DNA of 32,000 bases from Floricoccus tropicus (GTDB taxonomy: Bacteria > Bacillota > Bacilli > Lactobacillales > Streptococcaceae): assembly GCF_001832905.1 (NCBI RefSeq), contig NZ_MKIR01000001.1, positions 214,855-246,854 on the forward strand, read 5' to 3'. How positions within the stretch are numbered: position 1 is the first letter of the stretch; every line of letters begins with the position of its first letter. Shown here one piece after another: positions 1 to 32,000 of the stretch. The translations under genes and the position numbers were made by a program. Under the pieces are notes generated by a model. It was not told the origin of the DNA, did not search any database, and saw only the letters and a program-made list of their open reading frames with translations.

Positions 1-552
1 TACTATCAATAAAAAGACACTTGATATTAGAAATACTTCCCTCATACCAAATAATTGTGCAAGAGTACCACCAAGCGTTGGTCCAATCAAACTTCCAGCT
101 ACTGCACCCGTCGATAAGGTTCCAAGGGCATAACCACTCTTTTCTTTTGGTACCTGACTTGCAATTAGGGCTATGGAGTTTGGAATATAGCCTGAAAATA
201 ATCCATTTAATAGACGCATAGCAAGTAACCACCATACGTTTGGTACAAATGCAAGAGTTGCCATGGTAAAGGTCATAACAAAACTTGCACGGACAAGCAT
301 AACCTTCCTACCTTTTTGGTCAGCAAGTCTCCCCCATACTGGGGCAATAAGACCACTAGCTAAAGGTGAGATACTGACCGCAATACCAGACATTAATTCT
401 AGAGAACCTCTTGGGACTCCTAATTCCTCAATATATAGAGATATAAAAGGCATAACAAGCGAAATACTTGCTGCCGTAAAAAATGACCCTAGCCAGGTCA
501 CATAAAGATTTTTCTTCCAGTATAAACTACTGTCTTCCTCAGAAATTTTCAC
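1..552 (-). CDS. MFS multidrug-efflux-type transporter, N-terminal 184 codons; the gene runs off the left edge
   Basis: Absent from the ORF track because no stop codon lies in the window. Hand translation of the minus strand from GTG at 552 gives MKISEEDSSLYWKKNLYVTWLGSFFTAASISLVMPF...WGRLADQKGRKVMLVRA...LLNGLFSGYIPNSIALIASQVPKEKSGYALGTLSTG. This shows an MFS motif-A-like GRLADxxGRK and a hydrophobic TM pattern. From memory it resembles PmrA-type pumps located after mutM-coaE in streptococci. The start overlaps the last 14 nt of coaE. Confidence 0.8.
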   Translation of the reverse strand, partial: MKISEEDSSLYWKKNLYVTWLGSFFTAASISLVMPFISLYIEELGVPRGSLELMSGIAVSISPLASGLIAPVWGRLADQKGRKVMLVRASFVMTFTMATLAFVPNVWWLLAMRLLNGLFSGYIPNSIALIASQVPKEKSGYALGTLSTGAVAGSLIGPTLGGTLAQLFGMREVFLISSVFLLIV

Positions 553-1156
553 CACTCCCTTTCAAAAGTTTTTTAATTTGTTCTTTTGTATTTTCAATAC
601 TTGCAGAATTATCAATAATTTTATCTGTCAAAAGTTTCTTTTCTTCAATTGACATCTGACTTTCTATTCTACTCCTTGCTTGCTCATCTGACAAGTCATT
701 TCGAGCCATTAATCTCTTTAATTGAATTTCAAAAGGCACATAGACTAACCAAACCTCATCAAAATAAGTAAAATTACCCTCAAAAAGTAAAGGAATATCC
801 ATAAATATTATCCCGTTACCACCATTATTTTTTTGATCAAATGCAACTGCTTGGTTTCTCCTATTCTCCAACTCTTCGTTTATCACTCTGTTTTGAATTT
901 CTGAAAGTTTAGCTAAATTTTCTGGATTTGAGAACACAAAATCAGATAATTTTTGACGGTTTATACTTTTATCATCATTAAAAAAAGCAGGACCAAAATT
1001 TTCTTTTATTGCATTGTAAAGTGATTGTTCTGGTTCTTGCAGCTCATGTACCATCTCGTCAGCATCAATTAGCTGGTAGCCATTTTCCTTTAAAAAATTA
1101 CTTACCGTAGACTTGCCTGTCGCAATACCACCTGTAATTCCGATAACTTTTGTCAT
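539..1156 (-). CDS. coaE: dephospho-CoA kinase
   Basis: 205 aa with N-terminal P-loop IGITGGIATGKST and typical CoaE length. An AGGAG RBS lies upstream. Position directly downstream of mutM is the usual synteny. Confidence 0.93.
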   Translation of the reverse strand: MTKVIGITGGIATGKSTVSNFLKENGYQLIDADEMVHELQEPEQSLYNAIKENFGPAFFNDDKSINRQKLSDFVFSNPENLAKLSEIQNRVINEELENRRNQAVAFDQKNNGGNGIIFMDIPLLFEGNFTYFDEVWLVYVPFEIQLKRLMARNDLSDEQARSRIESQMSIEEKKLLTDKIIDNSASIENTKEQIKKLLKGSGENF

Positions 1157-1165
1157 AATAAGCTC

Positions 1166-1996
1166 CTATTTAGCTCTTTTAGGCTGGCAATTTGGACAAA
1201 AATGGGTACCACGACCTGACACCTTCATCTTTTCAATAGTAGTTCCACATCTTGGACAAGGTGTTCCCTGTTTTCCATAAACTTTTAAGTGATTTTGGAA
1301 TTTGCCTTCTTCACCTAAAGCATTTTTATAGGTCCTAATACTACTTCCACCAAGTTCAACTGATTGCTGTAAAACCCCAATAATTGCATCATGTAATTTT
1401 TCGATATTCGCTTTAGGAATAATATTAGCAGGATCAGCTGGATAAATTTTTGCTCGCCATAATACCTCATCAACATAGATATTTCCCAAGCCAGCAACAA
1501 GAGACTGATCTAAAAGATAGGGTTTAATTATTTTTTTTGATTTATGCAGTGACTTATAAAATCCCTTACTATCAAAATCTTCAAAAGTAGGTTCAGGTCC
1601 TATTTTTTTCCTAGAAAAATAATCTTCTAATTCTGACTCCTTCATGAGCTCCATAGTTCCAAACTTTCTTACATCTTGGTAAACGAGTGTAGAACCATCT
1701 TCAAAGTTGAAGAATATGTGGTAATGCTTGTTCTCTGGAATTTCATCTTGATAGAGATTGTATTTACCTTCCATGCGTAAATGGCTTACAAATACATCCT
1801 CATCTAATTTAAAAATTAAATATTTTCCACGTCGTTCTACTGAATTAATAGTCTGATTTTTCAAGGCTTTTTCAAACTCTTCAGCTCCAGTTAGAATCAT
1901 ACGAGGATATCTCGCTTCAATCGAGGAAATCTTTTTACCCTTAACGAGATTTGTAAGACCACGCCTTACATTTTCAACTTCTGGTAATTCAGGCAT
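1166..1996 (-). CDS. mutM: formamidopyrimidine-DNA glycosylase (Fpg/MutM)
   Basis: MPELPEVE N-terminus (catalytic Pro2) and a C-terminal zinc finger CPRCGTTIEKMKVSGRGTHFCPNCQ. The start was moved from the track's 2050 to ATG 1996 because Fpg must begin Met-Pro. Confidence 0.95.
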   Translation of the reverse strand: MPELPEVENVRRGLTNLVKGKKISSIEARYPRMILTGAEEFEKALKNQTINSVERRGKYLIFKLDEDVFVSHLRMEGKYNLYQDEIPENKHYHIFFNFEDGSTLVYQDVRKFGTMELMKESELEDYFSRKKIGPEPTFEDFDSKGFYKSLHKSKKIIKPYLLDQSLVAGLGNIYVDEVLWRAKIYPADPANIIPKANIEKLHDAIIGVLQQSVELGGSSIRTYKNALGEEGKFQNHLKVYGKQGTPCPRCGTTIEKMKVSGRGTHFCPNCQPKRAK

Positions 1997-2050
1997 TATA
2001 TATCTTCTTTCTTTATTTTTCTTTGATATTATATGTTCTAATTTTAACAT

Positions 2051-2082
2051 AAAATAAAAGCATAAAGTATATTCATGCTTTT
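2051..2082 (-). terminator. rho-independent terminator after the DinB-family gene
   Basis: Perfect 8-bp stem AAAAGCAT (2056-2063) / ATGCTTTT (2075-2082) with an 11-nt loop and a U-rich tail on the minus strand. Confidence 0.55.
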
Positions 2083-2096
2083 ACTTATAATAAAAA

Positions 2097-2621
2097 TTAA
2101 TCGTCTAATCCCAATAATCTTCTTGAATAAATAACTTGTCCAGAGTGCATTGCTAAATCATCAATAACTGAAACTAATCTTGCTCCTCTTGAAACAGGTG
2201 GATTCCAATTTTTATCCACTATATCATCAAGCTCATTTTCATTTATTGTTTTTAAATATTCTTTAGTTAGATTTGCTGCATCTTCTAAATATCCTCTTAG
2301 TAAATCAACATCTGATACTTTAACTTTTGCTGCTTGCTCAGGTGTATGATGCCAATCTTCAGTATCATCAGGAAGATCTAAATTAAATTTTTCCTTCCAT
2401 CCATTTACTAGCCATAATGGATTTGTACCTTTTAATTCAGAAATTTGATAGTCCATTTCTCTTGCAGTATGCCAAGAAAGCCATGCAACTGATTTAATAC
2501 TAGGTGCGATATTTTTAGCTGGAAAGTCATTTACTTGTTCAACAGTTAAACCTTCTAATACACTCAAAAATCTTTCATGTCCTCTTTCTACAGCTTCAAC
2601 GATCATATCTAAATATTCCAT
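2097..2621 (-). CDS. DinB-family (DinB_2/YfiT-like) putative metal-dependent protein
   Basis: 174 aa with a helical-bundle-like sequence. Spaced His residues (ERGHERF, WLSWHTARE, LAMHSGQV) are typical of the DinB superfamily metal triad. It has its own terminator and flanking intergenic spacers. Confidence 0.75.
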   Translation of the reverse strand: MEYLDMIVEAVERGHERFLSVLEGLTVEQVNDFPAKNIAPSIKSVAWLSWHTAREMDYQISELKGTNPLWLVNGWKEKFNLDLPDDTEDWHHTPEQAAKVKVSDVDLLRGYLEDAANLTKEYLKTINENELDDIVDKNWNPPVSRGARLVSVIDDLAMHSGQVIYSRRLLGLDD

Positions 2622-2690
2622 AAGTCCCTCTTTTCTAATTATATTCTATCAAATTTAAAACCAAAGATATAATAATTAATATTCTTATTA

Positions 2691-2719
2691 AAAAGAAAAA
2701 TGACTTCAAATAGAAGCCA
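2691..2719 (-). terminator. probable terminator after era
   Basis: The minus-strand RNA folds as UGGCUUC-UAUUU-GAAGUCA (7 bp including one G-U) followed by UUUUUCUUUUU. Confidence 0.45.
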
Positions 2720-2727
2720 CTTAATCA

Positions 2728-3627
2728 TTAATAATCATCTTTACGGTAGCCAAAGTCTTGAAGGTCAAAACGTTTATCACGCCAGTCTTTCTTAACTTTA
2801 ACCCATAGTTCTAGGTAAACTTTTTCACCCAACATTGCTTCGATATCTTTACGGGCAAGAGTTCCAATCTTTTTAAGCATTGATCCACCTTTACCGATAA
2901 TGATACCTTTTTGACTTGCACGTTCTACAACGATAGTCGCCATAATATGCATTTTACCAGTGTCTTCATCGCGCTTCATTGAGTCTGTAACAACTGCTAC
3001 TGAATGTGGTACTTCTTCACGAGTGAGTTGAAGCACTTTTTCACGAATCATTTCACTAACTAAGAAGCGTTCTGGGTGATCTGTTATTACATCTTCAGGG
3101 AAATACTGTGGTCCTTCATCTATATGTTCAACTAAAGTATCAACTAAATGGCTAGTATTATTTCCTTGAAGGGCAGAAATTGGTACAACTTCTTCAAAAT
3201 CCATTTGTGAAGAGTAGTCTTCAATGACTGCTAATAAATCATCTGGACGAACTTTATCAATTTTATTGATTACTAGAAAAACTGGAACGCTTGCATTCTT
3301 AAGTCTTTCAATAATCATATCATCACCTTTACCACGCGCTTCATCGGCTGCGACCATAAAGATAATTGCATCCACTTCACGAATTGCACTATAGGCTGCT
3401 TCAACCATATAATCTCCAAGAGCAGTTTTAGGTTTATGGATACCTGGTGTATCGACAAATACAATTTGTTCATTCTCAGTTGTATATACACCTTGAATTT
3501 TATTTCTTGTTGTTTGAGCTTTATCACTCATGATAGCAATTTTTTGTCCCATAACATGATTAAGGAAAGTTGATTTCCCTACATTTGGACGACCGACAAT
3601 TGCCACAAAGCCTGATTTAAATGACAT
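2728..3627 (-). CDS. era: GTPase Era
   Basis: 299 aa with G1 [10 protein letters not shown]3 DTPG, G4 NKID and a C-terminal KH domain ([14 protein letters not shown]). Confidence 0.97.
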
Positions 3628-3663
3628 ATTTCTTCCTTCTATTTTTATTATATTTACTAATAT

Positions 3664-4065
3664 CTAAAATAATTTCATCAACAGTTCAAATATTTTGGGT
3701 AGGAAAACAAATAATCCTACAATTACTGCGAAGCCAGATAAAACTAATACTGCACCTGCAGCCATATCTTTTGATTTTTTAGCAAGGAGATGAAAATGAT
3801 AATCACTTGCTAAATCAACTACATTTTCAATTGCTGAATTTATTAACTCAGCAGCAATTACCAAAAAAACACTCAGCAATATGAAAAGCCAATCAAATTT
3901 TGATATTCTAAAAATTAAGCCAGCAAATATAACTGCGACAGTAGATAAAAGATGGGTCCGCAAATTTCTCTCTTCTTTAAAAGCTGTTACGATACCAGAT
4001 AAAGCAAACTCTAAAGAATTGATGAAAGTTATATTTTTCCAGCGCCTATTATCTCTTGAGGCCAT
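3664..4065 (-). CDS. dgkA: diacylglycerol kinase family membrane protein (DgkA / undecaprenol kinase type)
   Basis: 133 aa with 3 predicted TM helices and a conserved EERN..R / NSAIE pattern. It sits in the ybeY-dgkA-era arrangement and overlaps the ybeY stop by 17 nt. Confidence 0.85.
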
Positions 4066-4549
4066 AAGCCGTTAATATTTCTTCCTGAAGACCAAACATT
4101 TCTTTTTCTTCTTCAGGAGTATAGTGGTCGTAACCATTTATATGCAAGAAGCCATGAACCGCTAGAAAGCCCATCTCACGTTCAAAACTATGTCCATATT
4201 CTTCTGCTTGCTCATGAGCCTTATCAACTGATATATAAAGCTCTCCAATATATGAATCGAATTCATTCATTAATTCCGAAGCATCAAACCCTTCAAAATC
4301 AATATCTTCATCAAAAGATATTTCTTCTGGTTTATACTCTAAACTTACAACATCTGTTGGTGCATCTTTATCTCTATAGTATAGATTAATTTCTTGAATT
4401 TTTTCATTATCAACAAAAGTAATCATCATTTCTTTTTCACTAGATAAGTTTAATTTCTGAGCAGCTGTTCCCAGTAATTTCACAATATCTTCTTGCATGT
4501 CTTTTGAAACCTGACCAGTTTCATCGTGCATTTCTACATACATTTTCAT
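4049..4549 (-). CDS. ybeY: rRNA maturation endoribonuclease YbeY
   Basis: 166 aa with the zinc motif [11 protein letters not shown]. It lies between phoH and dgkA as in many Firmicutes. Confidence 0.93.
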
Positions 4550-4623
4550 TTTCTCACTATCTCATCTAATTTCATTTTATATCTTATCAGAGTTTAGTTA
4601 ATTAAATCTCGTTAAATATAAGA

Positions 4624-5583
4624 TTATTCTTCACGTGGTTCTTCATATGCCTCAATAATTCTTGCAACTACTGGATGACGTACAACATCTTTAGCTGTAA
4701 AATAAACAAAATCAATTGCTTTGATATTTTTCAACTTATGTTCAGCATCTATTAAACCACTCTTAGCGTTACGCGGAAGATCAATTTGACTGACATCCCC
4801 ATTAACAATCATCTTAGAGTTAAATCCAAGACGCGTTAAGAACATTTTCATCTGCATAACAGTAGTATTTTGTGCTTCATCTAAAATGACAAAGGCATCA
4901 TCAAGTGTACGCCCTCTCATATATGCAAGAGGTGCAATTTCAATTGTTCCACGATCCATCATGCGAGTAGTTGTCTCCTTACCTAAAACTTGGTATAAAG
5001 CATCATATACTGGACGCAAATATGGATCAACTTTTTCCTGCAAATCACCAGGGAGAAAACCTAAATTTTCTCCTGCTTCTACTGCAGGACGAGTTAAAAT
5101 GATTCTCTTTACATGACCACGCTTTAAAGCTTGTACTGCTAAAACCACTGCAAGAAATGTTTTACCAGTTCCTGCTGGACCAATACCAAATGTTATATCA
5201 TGATTTTTAACTGCCTCAACATAGATTTTTTGCCCAATATTTTTAACACGAATAGCTTTCCCTTGTGAATCACGAATAATTTCCTCTTCATATAAAGAAA
5301 CAAAATTATTAATTTCACCATTTTTTGCCATGGTGTAGGCAGTAATGATATCAGGTGTATGAACTTGCATACCACGTCTTACTAAAACAAGTAAAGCATC
5401 AATTGCAAGTCGAACATTCTCAACATCTTGAGCTTGTCCAATAATTTGAATTTTTTCACTGCGATAATGTATCTTCACACTTGCAGCATCTTCAAGATAT
5501 TTAAGATGTTTATCATGTGCACCTGATAAAACTTCTCCTTCATCAGGATGATTTAGGATGATTTCATAAGAAACTTCTTCCAA
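4624..5583 (-). CDS. phoH: PhoH-family ATPase (YbeZ-like)
   Basis: 319 aa with Walker A GPAGTGKT and Walker B FVILDEAQN. The start codon at 5583 is TTG, preceded by GAGGTG at 6-nt spacing, and no in-frame ATG lies nearby. Confidence 0.92.
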   Translation of the reverse strand: MEEVSYEIILNHPDEGEVLSGAHDKHLKYLEDAASVKIHYRSEKIQIIGQAQDVENVRLAIDALLVLVRRGMQVHTPDIITAYTMAKNGEINNFVSLYEEEIIRDSQGKAIRVKNIGQKIYVEAVKNHDITFGIGPAGTGKTFLAVVLAVQALKRGHVKRIILTRPAVEAGENLGFLPGDLQEKVDPYLRPVYDALYQVLGKETTTRMMDRGTIEIAPLAYMRGRTLDDAFVILDEAQNTTVMQMKMFLTRLGFNSKMIVNGDVSQIDLPRNAKSGLIDAEHKLKNIKAIDFVYFTAKDVVRHPVVARIIEAYEEPREE

Positions 5584-5608
5584 ATTTTCACCTCTAATAT
5601 TTATTATA

Positions 5609-5782
5609 TTAATTATTTTTTTCTTGATTTTTTTCTTTTGCTAATTTCTCTCGTTCAATACGAAATTTTCTGTTGGGATTGTATTTATTGAAAAGTTCTT
5701 CAATTTTTTCTTTTGTCCAAGCATCACTACTTGCTACAAAATTCCCGTCCTTATCTCTATTTGAAATAATTTTAAAACCCAT
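5609..5782 (-). CDS. small hypothetical protein, 57 aa, not in the ORF track
   Basis: Hand translation gives MGFKIISNRDKDGNFVASSDAWTKEKIEELFNKYNPNRKFRIEREKLAKEKNQEKNN. ATG at 5782 is preceded by AAAGAGG 5 nt upstream. The ORF fills the obg-phoH gap on the same strand as both neighbours. The antisense track ORF 5673-5909 is its shadow. Confidence 0.6.
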   Translation of the reverse strand: MGFKIISNRDKDGNFVASSDAWTKEKIEELFNKYNPNRKFRIEREKLAKEKNQEKNN

Positions 5783-5806
5783 ATTAACCTCTTTAAAATA
5801 CTCTTA

Positions 5807-7126
5807 TCAATCAACAAATTCGAATACAAAATTACCAATTCGAACTATATCACCGTCACGAGCTCCTCTTTCTCGTAGAGCCTCATCGACTCCCAAACCA
5901 CGTAATTGACGTGCGAACTTCATAGCTGATTCATCATGATCAAGATTTGTCATATTGAATAATTTTTCAAGTTTTTCACCTGATAAAATCCATGAAGCGT
6001 CATCATCACGTGCAATTTCAAATCCTGGTCCTTCTTCATTGAAGCCATAGTATGCTTCTTCAGCTTCTTGAAGAAATTCTTCTTCATCATATACAGGAAA
6101 TTCTGGTGTTGTTTCTAATAATTCTGCTGTGGCTTCAAGCATTGGTTGTAAACCTTGACGTGTAATACCACTAACAGGGAAAATTAAAGGTTTATCTTCA
6201 AATTCCTCGTAATTTGCATAAAGTTTTTCCTTAAATTCTTTAAGATTTTCTTCAGAATCAGGCATATCCATTTTGTTTGCCACAATAATTTGTGGACGTT
6301 CTAGAAGTCTTAAGTTATAAGTTTCTAATTCATCGTTAATTGCTTTGTAGTCTTCATATGGATCACGTCCTTCCATACCGCTCATATCAATCACATGTAA
6401 AAGAACACGTGTTCTTTCAATATGGCGGAGGAATTGTGTACCCAATCCAACACCTTGGCTAGCTCCTTCAATAAGTCCAGGCATATCTGCTACTACGAAA
6501 CTTTCTCCATCCCCTACACGGACCATTCCGATATTTGGTACGAGAGTTGTAAAGTGGTAAGCACCAATTTTTGGTCTAGCATTTGAAATAACACTTAATA
6601 GTGTTGATTTTCCAACTGATGGGAATCCTACTAAACCAACATCAGCTAAGACACGAAGTTCTAATAAAAGACTTCTATCTTGACCTGGTTCACCATTTTC
6701 TGCAATTTCTGGTGCAGGATTTCTAGGTGTCGCAAAACGAATATTACCTCGTCCACCACGTCCACCTTTAGCCGCTACATACTCTTGACCGTTCGTAAGC
6801 AAATCAGCAAGTATTTTTCCTGTATCAGGATCTTTTACAGTTGTACCTTGAGGAACTGAAACGATTAAATCAGCCGATCCACGTCCGTGCATCCCCTTAT
6901 TCATTCCATTTTCACCTGGTTTTGCTTTAAAATTACGGTTATAGCGAAAATCCATAAGGGTTCTTAAGCCTTCATCAACTTTGAAGATGACATTACCACC
7001 TTTTCCACCATCACCACCGGCAGGACCACCATCTGGAACATATTTTTCACGACGGAAGGCAACCATTCCGTTACCACCATTTCCGCCTTTAACATCTACT
7101 TTTGCTGTATCTAAAAACATTGACAT
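5807..7126 (-). CDS. obg: GTPase Obg/CgtA
   Basis: 439 aa with a glycine-rich Obg fold ([15 protein letters not shown]), G domain GFPSVGKST / DMPG / NKMD, and a C-terminal OCT-type domain. Confidence 0.97.
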
Positions 7127-7226
7127 GTATATTTTTCCTCTAAATCTTATAGTTAACTAATTATAACATAAAAGCTGAAACTTCTCATCTCTTGGGATAT
7201 AATGACTTTTTATTTATTGTGAAATT

Positions 7227-7257
7227 AAAAACTTTCCGCTTAATACAGAAAGTTTTT
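7227..7257 (-). terminator. rho-independent terminator after glmM
   Basis: Perfect 10-bp stem AAAAACTTTC (7227-7236) / GAAAGTTTTT (7248-7257) with an 11-nt loop. A/T runs on both sides suggest it could act bidirectionally. Confidence 0.7.
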
Positions 7258-7272
7258 AAATATATTTATTAC

Positions 7273-8625
7273 TTAAATTCCAATTTCGTTTTTAACAACT
7301 TCTACAATTGTATCAACATAATAATCTACTTCTTCATCAGTTGGTGCTTCTGCCATTACACGAAGTAATGGTTCTGTACCACTTGGACGTACGAGAATAC
7401 GCCCATTACCAGCCATTTTTTCTTCCATCTGGCCGATAATTTCAGCAATTGCAGGAACATCCATTGCCTTTGATTTCATTGAGTTTTCAACTCGAACATT
7501 AACAAGTTTTTGCGGGTAAATCTTAACTTCTCCAGCAAGTTCGCTAAGTGTTTTTCCAGATTCACGCATTACCTTCATTAATTGAATTGCAGAAAGCATA
7601 CCATCACCAGTTGTATTATAATCTAAGAAGATCATGTGACCGCTTTGCTCTCCACCAAAATTATAATTATTTTTCTTCATTTCCTCAACAACATAACGAT
7701 CGCCTACTGCAGTGATAACACTTGTAATTTCTTTACTATCTAATGCTTTATGGAAACCAAGATTACTCATAACAGTAGTCACAACTGTATTTTGAGCAAG
7801 TTTTCCTGACTCAGATAAATACTTACCAACAATATACATAATTCTATCACCATCAACAATTTGACCATTTTCGTCAACGGCAATTAATCGATCTCCATCA
7901 CCATCAAAAGCAAGACCGAGATCTGAATTGTTTTTAAGCACTTCTTTTGCTAAATTTTCTGGATGAGTTGAACCAACTCCATCATTAATATTTAAACCAT
8001 CCGGTGTTTCGCCAATAACATCGAAATCTGTGCCTAAATCTGAAAATACATCACGTACACTTGTACTTGTTGCACCATTAGCTGCATCAAGAGTTACATT
8101 ATAATCTTCGAATAATCCATCAGCAGTTGATACAAGAAATTCATTGTACTTACGAACAGCTTCAGTGTAATCATGAGCTTTCCCTAATCCTTTTGCAGAA
8201 GGACGAGGTAGTTTATCTTCTTCCGCATCGAGCAAAGCTTCAATTTCAAGTTCTTGATCATCTTCAAGTTTAAACCCATCACCACCAAAGAATTTAATAC
8301 CATTATCTAATGCCGGGTTATGACTTGCTGAAATCATTACACCAGCACTTGCACCTTCTTTTTTAACAAGGTAGGCAACACCTGGAGTTGCAATTACTCC
8401 AAGTGTATATACTTCAATACCAACACTTAAAAGCCCTGCAACTAAAGCACTTTCTAACATTTGCCCAGAAATTCTTGTATCTCGAGCAACATATACCTTC
8501 GGAGTTCCAGTCTCATGTTGACTCAATACATAACCACCAAATCTTCCAAGTCTAAAGGCCAATTCTGGTGTTAATTCAACATTTGCCTCTCCACGAACTC
8601 CATCTGTTCCAAAATATTTTCCCAT
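7273..8625 (-). CDS. glmM: phosphoglucosamine mutase
   Basis: 450 aa starting [12 protein letters not shown], with phosphoserine loop [11 protein letters not shown] and metal site DGDGDR. It is the third gene of the cdaA-cdaR-glmM operon. Confidence 0.97.
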
Positions 8626-8656
8626 ACTAAACCTCTTCTAATTTATACTTCTCTTC

Positions 8657-9619
8657 TTATTTTTTTATCGGTGTAACTTTAACTTTTACAACTGATGGTT
8701 CTATTAATACATCGTCCGCTGAAACTGGCACTTCAATTGTCTTCTCTTTTGTAACCTCAGTTACATCAATAGGGAGAGAAATTTGTGAAATACCATTTAA
8801 AACTGTAGGATCACCAGATATTGTAACATTTTTGGTTTCAATATCAAAATTAAAGCCAGAAAACTTACTATCAATATCACCAGTTATTTTACCAACTACC
8901 GGTACCTCTTTTTCAGGTTTTTTAATTTTTATATCAATATTTACTGATTCAGGTTTAATTGCTGCAGGCAATATTTTACCAGCTTTATCAACTGCCTGTA
9001 ATGTGACTTTACCTTTATAATTATCATCTAAAATAATATCACTCGGAACCGAAGCTTGAATGTGGTCAATTTTAGAAATTATATCAGCTCCAGATACAAT
9101 AGTTGCCTTGTCTTTGTCTGTCGAAACACTAGATAATTTATAACCATCTGGTATTAACTTCTCATCAACTCTGGTAGTAATAGGAAATGTTTTAGATGAT
9201 TTCTTTTCAATTGTAATTGTAATTGAGCTTGGATCAACTTGACCATTAACTCCTGATGCTAGTTCTTGAATACGAACTGGAACATCCATAGTTCCTTCTT
9301 TAGCATTACTTAAATCTGCTATAAGTGTGAAACTTCTTGTGTCTTTTGATTTTTCAGCATCTAATCTTACTTGATTATAACTTGATAGGTAAACAGTTGC
9401 TAAGTTATCAAATCCACTAATAAAATACTTATCTGAATCATATTTCACCTGTATAGGAATATCTTGAAGAGTGACACTATATGTCTGCATATTTTGAGTA
9501 CTTTTTCCGCTATTTTTTAACTGGATAGAGTTAGCATTGAAGAATAAGATCAATGCAAAAAGTAAGGAAACTAAAATATAGAATGACTTACTATAAGAAA
9601 AATTTTTTATTTGTCTCAT
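8657..9619 (-). CDS. cdaR: YbbR-domain protein, CdaA regulator CdaR
   Basis: 320 aa with an N-terminal TM anchor followed by repeated beta-rich YbbR-like segments. Its ATGA start overlaps the cdaA stop. Confidence 0.85.
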   Translation of the reverse strand: MRQIKNFSYSKSFYILVSLLFALILFFNANSIQLKNSGKSTQNMQTYSVTLQDIPIQVKYDSDKYFISGFDNLATVYLSSYNQVRLDAEKSKDTRSFTLIADLSNAKEGTMDVPVRIQELASGVNGQVDPSSITITIEKKSSKTFPITTRVDEKLIPDGYKLSSVSTDKDKATIVSGADIISKIDHIQASVPSDIILDDNYKGKVTLQAVDKAGKILPAAIKPESVNIDIKIKKPEKEVPVVGKITGDIDSKFSGFNFDIETKNVTISGDPTVLNGISQISLPIDVTEVTKEKTIEVPVSADDVLIEPSVVKVKVTPIKK

Positions 9620-10482
9620 TTTTTAAACCATCCCTTCTTAATTTTCACTAAGAAACTATCTTTATCCTCTTTTTTTTCACCAAGCTCTAAAGTTAAAACT
9701 TCATGGAGTTTTTCTTTCGATACCTCTGAATAGAATTCTCCATTCTTTGTGATACTTATACCACCTGTTTCTTCAGAAACAACTAATGTTAAGGCGTCAG
9801 TAGCTTCACTCATACCAATTGCTGCTCTGTGTCGTGTTCCAAATGCCTTTGGAATACTTGATTTATCTGTTAAAGGTAAATAAGCGCATGCAGAAATAAT
9901 TTTATTTCCCTCAACAATTACTGCTCCATCATGAAGAGGTGTATTTGGAATAAATATATTTATTAATAATTCAGAAGAAATATCTGAATTTAACGGGATT
10001 CCTGTATTAGAAAACTCTTCTAGGCTTTGAGTTTTAGCAATTGAAATTAAAGCACCAATTTTTCTCTTTGCCATATAGTCAAGTGCTTTTTCATATGCTT
10101 GAACATAGTCTTTGGAATCAACTATCTTAGCAGCAGGTCGCAAAATATTTGTGGTCCTTCCAAGTTGTTCTAAGGCTCTCCTAATCTCAGGCTGAAAGAT
10201 AATAACACCCGCTATCACACCATAAGTAATAACTTGATTTAGAAGCCAGGTTACTGTTGTAAGTCCTAGTATTTCACTTATTATTCTAATTAAAACAAAA
10301 AGTAAAACACCCCTGACAAGAGTAACAACTTTACTGCCTTGAACATAACGCATAATTCGGTAAATAAAGTAGGTTACTACCGCAATATCAACAATTGAAA
10401 TAAACAATCGCCATGGCGTAAGATTGAGTTGAATTATTTCGCTCCAGAATTGCGGATTAAATATTTGATTAATGTCACTCAT
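9616..10482 (-). CDS. cdaA: diadenylate cyclase CdaA (c-di-AMP synthase)
   Basis: 288 aa with 3 N-terminal TM helices and DAC-domain motifs HDGAVIV and GTRHRAAIG. Confidence 0.93.
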   Translation of the reverse strand: MSDINQIFNPQFWSEIIQLNLTPWRLFISIVDIAVVTYFIYRIMRYVQGSKVVTLVRGVLLFVLIRIISEILGLTTVTWLLNQVITYGVIAGVIIFQPEIRRALEQLGRTTNILRPAAKIVDSKDYVQAYEKALDYMAKRKIGALISIAKTQSLEEFSNTGIPLNSDISSELLINIFIPNTPLHDGAVIVEGNKIISACAYLPLTDKSSIPKAFGTRHRAAIGMSEATDALTLVVSEETGGISITKNGEFYSEVSKEKLHEVLTLELGEKKEDKDSFLVKIKKGWFKK

Positions 10483-10530
10483 AATATACTCCGAGATTTC
10501 AAATTGATTTATTTAGACAAACAGACTACT

Positions 10531-13500
10531 CTATTCGCCCTTCGTTGCTCTTTTTGCCGCACGTTCAGCTCGTCTTGCTGCCCTTCTAGCTTCTGCCTCT
10601 GGGTCAACAACTCGCTCTCGTTTTTCACGTCTTACTGGTTTCTCAACCTTTTCTGAATCTACTTTGACTGTTCCTTTAGCTTTTTCTTCTTTAGCAAGAA
10701 ATTTTTCAGCATCGCCAGACATCCTTGCATAACGTAAAAACTTGCGTCTTGCATCTTGTTTCGTCTTTTCAAACAATAACTCTGCTTTGCCAGGATTAAG
10801 TGCTTTTAAGCTTGAAAAACGAACTTGCTGTAACATGAAATCTGTCATTTGATCAAAGTTTGGTTTTTTGAAATCTAAAGTTAGAGGATTTTTACCTTTT
10901 TCTTCTAGGTCTGGATTATATCTATAAAGTTGCCAATAACCTGAATCAACTGCCTCTTTTGCTTCAGTCAGTGTCTTACCCATTCCCCCACGTAAACCAT
11001 GGGAGATACAAGGAGTATAGGCAATAATTAGGGAAGGACCATTATGTCTTTCTGCTTCCTCAAATGCTTTTATAGTTTGCATTTGATTTGCTCCACTTGC
11101 AATTTGAGCCACATAAACATTACCATATGTCATTGCCATGAAGCCAAGATCTTTTTTAGCTGCTTCTTTACCGGCTGCTGAGAATTTTTCGATTGCACTT
11201 GCGGGGGTAGCCTTTGAAACCTGTCCACCAGTATTAGCATAAACCTCATTATCCATAACTAATAAGTTGACATCAGCACCACTTGCAATTACATGGTCAA
11301 TACCACCATAACCAATGTCATATGCCCAGCCATCTCCACCAATCATCCATTGACTTGGTTTAACAAATTGATCCTGATGCTTGATAATTTCTTTAAAAGC
11401 ATCATTATCTGAGACATCTTTCAATGCTGATTTTAATTTTTCAGCTCTCTGTCTTGTTCCTTGCGACTCAAAGCGATGCTCAATCCAGTCCTTCATCAAA
11501 TTAGCAAGTTCTTCAGATGCAAAAGGAATCAACTCTTCCATTTGAGATGCTAATTTATCTCTGCGTGCTACACTCGCAAGCCACATTCCATAACCAAATT
11601 CCGCATTATCTTCTAATAAAGAATTCGACCAAGCTGGACCTTGTCCATCTTCATTTGTGGTATAAGGAGTTGCAGGAGCAGCTCCTCCCCATATTGAAGA
11701 ACATCCAGTAGCATTAGCAATCATCATCCTATCACCAAACATTTGTGTTAGTAATTTTACATAAGGAGTTTCACCACAACCTGAACATGCACCAGAAAAT
11801 TCTAGTAATGGTTTATTAAACTGACTTCCAAGAACTGTATTCTCCCTTGCTGGATTCTCTTTTTGTTTTAGAGTCATTGAAAATGCCCAATTTATGGTTT
11901 GGTCATTAACTTCTTCATAAGGCTTCATGACTAGGGCACCTTTTTCTTTGGCAGGACATGCCTCAACACAAAGTCCACAACCCGTGCAGTCTTCAACAGA
12001 AACTTGTATTCGATACATGAGTCCGTCTTTACCTTTAAAATCTTTTACATGGTACCCATCAGGTGCTTGATTCATTTCATCTTCATCAATTAAGAATGGA
12101 CGAATCGCAGCATGAGGACATACAAATGAACATTGATTACATGCCGTACATGCTTCAGCATTCCAAACAGGAACTTCAAGGGCCACTCCGCGTTTTTCAA
12201 ATGCTGCGGTACCAACAGGTATGCGACCGTCAGTCATATTATTTACAACTAAATCACCAACAGAAAGCTCATCACCTTCTTGTGAGTTGACACTATTAAG
12301 AATTTGGAAAACATATTTGTTCTCCCCCTTGTTACCTTTTTTCTTTTCTGGTGCTTGTGCATATTTCCAAGATTCAGGAACTTCAACCTTATGTAATCTT
12401 TCAGCAGCTAGGTCCATTGCTAAGTGGTTACTCTCAACAATTTTCATTGATTTTCTTGCATAAGAATCTAGTGCATCTTGTTTTAAAATACTCATTGCCT
12501 GATCAAATGGCATGATATTTGTTAATTTAAAGAAGGCAACTTGCATTGCAGTATTTATTCTTCTTCCAAGACCCACCTCACGAGCAATATTTACAGCATC
12601 AAGAGTATAAAATTCAATATTATTTTCAGCAATATACCTTTTAAACTTACTTGGTAAATGCTTATCTAATTGTTCATCACTCCATAAAGTGTTTAGTAAG
12701 AATGTCCCTCCAGGTTTAAGCCCCTTTAAAACGTCATACTGATGGAGGTAATTTGAAGCATGAACAGCTACAAAGTCAGCACTTTGTATTAGATATGTTG
12801 ATTTTATAGGTGTACTTCCAAACCTTAAATGACTAACAGTTAGTCCACCTGATTTCTTAGAGTCATATGAAAATGCACCTTGTATATATTTATCGGTATT
12901 ATTACCAATAATCTTTATAGCAGATTTATTTGCACCAACAGTACCATCACTACCAAATCCCCAGAATTTAGCTTGATAGGTTGTAGATGGAGTCAAGTCA
13001 ATTTCTTCACCCAAGTCAAGTGATAAATTAGTCACATCATCCTTTATACCTACTGTAAATAATGTTTTAGATTTTTCCTTTAAAAGCTCATCATATACAG
13101 CAATTATTTGTTGCGGTGTTGTATCCTTACTTCCGATTCCGTAACGACCACCAATTACTTTTACATCATGATCAAATAATGCACTTTTAACATCAAGATA
13201 AAGCGGCTCACCATTACTTCCAGGTTCTTTTGTCCTATCTAAGACAGCAATATTTTTTGCAGTTTTAGGTAAATGTTCTATAAAATTTTCAACAGGGAAT
13301 GGACGATATAAATGAATATTAATAAAACCGACCTTGCGTCCATTTACATTTAAATAGTCAACAACTTGCTCTATTGTTTGTCCAACACTACCTAATGATA
13401 CAATAACTTCAGTTGCTTCAGGATCACCATAATAATTAACTAAATCATAACTTGTTCCGCGAAGTTCATTAATTTTTCTCATATATTTTTGAACTATAGC

Positions 13501-14211
13501 TGGAGTCGCTTCGTAATATGAGTTTACTGTTTCTCTTTGTTGAAAATGAATGTCAGGGTTTTGATTGCTTCCAGATACTGAAGGATGATCCGGGTTCATT
13601 GCTCGATTTCTAAACTCTTCAAGCTTTTCTTCATTAATCATTTCTGCAAGATCTTCATAGTTAATTACATCAATTTTTTGTAATTCATGACTTGTCCTAA
13701 ATCCATCAAAAAAATTGAGGAAGGGAACACTGGCCTCAATTGTTGCTAAATGTGCAACAGCTGATAAGTCCATAACTTCCTGAACACTCGCCTCTGCAAG
13801 CATTGCATAACCAGTTGTTCTTGCAGTCATAATATCGCTTTGATCTCCAAATATATTCAAAGCATTTGTAGTAACAGCTCTCGCAGCTACATGTATTACA
13901 CTTGGTAATAATTCACCAGCAATTTTAAATAAGCTTGGAATCATTAGAAGTAAGCCTTGACTTGCTGTGTATGTAGTTGCTAAAGCACCAGCTTTTAATG
14001 CACCATGTACCGCACCTGCAGCACCTGCTTCACTCTGCATCTCAGTTATTTTTACTGGTTGACCCCAAATATTTTTTTTACCTTGACTTGACCATTCGTC
14101 AGTATACTCAGCCATCGGGGAACTTGGAGTAATGGGGTATATTGCTGATATTTCTGAAAAAGCATAGGCAATATGTGCTGCAGCCATATTCCCATCCATA
14201 GTTTTTTTCAT
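10531..14211 (-). CDS. nifJ: pyruvate:ferredoxin (flavodoxin) oxidoreductase, single-chain PFOR
   Basis: Two 4Fe-4S ferredoxin motifs (CTACNQCSFVCPHAAIRP, CTGCGLCVEACP) and a TPP site GGDGWAYDIGYGG; total length is above 1200 aa. The start was trimmed from 14280 to ATG 14211 (MKKTMDGNMAAAH) behind GAGGAGG. A 60-aa K/R/E/A-rich tail lies at the C-terminus. Confidence 0.95.
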   Translation of the reverse strand: MKKTMDGNMAAAHIAYAFSEISAIYPITPSSPMAEYTDEWSSQGKKNIWGQPVKITEMQSEAGAAGAVHGALKAGALATTYTASQGLLLMIPSLFKIAGELLPSVIHVAARAVTTNALNIFGDQSDIMTARTTGYAMLAEASVQEVMDLSAVAHLATIEASVPFLNFFDGFRTSHELQKIDVINYEDLAEMINEEKLEEFRNRAMNPDHPSVSGSNQNPDIHFQQRETVNSYYEATPAIVQKYMRKINELRGTSYDLVNYYGDPEATEVIVSLGSVGQTIEQVVDYLNVNGRKVGFINIHLYRPFPVENFIEHLPKTAKNIAVLDRTKEPGSNGEPLYLDVKSALFDHDVKVIGGRYGIGSKDTTPQQIIAVYDELLKEKSKTLFTVGIKDDVTNLSLDLGEEIDLTPSTTYQAKFWGFGSDGTVGANKSAIKIIGNNTDKYIQGAFSYDSKKSGGLTVSHLRFGSTPIKSTYLIQSADFVAVHASNYLHQYDVLKGLKPGGTFLLNTLWSDEQLDKHLPSKFKRYIAENNIEFYTLDAVNIAREVGLGRRINTAMQVAFFKLTNIMPFDQAMSILKQDALDSYARKSMKIVESNHLAMDLAAERLHKVEVPESWKYAQAPEKKKGNKGENKYVFQILNSVNSQEGDELSVGDLVVNNMTDGRIPVGTAAFEKRGVALEVPVWNAEACTACNQCSFVCPHAAIRPFLIDEDEMNQAPDGYHVKDFKGKDGLMYRIQVSVEDCTGCGLCVEACPAKEKGALVMKPYEEVNDQTINWAFSMTLKQKENPARENTVLGSQFNKPLLEFSGACSGCGETPYVKLLTQMFGDRMMIANATGCSSIWGGAAPATPYTTNEDGQGPAWSNSLLEDNAEFGYGMWLASVARRDKLASQMEELIPFASEELANLMKDWIEHRFESQGTRQRAEKLKSALKDVSDNDAFKEIIKHQDQFVKPSQWMIGGDGWAYDIGYGGIDHVIASGADVNLLVMDNEVYANTGGQVSKATPASAIEKFSAAGKEAAKKDLGFMAMTYGNVYVAQIASGANQMQTIKAFEEAERHNGPSLIIAYTPCISHGLRGGMGKTLTEAKEAVDSGYWQLYRYNPDLEEKGKNPLTLDFKKPNFDQMTDFMLQQVRFSSLKALNPGKAELLFEKTKQDARRKFLRYARMSGDAEKFLAKEEKAKGTVKVDSEKVEKPVRREKRERVVDPEAEARRAARRAERAAKRATKGE

Positions 14212-14288
14212 CTTATTCTTTTCCTCCTCTAGAGGGTCTTTGATATTATATGTTGGTATTTTACTGAATAAAATCAGCATTCTTATCT

Positions 14289-14297
14289 ATTTTAACA
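14289..14297 (-). promoter_or_regulatory. extended -10 promoter element (TGtTAAAAT) for nifJ
   Basis: The minus strand reads GTGTTAAAATAGATAA about 70 nt upstream of the nifJ ATG. The -35 hexamer is weak or absent. Confidence 0.4.
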
Positions 14298-14408
14298 CTT
14301 TTTAGTCCAAAATTGTGCGATAATGCAAAAAAGTCTATTGTTTTATGGACAAATTTTAGATAAATAGTAAAATCAAAATCTTAAAGTTTTCATAAAATTT
14401 TTAAGATC

Positions 14409-14440
14409 AAAAAAAGCTATCCAAAAATTTGGATAGCTTC
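14409..14440 (-). terminator. rho-independent terminator after pta
   Basis: Perfect 9-bp stem AAGCTATCC (14414-14422) / GGATAGCTT (14431-14439) followed by a U-run on the minus strand. Confidence 0.75.
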
Positions 14441-14452
14441 TCACAGATTTTA

Positions 14453-15478
14453 TTATTCATTACCTGCTGTTTCGTCTGCTGCAGCGGCTTCTGCTAATTT
14501 ATTATCAATAGCTTGTGCTGCTGTAATAAGAGCAAGTTTATATACTTCTTCTTCATTACAACCACGAGATAAATCAGAAACTGGTTTGTTCAATCCTTGA
14601 AGGATTGGCCCAACAGCGTCAAAGTTACCTAAACGTTGTGCAATCTTGTAGCCAATGTTACCAGATTGTAAATCCGGGAATACAAATACTGTTGCTTTAC
14701 CAGCAACTTCACTTCCTGGAGCTTTAAGTGCACCAACATTTGAATCATAAGCTGCGTCAAATTGGAATTCTCCATCAAGAGCTAAATCAGGACGTGCTTC
14801 TTGAGCAAGTTTAGTAGCTTCTACAACTTTATCAACATCTGGTGATTTACCACTTCCTTTTGTAGAGAAGCTTAGCATTGCTACTTTTGGATCGATATCA
14901 AATAGTTCAGCAGTTTCAGCAGAAGCAATCGCAATGTCAGCTAGTGCTTGAGCATCTGGTTCAATATTGATAGCACAGTCACTGAAGATGTATCTTTCTT
15001 GATCACGACCGCGGAGTAATAGGAAAGCCCCACTAGTTCGAGAAATTCCAGGTTTTGTTTTAATAATTTGAAGTGCTGGACGAACTGTATCAGCTGTTGA
15101 GTGAATGGCTCCACTAACAAAACCATCAGCAATTCCCATTTGAACAAGCATGATTCCAAAGTAATTTTCGTCTAAAAGTAATTCACGTGCTTGTTCAGGA
15201 GTGACTTTACCTTTACGGATTTTAACTAATTCTTCTATAAAAAGTTCAGTTCTTCCACAATTTCTTGGGTCGTAACTTTCATAACCTTCAGATACAATCC
15301 CTGTATCTTTAAAGTTAGCAGCAATCTGTTCTTTGTTACCAACTAAAACTGGGATTATGTGTCCTTCAGCTCTTAAACGGTTTACCGCTCCTAGTACACG
15401 TGGGTCAGTTGCTTCAGGGAAAACAATTTTGATGCCTTTTCCTGAAATTTTGCTTTTTAGTGATTCAAATAAATCCAT
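14453..15478 (-). CDS. pta: phosphate acetyltransferase
   Basis: About 341 aa, short PTA type, starting MDLFESLKSKISGKGIKIVFPE, with ...SGAIHSTADTVRPALQIIKT... and C-terminal SDLSRGC. The start was moved from 15526 to ATG 15478 behind AGAGGAGAA. Confidence 0.95.
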   Translation of the reverse strand: MDLFESLKSKISGKGIKIVFPEATDPRVLGAVNRLRAEGHIIPVLVGNKEQIAANFKDTGIVSEGYESYDPRNCGRTELFIEELVKIRKGKVTPEQARELLLDENYFGIMLVQMGIADGFVSGAIHSTADTVRPALQIIKTKPGISRTSGAFLLLRGRDQERYIFSDCAINIEPDAQALADIAIASAETAELFDIDPKVAMLSFSTKGSGKSPDVDKVVEATKLAQEARPDLALDGEFQFDAAYDSNVGALKAPGSEVAGKATVFVFPDLQSGNIGYKIAQRLGNFDAVGPILQGLNKPVSDLSRGCNEEEVYKLALITAAQAIDNKLAEAAAADETAGNE

Positions 15479-15514
15479 TGGTATTCTCCTCTTTTTTCTA
15501 AGAAATTCACTTTC

Positions 15515-15543
15515 ATTATAGCTCAAAGCTTGTGAAATGTAAA
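15515..15543 (-). promoter_or_regulatory. sigma-A promoter for pta (TTTACA-17-TATAAT)
   Basis: The minus strand has TTTACA (15543-15538), a 17-nt spacer and TATAAT (15520-15515), about 30 nt upstream of the pta ATG. The -35 hexamer abuts the ung stop codon. Confidence 0.6.
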
Positions 15544-15551
15544 CGATTACG
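15538..15551. promoter_or_regulatory. candidate cre (CcpA) site at the pta promoter
   Basis: TGTAAACGATTACG differs from the TGWAANCGNTNWCA consensus at one position (last base). It overlaps the -35 hexamer of the pta promoter and the ung stop codon. Confidence 0.45.
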
Positions 15552-16191
15552 AATACTTAATAGGACTTTTATCCTGTACTATTAGTGTATTATTTATTTG
15601 TGAAAAAGGTTTGCTACCGAAAAACCCACGATTTGCAGAAAACGGACTTGGATGTGCTGATTTAATTACCTTACCACTTATCAAGTGTTCGTATGATTGG
15701 GCATGTTTGCCCCACAATACCCAGATAATATCAGGCCGCTTTTCACTTAAATATGAAATGGTATTTTCAATAAAAGTCGACCAGCCAATTTTTGCATGAC
15801 TTGCTGGTTGATGAGCAACCACTGTTAATGCCGTATTAAGCAAAAATATGCCCTGCTCCGCCCAATCAGTCAGATCACCATTGGTACGCTTGATTCCAAG
15901 GTCAGATTCAAGTTCTTTAAAGATGTTTCTGAGGCTAGCAGGTAATTTATCACCTTCACGTACTGAAAAAGCTAAACCTGTTGCTTGACCATTATGATAC
16001 GGATCCTGACCAATTATTACAACTTTTATCTTATCTAGTGGTGTAATATCGTACGCTCTGAAAACATCATTTAATGCAGGATATACCTCGTCAGTTTCAT
16101 AGACTAATTTCACCTTCTTTTGTAAATCATGATAATAGTCTTTTTTTCTTTCAATTTCAAAAAAAGGTTCCCAAGATGCATGATTTTTCAT
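15547..16191 (-). CDS. ung: uracil-DNA glycosylase
   Basis: 214 aa with the catalytic motif GQDPYH and C-terminal HPSPFSA. Its start overlaps the udk stop by 1 nt. Confidence 0.96.
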   Translation of the reverse strand: MKNHASWEPFFEIERKKDYYHDLQKKVKLVYETDEVYPALNDVFRAYDITPLDKIKVVIIGQDPYHNGQATGLAFSVREGDKLPASLRNIFKELESDLGIKRTNGDLTDWAEQGIFLLNTALTVVAHQPASHAKIGWSTFIENTISYLSEKRPDIIWVLWGKHAQSYEHLISGKVIKSAHPSPFSANRGFFGSKPFSQINNTLIVQDKSPIKYS

Positions 16192-16844
16192 TATACATTC
16201 TCTTTCTCGTCAGAATGGTTATCAATATCTAGAATACTTGCAATCTTTGTATTAATAATATCTACACCAACTGTATTACTTACACCTTCAGGAATAATAA
16301 CATCTGCATATCGTTTTGTCGGTTCGATGAATTGGTGATACATTGGTTTTACAGCTGAAAGATATTGACTGACTACACTGTCAAGAGTCCTACCACGTTC
16401 ATCCATGTCGCGCTTGATACGTCGTAAAATTCTTACATCATCATCAGTATCAACAAATATTTTGATGTCCATCATATCACGAAGTCTCTTATCATCTAGA
16501 ACTAAAATTCCTTCAACGATAATTACATCTTGAGGATCCTGTCTATAAGTCTTATCACTTCTTGTATGCTTTTCATAATCGTAAATTGGAATATCAACAG
16601 CTCTGCCTTCTGAGAGCTCTTTTAATTGTTCAATCAGAAAATCTGTATCGAATGCAAACGGATGGTCATAATTCGTTTTTAAACGCTCTGAGAAGTCTAA
16701 ATGACTTTGATCTTTATAGTATGAATCGTGCTCAATCATGGCAATCTTTTCATTTTTGAAATTATCTAAAATTGCTCTAGATACACTTGTTTTTCCACTG
16801 GCACTACCTCCAGTAACACCAATAATTATAGGTTTTTTAGACAT
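16191..16844 (-). CDS. udk: uridine kinase
   Basis: P-loop [11 protein letters not shown] and a typical length of about 210 aa. The track start at 16850 is TTG only 4 nt from GGAG. ATG 16844 (MSKKPIIIG) has a 10-nt spacing and is preferred. Confidence 0.95.
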
Positions 16845-16878
16845 TGACAATATACTCCATAATATTTATTATTTATCT

Positions 16879-16887
16879 ATTTTAACA
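16879..16887 (-). promoter_or_regulatory. extended -10 promoter element (TGtTAAAAT) for udk
   Basis: The minus strand reads GTGTTAAAATAGATAA about 30 nt upstream of the udk ATG. The same 16-mer occurs at the nifJ promoter. Confidence 0.4.
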
Positions 16888-17000
16888 CACATTTAAAAAA
16901 TTTATGGTTCAATTAAAAAAATTTATGTCTATCTGTTCTAATTTTTGCTAAACTTATGGGATATCAATGTTTATTTAGGATTTATATTTAAGGAGAAAAA

Positions 17001-17861
17001 ATGAGTAACTTTTTGGTTTTACAAACGGATTTTGGTTTGGGTGATGGTGCGGTAAGCGCAATGCACGGTGTAGCACATACTGTTAGTGATGCTATTACAG
17101 TATCGGACTTGACACACGATATACCTCCATATGATATTTGGGTAGCAAGTTATCGACTATATCAAACTGTAAAATATTGGAAGCAAGGAACTGTTTTTGT
17201 AAGTGTTGTTGACCCAGGAGTTGGAAGCGACCGTCGCAGTATAGCTATCAAGACAGTAAGTGGTCATTATATTCTAACACCCGATAATGGATCAATCACT
17301 CACATCGCCCACTATGACGGCATAGCTGAAGTTCGAGCTATTGATGAGGTAAAAAGCCGCTTGCCACATTCTGAAGAAAGTCACACATTCCATGGACGTG
17401 ATATATATGCATATAACGGTGCTCGATTAGCAAGTAATGAAATTAAGTTCGAAGATTTAGGTGATGTTATCGAGTTAGATGAAATTGAAAAGCTTAAAAT
17501 CGTTGAAGCAACAAAAGATAACCACATATTACGTGGATCAATTGATGTGCTAGATGTCAGATTCGGTTCACTGTGGACTAACATCCCACTTGATTTCGCT
17601 AAAGATGAGAATATAGACCAAAACAATCAAGTTCAGGTTACAATTTATCATGAGGATAAAAAAGTTTATCAGAATACCATGGTATTTGCACGAAGCTTTG
17701 CGGATGTTAATATCGGTGAACCATTAGCTTATGTGAATTCACTTGTTAATATCGGAATTGCTATTAACCAAGACTCATTTAGCAAGCTATATCATATTGG
17801 AACTGGTACTGATTGGATTATTGAAATTCGTAAAGCAACAAAAATTATTTTCGAATATTAA
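17001..17861 (+). CDS. SAM hydroxide adenosyltransferase / SAM hydrolase family protein (DUF62, fluorinase-chlorinase fold)
   Basis: 286 aa. The N-terminus LVLQTDFGLGDGAVSAMHGV, then VSVVDPGVGS and FHGRDIY, are the family signatures as I recall them. An AAGGAGA RBS is present. It is the first gene of a four-gene operon. Confidence 0.85.
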   Translation: MSNFLVLQTDFGLGDGAVSAMHGVAHTVSDAITVSDLTHDIPPYDIWVASYRLYQTVKYWKQGTVFVSVVDPGVGSDRRSIAIKTVSGHYILTPDNGSITHIAHYDGIAEVRAIDEVKSRLPHSEESHTFHGRDIYAYNGARLASNEIKFEDLGDVIELDEIEKLKIVEATKDNHILRGSIDVLDVRFGSLWTNIPLDFAKDENIDQNNQVQVTIYHEDKKVYQNTMVFARSFADVNIGEPLAYVNSLVNIGIAINQDSFSKLYHIGTGTDWIIEIRKATKIIFEY

Positions 17862-17875
17862 GGAGAATATTAATT

Positions 17876-18421
17876 ATGAAAAAACTTTCTGTAAAAAGCG
17901 TTGTAGCAACAGGTATTGGAGCTGCATTGTTCGTTATTGTTGGATTATTTATTCGCATACCACTTTTCCCAAATACTGATATTCAATTACAATACGCAGT
18001 ACTTTCACTCTTCGCTGGATTATTTGGTCCAATTCCTGGATTTTTAATTGGTTTTATCGGACATACTTTGAAAGATTCAATAGCATATGGTGCTCCTTGG
18101 TGGACTTGGTCAATTGCTAGTGGACTTTTAGGTGTCGTGCTTGCTTATGCTGTTAACTCAACTGACCTTGAAAACGGAATTTTTGGTAAATCTCAAATTA
18201 TTCGCTTTAATATCATTCAAATTATTGGTAATATAGTTATCTGGAGTGTACTTGCTCCAATCGGAGATATACTTATTTACAGTGAACCTAGCAACAAAGT
18301 TTTTACTCAAGGTATGATTGCTAGTGTTTCAAATATAATTACTGTTGGTATTGGTGGTACTGCATTACTTGTTTTATATGCCAAAACTCGTACTAAAGAA
18401 GGTAGTTTAACAAAAGATTAG
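17876..18421 (+). CDS. ECF transporter substrate-specific (S) component, UPF0397-like
   Basis: 181 aa with about 5-6 TM helices and small glycine-rich helices (GIGAALFVIVG, GPIPGFLIGFIGH). It sits directly upstream of a dedicated ECF ATPase and T component, with an AAGGAGA RBS 9 nt upstream. Confidence 0.8.
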   Translation: MKKLSVKSVVATGIGAALFVIVGLFIRIPLFPNTDIQLQYAVLSLFAGLFGPIPGFLIGFIGHTLKDSIAYGAPWWTWSIASGLLGVVLAYAVNSTDLENGIFGKSQIIRFNIIQIIGNIVIWSVLAPIGDILIYSEPSNKVFTQGMIASVSNIITVGIGGTALLVLYAKTRTKEGSLTKD

Positions 18422-18429
18422 GAAATCTT

Positions 18430-20136
18430 ATGCAAGAAAAAATTATTGAAATTGAAAATTTTTCCTTTCGCTATAATAGCCAAAGTGAACCAACCCTTAA
18501 AAATATTAATTTAGATATTTTTGAAGGTGAAAAAATACTTATAATTGGACCAAGTGGATCTGGAAAATCTACATTAGGTCAAGCATTGAATGGAATCATT
18601 CCAAATTTACATAAAGGTGAATCAAAGGGCAAATTGTTAGTAAACAGCTTGCCTTTTGGTTCTTCTATATTTGATTTATCTAAATCAATCAGTACGGTCC
18701 TTCAAGATACTGATGACCAATTTATCGGATTAACAGTTGCTGAAGATATTGCCTTTGCTCTTGAAAATGATGAAGTTGGTCAAGAAGAAATGCAAAAGGC
18801 TGTTAAATTTTGGGCAAATACAGTAGAAATTGGAAATTATCTAAATAAAAAACCTCAAGAACTATCTGGTGGTCAAAAGCAGAGAGTTTCTCTTGCTGGA
18901 GTTTTGATTGATGAATCACCAATTTTACTTTTTGATGAACCTCTGGCAAACCTTGATCCCAAGTCTGGACGAGATACAATTGAACTCATCGACAAAATTC
19001 ATAAGGAAACAAAAGCAACTTGTATCATCATTGAGCATCGCTTAGAAGACGTACTTCATGCTGATATTGATCGAATTGTTTTGATTAGTGACGGGCAAGT
19101 TCTTTACAATGATTCTGCTGAAAAATTATTATCATCTCATCTTCTTCAAGAAAATGGATTACGAGAACCTCTATATGTCTCAGCCCTTAAATATGCTGGT
19201 TTAGATGTTTCAAATGTAAAAGAAATCGCAAATATAAACAAACTTCAATTAACAGAAGATCAAAAGAAACAATTGCTAACATGGTCAAATGAAATTAAGA
19301 ATACCAGTCAGTTAACCAAGAAAGATGAACTTTTAAGACTTACTGATTTTTCTGTTTCCTATGGTAATGATTCAATTCTAGAAAATATCAACTTAACAGT
19401 TGATTCTGGTCAACGTGTTTCTATCGTCGGACAAAATGGTGCTGGTAAATCTACCTTAGTCAAAGCCATCTGCAATTTTATTTCTTCTCAAGGAAAGATT
19501 TATTGGAAGGGACAAGATATTAGCGACGAGAACATAGCTGAAAGAGCAAGTAAGATTGGATTCGTTATGCAGAATCCTAATCATATGATTAGTCAATCGA
19601 TGATTTTTGATGAAGTGGCACTTGGTTTACGTCTTAGAAATGTTGATGAAGATACTGTTAAATCTCGTGTTGAAGAAACTTTGAAAACTTGTGGACTTTA
19701 CGAATTCAGGAATTGGCCTATTTCAGCTTTGAGTTATGGCCAGAAGAAACGTGTTACTATCGCTTCTATTCTTGTTCTTGAGCCTGAACTTATTATTTTA
19801 GATGAGCCTACTGCGGGTCAAGACTTCAAGCATTATTCGGAATTTATGGATTTTCTTGATCAATTGAATGCCAATGGCAATACAATAATTTCTATCACCC
19901 ATGACATGCATCAAATGATGGAATATAGTGACCGAACTCTTGTCCTCGGAAACAAGACCTTATTAGCTGATAAGTTACCTGCTGATGTTTTAACAAATGA
20001 AGAATTAATTAAGGAAGCTCATTTGAAGAAAACAAGTCTCTTCTCCTTAGCTCAAAATGTTGGTATTAAGGATGAGGAAGCCTTTATTGCAAACTTTATT
20101 AAATACGAGCAAGAAAGGAGGGATATTAATGAATGA
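18430..20136 (+). CDS. fused tandem ECF/ABC ATPase (EcfA-EcfA' in one polypeptide)
   Basis: 568 aa with two NBDs. NBD1 has GPSGSGKST, LSGGQKQR and LLFDEP. NBD2 has GQNGAGKST, a variant signature LSYGQKKR and IILDEP. Confidence 0.9.
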   Translation: MQEKIIEIENFSFRYNSQSEPTLKNINLDIFEGEKILIIGPSGSGKSTLGQALNGIIPNLHKGESKGKLLVNSLPFGSSIFDLSKSISTVLQDTDDQFIGLTVAEDIAFALENDEVGQEEMQKAVKFWANTVEIGNYLNKKPQELSGGQKQRVSLAGVLIDESPILLFDEPLANLDPKSGRDTIELIDKIHKETKATCIIIEHRLEDVLHADIDRIVLISDGQVLYNDSAEKLLSSHLLQENGLREPLYVSALKYAGLDVSNVKEIANINKLQLTEDQKKQLLTWSNEIKNTSQLTKKDELLRLTDFSVSYGNDSILENINLTVDSGQRVSIVGQNGAGKSTLVKAICNFISSQGKIYWKGQDISDENIAERASKIGFVMQNPNHMISQSMIFDEVALGLRLRNVDEDTVKSRVEETLKTCGLYEFRNWPISALSYGQKKRVTIASILVLEPELIILDEPTAGQDFKHYSEFMDFLDQLNANGNTIISITHDMHQMMEYSDRTLVLGNKTLLADKLPADVLTNEELIKEAHLKKTSLFSLAQNVGIKDEEAFIANFIKYEQERRDINE

Positions 20137-20950
20137 TTCATCTCAAATTATCGGTTACAAACCTGGAAATACTTTTATCTATAAAATAAATACTACAGCA
20201 AAAATGTTGTTCTTCATTCTTGTAACGGTAGCTTGTATGATTTCTTATGACACAAAATTTTTAGTAGCCATAAGTATCTTCTCATTAGTACTTTTTAAAA
20301 TATCAGATATCAAGTGGAAGCAAATATCTTTTGTTATGAAATTCATTGTTGTCTTCTCCCTCCTGAATCTCTTGGTGGTCTTTCTCTTTGATCCAAGTTA
20401 CGGAGCAAGACTATATGGTTCAAAGACAGTTATCTTTGGTTTTCTTACATGGGAAGAACTATTTTATTTATTTAATCTAGCTCTTAAATATTTCTGTACA
20501 GTACCACTTGCACTACTATTTTTACTTACAACTAACCCTAGCCAATTTGCTAGTTCACTAAATAGTTTAGGTGTTAGCTACCGTATATCGTATGCTGTGA
20601 GTCTCGCACTTCGTTATATTCCTGATGTTCAAAATGATTTTAATAATATCAAGATTAGCCAACAAGCGCGTGGGATTGACCTTTCATCCAAAGGAAATTT
20701 AATTACAAGAATTAAGAAAAATGTGCAACTGATACTACCTCTGATTTTTTCAAGTCTTGAAAGAATTGAAAAAGTATCGACTGCCATGGAACTAAGACGT
20801 TTTGGCAGTCGTAAAAAAAGAACATGGTATTCTTACAAGCCATTTAAAAGAAATGATTATTTAGTTCTTGGATTAGCAGTTTTAATAGTATTAATCACAA
20901 TCTCTCTTTTCTGGGTTAATAATGGGCGTTTCTACAATCCATTCGTTTAA
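20129..20950 (+). CDS. ECF transporter transmembrane (T) component, EcfT/CbiQ family
   Basis: About 273 aa, polytopic, with the coupling-helix motif QQARGIDL. The start was moved from 20057 to ATG 20129 (MNDSSQIIGYKPG) behind AAAGGAGGG. It overlaps the ATPase gene by 8 nt. Confidence 0.88.
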   Translation: MNDSSQIIGYKPGNTFIYKINTTAKMLFFILVTVACMISYDTKFLVAISIFSLVLFKISDIKWKQISFVMKFIVVFSLLNLLVVFLFDPSYGARLYGSKTVIFGFLTWEELFYLFNLALKYFCTVPLALLFLLTTNPSQFASSLNSLGVSYRISYAVSLALRYIPDVQNDFNNIKISQQARGIDLSSKGNLITRIKKNVQLILPLIFSSLERIEKVSTAMELRRFGSRKKRTWYSYKPFKRNDYLVLGLAVLIVLITISLFWVNNGRFYNPFV

Positions 20951-21056
20951 CTATAGTCACTTAAAAATAGATTAATACATCGTTGACTCATCTCGATGAA
21001 CGCTAGTTCTATCATCAATTCGTCGCCTTGTCTTATTTCTATTTTAATCAACTATA
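20951..21056 (-). repeat. compact (106-bp) copy of a TIR-bounded, ORF-less palindromic (MITE/BOX-like) element
   Basis: Its reverse complement aligns end-to-end with 25560-25844 once three 60-bp blocks are skipped in the long copy. The ends are CTATAGTCACTTAAAAATAG and CTATTTTAATCAACTATA, forming imperfect ~19-bp terminal inverted repeats. It starts immediately after the ecfT stop codon. Confidence 0.8.
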
Positions 21057-21064
21057 ATAATAAT

Positions 21065-21097
21065 AAAAATCTCCCAAATAATTTGAGAGATTTTTTT
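21065..21097. terminator. bidirectional rho-independent terminator (ECF operon / amylase)
   Basis: AAAAATCTC (21065-21073) pairs with GAGATTTTT (21087-21095). An A-run precedes it and a T-run follows. It sits between convergent genes and abuts the amylase stop codon at 21099. Confidence 0.7.
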
Positions 21098-21098
21098 G

Positions 21099-22667
21099 CT
21101 ATTTAAGAATCAAACTAGTGTACTTGGGAATTGTAAGCTTACCATTTTCAAGTTTAGCTTCTCCCTTAAAGGCAGATAAAGTTTCTTTTATCTTATATTT
21201 TGAAAGTTCTTTTGGTAGATCTATTGTTAAATCTTCCTTATCACTAAAGTTATGAATAACAGCAACTTTTTCATCTTCGTATTCATAAGATAAGATTGCA
21301 ATGTTTTTTTCATCTGATTCAAGGTTTGTGATTTCCCCACGCGCTATTTCTGGATAATTTGACTTAGCACGAAGAACTTTTTTATACCAACTTAGAACTG
21401 AGTCTGGATTTTTTTCTTGTACTTCCACTGAACCTCCATCAGTTTCAGCCTTCATTGTTGAATTTTCAAATGGTTTTGGTTGCCCCTTACCATCATTATT
21501 AAATACCATAGGTTGACGTTTATTTTCATCAGCACCGCTACCCGTCATACCAATTTCTTCACCATAATATATGAATGGATTTCCAGGCATCAAAAGATAA
21601 GTGTTAGCTGCCATCTTCTTTTGTTCAAGACTATTAAAGGTATGAGCAGAACGATCTCCATCATGATTACTTAAAAACGGAGCATCAATAGCATTTTTAT
21701 TTTTTTCCTTGATTGCCATGTCCCAAGTTACAAGTTTATCAGCAAATTTTTGACCATTCCCTAACTGGACAGTTTCTGCAATAATTCCATATTTTTTTGC
21801 CTGAGCAAATGGGAAATTAAAGAGACTATCAATTCCACTTTCATAGTGACTTTCAATATTATAGGCATCATTCCAAACTTCACCAACTACATAGACATCT
21901 TTCTTTTGCTTTTGCACTGTCTCCATAAACCATTTGGTGAACTCATTATCTTTTTCAGTTTCACCAGTGTAATACTCGCCAACAGCATCCAGTCTAAATC
22001 CTGCTATCCCTTTTTTTAGCCAAAAGTCAGTGATTTTTTTAATCTCAGAACGGACATCTTCATTTTTTAGATTTAAATCAGGCATTCCTTCCCAAAATCG
22101 TGCCTCATAGTACCAACCTTCTCCTAAGGAAGCATATCCTTCCTTCTGTTCTCTCGAAAAATTATAGAAATCCTTGTATTTTTCATCTTCCTTTGATCCA
22201 GTTCCTAGTACAGCTCTTTTAGCAGCTTTAAACCATTCATTTTCACTTGATGTATGATTCAAAACCAAATCTATTATTACTCTGATATTATGATCTTTTG
22301 CTTCTTTGACTAGATTTTCAAAATCTTCCATATTCCCAAATGATGGATCAATTTGATAGTAATCAATTACATCATATTTATGATAGCTTGGTGACTTCAT
22401 GATAGGAGTCAGCCATACTCCATCAACCTTTAAATCATCGGTAGAATCTTTTTTACCAGTATTAAGGTAATCAAGCTTTTCAGTAATTCCTTTTAAATCA
22501 CCTTTACCATCCCCATCACTATCATAAAAACTTCCAGTAAATATTTCATAATAGTTCCCATATAAATCATTAGTAGATTTTATAGATTTTCCACTACTTC
22601 CCGAGCTACAGGCTGATAAACCCAATAAAGCTAAAGCAGCCATAGTAATATAAAATTGTTTTTTCAT
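21099..22667 (-). CDS. GH13 alpha-amylase family lipoprotein
   Basis: 522 aa with signal peptide and lipobox LLGLSAC. GH13 regions are DLVLNH, GFRLDAV, GEVWND and FLSNHD. Confidence 0.9.
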   Translation of the reverse strand: MKKQFYITMAALALLGLSACSSGSSGKSIKSTNDLYGNYYEIFTGSFYDSDGDGKGDLKGITEKLDYLNTGKKDSTDDLKVDGVWLTPIMKSPSYHKYDVIDYYQIDPSFGNMEDFENLVKEAKDHNIRVIIDLVLNHTSSENEWFKAAKRAVLGTGSKEDEKYKDFYNFSREQKEGYASLGEGWYYEARFWEGMPDLNLKNEDVRSEIKKITDFWLKKGIAGFRLDAVGEYYTGETEKDNEFTKWFMETVQKQKKDVYVVGEVWNDAYNIESHYESGIDSLFNFPFAQAKKYGIIAETVQLGNGQKFADKLVTWDMAIKEKNKNAIDAPFLSNHDGDRSAHTFNSLEQKKMAANTYLLMPGNPFIYYGEEIGMTGSGADENKRQPMVFNNDGKGQPKPFENSTMKAETDGGSVEVQEKNPDSVLSWYKKVLRAKSNYPEIARGEITNLESDEKNIAILSYEYEDEKVAVIHNFSDKEDLTIDLPKELSKYKIKETLSAFKGEAKLENGKLTIPKYTSLILK

Positions 22668-22685
22668 TTATTCTCCTTATTTCAA

Positions 22686-22699
22686 TGCAACCGTTTTCA
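22686..22699. promoter_or_regulatory. cre (CcpA) operator at the amylase promoter
   Basis: ATGCAACCGTTTTCA fits the degenerate cre consensus WTGNAANCGNWNNCW at every position. It lies immediately downstream of the predicted -10 and upstream of the RBS of the amylase gene. Confidence 0.65.
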
Positions 22700-22727
22700 T
22701 TATCTATATAATAACATGAAAATTCAA
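22699..22727 (-). promoter_or_regulatory. sigma-A promoter for the amylase gene (TTGAAT-17-GATAAT)
   Basis: The minus strand has TTGAAT (22727-22722), a 17-nt spacer and GATAAT (22704-22699). Confidence 0.5.
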
Positions 22728-22730
22728 TTT

Positions 22731-22760
22731 TTCAATATTAATTTTTAGGTATGTTATAAT
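22731..22760 (+). promoter_or_regulatory. promoter for the oxidoreductase-helicase-DUF1361 unit (extended -10)
   Basis: TTCAAT, an 18-nt spacer, then TGtTATAAT (22752-22760), about 34 nt upstream of ATG 22794. Confidence 0.45.
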
Positions 22761-22793
22761 TAGTATAGTTTTATTAACATGGAGGTATTATGT

Positions 22794-23789
22794 ATGCTAA
22801 AACTCGCAATAATAGGTACAGGCTGGATTTCTCGTGCTTTCATTGATGCAGCCCTATCTACAGAAAAATATGAACTCACTTCTGTCTATTCACGTAGACT
22901 GTCAAGCGCTGAAGACTTTACAAGAGATTTTGACAATGTAAAATTATTTGATAATCTGGATAATTTTTTCGAAGATGATTTTGATGTTGTCTATATAGCA
23001 AGTCCAAATTCGCTTCACTTCTCTCATGCTCAGCTTGCTCTTAAAAACAAGAAAAATGTCATTGTAGAAAAACCAGCATTTTCAAATCCGACTGAATTAG
23101 CTGAAATCATTAAAACTGCAGAAGAAAATAATGTTTTAATTTTTGAAGCTGCCAGAAATATTCATGAAAAATCATTTACTATAATCAAGAATTTCTTAGA
23201 TGATAAAACAATTACTGGTGCCGACTTTACTTATGCTAAGTACTCTTCTAAAATGACGGCTTTGCTTGCAGGAGATGTTCCAAATACTTTTTCTACCAAG
23301 TTTTCTGGCGGAGCACTTGCTGATTTAGGTGTTTATGCTCTTTATGCAGCAGCCTACTTATTTGGTCAGTCAAATCTAGCTTTATATCAAGGAATTATTC
23401 TTGATAGTGGAGTTGATATAAATGGTATTGGTTGTCTAGAATATGATAATTTTAATTTGGCTCTAAAGACTGGGAAAAATCTTACAAGTAACCTTCCATC
23501 TGAAATCTACACAACTGATGGAACTTTGACATTAGATGGGATTAATGCTGTTTCTTCAGCTGTATTTGAAACTTTCGATGGTCAAGTTACTGAGTTAGAC
23601 GTCTCTGCACTTGAAAATCCGATGGCTGAGGAAGCTTGGGATTTTGCTGAAATCTTGTTGGACCCAACAAGTGAGAAAAACACTAAAGAATATGAAGAAC
23701 TTTTGCATCTTGCTCAAATCGTGGCTAACACTAGCTATGAGATGAGGAAAAATGCTGGAATTAAATTTGAGGCTGATAAAAATGATTGA
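22794..23789 (+). CDS. Gfo/Idh/MocA family NAD(P)-dependent oxidoreductase
   Basis: Rossmann N-terminus KLAIIGTGWISRAF and the EKP motif (VIVEKPAF). The start was moved from 22779 to ATG 22794, 8 nt after GGAGG. Confidence 0.87.
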   Translation: MLKLAIIGTGWISRAFIDAALSTEKYELTSVYSRRLSSAEDFTRDFDNVKLFDNLDNFFEDDFDVVYIASPNSLHFSHAQLALKNKKNVIVEKPAFSNPTELAEIIKTAEENNVLIFEAARNIHEKSFTIIKNFLDDKTITGADFTYAKYSSKMTALLAGDVPNTFSTKFSGGALADLGVYALYAAAYLFGQSNLALYQGIILDSGVDINGIGCLEYDNFNLALKTGKNLTSNLPSEIYTTDGTLTLDGINAVSSAVFETFDGQVTELDVSALENPMAEEAWDFAEILLDPTSEKNTKEYEELLHLAQIVANTSYEMRKNAGIKFEADKND

Positions 23790-24894
23790 TAATAATACAC
23801 TGCCAGAAGCATGGCAAAAACAACTTGAAGAACTTGGTTTTAATGAGTTCACTGCGGTTCAGGAAGAAAGTTTTGAACCTTTAAAAGATGGAATGAATGT
23901 TATTGCAACAAGTCCTACGGGAACTGGGAAAACTCTTGCCTATCTTCTACCTCTTTTACTTAACGTAAAAAAAGGAGGTGGGCAACAACTTTTAATTCTT
24001 GCTCCAAACAGTGAACTTGCTGGACAAATTCATGATGTTACAAAGACTTGGGCTGAACCACTTGGTTTAAAAGCTAGTCTTGTTATTGCAGGTGCTAGTC
24101 TTAAACGACAAATTGAACGTTTAAAAAAAGCTCCAGAAATCGTTATTGCAACTCCTGGTCGTGCTTTAGAACTTGTAAAAGATAAGAAAATCAAGATGAC
24201 TGCCATTAACACAATTGTTCTTGATGAAGTTGACCAACTTGTTGAAGACGGTCAGTTTAATTTTGTTAAGCCTATCATTAATCGAACACCTAAAGATTAT
24301 CAATTTGCCTTTTACTCAGCTACTGCTGATAGTCAGTTAGAAAAAATCCAACAAATTGCTGAAAATAAATTATCTAATCTTGTAGAAATTAATGTTACTG
24401 AAACTGATTCAAATGTTGAACATATCTTTGTTGAAGTTGAAAAACGTAAAAAAGTTGATTTTTTACGTCAGCTAGCTCACCTGCCTAACATGCGTGGTCT
24501 CGTCTTCTTTAACAAACTTGATGACTTAGGTAATGCGGAACAAAAATTACAATATCAAGGTATTGATGCGCAATCTCTTGCAAGTGATATTGGTGGACGT
24601 TTTAGAAAAGTTTTATTAGATAAGTTCAAAAATGGAGAAATCACCCTGCTACTTGCTACTGATTTACTCGCACGTGGAATCGATATTGAAAATCTAGATT
24701 ATGTTATTAATTTTGATGTTCCAGTAACTGAAGAAAGCTATCTTCACAGAGCTGGTCGTACTGGTCGTATGGGCAAAGATGGTACTGTTCTATCAATCAT
24801 CTCTTCTCCTATTGAAAAGAAAAATTTGAAAAAACTAGCCAATGACCCTCAAGAAAAGATCCTAAAAGCCCAACAATTCGTGGGTAAGAAGTAA
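23782..24894 (+). CDS. DEAD-box-family ATP-dependent RNA helicase (short, YfmL-like), motif II = DEVD
   Basis: Q motif F..FTAVQ, motif I SPTGTGKT, motif II LDEVD, motif III SAT and motif VI HRAGRTGR. The start was moved from 23752 to ATG 23782, which overlaps the upstream stop (ATGATTGA). Confidence 0.9.
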   Translation: MIDNNTLPEAWQKQLEELGFNEFTAVQEESFEPLKDGMNVIATSPTGTGKTLAYLLPLLLNVKKGGGQQLLILAPNSELAGQIHDVTKTWAEPLGLKASLVIAGASLKRQIERLKKAPEIVIATPGRALELVKDKKIKMTAINTIVLDEVDQLVEDGQFNFVKPIINRTPKDYQFAFYSATADSQLEKIQQIAENKLSNLVEINVTETDSNVEHIFVEVEKRKKVDFLRQLAHLPNMRGLVFFNKLDDLGNAEQKLQYQGIDAQSLASDIGGRFRKVLLDKFKNGEITLLLATDLLARGIDIENLDYVINFDVPVTEESYLHRAGRTGRMGKDGTVLSIISSPIEKKNLKKLANDPQEKILKAQQFVGKK

Positions 24895-24896
24895 TT

Positions 24897-25547
24897 ATGA
24901 ATAATAAAGAAAAATGGACTTTTAGGATTGTAACCTTAGTTTACTGCCTCTACATGCACTATTATGGTGGACCATTTTACTTTATGATTCTAAATGTTTT
25001 TCTAGCTTATATTCCAATTGAAATAAGTTTCCATTTAAACATTAATAATGGTTGGAAATTCTGGCTACTTGCAGCTTTTTGGCTCCTATTTTATCCAAAC
25101 GCTCCTTATCTCTTAACTGATTTTATTCATCTAGTACATCTTCCTATTTACGATGGCTATTCGATTGAAATTAGTAAGAATATGAACTATTGGTGGGATT
25201 ACTCACTTATGGGTCTTGGAATCATTGGTTTCACAATAGTTGGAATGGATTCTATAAATACTATTAGTAGACAATTGCTATATAAATTCAAAGGATGGCA
25301 AGTTATTACATTTCAAATTATTGTTCAATTTCTTTCATCTCTTGCAATTTATGTAGGTCGCTTCGACCGTTTGCATAGTGTTTATATTTTTGCAGAACCA
25401 GTTAACACCATTAAGTTAATATTCTTTACCTGGTCACAAAATAAAATTCAGTTCATTCTAATAATGACTTTTCTACAAATAGGATTATTTTATTTCATAA
25501 ATTTTGTAAGAAAAAATACAAAAAAGAACCTCTCAACTAATAATTGA
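24897..25547 (+). CDS. DUF1361-like polytopic membrane protein
   Basis: 216 aa with about 6 TM helices and the motif YPNAPYLLTDFIHL, which I associate with DUF1361. The start lies 2 nt after the helicase stop. The last codons lie inside the terminator hairpin. Confidence 0.65.
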   Translation: MNNKEKWTFRIVTLVYCLYMHYYGGPFYFMILNVFLAYIPIEISFHLNINNGWKFWLLAAFWLLFYPNAPYLLTDFIHLVHLPIYDGYSIEISKNMNYWWDYSLMGLGIIGFTIVGMDSINTISRQLLYKFKGWQVITFQIIVQFLSSLAIYVGRFDRLHSVYIFAEPVNTIKLIFFTWSQNKIQFILIMTFLQIGLFYFINFVRKNTKKNLSTNN

Positions 25548-25558
25548 GAGGTTTTTTT
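25527..25558 (+). terminator. rho-independent terminator after the DUF1361 gene
   Basis: Perfect 9-bp stem AACCTCTCA (25527-25535) / TGAGAGGTT (25545-25553) followed by T7. The TGA stop codon forms part of the 3' arm. Confidence 0.85.
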
Positions 25559-25583
25559 ATATAGTTGATTAAAAATAGAAATA

Positions 25584-25643
25584 CCTTCGTTTTACTACGC
25601 TGTCGATTACACTTAAATAAGCGAGCTTATAGTGTAAGTCGCA
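25584..25643 (+). repeat. hairpin module 1 (60 bp) of the expanded element
   Basis: CCTTCGTTTTACTACGCTGT leader followed by the imperfect hairpin CGATTACACTTAAATAAGC-GA-GCTTATAGTGTAAGTCG. It is absent from the compact copy. Confidence 0.75.
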
Positions 25644-25652
25644 AGACAAGGC

Positions 25653-25712
25653 ACTTCGCTTCGCTACGATGTCCATAGAACTTAAATTGCTAAAGCAATT
25701 AGTTCTAATGGC
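25653..25712 (+). repeat. hairpin module 2 (60 bp) of the expanded element
   Basis: ACTTCGCTTCGCTACGATGT leader followed by the hairpin CCATAGAACTTAAATTGC-TAAA-GCAATTAGTTCTAATGG. It is absent from the compact copy. Boundaries are ambiguous by 3 nt because of GGC microhomology. Confidence 0.75.
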
Positions 25713-25752
25713 GACGAAAGATGATAGAACTAGAGTTCATCGAGATGAGTCA

Positions 25753-25812
25753 CTACGCCTTGCTCCGATGTCGATTGTACTTATATAAGCAAGCTTATTA
25801 GTATAAATCGCA
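25753..25812 (+). repeat. hairpin module 3 (60 bp) of the expanded element
   Basis: CTACGCCTTGCTCCGATGT leader followed by the hairpin CGATTGTACTTATATAAGC-AA-GCTTATTAGTATAAATCG. It is absent from the compact copy. CA microhomology occurs at the junctions. Confidence 0.75.
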
Positions 25813-25846
25813 ACGATGTATTAGACTATTTTTAAGTGACGATAAA

Positions 25847-25870
25847 TGGAAAAAGACCCGAAGGTCTTCT
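25847..25870 (-). terminator. rho-independent terminator after tRNA-Arg
   Basis: The minus-strand RNA folds as AAGACC-UUCG-GGUCUU (6-bp stem with a UUCG tetraloop) followed by UUUCC. It lies 20 nt downstream of the tRNA 3' end. Confidence 0.65.
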
Positions 25871-25889
25871 ATATAGGTTTGGCACCTAA

Positions 25890-25961
25890 TGGCCCCTGAC
25901 GGAATCGAACCATCAACTAATTCTTAGGAGGAACTTGTTATATCCATTTAACTAAGGAGCC
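25890..25961 (-). tRNA. tRNA-Arg (anticodon CCU)
   Basis: Hand-folded 72-nt cloverleaf. Acceptor GGCTCCT/AGGGGCC (one G-U); D arm GTTA-AATGGATA-TAAC. Anticodon arm AGTTC-CTCCTAA-GAATT, with U33 and CCT at positions 34-36. Variable loop of 4 nt, T arm GATGG-TTCGATT-CCGTC and discriminator A. CCA is not encoded. Confidence 0.9.
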
Positions 25962-25980
25962 ACTTCTATTACGAATAATA

Positions 25981-26009
25981 ATTATAACATAATTTATAGG
26001 ATTTTCTAT
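25981..26009 (-). promoter_or_regulatory. probable promoter for tRNA-Arg (extended -10 TGtTATAAT)
   Basis: The minus strand reads ATGTTATAAT (25990-25981), about 20 nt upstream of the mature tRNA 5' end. The -35 hexamer is weak. Confidence 0.45.
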
Positions 26010-26024
26010 ACCTTATGATAAGAA

Positions 26025-26044
26025 TTTCTATGTATACATAGAAA
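26025..26044. repeat. perfect 20-bp palindrome TTTCTATGTATACATAGAAA
   Basis: TTTCTATGTA is the exact reverse complement of TACATAGAAA. It lies between the gpx terminator and the tRNA-Arg promoter. Confidence 0.9.
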
Positions 26045-26060
26045 AAGCAGGAATTTCTTC

Positions 26061-26540
26061 CTACTTCTCAAGTAATTTTACGATATCTTTTTCAATGTCT
26101 TTTGGTTCTGTTGTTGGTGCGTAGCGTTTTACTACATTACCTTCTGAATCAACTAAGAATTTTGTGAAATTCCATTTGATTTTTTTACCGGCTAGTCCAC
26201 TTTTTTCATTTTTTAAATATGTATAAAGTGAATCTTCATTTTCCCCATTTACATCAATTTTTGCGAAAGTTTTAAAACTAGTATCATATTTTAACTGACA
26301 GAATTCTTGAATTTCTTCATTACTTCCAGGTGCTTGATGACCAAACTGGTTACATGGAAAATCTAAAATTTCTAACCCTTTGTCAGAATACTTTTTATAA
26401 AGGTCTTCTAGCCCCTGATATTGTGGAGTAAAACCACATCCGGTAGCTGTATTTACAATCAAAAGAACTTTTCCCTTATAATCAGCTAATGAAACATCTT
26501 CATTTTTAATATCTTTTACTTTTAAGTCATATATAGCCAT
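26061..26540 (-). CDS. glutathione peroxidase (Cys-type)
   Basis: 159 aa with motifs NTATGCGFTPQY (catalytic Cys), FPCNQFGHQAPG and WNFTKFLV. Confidence 0.95.
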   Translation of the reverse strand: MAIYDLKVKDIKNEDVSLADYKGKVLLIVNTATGCGFTPQYQGLEDLYKKYSDKGLEILDFPCNQFGHQAPGSNEEIQEFCQLKYDTSFKTFAKIDVNGENEDSLYTYLKNEKSGLAGKKIKWNFTKFLVDSEGNVVKRYAPTTEPKDIEKDIVKLLEK

Positions 26541-26595
26541 CTGAATACCTCTTTTTTTCTAGCTATAGATATTCTACTCTTTAGAACTTTGAGAA

Positions 26596-27456
26596 TCAAC
26601 TAAATAGCCCTTTAACGACTTCATTGACTGGTTTGCCGTGAAGTCCTTTTGCGTCCATTGTCCAATTTACCCATCCAACTATACTGTTGAGTAAGTATAC
26701 CCAGTACATGATGACGATTTCAAATGATTGTCCCCACCATAGATAGATTGAGAAGATATTTGTTAGTCCCCAGAAAATCCATTGTTCTGCATAACCACCA
26801 CTCATCAAAACTTGTCCTGTAACGTTTGTTCCGTCGGTTACACTGTCACGGAAGGGGCGGTTAGCACCAATAGACTTGTAGGCGTATCCCATACCAAGCC
26901 ATACAATTGCAGTAAGTACGATGTTTTCAATCCATCCTGAAAGAGTGAGTTTGTTAGTTAATATGTCTTCTTCGTCTTGTCGAGGTTGAAGAGCAGCAAC
27001 TAGCCACATGTAAAGACCGATAGGCTGCATGATGGTAAAGAATGTTGTTGTTGCAACTTCCCCGTAGAAACCCGATTGTAAGCTCATATGCAAGTAAATT
27101 AAAGAATTAATTAGTCCAAAAATATAGTTACTCGCACGTTTTTCATTTACAAATATTACACAAATTATACCCGTTAAACCTGCAATCATCCCAATCATTG
27201 AGTCAGGATTTAGGATATAAGCAATAATTTGAATTGAACATAATGCAATTAAGTAAATCCATCCAAGTAAACTTCTTCCTAGGAATATATCAGCAAAAGT
27301 TAATTTTAATACTCCGATAAAGCCTAATTCTTTTGCCTTAGACCACAGTTCCTTTAAATTTGCAGGAAGAGCCTTCAAATTTGTTGAAATACTTTCCTTC
27401 TTATTGCGGAAAAAGTCTCCAAATCTTTTACCAATTGATTTTAAATAATCAAACAC
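26596..27456 (-). CDS. pnuC: nicotinamide riboside transporter PnuC
   Basis: 286 aa, polytopic, with PnuC-like segments (NEKRASNYIFGLINSLIYLHMSLQSGFYGE and a W-rich C-terminus LWWGQS...WVNW). The start codon is GTG at 27456, 8 nt after AAGGAG. The nearby ATG at 27461 is out of frame. Confidence 0.85.
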   Translation of the reverse strand: MFDYLKSIGKRFGDFFRNKKESISTNLKALPANLKELWSKAKELGFIGVLKLTFADIFLGRSLLGWIYLIALCSIQIIAYILNPDSMIGMIAGLTGIICVIFVNEKRASNYIFGLINSLIYLHMSLQSGFYGEVATTTFFTIMQPIGLYMWLVAALQPRQDEEDILTNKLTLSGWIENIVLTAIVWLGMGYAYKSIGANRPFRDSVTDGTNVTGQVLMSGGYAEQWIFWGLTNIFSIYLWWGQSFEIVIMYWVYLLNSIVGWVNWTMDAKGLHGKPVNEVVKGLFS

Positions 27457-27482
27457 TCCATTTTCTCCTTAAATATTCTATT

Positions 27483-27544
27483 AAAAAAACATAGAAAATA
27501 ATTTTCAAGGGTATTTCAACGATTGATAAAAATTCTCTATGTTT
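27483..27544 (-). promoter_or_regulatory. structured 5' leader of pnuC: long imperfect hairpin plus U-tract (attenuator or riboswitch candidate)
   Basis: Minus-strand RNA has three helical segments: AAACAUAGA...UCUAUGUUU (9 bp), AAUUUU/AAAAUU and UCAA/UUGA. The 3'-side internal loop is AAUACCCUUG. UUUU follows the basal stem, and the structure ends 12 nt before the RBS. Confidence 0.4.
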
Positions 27545-27621
27545 ATGTGCTTATCATTTGAAGATAGAATGTTGGATGATATTTCTTTTCCAACTTCTCT
27601 TTCAAGTATTTTTATTAATTA

Positions 27622-29427
27622 TTATTTAACATATTCTTCTGTTAATTCCATGAACTCATTGATATCAGCAAGAACCATGTCAATTCCTGCTTGCCAGAAA
27701 TCCGGTTTAGTCAAATCAACTTGCAAATGTTTTTCTGCTAGTTCTTCTGATGTCATTGAAGCTGTATCACGAAGAAGTGAAATGTACTCATCTTCAAAAT
27801 TCGAACCTTTTTTATTTGCGTAAGCATAGATTCCCATACTAAATAGGTATCCAAAAGTATATGGGAAGTTATAGAATGGTACATCATCAATAAAGAAATG
27901 TAATTTTGCAGCCCAGAAATGTGGATGGTATGTTGCTAGTCCGTCAAGATATGCTTCTTTTTGTGCTTCAACCATCATTGATGTAATTTCATCTGCTGAA
28001 ACAAGCCCCTTTTGGCGAGCTTGATAAAAAGCATTTTCAAAGATGTAACGAGCATGAATATTCATGAACATAGCAATTGCATTTTGCATTTTTACATCAA
28101 GAAGATTAATTTTCTCTTCCTTAGTCTTCGCGCTCTTAAGTGTAGCATCTGCTACAATTAGTTCTGCAAATGTACTAGCAGTTTCAGCTACATTCATTGC
28201 ATAGTCTTGGTTAAGACTTGGCATATTCCACATAACGCTACTATGGAATGCATGTCCCAACTCATGAGCAAGAGTTGCTACTTCATTAACAGAATTACTA
28301 TATGTCATGAAAATACGAGACTCTTGCGTTTCTGGAAGTCCTGTACAATATCCACCAGGACGTTTACCAGGTCTGTCTTCTGCTTCAATCCAAGATTTAT
28401 CAAATGCTTCTTGAGCAAATTTCGACATTTTTGGAGAGAATTTTTCAAAGTTTTCTATGATAAATTCTGCAGCTTGGTCAAATGTATAAGTTCTTTCTTC
28501 CATATCACCTAAAACGATAGGTGCATCTTGGTCTTGCCACTCCATCTTATCTTTGCCAAAAAGTTGAGCCTTACGAGTTAAATAATCAACGATTGGTTGC
28601 TTATTAGCTTGAATAGTTGACCACATAGCATCAACTGTTTCTTCTTTTAGACGATTATATTCTAATGGTTGTTTTAGGTAATCATCAACACCGTGGAGTT
28701 TTTGAGTTGATAAACGGAATCCATCTAGATGGTTCAATGTGTCAGCAAATATATCAACCTTGTCTGACCATGCTTTTTCCCATTTTTCAAATAAGTCTGC
28801 TCTCACGCTCGCATCAGCATCACCCATCATTTTATTGAATGCTTGACCTGCAGAAAGTGAAACTTCTTTACCTTCTTCATTAATATACGGAATTTCGATA
28901 CTTGCAACAATTGTATCATAGTGGCTACTCCATGCATTTAAACCATCTAAATTAAGTGTACTAATAATATTTTCTTCAGCTTCTGATAGTAATTCTTTAC
29001 CATCACGACGAATTTCAGAAAGTCTAAATGATAGATTTACAAGTTCTGTAGTAGACATTAACTCAGTCCATTTTTCATCATCTATCTCGCTTAATTTCTT
29101 AGAAAAAATTGTTTGAGCAAGCTGAACTGCTGGATATTTTTTACTAAAGTCTCCATATACAAGTTTTGCTTTATCATCATTGATATCACTAGATAAAAGA
29201 GCTCCAATAAAGCTACCACACTGACCAAATCCTTTGGAAATAACTTCTTGTAAATCTAAAATTTCAACAAATTTATCAATTGAATCTGATTCTGGATTCC
29301 AATCTGTAACTTTGTCCTGATATTCTTTAATTTGATTATCAAGTTCCACCATTCTATTTTGCAATTCTTGCGAATTACTTCCTCCAGGAAAAATTGAATC
29401 TAGGTCCCAGTTAATTGCGTATTTCAT
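27622..29427 (-). CDS. pepF: oligoendopeptidase F (M3B family)
   Basis: About 601 aa with zinc motif HELGHAFH and a typical PepF length. The start was moved from 29433 to ATG 29427 (MKYAINWDLD) because AAGGAGA lies only 1 nt from the first ATG but 7 nt from the second. Confidence 0.94.
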   Translation of the reverse strand: MKYAINWDLDSIFPGGSNSQELQNRMVELDNQIKEYQDKVTDWNPESDSIDKFVEILDLQEVISKGFGQCGSFIGALLSSDINDDKAKLVYGDFSKKYPAVQLAQTIFSKKLSEIDDEKWTELMSTTELVNLSFRLSEIRRDGKELLSEAEENIISTLNLDGLNAWSSHYDTIVASIEIPYINEEGKEVSLSAGQAFNKMMGDADASVRADLFEKWEKAWSDKVDIFADTLNHLDGFRLSTQKLHGVDDYLKQPLEYNRLKEETVDAMWSTIQANKQPIVDYLTRKAQLFGKDKMEWQDQDAPIVLGDMEERTYTFDQAAEFIIENFEKFSPKMSKFAQEAFDKSWIEAEDRPGKRPGGYCTGLPETQESRIFMTYSNSVNEVATLAHELGHAFHSSVMWNMPSLNQDYAMNVAETASTFAELIVADATLKSAKTKEEKINLLDVKMQNAIAMFMNIHARYIFENAFYQARQKGLVSADEITSMMVEAQKEAYLDGLATYHPHFWAAKLHFFIDDVPFYNFPYTFGYLFSMGIYAYANKKGSNFEDEYISLLRDTASMTSEELAEKHLQVDLTKPDFWQAGIDMVLADINEFMELTEEYVK

Positions 29428-29573
29428 GAACATTCTCCTTTATTTTTAACTAAATATAAGTATATCATAAAATTTTTTGAATTATTAAAATTCAAGATGA
29501 ATTGTTGAAAATTACACGATAATTCAGGAACATCTGAATCCCATTAAAAATATCGCAATTATCTGAATATTTA

Positions 29574-29602
29574 TTGCCGTAAATATATTATTTTGTTATA
29601 CT
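29574..29602 (+). promoter_or_regulatory. promoter for the ABC exporter gene (TTGCCG-17-TGtTATACT)
   Basis: TTGCCG (29574-29579), a 17-nt spacer, then TATACT (29597-29602) with an upstream TG. It lies about 30 nt before ATG 29634. Confidence 0.5.
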
Positions 29603-29633
29603 AATTAAAATATGAAAAAGAAATGAGATTATA

Positions 29634-31259
29634 ATGTTTTCTCTTAAGAAAGTTTTTAGAAGTGGATATTTTTGGTTATCCATTCTTTCTATCACTGTTG
29701 TTGCTATCGCGGCTGCATTAGTTCCATTAGAAACAGCTAATATCTTGAACTATGCCCTTGCTAAGGATATAAATACACTTATCATATGGAGTATTGTTCT
29801 TTTAGCTACTATTGCTATTTTGCTAATATTTGAGTCATTTAGTCAATACTTCTCTGTTAAATATAGCAATAAATTTAAAGCAGATATGGTAAACCACTTA
29901 ACAATTTCCATTAGCAAAAAAGACTGGTACTCTTTTCAAAAGAAAGGGACAGTTGACTACTTATCATATTATAACAATGATATTGAAGTATTAGAGGAGG
30001 ACTATTTCCAATCTATTCTCAAAAGCTACCAAGGATTTATAGCATTGATTGCAAATATATCTGTCCTCTTTACATTAGATAAATTATTAATGGTGGTGGT
30101 TGTAATATCAAGTATAATCCCAATGCTAATACCTTTCATTTTTCAAAAACACCTTGCTAAGCTTAAGAGTGAAAATATGTTTCAAATCACCAACTTTAAC
30201 AATAAATTAAGTGACTTTCTCGATGGTTTTCAATTGATGAAAGGTTTTAAGAAAGAGGATAAATTCTTAAATCGTCTAAATTTGGCAACAGAAAGTATGA
30301 ACGAGAGCAAAGAAAAACATGAAAAGGCGGATGTTACTTCAAATCTTATTACTGGTATAGCTTTTTATATTTCTTTTATTGCAAGCTTAATTATTGGGGC
30401 CTATCGTATTGCAACAGGAACTACTAGCGTTGGTGCTGTAACTGGTATCTTGCAAATTTCTGATAATCTTATCTATCCAATCAATTTGATTTCTAGTCAG
30501 ACTAAGACTCTTATGGCAACAAAGACAATTAGAAATGACTTTAAGAAACTATGTAGTTTTGATGAAAAAACAAATAATTATGAGGACTTGAATGATAAAC
30601 AAAATGCCATTATTATCGAAAACTTAAGTTTCGGATATAATGACACTAAAATTCTAAATAATGTTAATTTTACTTTTGAAAAAGATAAAAAATACTTATT
30701 AATAGGTCCTAGTGGTCAAGGAAAATCAACATTACTTCATCTTATAAGTGGAGATATTGCTGATTTTTCTGGTAAAGTACTGGTAAATAAAGACATTAAA
30801 AATGGAATACGTCTGATTCCACAAAAATCTCTGTTAATTCGAGATAGTATTATAAATAATCTTACACTCTTCAGTGATAAACCACTTGGAAATGTGAAAA
30901 ATACTCTTGAGAAATTTAAACTTAATAAATTTTCAAGCAATGAAAAACTTCAAGCTGAATTTCCAAATAATGTTAGCCCCTCAGGTGGTGAGGTACAAAG
31001 AATGAGTATAAGTCGAACTCTTCTCGAGCAACCTCAGCTACTTCTTCTTGACGAAGTTACTTCAGCCCTTGATAAAGAGAATCAAAAGTTTGTTGAAGTA
31101 GAATTGCTAAAGAATTTTAAAGGAACCGTTATTAGTGTATCTCACAACTATTCTGAAGAAAGTCTTAATTATTATGACTATGTAGTTGAAATTAATGATT
31201 CAAAAATATCAGTAATAAATAAAACTGACTTAGAAAAAAACAAGTCTCATAATAATTGA
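29634..31259 (+). CDS. half-size ABC exporter (fused N-terminal 6-TM permease and C-terminal ATPase)
   Basis: 541 aa with Walker A GPSGQGKST, Q-loop IPQKS, signature-like SPSGGEVQRMSISR, Walker B LLLLDEVTSALD and H-loop VSHN. No partner permease, peptidase domain or cognate peptide gene is seen in the window. Confidence 0.85.
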   Translation: MFSLKKVFRSGYFWLSILSITVVAIAAALVPLETANILNYALAKDINTLIIWSIVLLATIAILLIFESFSQYFSVKYSNKFKADMVNHLTISISKKDWYSFQKKGTVDYLSYYNNDIEVLEEDYFQSILKSYQGFIALIANISVLFTLDKLLMVVVVISSIIPMLIPFIFQKHLAKLKSENMFQITNFNNKLSDFLDGFQLMKGFKKEDKFLNRLNLATESMNESKEKHEKADVTSNLITGIAFYISFIASLIIGAYRIATGTTSVGAVTGILQISDNLIYPINLISSQTKTLMATKTIRNDFKKLCSFDEKTNNYEDLNDKQNAIIIENLSFGYNDTKILNNVNFTFEKDKKYLLIGPSGQGKSTLLHLISGDIADFSGKVLVNKDIKNGIRLIPQKSLLIRDSIINNLTLFSDKPLGNVKNTLEKFKLNKFSSNEKLQAEFPNNVSPSGGEVQRMSISRTLLEQPQLLLLDEVTSALDKENQKFVEVELLKNFKGTVISVSHNYSEESLNYYDYVVEINDSKISVINKTDLEKNKSHNN

Positions 31260-31270
31260 GACTTGTTTTT
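31234..31270. terminator. bidirectional rho-independent terminator (ABC exporter / ftsX)
   Basis: Perfect 10-bp stem AACAAGTCTC (31239-31248) / GAGACTTGTT (31258-31267), with an A-run before and a T-run after. The TGA stop of the ABC gene forms part of the 3' arm. Confidence 0.85.
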
Positions 31271-31274
31271 ATTA

Positions 31275-32000
31275 TTAAATTTTTAGATATCTTCTCATAG
31301 AAATTACTGAACCTAGTGATCCAATCACCATACCAATAGCAACAATTAAAATTGAAATTACTGGTAAAAATTCAGTTGGTTTAATTATACTTAAACCTTG
31401 TGTAATTAGAGAAGGTGTAAAGCTCTTATAAGCTACATTATATAGATAATTAACCAATAATACTGGGATAATTGATCCTATAAGTCCAACCCATGCTCCT
31501 TCAAGAAAGAATGGCCAACGGATATAACCTTTTTTTGCACCAACCAAACTCATAATTTGAATTTCACGACTTCGTGACATAATAGTAATTCTTATAGTGT
31601 TAGAGATCAAGAATACAGCTACAAATATTAATAGAGCTGAACCAGCTAATCCCCAAGTTTTAATCGTATTAGCAACTTTAAAGATTCTATCAGTATTTTT
31701 ACCACCATACTCTGCTTTTTGAACTCCATCAATTTCAGAGAGTTTTTTAGCTAGTGGCTTAACATTTTCAGGTTTATCGGCCTCAACAATATAGACGTCA
31801 TAAAGTGGGTTTGCATCACCCTTAAACAATTCCCAAGTATCCCCTAAACTGTCAATAAGCTTTTTAAGTTGGTCATCTTTACTTGAAAAAGTTACATTTG
31901 TAACATGATCTAAATTCTCAATTTGATCATAAATTACGTGGTAATTCTTATTGTCAATTATCTTAGTTTTATCCTTTGGATCAGTATATTGTTTGTCATT
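31275..32000 (-). CDS. ftsX: cell-division ABC permease-like protein FtsX, C-terminal 241 codons; the 5' end lies beyond the right edge
   Basis: The frame stays open from 32000 (NDKQYTDPKDKTKIIDNKNYHVIYDQIENLDHV...), so the track start at 31829 is only the first in-frame TTG. The product has an extracellular-domain-like region followed by 4 TM helices, including MSLVGAKKGYIRWPFFLEGAWVGLIGSIIP. Confidence 0.92.
   Translation of the reverse strand, partial: NDKQYTDPKDKTKIIDNKNYHVIYDQIENLDHVTNVTFSSKDDQLKKLIDSLGDTWELFKGDANPLYDVYIVEADKPENVKPLAKKLSEIDGVQKAEYGGKNTDRIFKVANTIKTWGLAGSALLIFVAVFLISNTIRITIMSRSREIQIMSLVGAKKGYIRWPFFLEGAWVGLIGSIIPVLLVNYLYNVAYKSFTPSLITQGLSIIKPTEFLPVISILIVAIGMVIGSLGSVISMRRYLKI

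What the first reader, a model, noticed from the sequence alone, without database searches (positions are those of the whole stretch)
25560..25844. Unannotated TIR-bounded palindromic element in two size forms (106 bp at 20951-21056 and 285 bp here)
The reverse complement of 20951-21056 aligns over its whole length with 25560-25844. By eye only a handful of mismatches or indels occur in about 105 backbone positions, provided three blocks are skipped in the long copy. Both copies end in imperfect ~19-bp terminal inverted repeats (TATAGT-NNN-TTAAAA(A)TAG). Neither contains an ORF, and both sit in convergent intergenic regions. This architecture matches MITE/BOX/ERIC-type bacterial repeats, but I do not recognise the sequence as BOX, RUP, SPRITE or another named family. 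Two copies in 32 kb suggest a genome-wide family.
Basis: seen in the sequence. Interest (0 to 1): 0.72.

Follow-up and report, generated by a model that had tools for sequence, protein, structure and literature searches.

The report
Small mobile DNA repeat in Floricoccus
The two stretches are copies of a previously undescribed miniature transposable element of the flower bacterium Floricoccus, which inserts at TA dinucleotides and comes in several lengths because it gains or loses internal hairpin units; it is a new example of a well-known kind of bacterial junk/regulatory repeat rather than a new kind of thing.

Summary
Window 20952-21056 (105 nt) and 25560-25844 (285 nt) are two copies of one repeat. 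The long copy is the short backbone plus three 58-59-nt hairpin modules.

The window matches Floricoccus tropicus: its oxidoreductase is 100% identical. The sister species F. penangensis carries the same family at 10 or more further loci, with 98-100% identity among short copies. Five size forms exist.

Empty sites at two insertion loci, in four sequences, show that insertion adds 103 nt: a 101-nt element (TAG...CTA) plus a duplicated TA. One insertion splits a GNAT gene in strain HibF3 only, where flanks are 98.4% identical to the other strain, so transposition was recent.

Comparing three genomes at the two window loci shows that size forms also change in place. Recombination between modules M1 and M3 removed 170 nt.

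The element is therefore a non-autonomous MITE. Its TA target resembles pneumococcal RUP and IS630/Tc1-type elements. Its modular hairpin content resembles BOX, but it shows no sequence similarity to BOX, to Rfam families, or to the plasmid and phage collections searched. No partner transposase was found.

Verdict: a new member of a known kind, of modest interest.

The parts
20952..20953 (.). TA target-site duplication (one copy) of the short element
   Evidence: Every copy is flanked by TA on both sides. Empty sites at other loci carry a single TA.
20954..21054 (-). Short (A-form) element, 101 nt, TAG...CTA, with no hairpin modules. It is 100% identical to three F. penangensis copies.
   Evidence: It folds as one long imperfect hairpin, -26.6 kcal/mol, z = -4.3.
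20954..20970 (-). Terminal inverted repeat of the short copy (family right end), TAGTCACTTAAAAATAG on the + strand
21039..21054 (-). Terminal inverted repeat of the short copy (family left end), the reverse complement of TAGTTGATTAAAATAG
21055..21056 (.). TA target-site duplication (second copy) of the short element
21065..21095 (-). Terminator hairpin of the alpha-amylase-family gene, 9 nt from the element's left end. This is context and not part of the element.
25527..25553 (+). Terminator hairpin of the DUF1361 gene, followed by a T-tract that runs into the target TA. This is context.
25560..25561 (.). TA target-site duplication (one copy) of the long element
25562..25842 (+). Long (C-form) element, 281 nt: the backbone plus modules M1, M2 and M3. 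The right terminus is mutated (CGA instead of CTA).
   Evidence: The orthologous copy in F. penangensis ML061-4 is L033 12768-13054.
25562..25583 (+). Left end including the TIR TAGTTGATTAAAAATAG
25584..25642 (+). Hairpin module M1 (59 nt)
   Evidence: It is absent from the A and B forms. It is 89% identical to M3. The hairpin is kept by compensatory changes.
25643..25652 (+). Backbone segment AAGACAAGGC between M1 and M2
25653..25710 (+). Hairpin module M2 (58 nt)
25711..25752 (+). Core apical hairpin of the backbone. It contains the 18-mer GTTCATCGAGATGAGTCA used for the genome scan.
25753..25811 (+). Hairpin module M3 (59 nt). It sits at the mirror position of M2 in the palindrome.
25812..25842 (+). 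Right end including the TIR
25843..25844 (.). TA target-site duplication (second copy) of the long element

Best explanation
The two stretches are copies of a non-autonomous transposable element (MITE) family of the genus Floricoccus. Shown: the unit that moves is a 101-nt imperfect palindrome (TAG...CTA) with about 17-nt terminal inverted repeats, and it inserts into a TA dinucleotide and duplicates it. Inferred: a TA duplication is the hallmark of IS630/Tc1-mariner-type DDE transposases, so the element is most likely moved in trans by such an enzyme, as proposed for pneumococcal RUP. That enzyme was not found. Shown: longer forms carry one to three extra 58-59-nt hairpin modules (M1, M2, M3). 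These are paralogues of each other, and more loosely of the core hairpin. They give at least five size forms: ends only (62 nt); core only (105 nt); an M1/M3 hybrid only (116-117 nt); M2, core and M3 (225 nt); and all four units (285-287 nt). Shown: size forms also change in place. M1 and M3 are direct repeats 170 nt apart, and recombination or slippage between them has deleted the intervening DNA independently at two loci. Inferred: the precise loss or gain of single modules comes from hairpin-stimulated slippage or from gene conversion between copies. The short form is the one that spread most recently. Any effect on neighbouring genes is untested. Some copies lie in 5' leaders or between a stop codon and its terminator, so those are probably co-transcribed.
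For: Family and dispersal:
- An exact 18-mer from the core hits 9 loci on 5 contigs of F. penangensis HibF3.
- The alignment of 14 copies shows shared ends and five size forms.
- Short copies at different loci are 98-100% identical.

Insertion with TA duplication:
- The HibF3 copy L017 6935-7039 splits a GNAT gene. Removing 103 nt restores a 152-aa frame that aligns without gaps to the intact homologue P0121.
- The empty sites read GAGGAATATAGGTCACA in metagenome contigs L040/L041 and in F. penangensis ML061-4 (L045). The ML061-4 flank is 98.4% identical over 6.9 kb.
- The L009 copy truncates an M20 amidohydrolase to 379 aa. The TA model predicted an original C-terminus ...NIKLDI. Intact 381-aa proteins end exactly so (P0241; the F. 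tropicus protein P0363 is also 381 aa). The empty site is AAAAT-TA-GACATT.

Change of form in place:
- At window site 2, F. tropicus and ML061-4 carry the 285/287-nt form. HibF3 carries a 117-nt M1/M3 hybrid.
- At window site 1, F. tropicus has the 105-nt form, ML061-4 a 116-nt M1/M3 hybrid, and HibF3 no element.

Structure and coding:
- Both forms fold as long hairpins (z = -3.7 to -4.8).
- The module hairpin has 18 pairs, 7 of them with compensatory changes between modules.
- There is no coding capacity.
Against: - No transposase or IS with matching ends was found in about 135 kb of Floricoccus DNA. The link to IS630-type enzymes rests on the TA duplication alone. Correia elements also duplicate TA and have no assigned transposase.
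- The copy number in the window's own species is unknown, because the F. tropicus genome could not be searched.
- The F. tropicus short copy at site 1 is 100% identical to the F. penangensis copies, although the genomes differ by about 7%. The same site holds a module-bearing form in ML061-4. Simple vertical descent with deletions does not explain this well, so conversion, replacement or transfer must be invoked.
- The module boundaries have only 1-3 nt of flanking direct repeat. That is weak support for repeated precise slippage.
Confidence: 0.85

Rival explanations
1. The repeats are genes or cis-elements for a structured RNA, such as a small RNA, a terminator or attenuator, or a leader, that has been duplicated around the genome. 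The hairpin modules would then be variable expansion stems.
For: Predicted folding is strong on both strands. Compensatory changes keep the module hairpin. Several copies lie where they must be transcribed: between the T-box terminator and the hisS start (L010), directly upstream of ribosome-binding sites (L002, L023, L030), and between a stop codon and its terminator (window site 1, L003, L009).
Against: No Rfam family matches at gathering or permissive thresholds. Copies occur in either orientation relative to neighbouring genes, and one lies inside a coding gene. Near-identical copies are present or absent between strains with a TA duplication, which is the behaviour of a transposon. No consistent promoter was found. 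A palindrome folds equally on both strands whatever its function. An RNA-level side effect of a mobile element is not excluded.
Confidence: 0.07
2. The element belongs to the pneumococcal BOX lineage, diverged in another genus of Streptococcaceae. Its ends would be equivalent to boxA and boxC, and its hairpin modules equivalent to boxB.
For: It shares the modular architecture with variable numbers of self-folding internal units, and the length changes at fixed loci, as described for BOX in PMC3049150. It shares the 10-mer CAAGGCGACG with boxA. The host family is the same.
Against: A real A1C1 BOX copy was fetched from S. pneumoniae (L035 4411-4515). It shows no significant similarity beyond that 10-mer: the local-alignment score was reached by 11 of 500 shuffles for the short form and by 387 of 500 for the long form. 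The 10-mer also lies in the opposite orientation relative to the nearest end. The family HMM gave only insignificant hits (E of 0.65 or more) in about 73 kb of fetched S. pneumoniae/S. mitis loci, much of it overlapping copies of one region.
Confidence: 0.05
3. The hairpin modules are themselves small mobile or self-amplifying units that insert into specific sites of the carrier element. On this view the long form is a nested composite rather than the ancestral form.
For: The three modules are paralogous, with M1 and M3 89% identical. They have sharp, reproducible boundaries, and intermediate forms exist (M2 and M3 without M1 in L023 and L030). M2 and M3 occupy mirror positions in the palindrome.
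Against: No solo module was seen outside an element in about 135 kb. All changes that could be polarised by the three-genome comparison are losses. The modules have no terminal repeats or duplications of their own beyond 1-3 nt.
Confidence: 0.1

Closest known systems
RUP (Repeat Unit of Pneumococcus), a 107-bp MITE of Streptococcus pneumoniae proposed to be mobilised by IS630-Spn1
   Same: Same host family (Streptococcaceae) and almost the same size (101 nt plus TA, against 107 bp). Both have terminal inverted repeats, insert at TA with duplication, lack coding capacity, have near-identical copies that suggest recent mobility, and are mostly intergenic (PMC2229807, PMC3049150).
   Different: Sequence relatedness could not be tested, because no RUP sequence was available. 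No partner IS was identified here. RUP is a simple element, whereas this family carries 0-3 extra hairpin modules. RUP is reported to favour IS elements as targets, whereas these copies favour TA sites just downstream of terminators.
BOX elements of S. pneumoniae and S. mitis, and BOX-type elements of S. suis
   Same: Both are composite, with conserved terminal parts that pair with each other plus a variable number of internal units that fold on their own. Length varies between strains at the same locus through gain or loss of internal units. The size range is similar (BOX 67-637 bp) (PMC3049150).
   Different: There is no significant sequence similarity to a real BOX copy. The modules here sit at three fixed positions around a core hairpin rather than in one tandem boxB array.
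Correia elements (NEMIS) of Neisseria
   Same: Both have TIRs, a TA duplication, and two main size classes that differ by an internal segment of about 50 bp. Both are often co-transcribed with neighbouring genes. No cognate transposase is known (PMC3049150 background, PMC2229807 Table 1; the size-class detail is from my own knowledge).
   Different: The host phylum is unrelated and no sequence relation is expected (not tested). Correia size variation is a single internal deletion, not a set of paralogous hairpin modules.
ERIC sequences of Enterobacteriaceae
   Same: Both are imperfect palindromes of about 127 bp that exist in shorter and longer versions, through internal deletions and through insertions at specific internal sites. 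Both have TA at the termini (PMC2229807 Table 1; the size-variant detail is from my own knowledge).
   Different: The host and sequence differ. ERIC copies are old and largely immobile, whereas this family shows a strain-specific insertion.

Membership tests
MITE (bacterial miniature inverted-repeat transposable element) | Terminal inverted repeats | tested here: met
   TAGTTGATTAAAATAG against the reverse complement TAGTCACTTAAAAATAG, present in all full copies.
MITE (bacterial miniature inverted-repeat transposable element) | Small size and no transposase gene | tested here: met
   Copies are 62-287 nt, and the longest mechanical ORF is 39 aa.
MITE (bacterial miniature inverted-repeat transposable element) | Multiple dispersed copies in a genome | tested here: met
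   9 loci on 5 contigs of F. penangensis HibF3 carry the exact core 18-mer, and there are further core-less copies. The count in F. tropicus itself is unknown.
MITE (bacterial miniature inverted-repeat transposable element) | Target-site duplication shown by filled versus empty sites | tested here: met
   Empty sites at two insertion loci, in four sequences (L040/L041, L045, L044), carry one TA where the filled sites carry TA-element-TA. The insertion is 103 nt.
MITE (bacterial miniature inverted-repeat transposable element) | An autonomous IS in the host with matching terminal repeats | tested here: inconclusive
   None was found in about 135 kb of Floricoccus DNA.
IS630/Tc1-mariner-mobilised elements (RUP-like) | Insertion at TA with a 2-bp TA duplication | tested here: met
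   At L009/L044 the shared junction is exactly 2 nt.
IS630/Tc1-mariner-mobilised elements (RUP-like) | TIR similarity to an IS630-family IS, or sequence similarity to RUP | not tested
   Neither the RUP consensus nor the IS630-Spn1 ends were available in the tools or in the papers read.
BOX elements | Sequence similarity to the boxA, boxB or boxC modules | tested here: not met
   Tested against a real A1C1 BOX copy (L035 4411-4515). Only a 10-mer is shared, and the score lies within the range of shuffles for the long form. The family HMM gave no significant hit in the fetched pneumococcal and S. mitis loci. boxB itself was not available.
BOX elements | Terminal modules plus a variable number of internal self-folding modules; length polymorphism at fixed loci | tested here: met
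   Five size forms with 0-4 hairpin units. There are form changes at both window loci among three genomes.
Any curated RNA family (Rfam 15) | Covariance-model match | tested here: not met
   Only tRNA-Arg reaches a gathering score in the window. Permissive hits fall on the neighbouring terminator, not on the element.

The most novel reading that the evidence does not exclude
The family may not be an ordinary passenger of an IS630-type enzyme. Two readings remain open. (a) It may be directed to TA sites immediately downstream of intrinsic terminators by a structure- or sequence-specific targeting mechanism. Here 7 of 11 targets lie within 14 nt of a terminator stem, and terminal-repeat-like strings lie next to two sites. 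(b) Its hairpin modules may be gained and lost by a dedicated hairpin-processing or conversion mechanism, giving rapid locus-by-locus switching of element form. That switching could tune read-through or stability of neighbouring transcripts. Both would operate in genomes where no matching transposase has been seen.
Probability: 0.12. Interest if true: 0.55.

Novelty: new member of a known kind. Interest (0 to 1): 0.33.

Why it matters
The result gives Floricoccus, a little-studied genus of flower- and bee-associated lactic acid bacteria, its first described interspersed repeat.

It is an unusually clean natural example of a bacterial MITE. Empty and filled sites, a strain-specific insertion into a gene, and the origin of size variants in place can all be read directly from three genomes.

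In practical terms, the copies are unannotated. They truncate or split genes (an M20 amidohydrolase and a GNAT acetyltransferase) and sit in leaders and operon spacers, so they matter for annotation and strain typing. They may also affect expression of the neighbouring genes.

The element changes no general concept. TA-targeting MITEs and modular repeats are both known in Streptococcaceae.

Tried and rejected
- **Chance similarity.** Rejected by E-values down to 1e-51 and by 12 loci.
- **Homology to BOX.** I recalled that the BOXA1R primer shares CAAGGCGACG with the element. I fetched a real BOX copy through a pneumococcal homologue. The similarity is limited to that 10-mer and is not significant, so this was rejected.
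- **Rfam.** Gathering and permissive searches found nothing on the element.
- **Plasmid and phage collections.** Distant blastn gave no match.
- **Metagenome scan with the 21-nt left end.** One chance hit inside a coding region (L034). The viral scan found none.
- **Sequence strings in the paper library.** None found.
- **Obtaining the RUP sequence.** Papers and a supplement did not print it. A de novo look for a RUP-like element in the pneumococcal loci found nothing.
- **Looking up the window's own proteins to reach the source genome.** They are not on record.
- **More distant relatives.** Streptococcaceae ESL0729 and an ENA contig, with 64-67% protein identity, carry no copy in the syntenic 21 kb.
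- **Partner IS.** No long dispersed repeat and no second TIR pair in about 135 kb.
- **Exact path to the HibF3 state at site 1.** Simple one-step deletion models do not reproduce the sequence, so this is unresolved.
- **First terminator-proximity script.** It missed bidirectional terminators and was replaced.

Full report
**1. The observation**

- On the family's forward strand the short copy (window 20952-21056, minus orientation) reads TATAGTTGATTAAAATAGAAATA-AGACAAGGC-GACGAATTGATGATAGAACTAGCGTTCATCGAGATGAGTCA-ACGATGTATTAATCTATTTTTAAGTGACTATA.
- The long copy (25560-25844) has the same backbone, with about 8 differences in 105 positions.
- The long copy is interrupted by three blocks: M1 (25584-25642, 59 nt), M2 (25653-25710, 58 nt) and M3 (25753-25811, 59 nt).
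- The repeat finder reports ungapped matches of 33 nt at 97% and 34 nt at 91%.
- Both copies have imperfect terminal inverted repeats of about 17-19 nt. Both fold as long hairpins (z-scores -3.7 to -4.8).
- Both hold only mechanical ORFs of 39 aa or fewer.
- Both lie between convergent genes. Site 1 is ECF-transporter T component versus alpha-amylase-family gene. Site 2 is DUF1361 gene versus tRNA-Arg(CCT) and glutathione peroxidase.

**2. Whose genome, and is it a family?**

- One exact scan of species-representative genomes with the core 18-mer GTTCATCGAGATGAGTCA gave 32 stretches. Nine of them lie on five contigs of Floricoccus penangensis HibF3. The other 23 are scattered over unrelated phyla and are most likely chance matches or a shared coding string; they were not inspected.
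- All nine HibF3 hits are full copies of the same element at different loci.
- The window itself matches the sister species F. tropicus. Its oxidoreductase (22794-23789) is 100% identical to the F. tropicus protein and 95% identical to those of the two F. penangensis strains.
- F. tropicus genes are not on record in the contig index. Its genome-wide copy number is therefore unknown.
- No copy was seen in syntenic regions of more distant Streptococcaceae with 64-67% protein identity.

**3. Anatomy of the family**

Fourteen copies from twelve independent loci align into five forms.

| Form | Content | Length | Where seen |
|---|---|---|---|
| A | backbone only | 105 nt including the two TAs | seven copies, 98-100% identical to each other; window site 1 is 100% identical to three HibF3 copies |
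| B | backbone plus M2 and M3 | 225 nt | L023, L030 |
| C | backbone plus M1, M2 and M3 | 285-287 nt | window site 2, its orthologue in ML061-4, and L002 |
| D | ends plus a single M1/M3 hybrid module, no core | 116-117 nt | site 1 in ML061-4, site 2 in HibF3 |
| E | degenerate ends-only remnant | 62 nt | between two identical tRNA genes (L015 7580-7641) |

- The modules are paralogues. M1 and M3 are 89% identical, and M2 shares the leader (CTACGATGTC) and the hairpin plan.
- The module hairpin has 18 predicted pairs, 7 of which keep pairing through changes on both sides between module types.
- The core hairpin has a similar leader. The long form can therefore be read as an array of four hairpin units between two terminal segments.
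- M2 and M3 sit at mirror positions, 33 nt from either end.

**4. It is an insertion, and it duplicates TA**

Every copy is bounded by TA-TAG...CTA-TA, with unrelated sequence beyond. Two loci allowed a direct test.

*(a) The GNAT gene.*
- In HibF3 the copy L017 6935-7039 lies inside a GNAT acetyltransferase gene.
- Removing 103 nt (TAG...CTA plus one TA) restores a 152-aa frame.
- That frame aligns without gaps, at 89% identity, to the intact protein P0121 across the junction ...YVEEEYRSQ....
- The DNA of the intact genes reads GAGGAATATAGGTCACA. HibF3 reads GAGGAATA|TATAG...CTATA|GGTCACA.
- This holds in two metagenome contigs (L040/L041) and in F. penangensis ML061-4 (L045).
- The ML061-4 flank is 98.4% identical to HibF3 over 6.9 kb. 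The insertion is therefore specific to one strain and recent.
- A 105-nt element without duplication is excluded, because the empty site keeps one TA.

*(b) The amidohydrolase gene.*
- The copy L009 6591-6695 supplies the stop codon of an M20 amidohydrolase, which is 379 aa in both F. penangensis strains.
- From the TA model I predicted an original ending ...NIKLDI.
- The intact 381-aa protein P0241 ends exactly so, and the F. tropicus protein (P0363) is also 381 aa.
- The empty site is AAAAT-TA-GACATT followed by the pre-existing terminator. Here the junction overlap is exactly 2 nt.

So the mobile unit is 101 nt and the target duplication is TA.

**5. Size forms also change in place**

I fetched the same region from ML061-4 (L033) and HibF3 (L046). 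This gives three genomes for each window locus.
- **Site 2.** F. tropicus and ML061-4 carry the C form, about 97% identical to each other and diverging much like the flanks. HibF3 carries a 117-nt D form whose single module is M1 on its 5' side and M3 on its 3' side. This is a 170-nt deletion by recombination or slippage between the M1 and M3 direct repeats.
- **Site 1.** F. tropicus has the A form. ML061-4 has a D form with a different M1/M3 crossover point. HibF3 has no element, but carries the string CAACTATA 4 nt from the TA. That string equals the element's last six bases plus TA.
- I read the HibF3 state as a deletion or excision scar. No single-step model reproduces the sequence, so the path is unresolved.
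- The D form cannot derive from the A form by deletion. The ancestor at site 1 must therefore have carried modules. The present A form in F. tropicus, identical to the F. penangensis consensus although the genomes differ by about 7%, needs three precise module losses, gene conversion, or replacement. This part is inference.

**6. Where it lands**

- After excising the elements in silico, 7 of 11 target TAs lie within 14 nt downstream of a terminator-like stem.
- Among the 9 targets my crude gene mask scores as non-genic, 6 do so, against 6.5% of non-genic TAs in the same sequences. The binomial p is about 5e-6.
- The terminator finder and the gene mask are my own and crude. Selection is not separated from target choice.
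- Six of the seven have the left end next to the T-tract, which is not significant.
- Four copies lie 8-31 nt upstream of a ribosome-binding site or start codon. One of these sits between the T-box terminator and the hisS start. Such copies must be transcribed with their neighbours, but no effect was tested.
- Consensus scans show no promoter in the short copy. The long copy holds one weak promoter-like match (25606-25633, 9 of 12), no more than shuffles give.

**7. Mechanism**

- *Shown:* insertion with TA duplication, presence and absence between strains, lack of coding capacity, near-identity of the A copies, and recombinational collapse between internal repeats.
- *Inferred from established knowledge:* a 2-bp TA duplication is characteristic of IS630/Tc1-mariner DDE transposases, which recognise the terminal inverted repeats and cut and paste the element. 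Pneumococcal RUP is interpreted this way (PMC2229807, PMC3049150). Internally deleted and ends-only derivatives, and terminal fragments next to copies (L007, HibF3 site 1), are what interrupted repair after excision would leave.
- *Not shown:* the enzyme. About 135 kb of Floricoccus DNA holds no other dispersed repeat and no second pair of matching ends.

**8. Comparison with what is known**

- The element works like RUP in its target, size and host family.
- It is built like BOX, with terminal parts plus a variable number of self-folding internal units and length changes at fixed loci.
- Membership of BOX was tested against a real A1C1 copy fetched from S. pneumoniae (L035 4411-4515) and failed. 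Only the 10-mer CAAGGCGACG is shared. The score was reached by 11 of 500 shuffles for the short form and by 387 of 500 for the long form.
- Sequence relation to RUP could not be tested.
- There is no Rfam family, no plasmid or phage match and no printed sequence in the paper library.
- The two Floricoccus genome papers I searched by term do not mention transposases or insertion sequences, and use 'repeat' only for CRISPR.
- Correia and ERIC elements offer further precedents for TA ends and discrete size classes.

**9. Verdict**

It is a previously undescribed MITE family of Floricoccus: a new member of a known kind. Its merit is that insertion, target duplication, recent activity and the origin of size variants can all be read directly from sequence comparisons. 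Interest is modest (0.33). The more novel possibilities are terminator-directed targeting and a dedicated mechanism for module turnover. Neither is excluded, and neither is supported beyond what is stated above.

Noticed in passing
L010 7560-7790 (F. penangensis HibF3): A short copy sits between a T-box leader (GGTGGCACCACG motif plus terminator) and the hisS start codon, 31 nt from the ATG. It must therefore be part of the hisS 5' leader transcript.
   Followed up: partly
L015 7497-7748: Two identical 74-nt tRNA genes lie in tandem, with a degenerate 62-nt ends-only remnant of the element between them.
   Followed up: partly
L007 3562-3578: The right end of a full short copy is followed directly by an extra 17-nt fragment identical to the element's left end (GTTGATTAAAATA...). 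This could be a nested insertion or a leftover of an older copy.
   Followed up: no
L046 4261-4306 (HibF3, orthologue of window 20951-21098): The site is without the element but carries CAACTATA (element terminus plus TA) 4 nt from the target TA. The neighbouring ATA-repeat also differs from both filled alleles. It is a probable excision or deletion scar whose origin I could not reconstruct.
   Followed up: partly
L017 around 7040-7330 (HibF3 GNAT gene, minus strand): Besides the element insertion, the GNAT reading frame carries an in-frame stop where homologues have Trp (…IPQ*YLVV…). The gene is a pseudogene twice over, unless this is a sequencing error.
   Followed up: no
L003 2630-2669 and L015 3636-3678: The terminator hairpins next to the left ends of two unrelated copies resemble each other (87% over 159 nt including the element). 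This could reflect a common terminator type or a slightly longer transposed unit.
   Followed up: no
L036 13152-13178 (S. mitis): A 27-nt string is 81% identical to the element's right terminal repeat (CTAGTCACTTGAAAATAAC...), with E = 0.067. It is probably chance, but it could be a relic of a related terminal repeat.
   Followed up: no
window 10531-14280 (minus strand): This is a full-length pyruvate:ferredoxin oxidoreductase gene (1249 aa) in a member of Streptococcaceae. It is also present in F. penangensis and in strain ESL0729.
   Followed up: no
window 25522-25560 and 31234-31272: Two terminator hairpins share a 39-nt pattern at 74% identity (AAAAAGAAC..AATAATTGAGA..TTTTTAT). It is a likely convergent terminator shape rather than a repeat family.
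   Followed up: no
L045 13142-14868 (ML061-4): A 1.7-kb stretch inside the purine-biosynthesis cluster has no called gene.
   Followed up: no

Follow-up and report, generated by a model that had tools for sequence, protein, structure and literature searches.

Between a DUF1361 gene and a tRNA-Arg(CCT) gene, the Floricoccus tropicus contig NZ_MKIR01000001.1 carries a repeat that occurs again, in a much shorter form and on the opposite strand, within the same 32,000-nucleotide stretch of DNA that was analysed here (the window). The pair raises the question of what kind of element can exist in two such lengths, and by what route the additional DNA of the longer copy is gained or lost. When the long copy is aligned against the reverse-complemented short copy with cheap gap extension, it resolves into the sequence of the short copy plus three blocks of 60 nt (Table 1). 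The unmatched blocks fall at 25583-25642, 25650-25709 and 25751-25810, their boundaries can slide by 1, 3 and 2 nt across the junction letters A, GGC and CA, and the backbone common to both copies is 92-100% identical. A sequence-only reading of the locus had named three separate blocks as the difference between the copies, and the alignment recovers the same blocks if 1-3 nt of junction ambiguity are allowed; the two forms are thus set apart by complete modules, in agreement with that reading. The blocks, designated M1, M2 and M3, are interrelated, with a mean column identity of 81%, and every one of them consists of a leader of about 20 nt followed by a bipartite hairpin. A degenerate pattern written for the module matches the 32-kb window three times, where 0.18 matches are expected by chance, and all three matches are the known blocks.

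Table 1. Positions of the two repeat copies, their component parts and the adjoining host features in the window.
Feature	Position	Strand	Composition or basis
Short-form element, 105 bp	20952..21056	-	Two inverted repeats, linker and core; zero modules
Terminator hairpin common to the convergent amylase-like and ECF-T genes	21064..21092	-	Sequence
DUF1361-gene terminator hairpin	25527..25553	+	Just 5' of the long copy; part of the host gene, not of the element; conserved in L015
Full-length element, 285 bp	25560..25844	+	TA and left inverted repeat, M1, linker, M2, core, M3, right inverted repeat and TA
Left terminal inverted repeat	25560..25582	+	TATAGTTGATTAAAAATAGAAAT; outermost TA presumed to be the target that was duplicated
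Module M1	25583..25643	+	Leader CCTTCGTTTTACTACGCTGT, hairpin CGATTACACT..AGTGTAAGTCG
Backbone linker	25644..25652	+	AGACAAGGC; present in short and long forms alike
Module M2	25653..25712	+	Leader ACTTCGCTTCGCTACGATGT, hairpin CCATAGAACT..AGTTCTAATGG, apical helix AATTGC/GCAATT; fold z -3.6
Backbone core with short hairpin	25713..25752	+	GATGATAGAACTAGAGTTCATC; 30/32 nt identical to the short copy
Module M3	25753..25812	+	Leader CTACGCCTTGCTCCGATGT, hairpin CGATTGTACT..AGTATAAATCG
Right terminal inverted repeat region	25813..25844	+	ACGATGTATTAGACTATTTTTAAGTGACGATA; alignment and repeat pattern
Terminator-like hairpin after tRNA-Arg(CCT)	25851..25871	-	Read from the sequence
tRNA-Arg(CCT)	25889-25962		

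Both window copies are bounded by imperfect terminal inverted repeats, TATAGTnnnTTAAAA(A)TAG. An inverted-repeat pattern, TATAGTNNNTTAAAAATAG, matches all four element ends in the window with 0-1 mismatch against a chance expectation of 0.17, and the left-end inverted repeat is kept in 16 of 17 further copies. The two copies also resemble each other in their surroundings, which have a G+C content of 30-38%: each lies in a gap between convergent genes and adjoins terminators. The long copy is bracketed by two convergent terminators, one belonging to the DUF1361 gene and the other on the tRNA-Arg(CCT) side. The DUF1361 hairpin was called on the minus strand by the terminator scan, and on the plus strand the same hairpin is followed by seven T. 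The short copy starts 1 nt past the stop codon of the ECF-T gene (20948-20950) and stops short of the hairpin that this gene and the amylase-like gene have in common.

A syntenic locus of F. penangensis (L015), retrieved through its DUF1361 protein, which is 92% identical to the one encoded in the window, offers a view of the short-copy site before insertion. The ECF-T protein of the window, for its part, is 100% identical to an F. tropicus protein. There the site between the ECF-T and amylase genes is empty, and the same A-run, hairpin and T-run follow immediately after the ECF-T stop codon. The sequence at the empty site is ...TTATTA|GTTAAATG; its counterpart in the window is ...TTAT-TA(TAGTTGATT...GTGACTA)TA-GTTAAACG, with the element in parentheses. 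Taking the element together with one TA out of the window sequence gives back the 12-mer TTATTAGTTAAA that spans the empty site, a result that fits integration at a TA dinucleotide and its duplication in the process. This target-site duplication is provisional, as it is drawn from a single pair of empty and filled sites and as TATAGTTG, which matches the opening 8 nt of the element exactly, is also present a few bases upstream in the empty site, where the automatic aligner used it and arrived at a different parse of the insertion. A TA flanks every end that was read, except the left end of the mini copy at locus L007.

The family extends well beyond the window. Among the species-representative genomes scanned, a 21-nt right-end pattern identified 14 loci, all of them in F. 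penangensis HibF3, and at least three further loci were found by other means, among them the L015 copy, the L007 mini copy and a divergent module array (L013). The family thus numbers at least 17 copies in this genome, a lower bound from a census by one exact 21-nt pattern in one genome that is biased toward well-conserved copies. Copy lengths range from 62 to 289 bp. The smallest, the mini form of 62 bp, consists of the two ends only and lies between two tRNA-Glu genes (L007). The 105-bp short form is represented by seven F. penangensis copies and the window copy, eight in all, with identical junctions. Single modules are carried by the copies at L006, L009 and L015; L010 contains M1 and a hybrid of the M2 leader with M3, the core being absent; and L014 has M2, core and M3 without M1, its junction at the M1 position being that of the short form. 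The full form is found in the window and at L001, L003 and L008, and the latter three are 90-96% identical to the long window copy. The description of the blocks as exactly 60 bp is accurate for the window but does not extend to the family as an invariant, since the three blocks measure 59-61, 60-65 and 60 bp in the other full-length copies, with 60 as the mode. The earlier sequence-only reading of the locus mentioned neither terminal inverted repeats, nor a multi-copy nature, nor a TA duplication.

The arrangement of the modules is regular. Each module type is confined to its own slot, M1 beside the left terminus, M2 ahead of the core and M3 beside the right terminus, and no slot with two modules was encountered among the copies read. 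Modules standing on their own were looked for in about 190 kb of Floricoccus sequence, and the single instance is the divergent array at L013, which comprises three to four modules without terminal repeats and is situated between the stop codon of an ABC substrate-binding gene and the terminator of that gene. In Streptococcaceae ESL068x, whose ECF-T protein is 79% identical, both sites are lacking and the element was not found in 20 kb. The left-end 19-mer was not found in viral contigs, and a degenerate module pattern with the helix positions left free had no match in metagenome contigs.

The short form carries additional information on mobility. The window copy is identical over 105 of 105 positions to the copies at L002, L005 and L011, which occupy unrelated sites, and the syntenic genes of the window and F. 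penangensis are 90.1-95.6% identical. Since the short form is unchanged across two species while the genes have diverged by 4-10%, its movement is recent, whether it took place within each species or from one to the other. The short form is a propagating subfamily and not a one-off excision product.

The element shows little sign of coding capacity or of relationship to annotated sequences. Its ORFs do not exceed 39 aa and have no credible Pfam match. Searches against phages and plasmids gave blastn hits at chance level only; a recurrent 26-nt match to Lactococcus plasmids was dropped, as it corresponds to an unannotated spacer near IS982. Neither copy has a match in Rfam, where the gathering score returns only the tRNA-Arg and nothing credible appears at E <=10, and by the Rfam 15 covariance models neither copy belongs to a described family. 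In a consensus scan, promoter-like and terminator-like sites were no commoner in the element than in shuffled sequence. The terminal inverted repeats, the multi-copy nature and the TA duplication together place the element among the MITEs. It is very likely that both window copies represent an undescribed family of non-coding, non-autonomous, modular, BOX-like MITEs of Floricoccus.

The closest known counterparts in organisation are the BOX elements of S. pneumoniae/S. mitis and S. suis, which, like the Floricoccus element, are composite, non-coding intergenic repeats of Streptococcaceae that are often located just downstream of genes. BOX elements consist of terminal boxA and boxC and a variable number of internal, self-folding boxB modules, possess inverted repeats and a target duplication, and vary in size at orthologous sites; in S. 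suis, BOX-type families combine seven kinds of module in set permutations (PMC3049150). In both systems the terminal parts pair with each other, the variable internal hairpin modules fold alone, and length at an orthologous site varies through loss or gain of modules (285 vs 117 bp in Floricoccus). The Floricoccus copies have constant ends enclosing variable internal modules, 0-3 in number, and the internal module folds independently as a local hairpin that covaries. They do not form a tandem array of a single module, as BOX does; rather, three module types occupy three fixed slots, with at most one module per slot and with backbone spacers of 9 nt and 40 nt between them. The modules are also larger, 60 bp with a bipartite hairpin as against 45 bp for boxB. 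Streptococcal boxB hairpins show paired variants as well (AAAAC/GTTTT vs AAAGC/GCTTT).

This similarity of plan is not matched by similarity of sequence. Real BOX elements were taken from metagenomic mitis-group contigs by means of the BOXA1R primer, which gave 46 loci, most of them genuine, and a profile was built from seven of these elements; the single BOXA1R match in viral contigs falls by chance within coding sequence of high GC content and was rejected. The seven-element profile gave no evidence of homology with the Floricoccus element (nhmmer E 0.37, negative score), and local alignment to BOX was no better than that of shuffled sequence (p 0.19-0.45). One 10-mer (CAAGGCGACG) and one 9-mer (GATAGAACT) are all that the two share, and their order is reversed between the elements. 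By analogy, the Floricoccus element would therefore work like a BOX-type element, without being a demonstrable member of the BOX family.

How the number of modules changes is best seen at the orthologous DUF1361/tRNA-Arg site of L015, where an element is present at the same insertion point and measures 117 bp instead of 285 bp. This element has a single module between its left and right ends, and that module combines the leader, left arm and loop of M1 with the right arm of M3. The loop variant GCGAGC is found in the window M1 and in the L015 hybrid and in no other copy, and the C.A mismatch of the hybrid is the one expected when the M1 left arm TTACACT is set against the M3 right arm AGTATAA. 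The L015 form is an in-place deletion that arose by recombination or slippage between M1 and M3. Comparable joins exist at other loci: L006 is likewise an M1/M3 hybrid, M1 is joined directly to the right end in L009, and the M2 leader is joined to M3 in L010. The hybrid modules show that modules are lost through recombination between modules, and every module change that can be traced is a crossover between related modules. Length change by slippage or unequal crossover has been proposed for the boxB arrays of pneumococcal BOX (PMC3049150).

The sequence-only reading had proposed something different for the extra DNA, either nested insertion of a small hairpin element at three sites or precise hairpin excision yielding the compact form. 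Each 60-bp block would then be a tiny mobile hairpin that had entered a short host element by three site-specific insertions, or had been precisely excised from it, and the agent might be a hairpin-recognising, single-strand HUH/Y1 enzyme of the IS200/IS605-like kind. Several observations are compatible with this proposal. The same junctions recur whichever combination of modules a copy has or lacks, as in L014, which lacks M1 alone and has the short-form junction; in one framing of the junctions, the module ends at or beside the last paired base of the hairpin; the divergent array at L013 lies outside any element bounded by inverted repeats; and a 41-aa fragment of an IS200-like Y1 transposase is present in the genome (L012). 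The junctions of the short form lie off the obvious direct repeats (CGATGT...), and its precise 60-bp junctions, like those of L014 where M1 is absent, are unaccounted for by simple crossover between such repeats; the short form may have lost modules, or the long form may have gained them. Against independent mobility, however, each module type keeps to its own slot and solo modules are missing elsewhere in about 190 kb, the three insertion points have no common target motif, the nucleotides preceding the hairpin vary (CTAC, CTCC, TTAC, TTCC, CTTC), and the Y1 fragment scores under the Pfam cut-off and is a remnant. All traceable changes are recombination hybrids, and mixed forms can be obtained, in principle, by recombination between short and long members of the family. 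Nested insertion accordingly fits poorly with slot-bound types whose only occurrence outside an element is the L013 array, and excision fits poorly with a short form that propagates in eight copies while the traceable changes are exchanges between modules. We consider independently mobile blocks improbable. A variant in which the 60-bp units are themselves mobile or recombinogenic, with a hairpin-recognising single-strand DNA enzyme placing them in, or taking them out of, set positions of a carrier element (one MITE nested in another), is similarly improbable; if true, it would explain both the recurrent precise 60-bp junctions and the L013 array.

The backbone itself may hold traces of an older arrangement. 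A shorter hairpin in the core had been linked to module 2, and the likeness between the two (GATG...ATAGAACT) is suggestive only, with a shuffle p of about 0.06; the core may be a degenerate module. The nucleotides just before the modules resemble the modules' own ends (TCA/GCA, AGGC/TGGC). One might conjecture an old array of duplicated, partly degenerate units, which would fit both the pre-module nucleotides and the weak likeness between core and M2.

A common hairpin architecture had been claimed for the three blocks, and each of them does fold as described, with an outer helix of 3-4 bp, a 1-nt 3' bulge, a helix of 6-7 bp, a 5' bulge of 2-3 nt and an apical helix of 5-6 bp closed by a tetraloop. 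When single sequences are folded, M2 alone outperforms shuffled sequence (z -3.6, compared with about -0.6 for M1 and M3), so it is the comparative data and not single-sequence folding that supply the evidence. In an alignment of 22 modules from the window and F. penangensis, with the hairpin written from M2, 94% of cells are paired, a share that drops to 28-49% once the 3' partner is displaced by 1-3 columns. Both sides change in 9 of the 16 hairpin pairs, the observed covariation score was reached by none of 500 shuffles, and RNAalifold independently gives the same hairpin with two additional outer pairs. The paired substitutions noticed between the window modules are thereby borne out. One and the same pair is C-G in M1 and T-A in M3, M2 has three middle-helix pairs and four apical-helix pairs that are different, and the modules of L013 have apical helices of their own, AACGAC/GTCGTT and CAGAAC/GTTCTG.

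When the whole element is folded to minimum energy, M1 is paired with M3 and end with end (z -3.6, -4.4), and such M1-M3 pairing would likewise create the C.A mismatch of the hybrids. The covariation between M1 and M3 nevertheless supports local hairpins over this long-range pairing.

The covariation is, however, wholly between module types, with none within a type. Of 14 within-type stem substitutions, 12 break the pair, two produce a wobble and none is compensated. The independent covariation events are few, corresponding to about six module types, which gives about six independent structural "founding" events, after which single copies decay unrepaired. Selection on structure, which the covariation had been taken to indicate, consequently holds between module types and fails at the level of each locus, where individual copies gather uncompensated stem mutations. 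Hairpin integrity would then matter for propagating lineages, or would arise when a module is created, rather than serving the host at any given locus.

A functional RNA would be the alternative explanation for such a structure: the repeats would be a structured RNA gene or a cis-regulatory RNA, such as an sRNA or a 3' structure that stabilises or terminates mRNA, with arms under selection for RNA function. In line with this, the hairpin covaries, complete elements form more stable folds than their shuffled controls (z -3.6 to -4.4), and several copies are necessarily transcribed. All copies of the family are intergenic, 1-50 bp from gene ends, and those inside transcription units must be transcribed, among them the short window copy in the 3' UTR of the ECF-T gene and the copies at L005 and L008 in 5' leaders. 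At L005 the repeat separates a T-box leader (E 4e-10, under the Rfam gathering score) from the start codon, and at L008 it stops 7 bp short of the ORF start, immediately 5' of the ribosome-binding site. Yet no Rfam match appears even at E <=10, the copies occur in both orientations relative to their neighbours (about 10 sense and six antisense with respect to the nearest transcription unit), promoter-like and terminator-like sites are at the level of shuffled sequence, and the number of modules ranges from zero to three. Terminal inverted repeats, TA duplication and presence or absence between species are features of a transposon, and stem mutations in single copies go uncompensated. Mispairs of the G.T and A.C kinds are equally common (11 vs 10), so that neither strand is favoured, unlike what would be expected of a functional RNA with its strand-specific G.U bias. 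A structured or regulatory RNA is therefore judged highly improbable, and copies in transcribed regions probably act merely as incidental stem-loops.

Short extragenic palindromes of other lineages form a further point of comparison. REP/BIME sequences and the Correia/NEMIS elements of Neisseria are, like the Floricoccus element, short extragenic palindromic repeats that give rise to stem-loops in transcripts, and they can affect mRNA stability, termination or processing. Correia elements are non-modular and also duplicate TA. If the Floricoccus repeats were REP/BIME-like, they would have been spread by a REP-associated tyrosine transposase (RAYT). They do share with such sequences the form of short extragenic palindromes in clustered arrays, a CTAC tetranucleotide (GTAG on the other strand) preceding the hairpin in M1 and M2, and the presence of the IS200-like fragment at L012. 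But the tetranucleotide is not conserved across module types, the modules are all in direct orientation where those of BIMEs alternate, and no RAYT gene was found, the 41-aa IS200-like fragment being below the cut-off. REPs depend on RAYT and have neither terminal inverted repeats nor a target duplication, both of which the Floricoccus elements possess. A REP-type origin is extremely unlikely. Readings as attC-like sites, CRISPR-like arrays or tandem repeats were rejected: neither an integrase nor cas genes accompany the repeats, the modules are unevenly spaced (9 and 40 nt), and the elements have inverted repeats together with a TA duplication.

For a BOX-like MITE, movement would depend on an enzyme encoded elsewhere: a host transposase would move the copies in trans, recognising their terminal repeats. 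A search of about 190 kb of Floricoccus sequence for a transposase gene between matching inverted repeats was negative, as was the search there for any additional inverted-repeat pair with a gene inside it. Duplication of a TA target is a hallmark of IS630/Tc1-mariner elements. The TA duplication would thus point to an enzyme of this type, as has been proposed for the pneumococcal repeat RUP, and a partner IS would be expected in the IS630 family, with ends starting TAGTTGATTAAAATAG or TAGTCACTTAAAAATAG. RUP (repeat unit of pneumococcus), for which IS630-Spn1 was put forward as the mobiliser (as cited in PMC3049150), is close to the short form in size, at about 100 bp, and is likewise a MITE bounded by terminal inverted repeats. 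It is simple and non-modular, whereas the Floricoccus element is modular. One Floricoccus copy (L012) lies among IS remnants, as reported for RUP.

Among the papers searched that mention Floricoccus, none is devoted to repeats, and the one genome paper searched for these terms is silent on repeats, MITEs and transposases. The family is a genome parasite of an ordinary kind, here undescribed, and it opens no new biological question. It is nonetheless the first evidence found of a BOX-like modular MITE outside Streptococcus, and it implies that the plan of terminal repeats and optional hairpins arose in another branch of the Streptococcaceae, or persisted there past recognisable similarity. In practical terms, the elements break short-read assemblies, as illustrated by a contig (L016) that stops within M1; they alter the UTR lengths of adjoining genes; and they could be used as strain-typing markers, in the manner of BOX-PCR. 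For the biology of the family, the combination of covariation between module types with uncompensated decay within types places the structural constraint on the propagating lineage and not on the host locus.

The long-copy site, which in the window lies between a DUF1361 gene and tRNA-Arg(CCT), recurs in the Logan contig L016. This contig represents a third lineage of Floricoccus, whose DUF1361 protein is 91% identical. It terminates within the repeat, as is typical of short-read assemblies. From the matching insertion site, L016 shows that the long-copy insertion is common to three lineages.

Features located in the window and in related loci
Feature	Locus	Position	Description
Long-copy site	L016	2598-2639	Same insertion site; terminates within M1 leader
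Divergent hairpin-module array	L013	5090-5435	3-4 modules; spacing ~90 bp
Weak terminal-repeat match TATATTTAGTTAAAAATAA	Window; L015	29440-29458; 10365-10383	2 mismatches
Mini copy	L007	7580-7641	62 bp; two terminal repeats only; flanked by two identical tRNA-Glu(TTC) genes
Short-form copy	L005	7614-7718	
T-box leader	L005	7779-7961	
Copy amid IS remnants	L012	100-1200	

At the F. penangensis site syntenic with the window (L015), the short copy is absent. When this empty site (L015 2158-2185) was compared with window positions 20940-21075, it was found to contain TATAGTTG, the same 8 nt with which the element begins, a few bases upstream of the TA at which the window copy inserted. The match could be due to chance, to a target preference or to the footprint of an older copy. 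The weak terminal-repeat match is kept in both species, where it lies just upstream of the gene for oligoendopeptidase F, and is probably ordinary AT-rich promoter sequence.

The divergent array in F. penangensis locus L013 is without terminal inverted repeats and is located between the stop codon of an ABC substrate-binding gene and that gene's terminator, with the direct repeat CGAGTTTTAATCGCAAsTTCAATGGTTT on both sides. The apical helices of its modules are unlike those of M1-M3, yet complementary. Genuine BOX elements, with 1-3 boxB modules each, were found in the metagenomic mitis-group Streptococcus contigs (L019-L064); paired variants occur within the boxB hairpin (CTCAAAACAnnGTTTTGAG versus CTCAAAGCAnnGCTTTGAG). 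Four of these contigs (L026, L039, L042 and L052) contain a second, distinct element that terminates in the same boxA-like terminus.

In F. penangensis locus L002 (3555-3580, minus strand), GTTGATTAAAATAT immediately follows the right end of a short copy, and the left-end sequence TATAGTTGATTAAAATA thereby occurs again beside it, which suggests either that a second copy is present in truncated form or that insertion took place into another copy's end. The IS remnants around the L012 copy comprise two ISL3-like pieces, one a zinc-ribbon N-terminus and the other a C-terminal fragment, together with 41 aa of an IS200-like Y1 transposase; both of the Pfam matches among them score under their cut-offs. 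This setting is similar to that of RUP, the pneumococcal MITE, which is reported to be often located within or close to IS elements. In L005, a short-form copy separates a T-box leader, which scores 50 bits (E 4e-10) and so falls under the Rfam gathering score, from the regulated gene's start codon, and the element is therefore tolerated within a riboswitch-controlled 5′ leader.
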